From the NCBI GenBank assembly GCA_944358235.1, contig CALVQL010000003.1:1-37505 (forward strand): a stretch of DNA of 37,505 bases, read 5' to 3'. The DNA comes from an uncultured Bacilli bacterium. Its GTDB lineage: Bacteria > Bacillota_I > Bacilli_A > RF39 > UBA660. Under the pieces are notes generated by a model. The model was not told where the DNA came from, made no database searches, and saw nothing but the letters and a program-made list of their open reading frames with translations. How positions within the stretch are numbered: position 1 is the first letter of the stretch; every line of letters starts with the position of its first letter. Below are positions 1-37,505 of the stretch, in pieces. A program made the position numbers and the translations under genes.

Positions 1-2106
1 GAAATAGGAGTAATTGCTAAGATAAAATCCAAAATAGAATTACCGAACGGTAATTTTAGAATCGTTTTACTCGGGTTGAACCGTGTCAAAGTCTATAACT
101 ATCAGAATTTTGAAAATAACCCAGAGATCCTCGAAAGCACCGTCAAACGCATTTATGTTGACGATGCTGATGAAGCTGCTGATACTGCCGTATTTCGTAC
201 TTTAAAGAATTTGATCGACAAATATATAAAAAAGAATCCAGCTGTTTCAAATAGTGTATCAAACGCTATAGCATCGATAACCGATTTGGACATGCTAACC
301 GATATTATTACGAATTTTCTACCTTTTGACGTCAAGAAAAAAGTTCGATATATGAACGAGTTTGACTATTTAGTTCGTGCTAATAATCTTATTAAAGAAT
401 TAAATGTCGAAATAGAAGTAATCGATCTCGAAGCAAAAATCGAAGACGAAATTCGCGATTCTTTCGAAAAGGATCAACGTGATTTTATCTTGAAACAGAA
501 GATCAGCAAGTTGAATGAGGAATTAGGAGTAAACGTCGATAAACAGACGGAAATAAATCTTTATAACGAAAAGATTGATTCTCTCGATTGTCCGGAACGT
601 ACGAAAAGACGTCTTTTGGATGAGGTTAGAAAATATTCGTATACATCCGATACTAATCCGGATTTATCGGTCATTAGAAACTATTTAGACACCGTTTTAA
701 ATTTGCCATGGAATACTTATTCTAAAGATGAAACCGATCTAAAAAAGATAAAACGTGCTCTCGATAAAAGTCATTTTGGCTTAGATGAAGTGAAAACTCG
801 TATTCTCGAATTCATGGCCATAAAGAAGAGTAATCCTGAAATAAATGCTCCGATAATTTGCTTGGTCGGACCACCGGGAACTGGTAAAACGACATTGGGT
901 TATTCTATCAGTAAAGCTTTGAATCGTGAATTTGAAAAAATAAGTGTCGGCGGACTTAACGATGCGACAGAATTGACTGGACATAAGAGGACGTACCTCG
1001 GAAGTTCTCCGGGAAAAATTATCCAAGCGATAAAAAAGTGTGGAACAGCTAATCCATTGATCTTAATCGACGAAGTGGATAAGATGGTTCGTGATTTTAA
1101 AGGCGATCCGTCAGCTGTTTTATTAGATATCCTCGATCCAAGTCAGAATAATCGTTTTGTCGATAATTACGTCGAGGAGCCTTTCGATCTTTCCAAAGTT
1201 TTATTTGTTCTTACGGCCAATGATTTAAAAAATATTCCAACACCATTGCGCGATCGTTTGGAAATTATCGAAATAAGTTCTTATACAGAATATGAAAAAC
1301 TCGATATTGCTAAAAAATATCTAATTCCCAATATAATTCGTGAATATAATTGTAAGAAGATTAAAATAACCGACGAAGCACTGATGAAGATAATTAACGA
1401 TTACACGAAGGAATCCGGAGTAAGAGGGTTAGATCGTGCATTAAAAAAGATTTTCCGCAACTTGATAATCAACGACTTTAAAGCGAAGAGTTTAAGTGTA
1501 GGACATATCACCGATATTTTAGGATTAGAAAAATATAACCTGCGCCATGATCATACCACTCATATCGGGACAGTTAATACTCTTGGTGTTACACCTTATG
1601 GCGGTATTATCATCAATATTGAATCTCTTTTAATACCTGGTTCGGGGAAACTAATTTTAACAGGGAATATTGAACGCACTATCGAGGAAAGTATCCAAGT
1701 CGCTATAAGTTATGTCAAATCTAATGCTAAGACATTTGGTATTGACCTAAAAAAAATGGAAAAAAGTGATATTCACTTTAATGCTTTGAATTACAGTGTA
1801 AAAAAAGATGGAACATCTGGGGGAATTGCTTTTGTAACCGCCTTGATATCACTTCTTTCTTCTCAAGAGGTAAGTTATGATGTCGGATTTACTGGCGAAA
1901 TTACTTTACACGGAGATATCGTTAAAGTCGGCGGAATAAAGGAAAAAATTATCGGGGCTTATAATAATGGATTTACTAAAATTTATATTCCGCTAGAAAA
2001 TAAGAACGATTTAGCAAACATTCCCGATGATATAAAGAATAATATGATTATTCGTTGTGTTTCTCATTATCTTGAAATATATGAAGATTTGTTTGAAAAA
2101 GCATAA
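1..2106 (+). CDS. lon: ATP-dependent Lon protease, 5'-truncated by the window edge
   Basis: Frame is open from base 1 (EIGVIAKIKSKIELPNGNFRIVLLGLNRV...). Walker A GPPGTGKT, Walker B LILIDEVDK, HFGLDEVKTRILEF, protease-domain KDGTSGG, GFTGEITLHG and VGGIKEK. Confidence 0.96.
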   Translation, partial: EIGVIAKIKSKIELPNGNFRIVLLGLNRVKVYNYQNFENNPEILESTVKRIYVDDADEAADTAVFRTLKNLIDKYIKKNPAVSNSVSNAIASITDLDMLTDIITNFLPFDVKKKVRYMNEFDYLVRANNLIKELNVEIEVIDLEAKIEDEIRDSFEKDQRDFILKQKISKLNEELGVNVDKQTEINLYNEKIDSLDCPERTKRRLLDEVRKYSYTSDTNPDLSVIRNYLDTVLNLPWNTYSKDETDLKKIKRALDKSHFGLDEVKTRILEFMAIKKSNPEINAPIICLVGPPGTGKTTLGYSISKALNREFEKISVGGLNDATELTGHKRTYLGSSPGKIIQAIKKCGTANPLILIDEVDKMVRDFKGDPSAVLLDILDPSQNNRFVDNYVEEPFDLSKVLFVLTANDLKNIPTPLRDRLEIIEISSYTEYEKLDIAKKYLIPNIIREYNCKKIKITDEALMKIINDYTKESGVRGLDRALKKIFRNLIINDFKAKSLSVGHITDILGLEKYNLRHDHTTHIGTVNTLGVTPYGGIIINIESLLIPGSGKLILTGNIERTIEESIQVAISYVKSNAKTFGIDLKKMEKSDIHFNALNYSVKKDGTSGGIAFVTALISLLSSQEVSYDVGFTGEITLHGDIVKVGGIKEKIIGAYNNGFTKIYIPLENKNDLANIPDDIKNNMIIRCVSHYLEIYEDLFEKA

Positions 2107-2129
2107 ATGGTTAGCATTTGTGCTTTTTT
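2101..2129 (+). terminator. Rho-independent terminator after lon
   Basis: GCATAAATG-gttag-CATTTGTGC stem (one G-U pair) followed by T6. Confidence 0.75.
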
Positions 2130-2161
2130 AATGCATATTATTTGTTAGAAAGGAAATTATT

Positions 2162-2869
2162 ATGAAAGAAAAAATAATATTTAATCACGACTTACTTTTT
2201 AAAAATAACATTGCCGAAATATCGAGTATCAGTCTTGAGTGTTTTTATGATGTCAAGGGAAACGATATCAATGGTCATTTTATGATAACTGGATCATACC
2301 GTAGTCATGAAATATCGTTAAATAAAGAAGGCTTCGAATTTAAAGTGCCATTTACTTACACATTTAAAGAAGATATCGAATCCGATACCGCTTCCGTAAA
2401 CGTTAAGGACTTTACTTACACAATCGACGGTGATGTCTTATCTATAAACGTCGAATATGAAGCCGCGGCCGAAAAGAAAGATATCCAAGTATTTGAAGAA
2501 AAAGAGGAATTTGATCGCTTCTTGCGTGAACATGAAGTAGATCTTGATTATCTAACTCAAGCGGAAAGTAAGGTAGAAGAAGATGCTGTAGTTATAGAAC
2601 CATCTACTGTGGCAGATATCCCATGTGAAGTAGAAGATAATGTTAAGGAAGAATCCGAAAATCGTTCTGCAACTGAATCGATCATAAATGATATCGATGC
2701 TCGTGAGGACACTTATATAACGTACCATATTCACATTTGCGATGAATCGGATTCGGTCGATAGTATTGCTACTAAATACAATATTACAAAGGATATTATA
2801 AAAAGTTATAATTCTATCGATCAAGTCGAGGCCGGGATGAAAGTAATTATTCCGTGCCCAGATGAATAG
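2162..2869 (+). CDS. spoVID: SpoVID-like spore coat morphogenetic protein (SPOCS-like N-terminus, short acidic linker, C-terminal LysM)
   Basis: N-terminal IAEISSISLE...INGHFMITGSY...VKDFTYTI, acidic middle, C-terminal LysM (HICDESDSVDSIATKYNIT...VEAGMKVIIP). Directly upstream of a ysxE-like gene, as in Bacillus. RBS AAGGA. Confidence 0.75.
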   Translation: MKEKIIFNHDLLFKNNIAEISSISLECFYDVKGNDINGHFMITGSYRSHEISLNKEGFEFKVPFTYTFKEDIESDTASVNVKDFTYTIDGDVLSINVEYEAAAEKKDIQVFEEKEEFDRFLREHEVDLDYLTQAESKVEEDAVVIEPSTVADIPCEVEDNVKEESENRSATESIINDIDAREDTYITYHIHICDESDSVDSIATKYNITKDIIKSYNSIDQVEAGMKVIIPCPDE

Positions 2870-3701
2870 AATTGAAAAACGTGGAAAAGTAACGATAATC
2901 GATTCGCGTGTCGTTTTGAAAGATGAGCCAGCTTTAAACGATCTCGAGAATTATTTGCTGTCTCGTGATTTTTCTTATTTTATCCCCGTAAGTGAGCGCG
3001 AAGACGGCAAGAACAAATATGAATATGTCGCCGATTTTAGTTTAAGTGATGATCAAAAAGCTGAAGACATGATTAAAACTCTGGCTTTATTGCATAATAA
3101 AACTTCTTATATAAAAGAAGTTAGTGAAGATAAATTTAAGGAAATATACGATAACATCAGTGGATATATAAATTATGTCGATGATTATTATCATGAAAAA
3201 TTACGAACTATCGAATATGTTGCTTTTCCATCGCCGAGTGAGATGCTTTTTATGAGCAATTACACAAAAATAAGTGACGCCCTCAATTTTGATCGTGCAG
3301 AGTTAGAGAATTGGTATAAGCTCGTCAAAAACAAGCATAAAGAACGCGTTTGTTTGAATCATGGCGATATGCGCTTATCTCATGTTATCGTCAATGATAA
3401 GCCGTATTTTATAAATTGGAAAAACAAATCCTTTGATAGTCCGGTTATCGATCTCGTTAAATTATATGAAAATGAATGGGAACACCTGGAATTTGAAACG
3501 CTATTTGAAGACTATTTTTCACGATGTGAACTGACTGATGAAGAAAAAAAACTTCTCTTCATAACAATTTCGATTCCGAAGATAATAAATTCATCACCTG
3601 ATGAGTTAACAGCGACAGTTCTTATGCGTAAGACGATCGACTATCTATATAAGACAGAACGTTTAATAGGGCCATATTATACGAAAAAACAAGAAGAATA
3701 A
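2862..3701 (+). CDS. ysxE: YsxE/CotS-family spore coat kinase-like (APH fold) protein
   Basis: LALLHNKT and CLNHGDMRLSHVI...YFINW...DSPVIDL motifs. Overlaps the end of the spoVID-like gene. Confidence 0.75.
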   Translation: MNRIEKRGKVTIIDSRVVLKDEPALNDLENYLLSRDFSYFIPVSEREDGKNKYEYVADFSLSDDQKAEDMIKTLALLHNKTSYIKEVSEDKFKEIYDNISGYINYVDDYYHEKLRTIEYVAFPSPSEMLFMSNYTKISDALNFDRAELENWYKLVKNKHKERVCLNHGDMRLSHVIVNDKPYFINWKNKSFDSPVIDLVKLYENEWEHLEFETLFEDYFSRCELTDEEKKLLFITISIPKIINSSPDELTATVLMRKTIDYLYKTERLIGPYYTKKQEE

Positions 3702-3848
3702 GACAGATATTTCGACTAATAATATGAAAAGGTTTATTCTAAGTGGCAAAAATAGAGTTATGATAATTTGATAGAAGATCAAACAAGATAAAATTAGTAT
3801 TCCTATAATTGCTATAATACCGCCACCAGGTCTTTTATTTGGACACAT
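3663..3848 (-). CDS. Small (61 aa) two-TM membrane protein of unknown function
   Basis: AGGTGA RBS 4 nt before ATG on the minus strand. Two hydrophobic stretches. Fills an otherwise empty gap; its 3' end overlaps ysxE convergently. Confidence 0.6.
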   Translation of the reverse strand: MCPNKRPGGGIIAIIGILILSCLIFYQIIITLFLPLRINLFILLVEISVLFFLFFRIIWPY

Positions 3849-3863
3849 AACATCACCTATTAT

Positions 3864-3892
3864 AGTTTATGTTTGAGTAAAATATTTGTTAT
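3864..3892 (-). promoter_or_regulatory. Putative sigma-E-type promoter for the small membrane protein gene
   Basis: Minus strand ATA-N18-CATAAACT just upstream of the RBS, resembling the sigma-E consensus ATA-N16-18-CATACA-T. Confidence 0.35.
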
Positions 3893-3894
3893 TT

Positions 3895-3916
3895 AAAGAC
3901 AGAAATGTCTTTTTTT
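3895..3916 (+). terminator. Rho-independent terminator (spoVID-ysxE unit)
   Basis: AAAGACA-gaaa-TGTCTTT plus T tract. Confidence 0.65.
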
Positions 3917-3917
3917 G

Positions 3918-3946
3918 TTGTAATAAAAGTAGAATTATTCTATAAT
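3918..3946 (+). promoter_or_regulatory. Sigma-A promoter of the three-prepilin operon
   Basis: TTGTAA-N17-TATAAT, followed by RBS GGAGAGG. Confidence 0.65.
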
Positions 3947-3970
3947 TATATTTAGAATAGGAGAGGTTAT

Positions 3971-4954
3971 ATGAAGAGGGATGGGTTTATAGCATCAAGC
4001 ATTCTATATTCGTTTTTTTTGGTGTTTATTACTCTCTTTATAGCATTAATCATAAATTATATTCACAATCAGGTTTTAATCAACACTTTAGATGAAGCTT
4101 CTTGGGAAATGCTTTTGGGGATTAACAATACAAAGATTTCCGATCTTGAAGTAGGGGAGCATATTAAATTTGCTATGCAACCAGGACAACAAATTATGAA
4201 TGAAAATGCGACATGGACAGTAGCTTATATCGAAGAAAACGGGGATGACTTGACATATTATTTTTTAAGTGATCTTACAGCTCAGAATCTTGATGTATAT
4301 TATAAGTTGACGACGGATCGTATTATAAAATGGCACCCGATAACGATTGACGTTTACAACGATCTTCAAAGTCAAAATGCATATAATGCAGCGGTGTTAT
4401 ATCCTGGGGTAACGGTTACGGTGCCGACAACTAGCATTATGGAAAAAGTTCGTGCTCAAGATTTGAGCGGTAACGTATTTGATGCAATTTATGGTGTCGA
4501 CGGCGATTATATCGTCTATGTCGACAATGATACAGCAGCATATACAAAAGATCGTTATTATGAAGTTCGCACATATCGATTTGACCAGACAAATCAATCT
4601 ATATTAAATAGCTATTGTAATGGTACTTTCAACGGAGATATCGCTAGCTATAACGCTAATAATACTTTTGGGTATATGAATGTCGTAAGAGAGTCGGTAA
4701 AAAACGAAAAATATGTCGATTACTGCTCATATGCAAGCCCTGTTGCTTATACGCATTCAGCGAGCGATAATGTCGTTGACTATGACGAAAATGCAACAGA
4801 AGGTGACTTAGTAGTAACTACATATACATCACTTTACACGTTACGATTAATGGCTAGTGTAACAGTAAACAGAAACGATACTGATACATATCTTGCCGGT
4901 GGTAAGGGAACATCTTTGGATCCATATCTATTGACGAATGGAGTGAAGCAATAA
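3971..4954 (+). CDS. Type IV minor pilin-like protein lacking Glu5 (GspK/PilX/ComGG-like class)
   Basis: MKRDG|FIASSILYSFFLVFITLFIALII: basic leader, Gly-Phe cleavage site, hydrophobic helix, no E at +5. Large extracellular domain ending in GKGTSLDPY. Confidence 0.65.
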   Translation: MKRDGFIASSILYSFFLVFITLFIALIINYIHNQVLINTLDEASWEMLLGINNTKISDLEVGEHIKFAMQPGQQIMNENATWTVAYIEENGDDLTYYFLSDLTAQNLDVYYKLTTDRIIKWHPITIDVYNDLQSQNAYNAAVLYPGVTVTVPTTSIMEKVRAQDLSGNVFDAIYGVDGDYIVYVDNDTAAYTKDRYYEVRTYRFDQTNQSILNSYCNGTFNGDIASYNANNTFGYMNVVRESVKNEKYVDYCSYASPVAYTHSASDNVVDYDENATEGDLVVTTYTSLYTLRLMASVTVNRNDTDTYLAGGKGTSLDPYLLTNGVKQ

Positions 4955-5502
4955 TGAGAAAGAAAAATGGTTTTGTTTTTATGGAAACAGTGGTCGTTGT
5001 TGGAGTTCTATCGATAACTCTATTGATGCTATTTGGTTCGTATTCATTCTTGCTTCGCAAATCGCGTGAACGAAATACTTATGATACAACGGAGATGATT
5101 TATAAGACTTATTACGTTAAAGAAATAATCGACAGTTATAAACCAACCGGAAATAACTCGATAGGTATTGAATATTTCATCGATTCCCACCCGAGTTTCT
5201 GCTCACAAATGGGAAGCTTTAATAGCTATGTTTGTGATCTTAGTAGCAATCCTGCTGATTTACTACAGGTTAAAATGGCTTTTGAAGTCGAGAAAATCTA
5301 TTATTTAAATCCACGTGAAATTTTGACTTCGTCTCAAAGTGATGCTTGGTTAAGCATGTTCGATGCAACGACTATTGATTATATTCATAATCTTGGCGAA
5401 AGTATTGACTATAATGTAATGGTCGTAAAATACAAGAAGACGTATAATAAGACGGATGGATCTTATGAAGTCATTCACTCTTCGATGGAGGTGACATCAT
5501 AA
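4954..5502 (+). CDS. Type IV prepilin-like (minor pilin) protein
   Basis: MRKKNG|FVFMETVVVVGVLSITLLMLF class III signal with E5. One Cys pair. TAATG overlap with the upstream gene. Confidence 0.8.
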   Translation: MRKKNGFVFMETVVVVGVLSITLLMLFGSYSFLLRKSRERNTYDTTEMIYKTYYVKEIIDSYKPTGNNSIGIEYFIDSHPSFCSQMGSFNSYVCDLSSNPADLLQVKMAFEVEKIYYLNPREILTSSQSDAWLSMFDATTIDYIHNLGESIDYNVMVVKYKKTYNKTDGSYEVIHSSMEVTS

Positions 5503-6254
5503 TGAAGAAAAATAGTGGTATGACGATTATCGAGATTATTTTGAGTATTTGTATAATCGCAATCGTCTTAGTACTCTTATTTACAATGCTCATCCAAGTT
5601 CGTCATCAAGATGATAACAATAATATTCAATCTAATTTTATAATTAATCAATCTACTTTTATTAAAGCCGTTGAAGAGGATATTGTCAATTATGGTGTCA
5701 AATCGATCGGTTCTTGTACTTTAGCAGACGCTAATATCTCGACATCGGTTGTAACTGGATATGAAGATGACTATAAATGTGTTCGTATTGAATATGCTGC
5801 AGATTATATACAAGATAAAGTCGGTTATTTGATTATCTATAATTACTATACCAAATACGATGTTATTGATGGGGAGTATCAGGGATATGAACCGTCTTGG
5901 ATGGTTCAATATGTTCGTGGATCTTACGGTGTATGTAACAATGGCCGTCCACAGAGAACTTCTTGGGTTAACGCAACTTCTTTGATGCGTGAGTTACCTA
6001 GTGAAGTCGATTTGAGTGAAACGCCTTATGTATTATATACTGCTATGGATTCAAATCGTTATAATGCCGCATCAGTAGTTATCCCAATTGTCAATCTTGA
6101 AGGGGAACACTATGATATAAATCTTTCCTTCACTTTCCAAGGTAATAGTAATTTTACTTGCGGTGAAAAAGAGGGAAGTCTTGAATGTATTTGTACTAGT
6201 TCTGATGCCCTATGTGCACCAACAAAGAATAATTATTCCGATGCCTGCACATAA
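5502..6254 (+). CDS. Type IV prepilin-like (minor pilin) protein with Cys-rich C-terminus
   Basis: MKKNSG|MTIIEIILSICIIAIVLVLLF class III signal with E5. TAATG overlap. Confidence 0.8.
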   Translation: MKKNSGMTIIEIILSICIIAIVLVLLFTMLIQVRHQDDNNNIQSNFIINQSTFIKAVEEDIVNYGVKSIGSCTLADANISTSVVTGYEDDYKCVRIEYAADYIQDKVGYLIIYNYYTKYDVIDGEYQGYEPSWMVQYVRGSYGVCNNGRPQRTSWVNATSLMRELPSEVDLSETPYVLYTAMDSNRYNAASVVIPIVNLEGEHYDINLSFTFQGNSNFTCGEKEGSLECICTSSDALCAPTKNNYSDACT

Positions 6255-7061
6255 AAGACGACTTAGATAAAAATATCTATAATTAATTTTAGTATCCTTA
6301 AGGATACTTTTTATTTGGCTATGAATACTGATTCCACCAAAAGATATAAAAATGATAGCGAGCATGTCATGAATAAATGTCGAACTAATCGTTTTTATAA
6401 CAGTCAAACCATTTGTAACTTCCAAAATACCGGTTATTATTATTCGTAAAAAATGGTTATGAACGGGAATTAGATTTGCAAGAATTGTAAATATAGTAAT
6501 CGTTCCAAGAATCATCAATAAAAGATCTATATTCTTATCGATTGACTTACTGAGTCTGAAATCGATATCGATTTCTTTAAACGGTATATTGCTTGGACAT
6601 AGACTTTTTCTCATGATCAATCCGACTAGTAAATTACTTATCCAAATAATGAATAGTACTCTTTTGCCCGCTAAAGTGATAATCAGGAGGGGATTGAAGA
6701 AGACTGTCATTGAAAGTGTTTTGACGATATCGTCCTCGTTTACAAGCCCCTTCTTATAAAGTGTATACAAATTTATTGCATTAGTCGGCGTTCCAGAAAG
6801 AAAACTGAGCAATAATACATAGGCAGAATACTCGCTTACTCGAAATAGCCGTTTTATTATTTTGCCTAAATGACGAGATATATCGTTGATTATTCCAGAA
6901 GACAGCACAAGATCATTGATGATGAATGTTGGAAATAAAACAGGAAACAAATTTTGACACCAAATATTAAGAGCGGTGATACCACTAGTAACAACAATGT
7001 CTTTTTTTATAAAAAAAAGGACAAAAAAGCCAATAATTATCAATTTTCTCATATTTTTCAT
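6210..7061 (-). CDS. ylbJ: YlbJ-like sporulation integral membrane protein (start may be 7052)
   Basis: ALNIWCQNLFPVLFPTFII, SFLSGTP, GILEVTNG and ISFGGISIHSQI motifs. Divergent from ylbL, as in Bacillus. Confidence 0.8.
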   Translation of the reverse strand: MKNMRKLIIIGFFVLFFIKKDIVVTSGITALNIWCQNLFPVLFPTFIINDLVLSSGIINDISRHLGKIIKRLFRVSEYSAYVLLLSFLSGTPTNAINLYTLYKKGLVNEDDIVKTLSMTVFFNPLLIITLAGKRVLFIIWISNLLVGLIMRKSLCPSNIPFKEIDIDFRLSKSIDKNIDLLLMILGTITIFTILANLIPVHNHFLRIIITGILEVTNGLTVIKTISSTFIHDMLAIIFISFGGISIHSQIKSILKDTKINYRYFYLSRLLCAGIGIIILCWCT

Positions 7062-7095
7062 TCTCTAATGATATAATTTTCATAGTGGTGATACT

Positions 7096-8100
7096 ATGTT
7101 TAATAAACTATATACACGATTCAAGAATTTTATTAAAGGGAATTATAAATTTCTTATCTTTTTAGTCGTCTTTACCGTAGCTATGACAGTCCGTCTTCCT
7201 TGGAGTATATATGCTCCTGGAGGAACAATTGATGTTAGAGAAAGAATGACAGGAGACATAAAAGATAAGGAAGGGTCCTTATATTTAACCTATGTATCAT
7301 TTATAGAAGGAACTATTCCAACTTTGCTACTAGCTAATATCCTTCCGGAATGGGATATAATCAGCAATGCCGATTTAACTCTTGAAGGTGAAGAATTCAA
7401 CGATTCGCTTGTTCGAGATCGCATCTATCTTTATGAATCGGTAAGTAACGCGACGTATGTTGCTTATACTGCTGCTGAACAGAGCATCGATATTGAGAAT
7501 ACAAAAAATTACGTGACATATATTCTTGACGATGCCATAACTGATTTGCAAGTTGGCGATATTATTTTATCATATAACGAGATTCCGTTTAGCGAATTTG
7601 AGCAATTTCAAGAGTATATAGGTAATCAAGAAATTGGAGATAGGATCGATCTTCTCGTCGAACGTAATGGAAAAGAGATTAATTGTTATGCCGAGATTAT
7701 TGAAATAACGGATCTTAAAAAGATCGGTCTTACAATCTCCACCGTCTATGACTTTTCGAAGAATCCTGATATAACGTATTCTTATGATACTTCGGAATCC
7801 GGTTCATCTGGCGGACTTATGCTGACCCTATCATTTTACAATTCATTAATCGATGAAGATATAACTGGTGGAAAAAAGATTAGTGGAACGGGCACGATCG
7901 ATCTCGATGGCAATGTCGGTGAAATAGGGGGAGTAAAGTACAAACTTGCTGGTGCAGTTCGCGAGGGAAGTGATGTTTTTATCGTTCCAAGTGATAACTA
8001 TAAAGAGGCAAAAAAAGTCAAGGAAGAGCATGATTATGATATCGAACTAATCGAAGCTATTACGTTCGATCAAGTCTTAGAAGAATTAAAAAAATTATAA
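7096..8100 (+). CDS. ylbL: YlbL-family membrane-anchored PDZ/Lon-like (S16) serine protease
   Basis: N-terminal TM, PWSIYAPGG, PDZ (LQVGDIIL), SGSSGGLMLTL, ISGTGTIDLDGNVGEIGGVKYK. Confidence 0.88.
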   Translation: MFNKLYTRFKNFIKGNYKFLIFLVVFTVAMTVRLPWSIYAPGGTIDVRERMTGDIKDKEGSLYLTYVSFIEGTIPTLLLANILPEWDIISNADLTLEGEEFNDSLVRDRIYLYESVSNATYVAYTAAEQSIDIENTKNYVTYILDDAITDLQVGDIILSYNEIPFSEFEQFQEYIGNQEIGDRIDLLVERNGKEINCYAEIIEITDLKKIGLTISTVYDFSKNPDITYSYDTSESGSSGGLMLTLSFYNSLIDEDITGGKKISGTGTIDLDGNVGEIGGVKYKLAGAVREGSDVFIVPSDNYKEAKKVKEEHDYDIELIEAITFDQVLEELKKL

Positions 8101-8124
8101 AAAAGGGATGAATTTCTCTTTTTT
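8097..8124 (+). terminator. Probable terminator after ylbL
   Basis: AAAAAAGGGA-tgaat-TTCTCTTTTTT imperfect stem with T tract. Confidence 0.5.
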
Positions 8125-8166
8125 AATTTTAATAAATTTTATATAATATTTAAGCAAGGTGGTATT

Positions 8167-10701
8167 ATGAAGCGTAGTGAAGTCGATAGAAAAGAACTAT
8201 CCCCAATGATGTTACAATATATGGAAATTAAAGATCGATATGAAGAAGAGCTATTATTTTTCCGGCTTGGGGATTTTTATGAACTGTTCTTCGAAGATGG
8301 TGAGACTGCTGCTCGCGAACTTGAGTTGACATTAACTGGCAAAAATGCTGGGCTTAAAACGCGTGTTCCGATGTGCGGTGTGCCACATCATTCCGCTAAG
8401 TCCTACATCGAAAGATTAGTTAACAAGGGATATAAGGTAGCAATTTGTGAGCAGTTAGAAGATCCGCGTTTTACGAAAGGCATGGTCAAACGTGACGTAG
8501 TTGAAGTAGTTACTCGTGGTACAATCGTCGATTTGGAATTCTTAAATGAACATGATTTCAATTATATGGGAGGAGTAATGGATTTTGGGTATATATATAC
8601 TCTCATATACATTGATATATCGACTGGTGAAGTAAACGCTACCCTAATCGAACATAACAAGGACACTTTATTAAATGAAGTTTTAAATTTAAATTTAAAA
8701 GAGGTTATTGTAAAAAGCGATTTTTCTGTTGAAATCATCAATATCTTGAAGAACAATTATGGTATAAATATCTCCATTAATGATGAAATTTTAGATGGTG
8801 AGTACAGCAGTATTTATGAAAATGTCGATGATGAGAGAATTATTCTTGGAATAAAAAATCTGCTTTACTATCTTCGTGTCAAAGAATTAAAGGAATTGGC
8901 ACATTTATCTCATGTAAACATTATTAAAAAAGACAATTATTTGCATATGGATGTCCATACGATTCGCAATTTAGAACTTGTAGAAACTTTACGCCTTAAA
9001 GAAAGAAGGTTTTCACTGTTATGGTTGATCGATAAAGCTAAAACAGCTATGGGCTCACGTCTTTTAAAGAATTGGCTAATGAATCCCCTTAAAGATCAAG
9101 ACACGATAAATACGCGTTATGATTGTATTACAACTTTAAACAATGAATTTTTATTACGTGAAGAACTACGTAACGATCTTTATGAGGTTTACGATTTGGA
9201 ACGTCTCTGTGGTAAAGTTATATGTGGTTCACTAAATGCTCGTGATGTCTTGCAGATAAAGAATTCTTTAAAAGTACTTCCAGATATTTCGCGAATATTA
9301 AAAGAACTTAAATTCGATTATATATTAGATGAACATCATGATTTATATGATCTTTTAGAAAGAGCTATTTATGAGGATCCTCCGGTAACAGTTAAAGAAG
9401 GTTTCTTGATAAAAGAAGGATATAATGCTGAATTAGATGAACTAAAATCGATTCGTAGTGGTGGAAAAGAATTCATTTCCAATATTGAAGCTCAAGAAAG
9501 AGAGCGAACAGGAATTCAAAATCTTAAAGTAGGTTTCAATAAAGTCTTCGGTTATTATATTGAGGTTACAAAAGGGCAGATAGATAAAATTGATCCTTCT
9601 CTAGGATGGGAGCGCCGCCAGACACTTACTGGAGCAGAACGTTTCATCACTCCGGAACTAAAAGAAAAAGAAGCGCTTGTCTTAAATGCTGAAGAGAAAA
9701 TAATCGATTTAGAATATGAACTATTCGCAGAAATTCGTAAGATTCTCAAAGAAAATGTCTTTGCGTTAAAAAATACTGCTCATATCTTGAGCGAAATCGA
9801 TGCTTTAGCTAGTTTATCGATTGTATCCGAAGAGTATCATCTCGTTCGCCCTGGTTTTTCCAGTGATAAGAGTGTTCGAATCGTTAATGGGCGTCATCCT
9901 GTCGTCGAAGCTGTAAGTGGAAAAGAATATGTTGCTAATGATATCATCATGGATAACGATACATCAACTCTTTTGATTACTGGTCCGAATATGAGTGGAA
10001 AATCTACTTATATGCGTCAGTTTGCGATAATAATAATAATGGCTCAAATGGGTTCATTTGTGCCTGCAGAAGAATGTCAAATTCCGATATTTGATAATAT
10101 CTTTACTAGAATAGGAGCTAGTGACGATTTGGTCAGTGGAGAGTCGACATTTATGGTCGAAATGCTTGAAGCATGCAATGCTATTACTAATGCTACTCCT
10201 AATTCTTTAATTCTCTTTGATGAACTTGGAAGAGGAACTGCAACATATGACGGTATGAGCCTTGCTCAAGCAATTCTCGAATATATTAATACGTCTATTG
10301 GATGTAAGACGTTATTCTCAACACATTATCACGAGCTTACTGATCTTGCTAGTCGCTTTAAAGGTATTAAAAACGTCCATGTTGAAGCAATTGAAGATAA
10401 TGGAAACATTACGTTTTTACACAAAGTGTCAGATGGAGCAATTGATAAATCTTACGGTATTCATGTCGCTAGATTAGCTGGAATGCCGGAAAAACTCCTA
10501 AAAAGAGCTGAAGAAATTTTACGACATTATGAATCCAATTCTAATGAAATTGTAACTGTAGAACAAATGGCGATGGATTTTAGCGAGCCAGTCAAAGATC
10601 CTGTTCGCGATTACCTTGAGAAAATAGATCCTCTAAATATGACACCAATAGAAGCATTAAATAAACTATACGAGCTAAAAGAAATGGAGAGAAAGCGTTA
10701 A
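8167..10701 (+). CDS. mutS: DNA mismatch repair protein MutS
   Basis: SPMMLQY, FFRLGDFYELFFEDG, TGPNMSGKSTYMRQ, STFMVEM, DELGRGT, FSTHYHEL, SYGIHVA. Confidence 0.98.
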   Translation: MKRSEVDRKELSPMMLQYMEIKDRYEEELLFFRLGDFYELFFEDGETAARELELTLTGKNAGLKTRVPMCGVPHHSAKSYIERLVNKGYKVAICEQLEDPRFTKGMVKRDVVEVVTRGTIVDLEFLNEHDFNYMGGVMDFGYIYTLIYIDISTGEVNATLIEHNKDTLLNEVLNLNLKEVIVKSDFSVEIINILKNNYGINISINDEILDGEYSSIYENVDDERIILGIKNLLYYLRVKELKELAHLSHVNIIKKDNYLHMDVHTIRNLELVETLRLKERRFSLLWLIDKAKTAMGSRLLKNWLMNPLKDQDTINTRYDCITTLNNEFLLREELRNDLYEVYDLERLCGKVICGSLNARDVLQIKNSLKVLPDISRILKELKFDYILDEHHDLYDLLERAIYEDPPVTVKEGFLIKEGYNAELDELKSIRSGGKEFISNIEAQERERTGIQNLKVGFNKVFGYYIEVTKGQIDKIDPSLGWERRQTLTGAERFITPELKEKEALVLNAEEKIIDLEYELFAEIRKILKENVFALKNTAHILSEIDALASLSIVSEEYHLVRPGFSSDKSVRIVNGRHPVVEAVSGKEYVANDIIMDNDTSTLLITGPNMSGKSTYMRQFAIIIIMAQMGSFVPAEECQIPIFDNIFTRIGASDDLVSGESTFMVEMLEACNAITNATPNSLILFDELGRGTATYDGMSLAQAILEYINTSIGCKTLFSTHYHELTDLASRFKGIKNVHVEAIEDNGNITFLHKVSDGAIDKSYGIHVARLAGMPEKLLKRAEEILRHYESNSNEIVTVEQMAMDFSEPVKDPVRDYLEKIDPLNMTPIEALNKLYELKEMERKR

Positions 10702-11324
10702 TGGAATATTTGGATTATTATGATTATGAAGGAAATTTGTTAGGAAGTGCTCCACGCGATGAAGTTCATCGTGATGGACTGTGGCATAATACCGTTCATT
10801 GCTGGCTATACGATAAATCGGGAAATGTGTTTTTTCAAATTCGTGCGGACTCTAAAAAACTTTATACGACTGCATCAGGACACGTCTTAAAAGGAGAAAG
10901 CGTCAAAACAGCTTTTAAACGCGAAATAAAAGAAGAAATCGGGGCCAATATAGATGTGCGTTTTGCTCGTCTAATTAATATTTCTGTTTGGCAGATGGAT
11001 AAAGAGCGTGATGGGGTTGTATATTATAAAGACCGCGCTAAAGCTCATGTCTATGCATCTTTATATCGGGGAAAATACGACGACTTTAGCTTTGATAATA
11101 GCGAGGTTTTAGGACTCGTATTAGTTAAGGCGACAGATGCGTTAGCACTATTTAATGGCAAGAAAAAAAGTATTCCTGCACAATTTCTAAATGGTAAAGA
11201 TGAAAAAATTATTACATCTTCAGGCGAGGTAACTACTGATGACTTTCTCGTATTAAAGGACGAAACTGCGCTATCCAAATATGGTAACATCTTGGAGAAG
11301 ATAATTTCATTTGTAAAAGAGTAA
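10701..11324 (+). CDS. Nudix hydrolase (IDI type 1-like subgroup)
   Basis: Nudix box SGHVLKGESVKTAFKREIKEEIG and REVHRDGLWH-type N-terminus. TAATG coupling to mutS. Confidence 0.85.
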   Translation: MEYLDYYDYEGNLLGSAPRDEVHRDGLWHNTVHCWLYDKSGNVFFQIRADSKKLYTTASGHVLKGESVKTAFKREIKEEIGANIDVRFARLINISVWQMDKERDGVVYYKDRAKAHVYASLYRGKYDDFSFDNSEVLGLVLVKATDALALFNGKKKSIPAQFLNGKDEKIITSSGEVTTDDFLVLKDETALSKYGNILEKIISFVKE

Positions 11325-11326
11325 GA

Positions 11327-11354
11327 GGACAATTGATTATCAATTGTCTTTTTT
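11327..11354 (+). terminator. Rho-independent terminator after mutS-nudix
   Basis: GACAATTGA-tta-TCAATTGTC followed by T6. Confidence 0.8.
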
Positions 11355-11364
11355 ATGGTCAAAA

Positions 11365-11371
11365 TTCGACA
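11365..11371 (-). promoter_or_regulatory. Candidate Spo0A box
   Basis: TTCGACA is the reverse complement of TGTCGAA. Intergenic, upstream of the spoIIB-like gene. Confidence 0.35.
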
Positions 11372-11413
11372 AGTTTTGTCAGTCGTTTAAGGTATATTGA
11401 TAATGGTGATAGT

Positions 11414-11851
11414 ATGAAGAATTTGATAGCAGCAGTATTTGCAGTAATTTTGGCCATTGGAATCGGTTGTCTATTTATGAAGACAAGCGCCACCGACGAG
11501 GAAATCAAGACAGTTATGAATACTTCGGGTCAACTAAAAGCCTTTCAAATAGGTGCCTACTCAAGTGTTGATGCCGCAAACGAAAGTGCCCTAGCCGTAA
11601 ACGGAACTGTCGAATATGACGGAACATATTATTATGTCTATGCCTCGATTTTGTCGGATTCCCAGAATATCGAGCATATGATTAATTATCTAAACGAGAA
11701 CAACATTTACTATTATGTAAAAAATATAACGGCATCTGAAGCGTTCAAGAACGAATTATATAAGTACGAAGAATTGATGAAGTCGACGGCATCTGATGTG
11801 GCGTTTTTAGAGCTCAACGAGAAGATACTAGATCTATACGAGGAGGCATAA
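11414..11851 (+). CDS. Membrane-anchored SPOR-like protein; positional and motif-level SpoIIB homolog
   Basis: Likely true start is ATG 11414 (GGTGA RBS; the ORF-track start lies within a terminator). TM followed by FQIGAYSS...DGTYYYVYASI. Lies upstream of radC, where spoIIB sits in Bacillus. Confidence 0.55.
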   Translation: MKNLIAAVFAVILAIGIGCLFMKTSATDEEIKTVMNTSGQLKAFQIGAYSSVDAANESALAVNGTVEYDGTYYYVYASILSDSQNIEHMINYLNENNIYYYVKNITASEAFKNELYKYEELMKSTASDVAFLELNEKILDLYEEA

Positions 11852-11852
11852 C

Positions 11853-12539
11853 ATGCGAATTAAGGATTTACCAACAACTGAAATGCCACGCGAAAGAATG
11901 CTTCAATATGGTGTCGAAAATTTGAGTAATAGCGACTTAATTAGTATTGTATTACGGAGTGGAATTAAGGATACTTCTGTCAAGGATATCGCGAATAATA
12001 TTTTAAATCAAGTAGGAAATATCAATAATTTAAGCAACATTGGAATTCGAGAATTGTCGAATATTCATGGTGTTGGAAGTGTAAAAGCCCAGACGCTGAT
12101 GGCTGCTATCGAACTTGGCAAACGTGTTTACAATCAGGAAATAACACTCAAAATGAAATTAAACACTGTCGGAAAAGTACACGAAATGTTTAAAAGTTAT
12201 TTCTTGAATTTAAAACAAGAAAAGTTCATGGCAATATACTTGGATACTAAAAAGTGTCTCATTTCATATAAAATCCTATTTGTGGGGACCATCGATAGTA
12301 CGACTATTCATCCACGAGAAGTATTCAACGAAGCACTGAAAGTTCATGCATCATCGATTATTGTCATGCATAATCATCCATCAGGAGATCTAAGTCCAAG
12401 TAAAAACGATAAAATCGTAACTAATCATTTAATCGAAAGTGGAAAAATTATCGGAATTCCCTTAATCGATCATATTATTACAAATGGAGAAAGGTATTTT
12501 AGTTTTTATGATGAATATACGGAAAATTCTAAAAAGTAG
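11853..12539 (+). CDS. radC: RadC (JAB/MPN domain) protein
   Basis: MPRERM...LSNSDLISIVLRSG, HPREVF, HNHPSGD, DHII. Confidence 0.95.
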   Translation: MRIKDLPTTEMPRERMLQYGVENLSNSDLISIVLRSGIKDTSVKDIANNILNQVGNINNLSNIGIRELSNIHGVGSVKAQTLMAAIELGKRVYNQEITLKMKLNTVGKVHEMFKSYFLNLKQEKFMAIYLDTKKCLISYKILFVGTIDSTTIHPREVFNEALKVHASSIIVMHNHPSGDLSPSKNDKIVTNHLIESGKIIGIPLIDHIITNGERYFSFYDEYTENSKK

Positions 12540-13179
12540 TGTATTTTATCTAATAATATTTAGTTTGTTATTATTTAAAGGAAATATAATTGCTTTAATC
12601 GGCAACATCAATACTTTGATCAATAAACCAGAAAATCCGACTTCTGCCGAACTAGACATACTAAAAAATCAGATAATGACTCTTAAAGAAGAACAGGAAA
12701 AGTTGACTCATCTGCAAGAATACGCTTCATATGAATATGATTTAACTCGTCTGAGTTATCGCGAAAGTTATAAATCCGGAGACTTTTTCATTTATGGAGG
12801 ATCCGACAAGAATTACCGTAAGAATTTTGCGGTAATGAACGAGTGGGGACTTGTTGGTATCATAAATAATGTCAAGGAAGACTATTCCGAAGTTACGATA
12901 TTACCTAATGTCAAAAATTTAAGTGTCCGTATAAACGAGGCTTATGGGACATTGTGTGGATACGAAGATGGTTTATTTATTATCGAAGATATCTCTAATT
13001 ATGATAAGATCAATCTCAACGACCTCGTCTATACTTCAACATTGGGAACGATTAAAGAAAAGATATTGATTGGTAGTGTCTATAAAATCGAAGATGATAC
13101 CATTGAAAGTACTCTGTATGTAAAATCCAACGTCGACTTCTTCGATATAACATACCTATATGTCGTAGGTGATTTATGA
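12508..13179 (+). CDS. mreC: Rod shape-determining protein MreC (start uncertain: 12484, 12508 or 12511)
   Basis: TM, coiled coil, AVMNEWGLVGII, DLVYTSTLG...IGSV. Sits between radC and mreD. Confidence 0.82.
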   Translation: MMNIRKILKSSVFYLIIFSLLLFKGNIIALIGNINTLINKPENPTSAELDILKNQIMTLKEEQEKLTHLQEYASYEYDLTRLSYRESYKSGDFFIYGGSDKNYRKNFAVMNEWGLVGIINNVKEDYSEVTILPNVKNLSVRINEAYGTLCGYEDGLFIIEDISNYDKINLNDLVYTSTLGTIKEKILIGSVYKIEDDTIESTLYVKSNVDFFDITYLYVVGDL

Positions 13180-13541
13180 TATATGTAATAATCGATACGT
13201 TAACATATACCTTCACAGGTATATATCTTTGTACTTTTCTTTTTTTCTTCCATTTCATGAATATAAAAGAGATGACGCTAGCGTTAGTAGTTTTATATCT
13301 TTTAAACGAAGACGTCTTCCTCTGTTTTTTATTTCTAGTGATGTATTTGATCGATAAAATAATATTCAAGTATATCAACTATAATCTGCTAACTGCTTTA
13401 TCGATGTTTACTTTTTATTATTTAATCATCAATACTATTGATATTTCGTATTTTGTAAACCTAATTTTAGTTATTATTCTATACTGTCAAAAATATAATG
13501 TTTTAGGTGATCATCATGCGATTAAAAGAATCTCTTTTTAG
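13176..13541 (+). CDS. Short multi-TM protein, probably a divergent MreD
   Basis: Fully hydrophobic 121 aa, ATGA-coupled to mreC. Assignment is positional only. Confidence 0.5.
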   Translation: MIYVIIDTLTYTFTGIYLCTFLFFFHFMNIKEMTLALVVLYLLNEDVFLCFLFLVMYLIDKIIFKYINYNLLTALSMFTFYYLIINTIDISYFVNLILVIILYCQKYNVLGDHHAIKRISF

Positions 13542-14046
13542 TTTCTTTATAAGAACATTATTAGCTTTAATAATGTTCTTTTCTATATCAATTTATCTAA
13601 GTGACGATGAGAATTATTTTGCATCTAAGGATTTTTTCTTTTCATCAAACATCGATTTTTCATATATAAAAAGTAAACTGAACGTTTTGATGGGAGAGTA
13701 TTTAGGTATTGGTGGTGAGCAGTTTGTTACTAGTGAGAAATTAAACTATAAAGATGTCATCAAAGTTGATGATAGCTATTATTTTACAACGGATTATAAT
13801 TATGTATTAAATAATCTTGCTAGTGGAGTAGTTATATTTATTGGTGAGCAAAATAAGCTTGGAAGTACTATTATTATCAGCAGTGATGACGGGACGAATT
13901 ATTGGTATTCTAACATTGAAAACATCAATGTAAATCTTTATGATTACATTGAAAAGGGAGTTATTATTGGAAGTACAATCGGTAATAGTTTTTATTTAAC
14001 TCTCGAAAAAAATGGAGAGTACTTAAATTATGAAGATTATATTTAA
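13516..14046 (+). CDS. spoIVFA: SpoIVFA-like protein (TM plus degenerate M23/LytM domain)
   Basis: SGVVIFIG...LGSTIII...YWYSNIENINVNLYDYIEKG, with no HxH zinc motif. AGGTGA RBS before ATG 13516. Precedes spoIVFB. Confidence 0.75.
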   Translation: MRLKESLFSFFIRTLLALIMFFSISIYLSDDENYFASKDFFFSSNIDFSYIKSKLNVLMGEYLGIGGEQFVTSEKLNYKDVIKVDDSYYFTTDYNYVLNNLASGVVIFIGEQNKLGSTIIISSDDGTNYWYSNIENINVNLYDYIEKGVIIGSTIGNSFYLTLEKNGEYLNYEDYI

Positions 14047-14755
14047 AGTTAGTATATTCACGTATATCTATGCTGTATTGATGATCTTTATGGGATACAT
14101 TAACGTTCTAATATTGACTGCAGTCGTTTTGTTAATTCATGAACTAGGACATATCCTATTTATCAAATTCTTTGGTTATAAAATTAAAAGTATCTCTCTT
14201 TACCCATGTGGTGCTATTATTGATACTGATATAACTATTAATGTTCCTTCATCAAAGCTTTTCTTTATCAGCATCGCAGGAGTTATGATGCAAATATTGT
14301 TAGAAATCGTCACCTTCAACTGGAACGGTTATAATACTGAATTATTACATCGAATTAACCATTTCGTCATATTATTTAATTTGTTTCCTATTTATCCTTT
14401 GGACGGGTATAAAATTATTCTTTCGATATTAGAAAACCTCGGCAAGTACAAATTGGTGGTTAAAATAACTTATGGGATTAGCTTTACCGCTCTTTTAATT
14501 CTATTTTTCTTGAGTAAAAATATCTTGATGTTTGTTCTTCTGTACGTTTTTAATATAAATTATATCTTAATACATCCATACTATTATCATAAATTCTTAT
14601 TAGAACGTTTTCTTTATCCTTACCGGTGGAAACATTCTAAAAAGACAAAATGCTTAAAAGATATGTATAAAACTAGAAATAATTATATAAGATGTGGTAA
14701 TATATATATCGAAGAGGAAGAGATGCTAAAGCGAGTTTTTGGTAATGTTTATTGA
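14030..14755 (+). CDS. spoIVFB: SpoIVFB-like M50 intramembrane metalloprotease (pro-sigma-K processing)
   Basis: HELGH, LYPCGA and FNLFPIYPLDG motifs, plus KFLLERF. Upstream of rplU, as in Bacillus. Confidence 0.8.
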   Translation: MKIIFKVSIFTYIYAVLMIFMGYINVLILTAVVLLIHELGHILFIKFFGYKIKSISLYPCGAIIDTDITINVPSSKLFFISIAGVMMQILLEIVTFNWNGYNTELLHRINHFVILFNLFPIYPLDGYKIILSILENLGKYKLVVKITYGISFTALLILFFLSKNILMFVLLYVFNINYILIHPYYYHKFLLERFLYPYRWKHSKKTKCLKDMYKTRNNYIRCGNIYIEEEEMLKRVFGNVY

Positions 14756-14780
14756 CATTATCGGCTTTTTTTGGTATCAT
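14752..14780 (+). promoter_or_regulatory. Sigma-A promoter of the rplU operon
   Basis: TTGACA-N17-TATCAT with extended TG. Confidence 0.85.
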
Positions 14781-14784
14781 CTAA

Positions 14785-14858
14785 CATGTTTGTAAGTCTT
14801 TCTTACGAACCGCACTGAAAAGGTTATAAGTTGTTTACAACACCTCAAGGGCGAGTCT
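14785..14858 (+). ncRNA. L21 leader (ribosomal protein cis-regulatory RNA)
   Basis: ACCGCAC...AGGT.AT.AAG...CACCT...GGCGAGTCT elements in the 5' UTR of rplU. Boundaries are approximate. Confidence 0.75.
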
Positions 14859-14884
14859 TCAAATTTATTAAAGGAGGTTAAGTA

Positions 14885-15184
14885 ATGAAAGCAATATTCG
14901 AAACTGGTGGAAAACAATACTATGTTCAAGAAGGCGACGTTATCTACGTTGAAAAACTAAATGCTGAAGTTGGAAGTACTATCGACTTTACAGAAGTTTT
15001 ATGCGTCGGAGATAAAACTGGAACACCTTATGTTTCTGGTGCAAAGGTAACATGTGAAGTTGAAAAGCACGGCAAGAACAAAAAAATCGTCGTTTTCAAG
15101 TATAAACCAAAGAAGAAATATCGTAATACCAGAGGACATAGACAGCCATATACTAAGCTTGTTGTTAAAAAGATTGTTGGTTAA
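14885..15184 (+). CDS. rplU: 50S ribosomal protein L21
   Basis: [10 protein letters not shown] and GHRQPYT motifs. RBS AAGGAGG. Confidence 0.98.
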
Positions 15185-15186
15185 TT

Positions 15187-15483
15187 ATGATTACAGTAAA
15201 GAAAAAAGATAATGTCATAACGATTAGTGGACATGCCGGGTATGAAAAAACAGGTGAAGATATCGTATGTGCTAGTGTTAGTTCAATCATGTACACGACA
15301 CTTAATGCGATTTTACGCTTTTCCAATGACGCTATTTCCTATGAGGATGATAAGAAGAAAGTTACGATAGTTAACAAGAAAGGCGATAATATCACAAATA
15401 CATTGCTTTCCAATATGATGTCGTTATTTTTGGAATTGGCGATGCAATACCCAAAAAATATTAAAATTGAAAGTGAGGAATAG
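15187..15483 (+). CDS. prp: Ribosomal-processing cysteine protease Prp (YsxB)
   Basis: SGHAGY...DIVCASVS catalytic His/Cys. Lies between rplU and rpmA. Confidence 0.93.
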   Translation: MITVKKKDNVITISGHAGYEKTGEDIVCASVSSIMYTTLNAILRFSNDAISYEDDKKKVTIVNKKGDNITNTLLSNMMSLFLELAMQYPKNIKIESEE

Positions 15484-15486
15484 AGA

Positions 15487-15792
15487 ATGATTAATCCATA
15501 TGATTTCATCAATATGATTTCTTTAGATATTCAACGTTTCGCACATAAAAAAGGACAGTCAAGTACTCAAAATGGTCGTGATAGTGAAGGTCGTAGACTT
15601 GGAGCAAAAGCTGCTGATGGTCAGGTAATAAATGCTGGAACGATTATTTATCGTCAGAGAGGAACGAAGATTTACCCAGGAAAGAATGTCGGAATGGGAA
15701 AAGATCATACGTTATATGCTTTGATTAGAGGAACTGTAAAATATGAGCGTTGTGGTCGAAACAAGAAAAAAGTAAGTGTTTACGAAGTGTAA
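15487..15792 (+). CDS. rpmA: 50S ribosomal protein L27 with cleavable N-terminal extension
   Basis: LDIQRF|[21 protein letters not shown]. Confidence 0.97.
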
Positions 15793-15805
15793 ACACTCTT
15801 TTTTT
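15775..15805 (+). terminator. Terminator of rplU-prp-rpmA
   Basis: AGTGTTTAC-gaagt-GTAAACACT-c-T7. Confidence 0.8.
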
Positions 15806-15848
15806 GCATAAAAAAGCCCGATTTTTATAAAATATATTAGGTGATAAG

Positions 15849-16205
15849 ATGGAGGAAAAGAAAGAAAAATTTAAAACTTTTGTCAGTCATCATCCGGAAT
15901 TAGTGTCATTTATCAGAAGTAAAGAGATGACGTGGCAGGATTTTTATGAGATATATGATATATACGGAGAAGATGATTCGGCATGGAATCAGTATTTCTC
16001 CGCTGGCGAGTTAGAAAGCGATACAAATACTAAAGATAAAGTTTCTGAGCTTACGAGTATATTCAAAAATGTAAACATGGATAGCATTCAAAGACATGTG
16101 AATAATGCTCAAAAGGCGATTAATATTATTCAAGAACTTACCAAAAAAAGTCCCGAAGTGGTGAGTAAAACTTCCAGACCGATTACTAAGTTTTACGGAG
16201 ATTAA
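15849..16205 (+). CDS. ylbD: YlbD-family spore coat protein
   Basis: FKTFVSHHPEL, TWQDFYEIYDIYGEDDSAW, MDSIQRHV. Confidence 0.8.
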   Translation: MEEKKEKFKTFVSHHPELVSFIRSKEMTWQDFYEIYDIYGEDDSAWNQYFSAGELESDTNTKDKVSELTSIFKNVNMDSIQRHVNNAQKAINIIQELTKKSPEVVSKTSRPITKFYGD

Positions 16206-16426
16206 TGGAACTATCTATTGTATTAGAAATCGAAAAAGATGCTAAATTACACGAATATCTTATGCATCATTCCTACTGGTATCGCCTTTTAAATCGTGAT
16301 CAAAAGAACTTTGAAGCATTAAAAAAAGAATACAAGACCTTTAAAAGAAATGCCAACTTTGACAAAGTAAACAACGTAGTTGAGAACTTGGAACTCGTAA
16401 GTAATATTATGAAAATTGTAGAATAG
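16205..16426 (+). CDS. ylbE: YlbE-like protein
   Basis: YLMHHSYWYRLLNR motif. TAATG-coupled to ylbD. Confidence 0.75.
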   Translation: MELSIVLEIEKDAKLHEYLMHHSYWYRLLNRDQKNFEALKKEYKTFKRNANFDKVNNVVENLELVSNIMKIVE

Positions 16427-16447
16427 GAGAAAAACTTCTCTTTTTTT
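16425..16447 (+). terminator. Terminator after ylbDE
   Basis: GAGAA-aaac-TTCTC plus T7. Confidence 0.6.
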
Positions 16448-16448
16448 A

Positions 16449-16477
16449 TTGAAAAAATGAGAATCTTAACTTATAAT
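16449..16477 (+). promoter_or_regulatory. Sigma-A promoter of the large pilin gene
   Basis: TTGAAA-N17-TATAAT. Confidence 0.7.
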
Positions 16478-16507
16478 ATTTATAGAATAGAAAGATAGGT
16501 TTGAATT

Positions 16508-18292
16508 ATGAGAAAGAAAGATAAAGGTTTTACTTTAGTTGAGTTGCTGGCGGTTATTGTTATTCTGGCACTAATCCTCATTATAGCAATACCATCAGTT
16601 CTGTCAGCTATGCGATCTGCCCAAAAGGAATCATTTTATCTTTATGCTCAAAGTCTGCAGTCAAAGGCTCTGGCTCAGTACACGCAGGATCTGGAGCACA
16701 ACAAAGATAATACCGATTGTGTCGTATACGATATTGGTGAAGATTTGGGTATATCGAACACAGGGGATTATGAAGGTTGGGTAAAGGTAAATCGGACACC
16801 TGTTGAATCCGGAAACAAAAATGTAACTGTTTCGCTTAGCAACAGTAGTGGACTACAGTATGTAAAATACTGTGTTGCCGATGGCTCTTCTTGTACACCA
16901 GACACTTCGTTCTATGTCACTGAAGGCGCAACTTCAACAGAGATAACGAAGTCATTACAAGAAGGAGAAGTTCTATGTGCCAACTATCAATATCTCGATG
17001 GTGACTCATTGAAGACGGCGAGCAATACTTGCAAGACTTATGCTTCTGGAGATGCTGTTGTTGATACATATGAATATAATGTAGAAATCACGCTAAAGGA
17101 CGATGCCTACGCAGTTGAAAATGTCGCATTTAACGACGATATGTCGATGGATGAGTTCTATGCAGCGATTTCTGAATTCAACGAGAATCACAAAAATGAC
17201 GCTAATAAATTAGCAATATCAGCTCCGTCATGTAGTGCTACTGGTGATGATGTCAAAGGAACGACGACGACTAGAACCACACAAGTAACGACTACTACTA
17301 CAGCTGATCGTGATACTACACGTGTAACAACGACGACGACGACTCGTAATCAAACAGGCGTTACAACGACGACCACTACAACAAGACGTACTGAACAAGT
17401 AACGACGACGACGACAAGTGATAGACCGACTGAAAACGTCTCGACGACGACGACAACAGAACGTCCTACGACATCAGATACGACGACTACGATAAATATT
17501 GAAGATCGCTCTTTACTACTTGCAAGCTTAAGTGTTAGTGGTTATGATGATGTTTTGGCATTTAGTCCATATAAATTCTATTACGATCTCAGAGTACCTA
17601 ATTCGGTAACGAGCTTAAATGTGACGGCAGTTGTCGAAGAGCCTGAAACTAGTGAGGTATATATTACTGGGGCCGAAGCGTTAAATGTTGGAACCAACCC
17701 AGTGGTAGCAACAGTATTTAATACGATAACTGGCGAAAGATCGTACTACCGTATAATGGTAACGCGTCTTGATGAATCAGGAAATGTTCCGAATAATTCA
17801 GGGGGAAATGGCAACGGAGGAAATGGTAATAGCGAATCTGGTAAACCAGATCCGACGTTAGCAGAATCAAACGCATCATTGAGTTATTTAGGGGTTTCTG
17901 GATACTCAATTGACTTCGATCCAGAAGTTTATGAATATACATTGACGACGAGAGGCGAGGATCATTTATTCATCAATTATGAGACTGCATCAGAGACAGC
18001 TCATGTTGCATTAACTGGAAACGAAGAACTTCAAAATGATGATCAAATAGTGTTATTCGTTCAAAGTGAAAACGGCTTCTATAACAAGACGTATACAATC
18101 ACTGTAAAATTCGCCGAAGAAGAATCAGCGACGACGAAAGTGCTTCGTGGATTCGCGGTAGGATTAGGAGTATTACTATTAATCATTTTGACGATTGTCG
18201 CAATCAACAAGCGTAAAAAGGTCGTTTTAGATGATGATGACAAAAAAGATGAAAAAGAACAACAGAACAATCATCCGGAAGATATCGTTTAG
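16508..18292 (+). CDS. Large type IV pilin-like protein: pilin domain with Cys-rich insert, Thr-rich stalk, two cadherin-like beta-sandwich domains, C-terminal TM anchor
   Basis: MRKKDKG|FTLVELLAVIVILALILIIAIP. Poly-Thr repeats. LASLSVSGY...FSPYKFYY and LSYLGVSGY..DFDPEVYEY...KTYTITV repeats. Ends GFAVGLGVLLLIILTIVAINKRKK. Confidence 0.85.
   Translation: MRKKDKGFTLVELLAVIVILALILIIAIPSVLSAMRSAQKESFYLYAQSLQSKALAQYTQDLEHNKDNTDCVVYDIGEDLGISNTGDYEGWVKVNRTPVESGNKNVTVSLSNSSGLQYVKYCVADGSSCTPDTSFYVTEGATSTEITKSLQEGEVLCANYQYLDGDSLKTASNTCKTYASGDAVVDTYEYNVEITLKDDAYAVENVAFNDDMSMDEFYAAISEFNENHKNDANKLAISAPSCSATGDDVKGTTTTRTTQVTTTTTADRDTTRVTTTTTTRNQTGVTTTTTTTRRTEQVTTTTTSDRPTENVSTTTTTERPTTSDTTTTINIEDRSLLLASLSVSGYDDVLAFSPYKFYYDLRVPNSVTSLNVTAVVEEPETSEVYITGAEALNVGTNPVVATVFNTITGERSYYRIMVTRLDESGNVPNNSGGNGNGGNGNSESGKPDPTLAESNASLSYLGVSGYSIDFDPEVYEYTLTTRGEDHLFINYETASETAHVALTGNEELQNDDQIVLFVQSENGFYNKTYTITVKFAEEESATTKVLRGFAVGLGVLLLIILTIVAINKRKKVVLDDDDKKDEKEQQNNHPEDIV
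17261..17491 (+). repeat. Degenerate tandem Thr-rich repeats (about 12-14 aa, V-T5-7-x-R) built from (ACG)n/(ACN)n runs
   Basis: VTTTTTADRDTTR / VTTTTTTRNQTG / VTTTTTTTRRTEQ / VTTTTTSDRPTEN / VSTTTTTERPTTSD. Confidence 0.9.
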
Positions 18293-18307
18293 ATATCTTC
18301 TTGGATG
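18272..18307 (+). other. Long inverted repeat over the stop codon of the large pilin gene, with no U tract
   Basis: CATCC-g-GAAGATATC-gttta-GATATCTTC-tt-GGATG. Confidence 0.6.
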
Positions 18308-18326
18308 TAAAATACTCTAAAAGGTA

Positions 18327-18355
18327 TTGACTAAATAATAAGAAAAATATATAAT
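18327..18355 (+). promoter_or_regulatory. Near-consensus sigma-A promoter of the 174-aa pilin gene
   Basis: TTGACT-N17-TATAAT, then RBS AAAGAGGA. Confidence 0.75.
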
Positions 18356-18382
18356 TTAAGTATAATAGAAAGAGGAATTTGT

Positions 18383-18907
18383 ATGAAGAAGAAAAATGGT
18401 TTTACATTAGTGGAGTTACTAGCTGTTATCGTTGTATTAGCTATAATAATGATTATAGCAATACCGACTGTATTGGATGTTATGAATAATGCAAGAAAGA
18501 GTTCGTTTGTGTTATATGCTGAAAAGGTTATTAACGCAGTACAGACTCAATACTTATATGATGCTGGTTTAGGTTCAATTGCTGGAGCTGGCTACTATGT
18601 ATATGATATTACATCTGATTTGGAGCTAACATCAACTGGAGATTATAGGGGTTATGTGGTAGTAAATGCCATTGACGTTGATAATGTTGAATACATCTTA
18701 TTCCTATACGATAACAACTACATGATTACGAATTACAATGTAACTCAAAATGGTATGCCAACAACTGACAATGGTTCAATTGCTGCATACGATGCATCAT
18801 TCATTAGTAGTCAAGCAGCTTCTTCTGCTGTAGCTTGCCAAGCAGCAGCTGGTAGCCAAGCAACTTGCTACAATAGAAACGGTTATATAATCGTAAGTGC
18901 TAATTAG
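18383..18907 (+). CDS. Type IV pilin, candidate major pilin
   Basis: MKKKNG|FTLVELLAVIVVLAIIMIIAIP. C-terminal Cys pair (ACQ...ATCY). Has its own promoter and terminator. Confidence 0.88.
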   Translation: MKKKNGFTLVELLAVIVVLAIIMIIAIPTVLDVMNNARKSSFVLYAEKVINAVQTQYLYDAGLGSIAGAGYYVYDITSDLELTSTGDYRGYVVVNAIDVDNVEYILFLYDNNYMITNYNVTQNGMPTTDNGSIAAYDASFISSQAASSAVACQAAAGSQATCYNRNGYIIVSAN

Positions 18908-18936
18908 AAAAAACAACTATTATAGTTGTTTTTTTT
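18908..18936 (+). terminator. Terminator after the pilin gene (symmetric A/T tails)
   Basis: AAAAAACAACTA-tta-TAGTTGTTTTTTTT. Confidence 0.8.
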
Positions 18937-18964
18937 ATGCTATAATCTTTAATAGGTGGTTAAT

Positions 18965-19861
18965 GTGTTAATACTAGGATCTCATGTCAGCTATAATAAT
19001 CAAAATCAATTAGTAGGATGTTTGAAAGAGGCTTTAAATTACGGCGCTAATGCTTTTATGTTTTATACTGGAGCTCCTCAAAATACAATTCGTGGGGAAA
19101 TATCCGATACTTTAAGAGATGAAGCCTTAAAACAAATGCAATTAGCTGATATAGATGTTATTAATGTTATATGTCATGCACCATATATTATTAATCTTGC
19201 GAATAATATCGATCCTGATAAATATGCTTTTGCCATCAGTTTTTTACGCAGTGAGATAGAACGTTGTTTGCGTCTTAAGATTAAACGCATCGTTCTTCAT
19301 CCTGGAAGTGCTACTAAATTGGATCGCAAGATAGCAATAGATAATATTGTATATGCTTTAAATGCCGTTTTAAAGCCTGATGACGACATTGTTATACTTT
19401 TAGAGACGATGGCAGGAAAAGGAACAGAAATCGGCTCTAGCATGGCTGAAATAGCTTATATAATTGAAAATATAAACTTAAAGGACAAAGTAGGAGTATG
19501 CCTTGACACTTGTCATTTAAACGATTCCGGAGTCGATATTTCTTGTTTTGACGAATATCTCGATCAATTCGATATGACTATTGGAATTCAAAAAATAGGT
19601 TGCGTTCACGTCAATGATTCTAAAAACATTCTGGCATCACATAAAGATCGCCACGAAAATATTGGATATGGGACGATTGGTTTTGATAATCTTTTAAGAG
19701 TTATCTATAACCCACGTCTTGCTGATGTTCCTAAAATATTAGAAACACCATATATAGATCGTGAATACCCACCTTACAGGCAAGAAATTGAAATGATTAG
19801 AAAAAAGTCTTTCAATTCTAATTTATATGATGATATCATCTCTTATTATAGAGATAAATAA
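18965..19861 (+). CDS. nfo: Endonuclease IV (AP endonuclease)
   Basis: LGSHVS, YTGAPQNT, HAPYIINLA, LHPGS, ETMAGKGTEIG, DTCH, HVNDSK, DRHENIG, ETP. GTG start after AGGTGG. Extended -10 TGCTATAAT at 18938. Confidence 0.97.
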   Translation: MLILGSHVSYNNQNQLVGCLKEALNYGANAFMFYTGAPQNTIRGEISDTLRDEALKQMQLADIDVINVICHAPYIINLANNIDPDKYAFAISFLRSEIERCLRLKIKRIVLHPGSATKLDRKIAIDNIVYALNAVLKPDDDIVILLETMAGKGTEIGSSMAEIAYIIENINLKDKVGVCLDTCHLNDSGVDISCFDEYLDQFDMTIGIQKIGCVHVNDSKNILASHKDRHENIGYGTIGFDNLLRVIYNPRLADVPKILETPYIDREYPPYRQEIEMIRKKSFNSNLYDDIISYYRDK

Positions 19862-19874
19862 AGTTGGTGAATCT

Positions 19875-21041
19875 ATGAACGGAATGGTCTCAGTAAAAGA
19901 AGGAAAACGCAATTTAATTTCGCATAATGTCGTGGATTTTTTAAACCCAGATTATGTCTATATTCCGATATTAGAAGATTTTTCTATCGAAATTGAAACC
20001 AATAGTCAAGTCTTCAAAGAGGAAGTTATGTTGCGTAAGGGAAGCAAATTAGTTTATGCGCCAATATCGGGAACTGTTATCGGTGCAACCGAATCGATGC
20101 GTGTAAATGATCGTGAAGTTCGATGTGTTGTAATCGCTAATGATTTTCGGGAGAAAGTAAATCACAAGAAAAGCGCTATGAAGTATATAAACGAATACGT
20201 CAAAGAAGACTTTATTGAATTGATAAAAAAATATAATGCTTATGAAGGGGATATTCCTGAAGATATTAAAGTACTTGTCGTCAACGGTATTGATCCGGAT
20301 CCCTTTGAGAAGACTGCCTCATTCATTATCGATAACCACAGTTCACAAATTCTCGAAACGATCGATGCCATATCATCTATTTTAAAACTCGATACGACAA
20401 TTCTCGCTATTAATAATAACGATTCCGAAAACGTTATTAATCTGACTAACAATATCGGTACATATCCCAATATAACACTTCGACTTGTCCCCGATATTTA
20501 TCCTATCGGCTTTAAAGAAGTGTTGGTTAAATCAATCCTGACCAAAAAACAAGAGAAGGGCGGATATTTATATTTATCAGCACAAGATATATATACTATT
20601 TATAATGTCTTGAAGCGCAATAAACCGATGACAGAACGACTAGTTACTGTTGGAGGAAATGCCATCGATAAAAGCTTTGTCGTCAACGTAAAAATAGGGA
20701 CATCACTTAGTGATATTATCAAGAATTGTTGTAATATCGTCAATGACGATTATTATGTTATCGTCAACGGCTTGATAGCAGGGAAGACTTTATCTACATT
20801 AAACAATGTCATAACGACAGAGACTAGAAGTATATTTTTGAACACCAAGGACACTCAAAAAGAAAAAAAATGCATCAATTGTGGCTTATGTAATAGCAAA
20901 TGTCCTGTCGGGTTAAATCCTAAATATCTAAAAGATCATAAACGTGCTGACCGTAGCAAATGTATTCACTGTGGGTTGTGTACTTATATTTGTCCTTCGA
21001 AGATTAATTTTAAACCATATCTAGGAGGTAACGATGAATAA
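19875..21041 (+). CDS. Degenerate RnfC-like protein (RnfC_N, SLBB, two 4Fe-4S motifs)
   Basis: VYAPISGTV, YPIGFKEVLV, ERLVTVGG...VKIGT, CINCGLCNSKCP and CIHCGLCTYICPS. GGTGA RBS before ATG 19875. Confidence 0.8.
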   Translation: MNGMVSVKEGKRNLISHNVVDFLNPDYVYIPILEDFSIEIETNSQVFKEEVMLRKGSKLVYAPISGTVIGATESMRVNDREVRCVVIANDFREKVNHKKSAMKYINEYVKEDFIELIKKYNAYEGDIPEDIKVLVVNGIDPDPFEKTASFIIDNHSSQILETIDAISSILKLDTTILAINNNDSENVINLTNNIGTYPNITLRLVPDIYPIGFKEVLVKSILTKKQEKGGYLYLSAQDIYTIYNVLKRNKPMTERLVTVGGNAIDKSFVVNVKIGTSLSDIIKNCCNIVNDDYYVIVNGLIAGKTLSTLNNVITTETRSIFLNTKDTQKEKKCINCGLCNSKCPVGLNPKYLKDHKRADRSKCIHCGLCTYICPSKINFKPYLGGNDE

Positions 21042-21939
21042 CAATGTATATATACGAAGCGAACGTTCGATTATGACGATTTCGCTTGCTCGTATTTTAT
21101 TTATTATGCCACTTGTCATATATGGCTTTTATAAGAACGGAATATATCTATATCAAAATGATTATGTAAGCTTAATAAATATGTTCCGCCCTTTGTATTT
21201 TATCTTTGGTGGAGCAATAATTGGGGCTTTAGTTAATATAATATATGAGCGACTAATTAAGAAAAATGACGATTCATTGCTAACCATAATATTCTCTTCA
21301 TTTCATGTTGAATATGGTATAATTCTTGGAGCGGTCATGAGTATTAATGCTAATATAGCCATTTTTTTAGGGGTTTTGTTCGTTGTTCTGTTTGCATCGA
21401 AATTTACTAATAATCGTATAAATACCATGGCGTTCTGTTTCATTTTGATATATATTATCGAATCAACAATTTCGTCTTTTGTTTATGCTAATCCCTATGA
21501 AAGCGCCAACTCTTTTTCGCTTTCATTCATGGATTATATGATTGGACGCGGTCCTGGCGGAATAGCAAGCACACATGTAATATTATTGTTTGTCGCTATC
21601 ATCGGATTGGAGCTTACAAACAGCAATAAGACGAGTATAGCAATAAGCGCAATAGCTATATTTACTTTAGCAGTTGGAATCGAATCCATTATTACTAATA
21701 GTAACTTTTTAGATAACTATTTTATTAATAATTATCCATTCATATTTACATTTATTGCAACCGATAGTGTAACTAGTTGTTATACAATAAGGGGTAAAGT
21801 TGTGTTTGGACTTGCAATCGGGCTTTTAAGCTTTGGCTTAAGCTTATGGAATGCAATATTAGCTCCATATATCGCTATCCTCGTTGTAAGCTTATTCAAT
21901 AATCTTATCGATAGAAAAGCAAATATATTGAACAAATAA
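21034..21939 (+). CDS. Degenerate RnfD/NqrB-like membrane protein
   Basis: YIRS N-terminus, many TMs, MIGRGPGGIAST and FIATDSVTSC..TIRGKVVFG motifs. Overlaps the rnfC-like gene. Confidence 0.75.
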   Translation: MNNNVYIRSERSIMTISLARILFIMPLVIYGFYKNGIYLYQNDYVSLINMFRPLYFIFGGAIIGALVNIIYERLIKKNDDSLLTIIFSSFHVEYGIILGAVMSINANIAIFLGVLFVVLFASKFTNNRINTMAFCFILIYIIESTISSFVYANPYESANSFSLSFMDYMIGRGPGGIASTHVILLFVAIIGLELTNSNKTSIAISAIAIFTLAVGIESIITNSNFLDNYFINNYPFIFTFIATDSVTSCYTIRGKVVFGLAIGLLSFGLSLWNAILAPYIAILVVSLFNNLIDRKANILNK

Positions 21940-21974
21940 GTAAAAATGCGTTATAATTAAAAAGAGGTGAACTA

Positions 21975-22328
21975 ATGGCAAAGTTTTGTACTAATTGTGG
22001 ACATAAATTGGAGGAGAATCAATCGTTTTGTGTAAGTTGTGGGAAAAAAGTCGATAACACATCGGAAAATAATTCCCAAAAGCAATATTCTAATATTCAT
22101 AGCAAGAGTAAGGTTATAGCTGGGCTTCTTGGTATCTTTTTAGGAGCTTTTGGTGTACATAATTTTTATTTAGGATACAACAATAAAGCAATTGCCCAAC
22201 TTCTTATAACAGTCTTATCATGCTGTATTTTATCGCAAATATCAGCAATATGGGGATTTATCGAAGGAATTTTAATCTTATGTGGAAATATTAAAACTGA
22301 TGCTGATGGCAACCCTCTTGTTGATTAA
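21975..22328 (+). CDS. Zinc-ribbon plus TM2-domain membrane protein
   Basis: FCTNCG...FCVSCG and KSKVIAGLLGIFLGAFGVHNFYLGY. Promoter TTGAAC-N18-TATAAT at 21928-21957. Confidence 0.9.
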   Translation: MAKFCTNCGHKLEENQSFCVSCGKKVDNTSENNSQKQYSNIHSKSKVIAGLLGIFLGAFGVHNFYLGYNNKAIAQLLITVLSCCILSQISAIWGFIEGILILCGNIKTDADGNPLVD

Positions 22329-22355
22329 TAGACATTAACTTAACAAAAAAATTAA

Positions 22356-22381
22356 GAACATATAACTTTATATGTTTTTTT
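22356..22381 (+). terminator. Probable terminator after the TM2 gene
   Basis: AACATATAA-ct-TTATATGTT plus T tract. Confidence 0.55.
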
Positions 22382-22407
22382 ATGTTAAAATTATGATAGG
22401 TGAGAAT

Positions 22408-23565
22408 ATGAAAGCGACACTAAAAAAGATCGATATTCCTTTATTCATAGTTTCTGTTGTCTTGACGATTGTCGGTCTTATCATGATTTTTAGTGCATCT
22501 AGTATAAGTGCTGTCCTACAATACGGACAGACGGAATACTATTTCTTTCAAAAAGAACTCATCATCGTAATTATCGGCTTAATAGCTAGTTTAATTATAA
22601 TTGGAATTCCTACGAAATATTATATCGTTTTATCAAAGATCGGAATCATCGGCATTTTGGCCGCATTACTAGCTTTGAGGACTTATGGAACCGTCACTAA
22701 CTCAGCCCAAAGTTGGTTTCGCCTTGCCGGATTTTCTATTCAACCGAGTGAATTTGCTAAGACATTTATAATTGTCTTTTTGGCATGCTGGTATGGTAGC
22801 AAAAAAAGATTGAAAAATATCTACGATTTATTTATTCCTTTGATTCCATGTGTTATAATCTTTTTCTTAGTAGCATCAGAGCCCGATTTAGGGACAGCGA
22901 TTATTATTGCAGTGATTTGTATGTTCATCTTTTTTTCGTTGCCAGTGGAAAAAAATAAAGTGATGAACATTTTGAAAGCCGTAGTAGCAATTGGGGTAAT
23001 AGCAGTTTTTGTAGCATTGCAATTTAATCAAGAATATCTCACTGATACGCAGGCTAGCCGTTTCCAATTTAAAAACCCTTGTGATCGCTATTTAGAAGAA
23101 ACGGGTTATCAAGTATGCAACGGCTACATCGCCATTAATAATGGAAGTCTATTTGGTGTTGGATTAGGTAAATCGACACAAAAATATTTATATCTACCTG
23201 AAGCACATACTGACTTTATATTTCCGATTATCGTCGAGGAATTGGGGTATGTCGGTGGCTCAGTTATATTGTTACTGTACATTTTACTACTATATAGAAT
23301 TCTTGCGATAGCACGTAATGCTAATACTTTACGTGGTTCGATAATCGCTTTCGGAACATTTGCATATATCCTTACCCATATATGTGTAAATCTTGGTGGC
23401 TTACTAGCTTTGATTCCGTTAACAGGTGTTCCACTTCCGTTTTTATCATATGGAGGAAGCTTTATGCTTAATTTAATGATATTACTTGCACTAACGCAAC
23501 GTGTCTGTATAGAGTCCAAAACAGCTCGATACAAACGTGAATTAAAAAAGATAATAGGTGGTTAA
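22408..23565 (+). CDS. ftsW: SEDS-family peptidoglycan polymerase (FtsW/RodA/SpoVE), most likely FtsW
   Basis: GLIMIFSAS, IQPSEFAK, EPDLGT, GYQ, YLPEAHTDFIF, EELG, TGVPLPFLSYGGS. AGGTGA RBS before ATG 22408. Confidence 0.88.
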   Translation: MKATLKKIDIPLFIVSVVLTIVGLIMIFSASSISAVLQYGQTEYYFFQKELIIVIIGLIASLIIIGIPTKYYIVLSKIGIIGILAALLALRTYGTVTNSAQSWFRLAGFSIQPSEFAKTFIIVFLACWYGSKKRLKNIYDLFIPLIPCVIIFFLVASEPDLGTAIIIAVICMFIFFSLPVEKNKVMNILKAVVAIGVIAVFVALQFNQEYLTDTQASRFQFKNPCDRYLEETGYQVCNGYIAINNGSLFGVGLGKSTQKYLYLPEAHTDFIFPIIVEELGYVGGSVILLLYILLLYRILAIARNANTLRGSIIAFGTFAYILTHICVNLGGLLALIPLTGVPLPFLSYGGSFMLNLMILLALTQRVCIESKTARYKRELKKIIGG

Positions 23566-23566
23566 T

Positions 23567-24751
23567 ATGACAATAGAAAACTTGAATTTAAAAGTCGAAA
23601 ATAATCATATTTTAAATGTCGAAGAGTTAATTCTAGAAATAAAATCGTTAGAATATAATTTTAATAATTATGAATTTCTACAGATTTTATCCAATAATCT
23701 TCGTTTTAGAGCGTATGATAATAAAGATGAGTTAGAACGTATTGTAAATTCGAAAATAAGTGAATTCAAGAAAGAGAGACACTTGGACAATATCGACGTA
23801 TTAAAGCATTTGCAACAACGAAATTCGCAATTAGATGAGTTATCGATTATCGAAACAACATCTTTACAAAATGATTCCAAAAGAGCAATTGATTATCTTG
23901 CATATTCTGAAAAAGATCAGCCGATAGATATTGCTATATGTCCTCCGGATACCGGACTAGATGCTTTTTTCGATAAATATCCCGAATTAGCGGATAATGC
24001 CGATTCTAAAACTGTATTTAATCGTTTCAAAGAATATACGCATGTTGATCTTGATTTTTATCCTCTTGAAAGTTTTGAAGACGATCAGCCGAATCTTGCT
24101 GCTTATTCCGTCGTTTCAGACCCTTCTATTAAGCGACAAGAATTAGAAGAGTTAAAAGATTATGTAGTAATTAATGATCTCGAAGGAAATATTGAAGTTA
24201 CAGTCGATTCTTATGGCGAGCGTATATATAGAGTAGGAAAGACTTTGATAAAATTTACAACAGATACCAATAATAATCGCCATTTAATACCCTTAACTAC
24301 TGCACCGACTACAGAATTTACCTTTGATATAGAACATTTTAAAAATCTAGTTTCTAAGCACCAATCATCAGAGATTCCTCTGACAATCAAAGAAAGCACA
24401 TATCTCGATCATGCAATCGACTACATCTTTGATACTTTATCTAAAAATACGGTTGATAATGATATTAAAGAAGGGTTAATCGCCGCTTTAAATGAGTATA
24501 TTTTGCCATTAGTAGAAATCTACAATAAAGAACAAGAAGGACTTGAAGGAACTTTGACCAATCATGAAAGATATCATGTGGAACAGTATCTGATCTATCA
24601 AAATACCGTAAAAAACACGCAATCACTAAAACCACCAAAGAAGAAATTAAAAAAGAATAATACTTCTTCTGGAATCGCAAATGTACTGATTTTAGCTGAA
24701 CTAACAACCGTCGGAATACTGCTCACATTGCTTTTATCTATTGCTAAGTAA
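23567..24751 (+). CDS. Hypothetical acidic protein with C-terminal tail anchor
   Basis: Long ORF starting 1 nt after the ftsW stop (RBS AGGTGG). No N-terminal signal. Ends KPPKKKLKKNNTSSG followed by a hydrophobic helix. Confidence 0.85.
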   Translation: MTIENLNLKVENNHILNVEELILEIKSLEYNFNNYEFLQILSNNLRFRAYDNKDELERIVNSKISEFKKERHLDNIDVLKHLQQRNSQLDELSIIETTSLQNDSKRAIDYLAYSEKDQPIDIAICPPDTGLDAFFDKYPELADNADSKTVFNRFKEYTHVDLDFYPLESFEDDQPNLAAYSVVSDPSIKRQELEELKDYVVINDLEGNIEVTVDSYGERIYRVGKTLIKFTTDTNNNRHLIPLTTAPTTEFTFDIEHFKNLVSKHQSSEIPLTIKESTYLDHAIDYIFDTLSKNTVDNDIKEGLIAALNEYILPLVEIYNKEQEGLEGTLTNHERYHVEQYLIYQNTVKNTQSLKPPKKKLKKNNTSSGIANVLILAELTTVGILLTLLLSIAK

Positions 24752-24788
24752 ATAACTATAAAGTATAATATTTTTAAGGAGAGATTTT

Positions 24789-25331
24789 ATGGATTATGTT
24801 GATAGTGCCGAACTGAGCATGATTAAAGCTATTGATAATTTAGAGGCGAGATTAATTACTGTTCGAGCTGGAAGAGCAAATGCGAGCATGTTAAATGGAA
24901 TTATGGTGGATTATTATGGAGCTAAAAGTCCCATAAATGCTTTGGCTAATATAACTGTACCTGAAGCTCGTGAATTGTTCATCAAACCTTTTGATCGTTC
25001 TGCTCTAAAAGATATCGAAAGAGCGATAAATGAAGCAAATATTGGAATTACTCCAACTAACAATGGGGAGACGATTATTTTAACTGTTCCTCAACTTACT
25101 GAAGAAACTCGTCGTACATATGTTAAGCAAGTGCACGAAATGGGAGAACAAGCTAAAGTTGCTTTACGTAACGCTCGTCAAGATGCTAATAATGCAATAA
25201 AAAAGGACGAGGAATTGACAGAAGACGAAGAGAAGAGCCTAATGAACGATATTCAGGAATTGATAAATAAATACAATAAAATTGTCGATGAAAAAATAAA
25301 AGAAAAAGAGCAAGAATTAATGAGTATTTAA
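24789..25331 (+). CDS. frr: Ribosome recycling factor
   Basis: VRAGRAN, VDYYG, VPQLTEETR, AKVALRNARQDAN. Promoter TTGCTA-N17-TATAAT at 24741-24769. Confidence 0.97.
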   Translation: MDYVDSAELSMIKAIDNLEARLITVRAGRANASMLNGIMVDYYGAKSPINALANITVPEARELFIKPFDRSALKDIERAINEANIGITPTNNGETIILTVPQLTEETRRTYVKQVHEMGEQAKVALRNARQDANNAIKKDEELTEDEEKSLMNDIQELINKYNKIVDEKIKEKEQELMSI

Positions 25332-25352
25332 GACTTCTTAAATACTTTTTTT
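25323..25352 (+). terminator. Terminator after frr
   Basis: AGTATTTAAG-actt-CTTAAATACT followed by a T tract. Confidence 0.8.
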
Positions 25353-25354
25353 AT

Positions 25355-25380
25355 AAAAAAAATTGGCTTAACTGCCAATT
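25355..25380 (-). terminator. Terminator of the minus-strand small gene
   Basis: AATTGGC-N6-GCCAATT stem, with an A tract on its left that reads as a U tract on the minus strand. Confidence 0.65.
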
Positions 25381-25565
25381 GCATAAGATACAAAATAATA
25401 AATTAAAGGCGCTGCAAACGATGCTAGCATAGCCAAGAACATAAACCAAACGAATATTTTTACTCCTATAGGAGTCGAATCAGTTTTCTTTTTATTTTTT
25501 CTTTTCTTTGGTTTGGCTATTTTTATATCTCCAACAACCTCATATTTTTTTTCATCGATACTCAT
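25368..25565 (-). CDS. Small single-TM protein, DUF4044-like
   Basis: Basic N-terminus, then KIFVWFMFLAMLAS. RBS GAAGGTGA and its own terminator. Confidence 0.75.
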   Translation of the reverse strand: MSIDEKKYEVVGDIKIAKPKKRKNKKKTDSTPIGVKIFVWFMFLAMLASFAAPLIYYFVSYAIGS

Positions 25566-25643
25566 AAATAAATCACCTTCATTAATTATAAACTATTTGT
25601 CATACAAAATAAAGTGTTTAATATAAATTAAATGGGTGAAAAT

Positions 25644-26189
25644 ATGAGAAAAAGTAGACACGTTATAGTATTTGTTGTAGTATTATTCATCGTTTCTGTA
25701 ATAACCGGATATATCTATGGAATTAATAATTATTATGATTTGACAGATTATATCGAAGGACTTAGTGGACACAACAATTTATTTATTCCTCATTTGATTA
25801 TTTTCTTTCTATTTCTTTTTTCGACAATTTCTCTGCTTGGAATAATTGCCGAAAGTATTTATATCGGTTTTGAAGGAGTAAGTATCGGATATCTTCTCGC
25901 CATTTTCTTTAGCAATTTCAAATTAAAGGGAATTTTATATGCCTTAGTAACGATTGCTATTAATAAATTATTTTTATTACTGATACTCATATATCTTTTT
26001 ATCGTTAGTTTTAAATATATCAAGAAAAGTATCGATAATATAATTGGTATCAACAAGGATTACTTCGACGGTATGATAAAACCGTTATTACAAAAATACT
26101 TTATAATTTTGTTAATTCTTTTAGCGTACGATACTGTCATTTATTTCTTTGGCAATAAATTATTAAATTATCTTACTTTTATGCTATAA
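25644..26189 (+). CDS. SpoIIM-like engulfment membrane protein
   Basis: Multi-TM, with GFEGVSIGYLLAIFFSNFKLKGIL resembling the SpoIIM KGFxxGF..G motif. GGTGA RBS. Sigma-E-like GTCATA...AATATAAAT upstream (25599-25628). Confidence 0.6.
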   Translation: MRKSRHVIVFVVVLFIVSVITGYIYGINNYYDLTDYIEGLSGHNNLFIPHLIIFFLFLFSTISLLGIIAESIYIGFEGVSIGYLLAIFFSNFKLKGILYALVTIAINKLFLLLILIYLFIVSFKYIKKSIDNIIGINKDYFDGMIKPLLQKYFIILLILLAYDTVIYFFGNKLLNYLTFML

Positions 26190-26211
26190 TACCCTTAAAG
26201 AAGGGATGTTT

Positions 26212-27321
26212 ATGGCTAAGAAAGTTGTTATTGGTATGTCAGGAGGTGTCGATTCATCAGTTGCTGCATATCTTTTAAAAAAACAGGGATATGAAGTAAT
26301 CGGCTTATTCATGCGTAATTGGGACAGCTTAGTAAATAACGATATATCGGGTAATCCATATATCGATGATAATATCTGCCCTCAAGAACAAGATTATAAT
26401 GATGCTCTTGCTGTTTGTAAGCATTTGAATATTCCACTTCATCGTGTCGATTTTATCAAAGAATATTGGGATAATGTTTTCAGTTATTTTCTCGAAGAGT
26501 TAGAAGCAGGACGCACTCCTAATCCTGATGTAATGTGTAATAAGTATATTAAATTTGATGCTTTCATCAAGGAGGCTCGCCGTCTAGGAGCTGATTATAT
26601 TGCGACTGGGCACTATGCCAGAGTTAAGGGATGTAAATTATATCGCGGCGTCGATTCAAATAAGGATCAATCATACTTTTTGGCACAACTTACTCCTAAT
26701 CAATTAAAAGACGTTTTATTTCCGATTGGTGACTTAGAAAAGAGTGAAGTTAGAAAGATTGCCATTGATAATGATATTCCGACTGCTAAGAAGAAGGATT
26801 CGACAGGAATATGTTTTATTGGTGAACGAAATTATCAGAAATTTATTCAAAACTATTTAAAACCGAATCCGGGATATATTATCGATGTCGATACGTTAGA
26901 AATCGTCGGTCGTCATGACGGACTTATGAATTATACGATTGGTCAGCGTCGCAATGTCGGAATAAGCGGTTTTGCCGAAAAACACTTTGTCGTCGGAAAG
27001 AATGTGGCTAAAAACGAATTATATATCGCCTTTGGAGATGATCCGGAAGCACTATATTCTGATGAATGTATTATCGATACCGTGAATTTTATTTCCCCAA
27101 ATCATCCGACTTTTTGCACCGCCAAATTCCGCTATCGTGGGCCAGATAACGAGGTAATGTTAGAGTATCGCGAGGACGGTACTATAAGTGTTCGTTATCC
27201 GCAAAAAGTAAAGGCAGTAACTCCAGGTCAAATATGTGTCTTTTATCTTGGTGAACAGTGTTTGGGAAGTGGAATTATCAAAGAAATTCGAAAAAATAGA
27301 GAAAAACTATGGTATTTATAG
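26212..27321 (+). CDS. mnmA: tRNA 2-thiouridylase MnmA
   Basis: MSGGVDS, TPNPDVMCN, ATGHY, KDQSYFL, KKDSTGICF, YTIGQR, VTPGQ. Confidence 0.98.
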   Translation: MAKKVVIGMSGGVDSSVAAYLLKKQGYEVIGLFMRNWDSLVNNDISGNPYIDDNICPQEQDYNDALAVCKHLNIPLHRVDFIKEYWDNVFSYFLEELEAGRTPNPDVMCNKYIKFDAFIKEARRLGADYIATGHYARVKGCKLYRGVDSNKDQSYFLAQLTPNQLKDVLFPIGDLEKSEVRKIAIDNDIPTAKKKDSTGICFIGERNYQKFIQNYLKPNPGYIIDVDTLEIVGRHDGLMNYTIGQRRNVGISGFAEKHFVVGKNVAKNELYIAFGDDPEALYSDECIIDTVNFISPNHPTFCTAKFRYRGPDNEVMLEYREDGTISVRYPQKVKAVTPGQICVFYLGEQCLGSGIIKEIRKNREKLWYL

Positions 27322-27409
27322 CTTTTTTTCCTTTTTTTTGGCATTTTTTTCAAAAAAATTAAAGGAAAATGAAAGGTTTTTGAAATAAATATAATTAGAA
27401 GGTGATTTT

Positions 27410-29137
27410 ATGGCCATGTTACCTACAGAAGAGATTAATCGCATACAGCGCACGGCCAACATCGTCGATATTATTGGTTCTTACATAAATCTCGAGAAAA
27501 AGGGAAAAAATTATTTTGGGGTATGTCCTTTTCATGATGATCATAATCCTTCGATGAGTGTCAGTGAAGAAAAGCAACTATATACGTGTTTTGTCTGTCA
27601 TGCGACTGGAACAGTTTTCACTTTTGTGCAGAATTATGAAAACGTCTCTTTTATCGAAGCTGTTAAGATCGTGGCTGACCGCGTCGGCATCGAACTCGAT
27701 TCCGGCTATAAAGTTACATCGAAATATGATAAACACTATGAATTAGTCGATTTGGCGGTAAAGTATTATCAAAATAATTTGAAAAGTAGTGATGGAAAGC
27801 AAGCTCGCGAGTATTTAAAAAATCGTGGTTTGAGTGAAGAGGTAATCAACGATTTTGCAATCGGGCTTGCCCCTAAAGCTCCAGATAATTTGACAAAACT
27901 TCTGATAAATAAAGGATACTCTGAAGAAATGCTTCTTGATACCGGAATATCTAATCGTGGTAGTACGTTATATGATCTTTTTCGTAACCGTATAACATTT
28001 CCTATACACAATGCTTCGGGAAAACCTGTTGGATTTTCGGCACGTATATTTGACGATAGTGATGAAGCCAAATACATTAACACTCGTGAGACGAAAATCT
28101 TTAAGAAGGGTGAAATACTCTTTAATTATCACCGAGCGCAAAACGAAGCACGGCGTTTAAAGTATCTTCTCGTCGTCGAAGGCCAGATGGACGCTGTTAG
28201 AATCTATTCTTGTGGATTAAAAAATGTCGTCGCCACAATGGGGACAGCCCTTACAAATGAGCACATAAAATTATTAAAAAAACTGAATACGACGATAGTA
28301 TTATGTATGGATAACGATTCAGCCGGAGAAAAAGCGACGATAACGAATGGCGAATTATTAGCTGATGCCCAAATCGATCTTAAAGTATTACGCATATCTG
28401 GAGCAAAAGATCCTGATGAATATTTATTGAAATATTCCGTTGAAGAATTTAAAGATGCTATAAATCATGCGATTAGTTTCTTCGATTTTAAGCTAAACTA
28501 TTTAAAGAAGAATAAAAACTTCTCCAAAGTCGATGATGTGTCAGAATATGTAAATTCAGTAATAGCAGAACTTAATAAAACTCATGATGACATTCTCATC
28601 GATTTGACAGTTAACCGTCTTAGTGAGGAATATCATATTGATCGCAATATCCTGTTAAATAAGATTATTAAAGTGGAAACTCCAAAAACAGAAATAATTG
28701 TCAAGCCAAAAAAAATACCCAAGGCTCGACGCGATAAATTGTTTGATATGCTGATATTCTATATGATGAATGGTGAAAAGTATATTAAACTATATGAACA
28801 AGAACTATCTTATTTGCCAGACGAAAAATATGTTGCGATAGCAGAGGATATACTTGCATTTTTTATCAAATACAATTATATTAATATGGCGGATTTTATC
28901 ACTTATGAAATAGATGGGGATAATTATGAAAAAGTTTTAGATATCGTCGATAATTATGCGTTGATAGAATTGAACGATGGAGAATACATCGGTCTTATCG
29001 AAAAGATAAAAAAGCTCATCGATGAAGAACGAATTTCTAAATTAAGAGAACAGCTAAAACGAGAAAGTGATATTAATGCTAAATTAAAAATAGCAGATGA
29101 GATAACAAGATTGAAAAAAAGGATGTGTAACTTATGA
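27410..29137 (+). CDS. dnaG: DNA primase
   Basis: [10 protein letters not shown]...CFVC zinc finger, [31 protein letters not shown]. Confidence 0.98.
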
Positions 29138-30231
29138 AAAAAGTAAAAGAAATCAAGACGTTTGACGAACGCAAAAACGAGTTGTTAGAATTAGGGAAAA
29201 AAAGGGGATATATCACATTTGAAGAATTGGCCCAATCTCTTCAAGGATTGGAGATGGATAGCGATTCTCTTGATTCGCTATATACGACATTTGTCGAAGC
29301 TGGAATTAATGTTATAACTGAAGAAGAAGCCAATAGTGATGGTTCAGCAAAACCAGAAGCAGTTGTCGTCTTAAATGATGAGGATTTGACTAAGGACGTC
29401 AATATTAACGATCCCGTTCGTATGTACTTAAAAGAAATTGGTCGCATAAGCTTGCTCTCGCCGGAAGAAGAGATGGAGCTTTCAATTCGTGTTGCTAATG
29501 GTGACGAGGAAGCACGAAATATTCTTGCCGAATCGAATCTACGTCTTGTCGTATCCATTGCAAAGCGTTATGTTGGACGTGGATTATTATTTTTAGATCT
29601 TATTCAAGAAGGAAATATCGGACTAATGAAAGCCGTAGAAAAGTTCGATTTCGGTAAAGGATATAAATTTTCAACTTATGCTACTTGGTGGATACGTCAA
29701 GCCATAACGCGTGCTCTAGCTGACCAAGCTAGGACAATTCGTGTTCCAGTACATATGGTCGAAACTATCAACAAAATGGCCCGTATTCAACGTCAGATGA
29801 CTCTTGAATTAAATCGCGAACCGAGCGATGAAGAACTAGCTAAAAAAATGGGAATTAGTATCGAAAAAGTTCGTGAAGTCATCAAAATTAGCCAGGATCC
29901 TGTCTCTTTGGAAACTCCTATTGGAGAAGAAGATGATTCACACTTAGGTGATTTTATCAAAGATGAAAGCAGTTTATCACCAGAAGAATATGCTACAAAC
30001 GAAATACTAAAAGAAGAGATAAAATCGGTTTTAGCGACTCTTCAACCGCGTGAACAACAAGTATTAGAATTGCGCTTCGGTTTAGTCGATGGAACATCAT
30101 ATACACTAGAAGAAGTCGGAAAGAGATTTAATGTTACACGTGAACGTATTCGTCAGATTGAAGCTAAAGCTCTTCGTAAATTACGTCATCCATCTCGCGC
30201 CAAAAAACTAAAAGATTTTATGGTGGACTAA
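29134..30231 (+). CDS. sigA: RNA polymerase primary sigma factor
   Basis: [46 protein letters not shown]. Confidence 0.99.
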
Positions 30232-30232
30232 T

Positions 30233-30889
30233 ATGTTGAGTATCAGATTAGAATCATTAGCTCGTCACATTAATTTTAACGATCATATCATCGATATCGG
30301 ATGTGATCATGCGCTATTAGACGTCTATTTAGTAAAAAATAATGTCGTAAAGAAAATGATTGTTTCTGACATTCATGAGAACGCTTTAAATACTGGTAAA
30401 GATAACATTCAAAAAAATAATCTGAGCGATCGCATTGAAGCGCGTTTGGGGGATGGCTTAAGTGTTTTAACAGATGACGATAAAATAGATACAATTCTAA
30501 TATCCGGAATGGGAACATCGACAATTCTAAAAATTCTTGATAACCCATATTTAAATAAAATAGATAAATTGATAATTCAATCGAATAATGATCATTACGA
30601 ATTGCGCGAAAATATCACAAGCAGAGGCTTTTCGATAAAAGCCGAAGATTTTTTAGTAGATAATAACAAACACTATATAAATATTGTATTTGTTCGTGGT
30701 AATAAAAAGTATAGTAAAAAAGAACTTAAATATGGCCCCGTATTAATTCATAACAAAAATTATTTGAATTTTGAACTTTCAAATTGTCAAAAAATATATA
30801 ATCTAATACCTAGAATGAAATTGCGTTATCGTTTAAAATTGAAAAGAGAAATGCATCTTTTGAAAAATACTATAAAGGAAAACGACTAA
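30233..30889 (+). CDS. trmK: tRNA m1A22 methyltransferase
   Basis: DIGCDHALL, RLGDGL, ISGMG. Follows sigA. Confidence 0.9.
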   Translation: MLSIRLESLARHINFNDHIIDIGCDHALLDVYLVKNNVVKKMIVSDIHENALNTGKDNIQKNNLSDRIEARLGDGLSVLTDDDKIDTILISGMGTSTILKILDNPYLNKIDKLIIQSNNDHYELRENITSRGFSIKAEDFLVDNNKHYINIVFVRGNKKYSKKELKYGPVLIHNKNYLNFELSNCQKIYNLIPRMKLRYRLKLKREMHLLKNTIKEND

Positions 30890-30908
30890 TAGTTTGGAGT
30901 GCCAATAT

Positions 30909-32108
30909 ATGGATAAAGTTATAGTCATAGGTGGAGGAGCTTCGGGGCTTATTGCGGCCTTAAAAGCTTCTGAATCATCCGAAGTAATTATTGTCGAAGG
31001 TAATGATAAATGCGGTAAGAAAATTCTCATAACGGGAAACGGAAAATGTAATTATTGGAACTCTGATATCACTCCAAATCATTTCAATATAACAGAATCG
31101 AGTCTTCTAAAAGATATTCTTTCGCGAAAAGAAGAAGTCCTCGATTTTTTATATTCCCTTACCATATATCCCAAAATAAAAAACGGTTATTATTATCCGA
31201 TGTCTGGGCAGGCTTTTAGCATTAGAGAAATTCTTTTTAATGAAGTTAAAAAACGCAATATTACGGTTTTATTTAATTTTAAAGTAACAGATATAACAAA
31301 GGATAAAGAAAAATTTGTAATTCATTCTGAAAATGACATGCTATTAGCCGATAAGGTTATATTGGCTTGTGGGGGGTCTTCTTATTCCAAGACTGGAAGC
31401 GATGGGACTGGGTATTTATTAGCTGCTAAATTAGGACATAAGTTAAATAAGCCATTACCAGGATTGGTGCCTCTTATCACAGATACAGCTTATAATTGGG
31501 ATGGTGTTCGTATTGATGCCGGACTGACTCTATATATTTCCGGAAAAATGAGCGGGTATGAACTTGGCGAATTACAATTGACTAAAAACGGTTTAAGCGG
31601 CATTTGCTCTTTAAATCTAAGCGGGCGTGTTTCGCGAGCTTTGGATAATGGCAAAAGAGCTCAAATTCGAATAAATTTTATGCCACCAATTGATGATAAC
31701 TTATATACTTGGTTTAATAAGCGTAATCTCGAACTTGCTGACCACACTTTACAGGAATTATTAGAAAGTATTATAAATTATAAAGTACTAGATGTCATAT
31801 TTCGAGTTTCTCAAATTAAACCTGATGAGAGATGGGAAAATCTCTCTGAAGAAAAAAGAAATATCCTAATTAGTTATATCGGTGATTTTCCTATAAATAT
31901 AATCGATACTGAATCCTTCGATCGTGCTCAAACAACGGTTGGAGGAATTCCTCTCGAGGATATAAATGTAAAAACTATGGAATCAAAAATAATAGATAAT
32001 CTTTATATAGTCGGTGAACTCTTAGATGTCGATGGCAAATGTGGAGGTTACAATCTCGCTTTTGCTTGGATAAGTGGCTATATCGCCGGATTGGGAGTGA
32101 CAAAATGA
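30909..32108 (+). CDS. HI0933/BaiN-family flavoprotein
   Basis: IGGGASGL, GKKILITGNGKCN, GSDGTGY, GELLDVDGKCGGYNL. Confidence 0.93.
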   Translation: MDKVIVIGGGASGLIAALKASESSEVIIVEGNDKCGKKILITGNGKCNYWNSDITPNHFNITESSLLKDILSRKEEVLDFLYSLTIYPKIKNGYYYPMSGQAFSIREILFNEVKKRNITVLFNFKVTDITKDKEKFVIHSENDMLLADKVILACGGSSYSKTGSDGTGYLLAAKLGHKLNKPLPGLVPLITDTAYNWDGVRIDAGLTLYISGKMSGYELGELQLTKNGLSGICSLNLSGRVSRALDNGKRAQIRINFMPPIDDNLYTWFNKRNLELADHTLQELLESIINYKVLDVIFRVSQIKPDERWENLSEEKRNILISYIGDFPINIIDTESFDRAQTTVGGIPLEDINVKTMESKIIDNLYIVGELLDVDGKCGGYNLAFAWISGYIAGLGVTK

Positions 32109-33679
32109 TAAATATCAAACAACTGAAGGTAGATGTTTTAGAAGATCAAAATACTGCTCTTCAATCAAAGATAAAGTCCAAATTAGGGATTAATTCTACA
32201 GATATAATTAGCTTTAAGATAAAAAAACAATCTCTTGATGCACGCGATAAAAATAACATTTATTATGTATATGAGGTCGACGTTGTAGCGCTGAACGAGA
32301 CTGAAATTTTAAGACGTAAACACGGCGATAAAAATATTAACGAATCCAATACTAAAACTTATACTTTTCCCAAGAAAGTTGATTGCCACATAAAACCCGT
32401 TATAGTAGGATCCGGGCCGGCCGGTTTGTTTTGTGCATTAACATTAGCAGAAAACGGGTATCAACCAATTGTTATTGAGCGTGGTGAAGACATTGAAGAG
32501 CGTGTAAAAAGTGTTGCAAAGTTTTGGAATACCGGCATATTAAATGAAGAATCGAATGTTCAATTTGGTGAAGGTGGAGCGGGAACTTTTTCCGATGGTA
32601 AACTTAATACTTTAGTCCACGATCACGATAAAAGAGATGAATATGTGTTGAACTCTTTCGTAAAGTTCGGCGCACCAGAAGATATTTTATACAGCTATAA
32701 ACCTCATATAGGTACCGATATATTGCGTGATGTAATAAAGAATATGCGTAATTATATTCAGTCTTTAGGAGGGGAATTTGTCTTTGATACTCGTCTTACC
32801 GACATAAAAGTTGTTAACAATAAGCTTAGTGCTATCGAATTAAATGGCACCAAATGGAAAGATTGTGATCTATTAATTTTAGCGATTGGTCATAGTGCTC
32901 GTGATACTTTTTCCATGTTAAAAGAGCGTGGTTTAAAAGTAATAGCGAAACCATTTGCTGTTGGATTCAGAATTGAACACTTGCAAGAGAACATTAATAA
33001 AAGTCAGTACGGTCCAAAGTATTGGGATAAATTAGGTGCCGCAAATTATAAATTGACATATCAAAGCTCTAACGGTCATGGAGTTTATTCCTTCTGTATG
33101 TGTCCAGGCGGATATGTCGTCAACGCTTCGAGCGAACAAGGATTGTTAGTCGTTAATGGAATGAGCAATCATCTTCGTGACTCCAAAAATGCCAATAGCG
33201 CCATTGTCGTTACAGTTCCACCTAAGATGTTTGACGACGATCCGATGAAAGGAATTGAATTTCAAAGAATGCTCGAAAGAAGCGCTTTTAATATCGGAAA
33301 GGGGGATATCCCCATTCAATTACTCGGCGATTTCTTAAACGGCGTTCCGTCTGAGAAGTTAGGAAGTATCATTCCTGAAACCAAAGGAAAATACATTCTC
33401 GGCGATTTAAGTAAAGTGCTTCCTGAAGAGCTTTCCATAGCGTTTAAGGAAGGAATTCAGCATTTCGATAAAAAGATTGCTGGTTTTTCTGATTATGATG
33501 CGATAATATCGGGAGTCGAAAGTCGTACATCATCACCATTACGGATATTACGTGATGAAACAATGCAATCAAATATCAAGGGAATATTTCCTTGTGGTGA
33601 AGGAGCAGGTTATTCTGGTGGAATTATGACTTCGGCAATGGACGGAATCAAGGCTGCTGAAGCTGTTGTTAATCAGTGA
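32105..33679 (+). CDS. Uncharacterised FAD-dependent oxidoreductase (COG2509-like)
   Basis: VGSGPAG, QFGEGGAGTFSDGKL, YSFCMCPGG, ESRTSSP, GEGAGYSGGI. ATGA-coupled to the upstream gene. Confidence 0.92.
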   Translation: MINIKQLKVDVLEDQNTALQSKIKSKLGINSTDIISFKIKKQSLDARDKNNIYYVYEVDVVALNETEILRRKHGDKNINESNTKTYTFPKKVDCHIKPVIVGSGPAGLFCALTLAENGYQPIVIERGEDIEERVKSVAKFWNTGILNEESNVQFGEGGAGTFSDGKLNTLVHDHDKRDEYVLNSFVKFGAPEDILYSYKPHIGTDILRDVIKNMRNYIQSLGGEFVFDTRLTDIKVVNNKLSAIELNGTKWKDCDLLILAIGHSARDTFSMLKERGLKVIAKPFAVGFRIEHLQENINKSQYGPKYWDKLGAANYKLTYQSSNGHGVYSFCMCPGGYVVNASSEQGLLVVNGMSNHLRDSKNANSAIVVTVPPKMFDDDPMKGIEFQRMLERSAFNIGKGDIPIQLLGDFLNGVPSEKLGSIIPETKGKYILGDLSKVLPEELSIAFKEGIQHFDKKIAGFSDYDAIISGVESRTSSPLRILRDETMQSNIKGIFPCGEGAGYSGGIMTSAMDGIKAAEAVVNQ

Positions 33680-33697
33680 AAAATTTCACTGATTTTT
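33671..33697 (+). terminator. Terminator ending the dnaG-sigA-trmK-flavoprotein run
   Basis: AATCAGTGAAA-aa-TTTCACTGATT-TTT. Confidence 0.75.
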
Positions 33698-33751
33698 AAT
33701 GACTATTTATAAAAATCTTTAAATATGTTAAAATACCTACAGGTGAAAAAT

Positions 33752-35548
33752 ATGGATAGAGAACATATTAGGAATTTTAGTATTATTGCCCATATCGATC
33801 ATGGAAAATCGACGCTAGCTGATCGAATTCTCGAACTTACAGGAGCTGTTGATAAACACGACATGAAAGATCAGCTTTTGGATAATATGGATTTAGAAAG
33901 AGAACGTGGAATCACAATTAAACTTAATGCCGTAGAATTAAAATATCGTTATAATAACGAAGAATATATCTTGCACCTTATTGATACTCCGGGACATGTC
34001 GATTTTTCTTACGAAGTATCGCGAAGCTTGGCGGCTTGCGAGGGAGCAATTTTGATTGTCGATGCTGCTCAAGGAATCGAAGCGCAAACTTTAGCAAATT
34101 TGTATTTAGCACTAAATAACGACCTCATCATTATTCCGGTTATAAACAAAATCGACTTACCGAACGCTGATATTCCCAAAGTAAAAAATGAACTCATAAA
34201 TATTTTGGGGTTCAGGGAGGAAGATATAATTTTATGTAGTGGTAAAACTGGAGAAGGCGTCAAAGACTTGTTAGATGCAATTATCACCAGAATAACCCCG
34301 CCGAAAAAAAGTGATACTACTGAGACAAAAGCATTAATTTTTGATAGTTATTTTGATTCATATCGTGGTGTTATCGCTTCAGTTCGTATTTTTAGTGGCG
34401 AAATTAGGAAAGGCGAAAGAATAAAAATGATGGCGACTAATGCCGAATATGAAGTTGTCGAATTAGGAGTCTTAACGCCAAAAGTAAAAACGCTTGATCG
34501 TCTCGTCGAAGGACAAGTAGGGTGGATTAACGCTTCTATTAAAACAATTGATACGGTTAAAGTTGGGGATACTATCACAACTGTTAAAAACGCAGCTAAA
34601 GAGCCTCTCCCAGGATATCAACCAATGAAACCGATGGTCTACTCTGGATTATTTCCAGTAGAACCCAATAAATTCGAACCGTTAAAAGAAGCTCTCGAGA
34701 AACTTAAGTTAAATGATGCTTCATTAGTATTTGAACCCGAAACATCTGAAGCTCTTGGATTTGGATTTAGATGTGGATTCTTAGGTTTACTACACATGGA
34801 AATAATCGAAGAACGAATAACTCGCGAATTCGGCATCGATATAATCGCTACTTCTCCTTCAGTAATTTATGAAGTACTATTGACTAATGGAGACCAAATT
34901 TATGTGGATAGTCCAACAAAAATGCCAGATCGTGCTAAGATTGCAGAAATACGCGAACCATTTATTACGACTAATATCTTTGTTCCGGCAGAATATATTG
35001 GTGCCATAATGGAGTTATGTCAAGATAAACGTGGAATATATAAATCAATCGATTATATCGATGAAAATCGAGTAAATATTCATTATGATTTGCCACTTTC
35101 AGAAATCGTCTATGATTTCTTTGATCGTTTGAAATCGAGTACCAAAGGATATGCATCTTTTGATTACGAATTAATTGGTTATAAAGCCCAAGATTTAGTG
35201 AAAATGGATATTTTGATAAATGGCGAGACTGTCGATGCCTTAAGCTTAATCGTTCATCGTGATTTTGCATATCAAAGAGGAAAGAAAATTGTCTCTAATT
35301 TAAAAGATATCATTCCCAGACAGCTTTTCTTGGTTCCAATACAAGCTAGTATTGGCTCAAAAGTAATTGCCCGTGAAAGCATAAGTCCTATGCGCAAAAA
35401 TGTCTTAGCGAAGTGCTATGGTGGTGATGTTTCACGTAAGCGTAAACTTCTAGAAAAACAAAAGGAAGGCAAAAAGAGAATGAAGATGGTCGGTAGTGTT
35501 GAAGTACCTCCAGAAGCATTCCTAGCCGTTTTAAAAACGGAAAAGTAG
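33752..35548 (+). CDS. lepA: Elongation factor 4 (LepA)
   Basis: [54 protein letters not shown] before ATG 33752. Confidence 0.99.
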
Positions 35549-35567
35549 GATAAATTCCTACTTTTTT
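35541..35567 (+). terminator. Terminator after lepA
   Basis: AAAAGTAGGA-taaat-TCCTACTTTT-TT. Confidence 0.8.
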
Positions 35568-35657
35568 CATATATATTAATATGTTCGCGAATAAGATAAG
35601 ATTATGTTGTAATTTTTAAGGGTTTATTATAAAATTTTGTTGTAAGGTGGTGATGTA

Positions 35658-36740
35658 ATGGAAGCAGTATATATCCACATTCCTTTTTGCAACAAAATTT
35701 GTTCTTATTGTGATTTTCCCAAGGTCTTACACATCGATTCATTTGTCGACGAGTATTTAAGTGCTCTCCAACGCGAAATAGAATGGTGTTATGACGGAGA
35801 ACGCATCACTTCAATATATGTCGGTGGCGGGTCTCCTTCGTCTCTTACCAAAAAAGAACGTATCAAATTATTTCGTATTCTCGAGATATTCAATCGAACA
35901 CCTGACTGTGAGTATACTTTCGAAATAAATCCTCAGGATATCGACGAATCCTTATTAGATGACATCGTTGCCGGTGGAGTAAATCGTGTCAGTATTGGTA
36001 TCGAATCATTCGATCCTGATAATCTATCCATTCTCGAACGGGAAGCGGATTTTAAAGATATCGAAGCCAAGCTAAAACTCTTACGCAATCGCGGAATTAT
36101 CAATATTAATTTAGACTTAATGTATGCCATTCCTGGCGAAAAAATATCGACACTTAAGAAGGACATATCTAAGTTATTGAAGCTCGAACCAACTCATATT
36201 TCGACTTATTCTTTGATAATCGAAGACCATACAAAACTAAAGATAAACGACACACAATATATCAGTGAAGACATCGATCGCCGAATGTATGATACGATTT
36301 GTGATAAGTTAGAACGTAATGGTTTCGAACACTATGAAGTTAGTAATTTTGCCAAACCAGGATATCGCTCTCGTCATAATCTAAACTACTGGAATAATGG
36401 CGAATACTACGGTTTTGGACTTGGAGCAGCAGGATATAAGGATGCTTTTCGCTATGAAAACACTAAAAACCTCCATGAGTATATCGCTCATAATTTCCGA
36501 TTAACAGAAAATCTTTTGACATATAAAGATCAGATGGATAACGAATTGATGTTAGGACTGAGAAAACTTGAGGGAATCGACGTCAAAGAATTTCTTATTA
36601 AATATGGTCAGAAAATAGAGGATGTCTATCCAATCAAAGAACTAATAGAAAAGAAAGACTTAATATATAAAGACAATCATTTATACATAAATCCCAATAA
36701 AATTTATGTCATGAATGAAATTTTGTTAAAACTATTGTGA
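35658..36740 (+). CDS. hemW: Radical SAM heme chaperone HemW (HemN-like)
   Basis: YIHIPFCNKICSYCDF (CxxxCxxC), GGGSP, YEVSNF, HNLNYW. Follows lepA. Confidence 0.93.
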   Translation: MEAVYIHIPFCNKICSYCDFPKVLHIDSFVDEYLSALQREIEWCYDGERITSIYVGGGSPSSLTKKERIKLFRILEIFNRTPDCEYTFEINPQDIDESLLDDIVAGGVNRVSIGIESFDPDNLSILEREADFKDIEAKLKLLRNRGIININLDLMYAIPGEKISTLKKDISKLLKLEPTHISTYSLIIEDHTKLKINDTQYISEDIDRRMYDTICDKLERNGFEHYEVSNFAKPGYRSRHNLNYWNNGEYYGFGLGAAGYKDAFRYENTKNLHEYIAHNFRLTENLLTYKDQMDNELMLGLRKLEGIDVKEFLIKYGQKIEDVYPIKELIEKKDLIYKDNHLYINPNKIYVMNEILLKLL

Positions 36741-36842
36741 ACTACTTTACTTAATGTTGATGACAATTCGACATCTGATTTTCTATATCTTTACACAAAC
36801 AAATATATATAATTACGTTGGGCATTTGCTGCTAATTTAACC

Positions 36843-36871
36843 TTGATAAAATACACATACTTTGCTATAAT
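36843..36871 (+). promoter_or_regulatory. Sigma-A promoter
   Basis: TTGATA-N17-TATAAT with extended TG. Confidence 0.75.
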
Positions 36872-36897
36872 TTTTCTTAAGATAGAAGGGATAAAAA

Positions 36898-37505
36898 ATG
36901 AAATTAAAAATAAGGAAATCCTTATTTGTTATTCTTGGGGCTTTGGTATTTGGTACTATGCCAAGCGTTGCTAATGCTGCTGATTTTGATTTTGGATCAG
37001 CAACAAAAAGCGATAACGTCGTAAGAATTCCCGTAATAATGGAAGTTGGATCTGGGGAAAATATCAAACAAGCTAAAATCGGTTGTGAGACAAATCATAC
37101 TGATGTTAGTTGTGAAGTCGAATCGGCGAATCCGTCGGAGACAGCTGTATTAGAGGATTCAACAGGATTAACTTTTCAATTTGCCGGGACATCAAGCGAA
37201 TATTTTCCTACCGGGAATATTACTCTTGCAACCTTAGTGGTTACTAATTCTTCGACAGCACGAATTACTAGTTTAACGGTAAGTCTTCACAATTCTTCAA
37301 TCGAAGGAGTAAGTAAGAGTGCTTCGATTAATACCGATATTGGAGCAAGAGTACCAGAAAGAGAACCATCAAGTGATGCAACTTTAAGTGGAATAACCGT
37401 TTCACAAGGAACGATGAGTCCATCTTTTTCATCAAATACATTTGAATATACCGTATATAATATTGCTGATACTATCAATAGTGTACGTATAACTCCTGTC
37501 TGTAA
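36898..37505 (+). CDS. Secreted/surface protein with cadherin-like beta-sandwich domain; 3'-truncated and absent from the ORF track
   Basis: Translated by hand, open to the window end: MKLKIRKSLFVILGALVFGTMPSVANA|ADFDFG... (Sec signal, AxA site), a beta-rich possibly cohesin-like domain, then SSDATLSGITVSQGTMSPSFSSNTFEYTV. Confidence 0.85.
   Translation, partial: MKLKIRKSLFVILGALVFGTMPSVANAADFDFGSATKSDNVVRIPVIMEVGSGENIKQAKIGCETNHTDVSCEVESANPSETAVLEDSTGLTFQFAGTSSEYFPTGNITLATLVVTNSSTARITSLTVSLHNSSIEGVSKSASINTDIGARVPEREPSSDATLSGITVSQGTMSPSFSSNTFEYTVYNIADTINSVRITPVC

Follow-up and report, generated by a model that had tools for sequence, protein, structure and literature searches.

The window, a stretch of 37,505 nucleotides, carries on its forward strand a gene for a type IV pilin with a membrane anchor at each end. 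We are confident that the 594-aa product, hereafter the tethered pilin, is genuine, conserved and anchored at both ends as a member of the pilin family; as far as the literature searched reaches, it is a previously undescribed form of modular type IV pilin. From the N- to the C-terminus, the protein runs through a prepilin signal, a 55-residue alpha1 helix, a head with six cysteines, a 78-residue Thr-rich disordered stalk, two PF12733 beta-sandwiches and a 20-residue hydrophobic helix, and ends in KRKK and an acidic tail. The gene, its parts and the site in front of it are as follows.

16449..16477, + strand: promoter-like site 5' of the tethered pilin gene (TTGAAA, 17 nt spacer, TATAAT; 11/12 consensus matches; a consensus match only)
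16508..18292, + strand: tethered modular type IV pilin gene (ORF of 594 aa; Pfam and NCBIfam matches; conserved family)
16508..16528, + strand: leader peptide MRKKDKG, ending in Gly -1 of the prepilin cleavage site (sequence; prepilin pattern)
16529..16699, + strand: mature N-terminus and alpha1, residues 8–64, with F1, Glu5 and Pro22; alpha1-N is the first membrane segment (hydropathy, AF2)
16718..17242, + strand: head domain, residues 71–245, beta-rich, with six conserved Cys and an FN3-like insert at about 104–188 (pLDDT above 90; family alignment)
17258..17497, + strand: Thr-rich stalk, residues 251–330 (Thr count, AF2 disorder)
17519..17767, + strand: cadherin-like beta-sandwich 1, residues 338–420 (PF12733; AF2 strands; Ig, cadherin and Rib-like structural matches)
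17768..17863, + strand: Gly/Asn/Ser-rich linker, residues 421–452, with a conserved G-PDPTL-ESNA motif at its end (AF2, alignment)
17864..18118, + strand: cadherin-like beta-sandwich 2, residues 453–537 (second PF12733 stretch; AF2 strands 458–535)
18149..18208, + strand: C-terminal transmembrane segment, residues 548–567, preceded by the juxtamembrane TTKVLR (hydropathy, AF2, family)
18209..18289, + strand: stop-transfer KRKK and acidic tail, residues 568–594, predicted cytoplasmic (sequence; tail disordered in AF2)

The N-terminus has the make-up of a class III signal, in which a short basic leader up to Gly is followed by Phe+1, by Glu+5 and by a hydrophobic run of about 20 residues. Pfam N_methyl (PF07963) matched residues 2–28 with 31.5 bits against a cut-off of 21.2, and TIGR02532 likewise scored over its cut-off (25.4 vs 16.3 bits), which bears out the canonical signal (G|FTLVE) and the pilin domain that the earlier note had read from the sequence. 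In the family alignment (A1), G7, F8, T9 and E12 show little or no variation. Kyte-Doolittle analysis in 19-residue windows places the first hydrophobic segment at residues 4–21 (peak 3.38), and both AF2 models predict an alpha1 helix over residues 10–64 with a pLDDT of about 90, the length being in line with the roughly 50 residues expected of such a long helix. PDB pilins align by sequence to residues 8–44 (e.g. PilE1, 8pfb_G, E 2e-7). The six cysteines conserved in the head are C71, C122, C129, C157, C175 and C242. Structural comparison of the head by VIA gave middling matches to GspK (Z 6.1), FimA (Z 5.0), TT_C0855 (Z 4.9) and EpsI (Z 4.8), running from model residues ~12–37 to ~209–224 and thus all bracketing the FN3-like insert, while a Foldseek search with the head alone returned no match at E <= 0.001.

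Beyond the head, the Thr-rich stretch and the two cadherin-like repeats described earlier were both recovered. Residues 241–330 contain 46 Thr, and residues 253–328 are disordered in AF2 (pLDDT below 50). PF12733 matched in two stretches, the better one at 338–420 with 30.4 bits against a cut-off of 24.2 (C3:17519–17767 when the whole genome is scanned), and the models predict beta-sandwich folds at 338–420 and 458–535; profile score and predicted fold together mark both as PF12733 domains. Foldseek with the whole model found tandem-sandwich matches only, and the best VIA match of sandwich 2 (model 453–537) was 8q2h_A (Z 8.0, rmsd 2.4, 81 residues aligned). Between the sandwiches, linker residues 429–442 have a pLDDT below 50, and P447, D448 and S454 are invariant in A1. 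The T/S-rich span of 72 family proteins measures 170 aa in the median (range 0–405); by the criterion used it is 0 in three members (P0055, P0129 and P0130).

The protein contains only one further hydrophobic segment, at residues 541–556, with a peak of 2.85 for the window 548–566, and AF2 predicts a helix over residues 541–570. The helix is followed by NKRKK and then the acidic tail, 27 aa in all. The segment is called transmembrane from its hydropathy, from the positive-inside pattern and from the helix predicted by AF2. A second transmembrane segment with a KRKK stop-transfer, an acidic tail and no LPxTG motif had been claimed from the letters, and all of these features are present: basic residues follow a strongly hydrophobic helix in 69 of 72 family proteins, and a regex search of the 594 residues found no sortase-type (LPXTG-like) motif. 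When the protein was tested as a sortase substrate, no NCBIfam sorting model matched the whole protein at E <= 1 or its last 69 residues at E <= 10. The C-terminal sorting-domain models GG_III-CTERM (18.4 bits vs 22) and Heimdall-CTERM (13.8 vs 24) stayed below their cut-offs, and none further appeared. In the family, the first 10 tail residues hold a median of 5 K+R (minimum 3), the tail has a median length of 34 aa (range 11–99), and a [ST]-T-K-x-L-[RK] motif is common just before the transmembrane segment. Judged from the sequence, the C-terminal segment is a stop-transfer anchor, because there is neither an LPXTG motif nor a curated sorting match and the family tail measures 11–99 aa. Two other roles for this end were considered. 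An amphipathic surface helix was discarded in view of the Kyte-Doolittle value of 2.85 and the basic cluster found in every family protein with the segment, and mechanosensor signalling via the cytoplasmic tail was dropped, the tails being of low complexity and poorly conserved across the family.

In order to evaluate whether such a composite protein could be an artefact, the integrity of the gene has to be considered. The source assembly is fragmented and of metagenome type (90 contigs; genome 85.6% complete), mis-joins are possible in low-complexity DNA, and the earlier note had named a mis-join at the Thr repeats as a possible refutation. Contigs from other studies cross the gene with 0 indels and 0 joints (X5 record 10, 16425–18950; X1 record 1, 16400–18096), and a contig from a metatranscriptomic library (X9 record 23, 2388 nt, 16513–18900) likewise shows neither within it. 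The Thr region is barely repetitive in DNA, with one weak array (17442–17492, period 18, 2.6 copies), so that repeat collapse there is unlikely. Even at identities as low as 32%, homologues keep both ends of the protein (58 of 61 clusters), and two other genomes carry orthologues at the same chromosomal place. The mis-join is thereby excluded, and we give next to no credence to a chimeric assembly over the Thr-rich region or a mis-called gene. The gene is probably transcribed; X9 record 23 is a single contig, which does not prove a single transcript, and RNA-library contigs can contain DNA. The stretch as a whole is met mostly in chicken gut metagenomes.

The architecture is a family trait. 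Relatives combining N_methyl with a C-terminal transmembrane segment, which the earlier note had proposed to look for, do form a conserved family. A search among proteins of near length found the C-terminal hydrophobic segment in 58 of the 61 closest homologue clusters (E <= 6.2e-46), which were grouped by E-value and not by the presence of the segment; the three clusters without the full plan all come from contigs no longer than 2 kb. The motif G-F-T-L-[VIAM]-E, and with it Glu5, is present in 60 of the 61. With 11 more representatives from an exhaustive search the count rises to 69 of 72, each of the 69 having three or more K/R among the 10 residues that follow. By comparison, none of the 59 remaining N_methyl modular pilins among the matches listed has a second transmembrane segment. 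Such a segment was found in 70 of 326 fetched proteins with a prepilin motif, and all 70 belong to the tethered-pilin family. Among 142 prepilin ORFs from unrelated loci, two show a hydrophobic stretch at the C-terminus, neither with a basic stop after it. In the protein atlas the query fell only in its own kind of cluster, with 83 members (N_methyl 100%, Cadherin-like 93%).

The family is sparse in the genomes sampled, its hosts being uncultured, small-genome Bacilli. In the order sample, 5 of 201 genomes matched at E <= 1e-20, and both query ends were matched in three (G000, G184 and G060). In the class-wide sample, with three candidates scored per genome and two further genomes left out, one of 399 scored genomes matched at E <= 1e-30, namely the source genome itself (G000). 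A profile search of genome contigs with A1 matched the generic pilin N-terminal pattern, and none of the 80 loci among the matches listed holds a full family member as judged by blastp with the C-terminal 264 residues. In this lineage the pilin N-module is fused to many surface domains, including DUF285/BspA-LRR, with 25 matches in each of two sister genomes, one of which measures 1.3 Mb.

Directly downstream of the tethered pilin gene lies a second prepilin gene, and the window carries three more pilin-like genes.

3971..6254, + strand: three consecutive minor-pilin-like genes of 327, 182 and 250 aa, one without Glu5 (prepilin-pattern N-termini)
18327..18355, + strand: promoter-like site 5' of the small pilin gene (TTGACT, 17 nt spacer, TATAAT; 11/12 consensus matches; a consensus match only)
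18383..18907, + strand: partner small pilin, 174 aa, G|FTLVE (N_methyl; adjacent orthologues in G184 and G060)

The small pilin is probably the major pilin of the filament. Its orthologues, with 62–67% identity, lie next to the large gene in G184 and G060 only and are absent from two sister genomes in which the large gene is missing. Gene order (large pilin, small pilin, nfo) is kept in G184, of the same genus, and in G060, of another genus. The pair is thus found in three genomes of two genera, a number of kin too small for the co-occurrence to amount to statistical proof. For 17 of the 61 large-pilin matches, the longest contig has exactly the length given for a listed small-pilin match, which is only a proxy for a shared contig. 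Among the 8 other prepilins of the genome, the small pilin has the alpha1 closest to that of the tethered pilin (22/30 and 32/55 identical; next best 19/30 and 21/55), and Pro22 is invariant in both families (alignments A1 and A2). The pilin module is a paralogue of this adjacent 174-aa pilin. Complex prediction with the head (8–250, A1) and the small pilin (7–174, A2) gave a score of 0.01, which is uninformative on binding either way.

The anchor module consists of the two cadherin-like sandwiches, the transmembrane segment and the cytoplasmic tail, and it is resident in this genome: four other cadherin-like ORFs have an internal transmembrane segment followed by a long tail. Two of these four with complete N-termini carry Sec-type signals, and Sec-type relatives elsewhere end likewise. 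It looks as if the gene arose by fusion of a pilin module onto this resident type I membrane-anchor module.

A peptidase, an ATPase and a platform protein for pilus assembly are encoded on contigs other than that of the pilin pair: a PilD-type peptidase (PF01478) and PilC (two PF00482 matches in one 528-aa ORF) on contig C7, and a PilB/GspE-type ATPase (474 bits) on contig C12. No ATPase of this 85.6%-complete genome matched PilT best, the PF00437 ATPases being one of PilB/GspE type and one VirB11/TadA-like, and PilM_2 (PF11104) was not found. The minor-pilin-like trio gave weak matches to ComGE and ComGF (N_methyl E 0.004) and probably provides this machinery with its priming or tip subunits. 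The genome also has four sortase-family matches. No dedicated protease gene lies beside the pilin pair in any of the three genomes.

The nearest characterised relatives in design are the modular pilins of Streptococcus sanguinis, PilB with a vWA module and PilC with a lectin module (PMC8179133). As in these, a class III pilin module is joined to a non-pilus domain (here cadherin-like) in a monoderm host, and the protein probably is a minor subunit accompanying a small major pilin; the combination of N_methyl with two PF12733 domains falls within the definition of modular pilins given there (PMC8179133). In the S. sanguinis type the linker is short and the C-terminal module is free, with a modelled position at the filament tip (PMC8179133); the tethered pilin instead has a 78-residue stalk (family median 170 aa), a transmembrane segment and a cytoplasmic tail. 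The words transmembrane and cadherin do not occur in the main text of that paper, and Dataset S1, with over 1,200 proteins in 264 architectures, may include N_methyl with cadherin-like domains (PMC8179133). The earlier note knew of no characterised pilin of this architecture, and none with a C-terminal transmembrane segment is described in the article texts searched. The InterPro-based architectures of Dataset S1 would presumably not register such a segment.

The best match of the head, GspK (PDB 3ci0 chain K; Z 6.1, rmsd 3.2, 92 residues aligned, model 32–224), is middling, with 10% identity. In GspK, and probably also in the tethered pilin, the pilin fold is broken by an inserted domain, which in the tethered pilin would be the FN3-like sandwich. 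GspK lacks Glu5 and caps the pseudopilus; in contrast, the tethered pilin keeps Glu5, and GspK has no C-terminal extension or anchor. At the other end, the protein resembles type I cadherin-like surface proteins of Bacillota (for example ORFs of this genome on C17 and C36, and P0146, P0182, P0211 and P0225), which share PF12733, a transmembrane segment, basic residues and a cytoplasmic tail. These proteins are uncharacterised and have Sec-type signal peptides, with neither a prepilin signal nor a pilin head. SpaB of Corynebacterium diphtheriae is the basal (anchor) pilin of sortase pili and is linked covalently to the cell wall by sortase. The analogy would be one of logic, in that the incorporation of a special subunit would stop polymerisation and secure the fibre at the envelope; chemistry and machinery are unrelated, and the tethered pilin has no sortase motif. 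Archaeal type IV pilus loci encode S-layer-like proteins with a single C-terminal transmembrane segment (PMC4858521). These are also Cys-containing surface proteins genetically linked to pilins, but they are described as separate, non-pilin proteins (PMC4858521), while here pilin and anchor share one bacterial polypeptide.

How might a pilin with a second anchor work? From the sequence and the models we tentatively propose that the pilin module joins the filament of the partner pilin while the C-terminus stays in the membrane, which would leash the filament or limit its growth. The protein would be inserted with both ends in the cytoplasm, because basic residues lie on the cytoplasmic side of both hydrophobic segments. 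The 7-residue leader would be removed by the PilD-type peptidase of the genome, and the PilB/PilC machine would extract alpha1-N, which is near-identical to that of the partner and keeps Glu5 and Pro22, into the partner's filament. The C-terminal segment would remain in the membrane, so that the subunit would be leashed via the Thr-rich stalk, the two sandwiches and the linker. An extended chain spans about 0.35 nm per residue, and a pilus grows from its base by about 1 nm per subunit. The 78-residue stalk alone would reach roughly 25–30 nm, and more in relatives with longer stalks; given this reach and this gain per subunit, the filament would be tied to the cell and its extension halted a few tens of subunits after the leashed one had been built in. 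A role as a cap looks less likely from the sequence, because Glu5 is kept and the window has a separate minor-pilin-like trio, one member of which lacks Glu5. Against a leash stand the middling matches of the head and the three members with a T/S span of 0, by which a long leash is not universal. The poorly conserved, low-complexity tail and a pilus machinery that is only in part documented in this 85.6%-complete genome, with neither PilM_2 nor a PilT-type ATPase found, also speak against it. The conservation of Glu5 and alpha1-N could also serve peptidase recognition alone.

The main alternative, which we consider somewhat unlikely, is that the protein never polymerises and that its prepilin N-terminus, cleaved or not, is only a membrane segment of a protein anchored at both ends; it might then form a surface loop, or work within the membrane as a partner or regulator of the pilin pool or of the pilus machinery. 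The most straightforward hindrance to drawing the protein into a filament is its C-terminal segment, and both in this genome and elsewhere cadherin-like domains with a transmembrane segment and a tail serve other proteins as an ordinary type I anchor. The fusion of the pilin N-module to many surface domains may mean that it is a general export and anchoring device in this lineage, and the head compares with solved pilins at middling scores only. This alternative is at odds with the retention of Glu5 and Pro22 in 60 of 61 clusters and with an alpha1 nearest to that of the partner pilin, both being features of filament assembly. Moreover, a long extended stalk would have no obvious use with both ends in the membrane, and the gene is strictly paired with the small pilin in three genomes of two genera.

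The anchor could, on the other hand, be temporary and cut by a membrane or surface protease, an explanation that we regard as improbable. The product would be an ordinary modular pilin, most likely showing its two cadherin-like adhesion domains on a stalk near the filament tip, and known modular pilins do have free C-terminal modules (PMC8179133). The juxtamembrane [ST]-T-K-x-L-[RK] motif could be a recognition site, and the sub-threshold GG_III-CTERM match and the four sortase-family matches point the same way. Known tripartite sorting signals stop only a few residues past the transmembrane segment, whereas the tails here continue for 11–99 aa. Release is further disfavoured by the lack of an LPXTG-like motif, of a curated sorting-domain model at its cut-off and of a dedicated protease gene adjoining the pair in the three genomes. 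To return to the leashed filament, its strictest version, a built-in stop-and-anchor subunit whose leash limits growth to a few tens of nm and fixes the fibre to the cell, would be an unlikely outcome.

Models of type IV filaments assume that alpha1-N is the pilin's only membrane segment and that it leaves the bilayer on polymerisation. A conserved pilin family with a second, permanent-looking anchor is at odds with this picture. The family offers a handle on questions of monoderm biology, such as how filaments are retained, how their length is limited and whether pilin modules act as parts within the membrane. Since fusions of the pilin module have expanded in these lineages, with 25 matches in a sister genome of 1.3 Mb, the display of surface domains on pilins may have a central part in their colonisation. 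If the tethered pilin were a stop-and-anchor subunit, these cells would make wall-spanning, membrane-anchored filaments of fixed length, and no retraction ATPase was found in this system. It would be the type IV counterpart of a sortase basal pilin and, since stalks range from about 0 to 400 residues within the family, a genetically encoded ruler.

The focal ORF (16508..18292, + strand) encodes a protein of 594 aa, numbered here as the precursor except for Glu5 and Pro22, which follow the mature pilin. Pfam searches detected N_methyl over residues 2–28 (31.5 bits, cut-off 21.2) and two stretches of Cadherin-like PF12733, the top one over 338–420 (30.4 bits, cut-off 24.2), so that both domains proposed in the earlier note are above cut-off. 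In NCBIfam the prepilin domain TIGR02532 exceeded its cut-off and no equivalog-level pilin model was reached. Hydropathy (Kyte-Doolittle, 19-residue windows, threshold 1.6) rose above 1.6 at two places only, the N-terminus (peak 3.38) and residues 541–573; this second segment peaks at 2.85 (residues 548–566) and is followed by NKRKK and an acidic tail. Residues 241–330 contain 46 Thr, and all six Cys are N-terminal to residue 243. An AlphaFold2 model computed from a 51-row family alignment (mean pLDDT 77.8) delimits the following parts.

Parts of the protein in the AlphaFold2 model.
Residues 10–64: alpha1 helix
Residues 71–245: beta-rich head, confident
Residues 253–328: disordered Thr-rich stalk
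Residues 338–420: sandwich 1 (also PF12733)
Residues 429–442: disordered linker between the sandwiches
Residues 458–535: sandwich 2
Residues 541–570: C-terminal helix, then a disordered tail

Every part that had been listed from the sequence alone is therefore present, and at the coordinates given, as judged by Pfam, hydropathy and AlphaFold2.

The absence of an LPxTG motif was also borne out, since a sortase-like pentapeptide was sought in the protein and none was found. No C-terminal sorting-domain model of NCBIfam matched the full protein at E <= 1; with the last 69 residues alone, related sorting models gave sub-threshold matches only (GG_III-CTERM, 18.4 bits vs 22; Heimdall-CTERM, 13.8 vs 24). 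Known tripartite sorting signals stop within a few residues of the TM segment, and the long and variable tail found here counts against such a signal. This tail argues for a predicted stop-transfer anchor followed by a cytoplasmic tail. Four sortase-family matches were found in the genome, away from the pilin pair.

The earlier note had raised the possibility of a mis-join at the Thr repeats. The DNA of this region is nearly free of tandem repeats, with one weak array (17442–17492, period 18, 2.6 copies), and positions 16400–18950 were found in 18 public runs at no less than half of the sampled words; the 20 runs carrying this stretch come from 15 studies, chiefly of chicken gut metagenomes. 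Contigs from other studies show neither indel nor joint: one of 3329 nt (X5, record 10) bridges the whole gene (16425–18950) with 7 differences, another (X1, record 1) covers 16400–18096, and two from a third set (X7, records 17 and 21) cover 16400–17673 and 17726–18950. A contig of 2388 nt from a metatranscriptomic library (X9) likewise spans 16513–18900, with 14 differences and no indel or joint. A chimeric assembly or a mis-called ORF is thus extremely improbable. The RNA-library contig ends within a few bases of the large-pilin start and the small-pilin end, and the DNA contigs continue past both. This is no more than a hint of transcription of the pair, perhaps as one unit, given that RNA libraries may contain DNA and that one contig is not proof of one transcript.

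A near-length protein search gave 396 matches at E <= 0.001 among 7999 candidates scored, of which the best 120 were listed. The first 61, delimited by the E-value gap alone (6.2e-46, next 7e-27), were taken as the family. In 58 of them a hydrophobic segment at the C-terminal end precedes basic residues; the contigs of the three members without it (P0046, P0047 and P0061) measure 1962, 1384 and 2001 bases, and P0047 carries the label partial. Of the 61, 60 have a prepilin motif that includes Glu5 (P0042 does not). The other 59 among the matches listed all carry the prepilin motif, none has the C-terminal segment, and many are fusions to DUF285 or BspA-type LRR domains. An exhaustive profile-free search over 50%-identity representatives yielded 3867 proteins at E <= 0.001, of which 36 reached E <= 1e-30. 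When 11 representatives aligning to both query ends, their termini being known before the choice, were added to the family, 69/72 proteins had the segment (median length 20 aa). In this enlarged family the 10 residues after the TM contain a median of 5 K+R (minimum 3), median tail length is 34 aa (range 11–99), and the T/S-rich span has a median of 170 aa (range 0–405). Invariant or near-invariant alignment columns include G7, F8, T9, E12, P29 (mature Pro22) and the six Cys. Some members have an extra InlB B-repeat (PF09479) or an additional cadherin-like domain, and the source names include [quoted passage not shown] and [quoted passage not shown]; a JGI label combines a repeat family with a prepilin domain. 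Together, these results establish a genuine, conserved protein family.

The search for proteins combining N_methyl with a C-terminal TM, suggested earlier, recovered this same family: 70 of 326 fetched prepilin-motif proteins (at least 150 aa) have a C-terminal hydrophobic segment and all 70 belong to it, including four outside the family list (one short member and three cluster mates). At non-family loci, a hydrophobic stretch near the C-terminus was seen in 2 of 142 distinct complete prepilin-motif ORFs, in neither case followed by a basic stop. The second TM is also unique to the focal ORF among the prepilin-type ORFs recognised in its own genome (seven by motif scan and two by eye upstream in the window). 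Another large prepilin-type protein of this genome (C37:5526-7535, 669 aa, G|FTLIE) lacks a C-terminal TM.

Matches restricted to the C-terminus (query ~453–588) are proteins with ordinary hydrophobic N-terminal signals and, at the other end, a cadherin-like sandwich followed by a TM, basic residues and a tail; P0146, P0157, P0182, P0211, P0225 and P0239 are examples. The genome itself holds four further PF12733 ORFs, on contigs C17 (~15088–16540), C36 (~5156–6713), C56 and C45, all with an internal TM and then a low-complexity tail of ~85–130 aa predicted to be cytoplasmic; two have Sec-type signals and two are cut by contig ends. Because Sec-signal proteins here and elsewhere share this sandwich-TM-tail end, the focal family resembles a pilin joined to a type I anchor module already present in the genome. 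Short acidic/aromatic motifs close three of the four tails, and also those of the Sec-type relatives P0162, P0185 and P0190 from elsewhere; they may be a conserved cytoplasmic docking motif.

Solved pilins matched the family alignment profile over alpha1-N only (e.g. S. sanguinis PilE1, 8pfb_G, E 2e-7, residues 8–44). Modelled alone, the head reached a mean pLDDT of 90.0, and Foldseek returned nothing for it at E <= 0.001. In a structure search independent of Foldseek, the top match was the pseudopilin GspK (3ci0_K; Z 6.1, rmsd 3.2, 92 aligned, model 32–224), and FimA (Z 5.0, 113 aligned, model 12–221), the Thermus competence pilin TT_C0855 (Z 4.9, model 36–209) and EpsI (Z 4.8, model 37–210) were also matched; most remaining rows were FN3 domains on residues 104–188. 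From scores in the middling range of the tool, we tentatively read the modelled head as a pilin fold that carries an FN3-like insert, comparable to GspK, whose pilin fold is likewise interrupted by an inserted domain.

The large pilin is followed by a small pilin of 174 aa (18383..18907), and the pair lies amid housekeeping genes.

Features of the window around and upstream of the pilin pair.
3971-6254, + strand: three consecutive ORFs of 327, 182 and 250 aa with prepilin-like N-termini, the first without Glu5
16449-16477: promoter-like site, large pilin (11/12 consensus matches)
18327-18355: promoter-like site, small pilin (11/12 consensus matches)

Upstream are the genes for L21, an L27-associated protein, L27, YlbD and YlbE, and downstream Nfo, two Rnf-like genes and a TM2-domain protein; by eye, AT-rich hairpins with trailing T runs precede 16449 and follow 18907. 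Just upstream of L21/L27 (13507–14755, +), a Peptidase_M23 protein precedes a polytopic membrane ORF with a HELGH motif (by eye), an arrangement reminiscent of spoIVFA-spoIVFB of spore-formers. The order large pilin, small pilin, nfo, rnf-like is kept in a genome of the same genus (G184; 56% and 67% identity for the large and small pilin) and in one of another genus (G060; a 746-aa large pilin, 39% over the best segment, and a small pilin at 61–62%). Two further genomes of the latter genus (G066 and G193, 1.3–1.4 Mb) have neither the large gene nor a close small-pilin orthologue, their best small-pilin matches being 40–50% identical and within larger ORFs. In each, the small-pilin N-terminal module is matched 25 times, mostly within ORFs of 200–1000 aa (loci L013, L014, L016, L017, L021-L025 and L110-L113), and in protein searches this module was joined to DUF285 and BspA-type LRR domains. 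The pattern suggests that putative pilin-module surface proteins have expanded across the lineage, in very small genomes.

The small-pilin family has 682 matches at E <= 1e-10, the best 120 listed being 165–234 aa and 45–99% identical. Taking equal size of the longest contig as a proxy for location on one contig, 17 of the 61 large-pilin matches pair with a small-pilin match among those listed. Mature alpha1 of the large and small pilins is identical at 22/30 and 32/55 positions, the next-best other prepilin reaching 19/30 and 21/55. The longest contig of P0248, 99% identical to the small pilin, is 1,436,489 bases, and public assemblies therefore include a nearly closed genome of the organism or a very close relative.

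Contig C12 of the genome (1.07 Mb, 90 contigs, 85.6% complete) carries at its end the gene for a PilB/GspE-type ATPase, which scores 474 bits against TIGR02533. Its ORF (C12:21003-23254, 750 aa) runs off the contig, and NCBIfam PilB/GspE models stop near residue 532–535, leaving ~215 C-terminal residues and a short N-terminus unmatched. On C7, a PilC-type platform protein (two T2SSF domains, 528-aa ORF) adjoins a PilD-type peptidase. The only other PF00437 ATPase (C23; L002:1195-2643) fits VirB11/TadA models best; neither an ATPase with a PilT-family best match nor a PilM_2 match was found in this 85.6%-complete genome. The three ORFs at 3971-6254, ~12 kb upstream of the pilin pair, have weak ComGE/ComGF and N_methyl matches and are probably a minor-pilin operon (priming or tip set) separate from the pair.

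The closest described class is that of the modular type IV pilins, with >1,200 proteins in 264 architectures, modelled at the tip; the main text of that paper, as available, contains neither "transmembrane" nor "cadherin" (PMC8179133). In the available text of a 2023 review of type 4 filament assembly, "transmembrane" is confined to the platform protein and the title of one reference, and "tethered" is absent (PMC10191384). An archaeal census, in the part available, reports that pilus loci encode, as separate proteins, S-layer-like proteins bearing a C-terminal TM, which are not described as pilins (PMC4858521). No characterised pilin with a C-terminal TM was described in the literature searched, which consisted partly of abstracts and passages; the earlier note, too, knew of none with this architecture. 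On this basis, the protein would be an uncharacterised variant of modular pilins within that literature.

Both the leader side of alpha1-N and the tail side of the second TM carry basic residues. Since such residues mark the cytoplasmic side of a TM segment (positive-inside rule), both ends would be in the cytoplasm and everything between outside. The best-supported reading, which we hold tentatively, is that the pilin module would be processed and would co-assemble with the partner pilin, its C-terminal anchor remaining embedded in the membrane. It draws on the retention of Glu5 and Pro22, an alpha1 closest to that of the partner, the strict pairing with the small pilin and the extended stalk separating head from anchor. 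A doubly anchored protein that never polymerises is somewhat less likely than this reading, and proteolytic release of the anchor distinctly improbable; some of the probability is given to none of these readings.

If the module is indeed co-assembled with its anchor retained, the stalk, at ~0.35 nm per extended residue, would reach 25–30 nm (~78 residues), further extended by a 32-residue linker and the two sandwiches; the Gram-positive envelope is about as thick as this combined reach. Because subunits add at the base, incorporation of the leashed subunit would fasten the fibre to the cell and soon bring its growth to a halt. Stalk length varies widely in the family (0–405 aa), which would be expected of a stalk that sets a distance. 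The tether idea is a plausible and specific hypothesis. The hosts are uncultured. A second anchor that looks permanent would surprise specialists in type IV pili, and the doubly anchored pilin may offer a testable way to learn how monoderm bacteria retain their filaments and control filament length.
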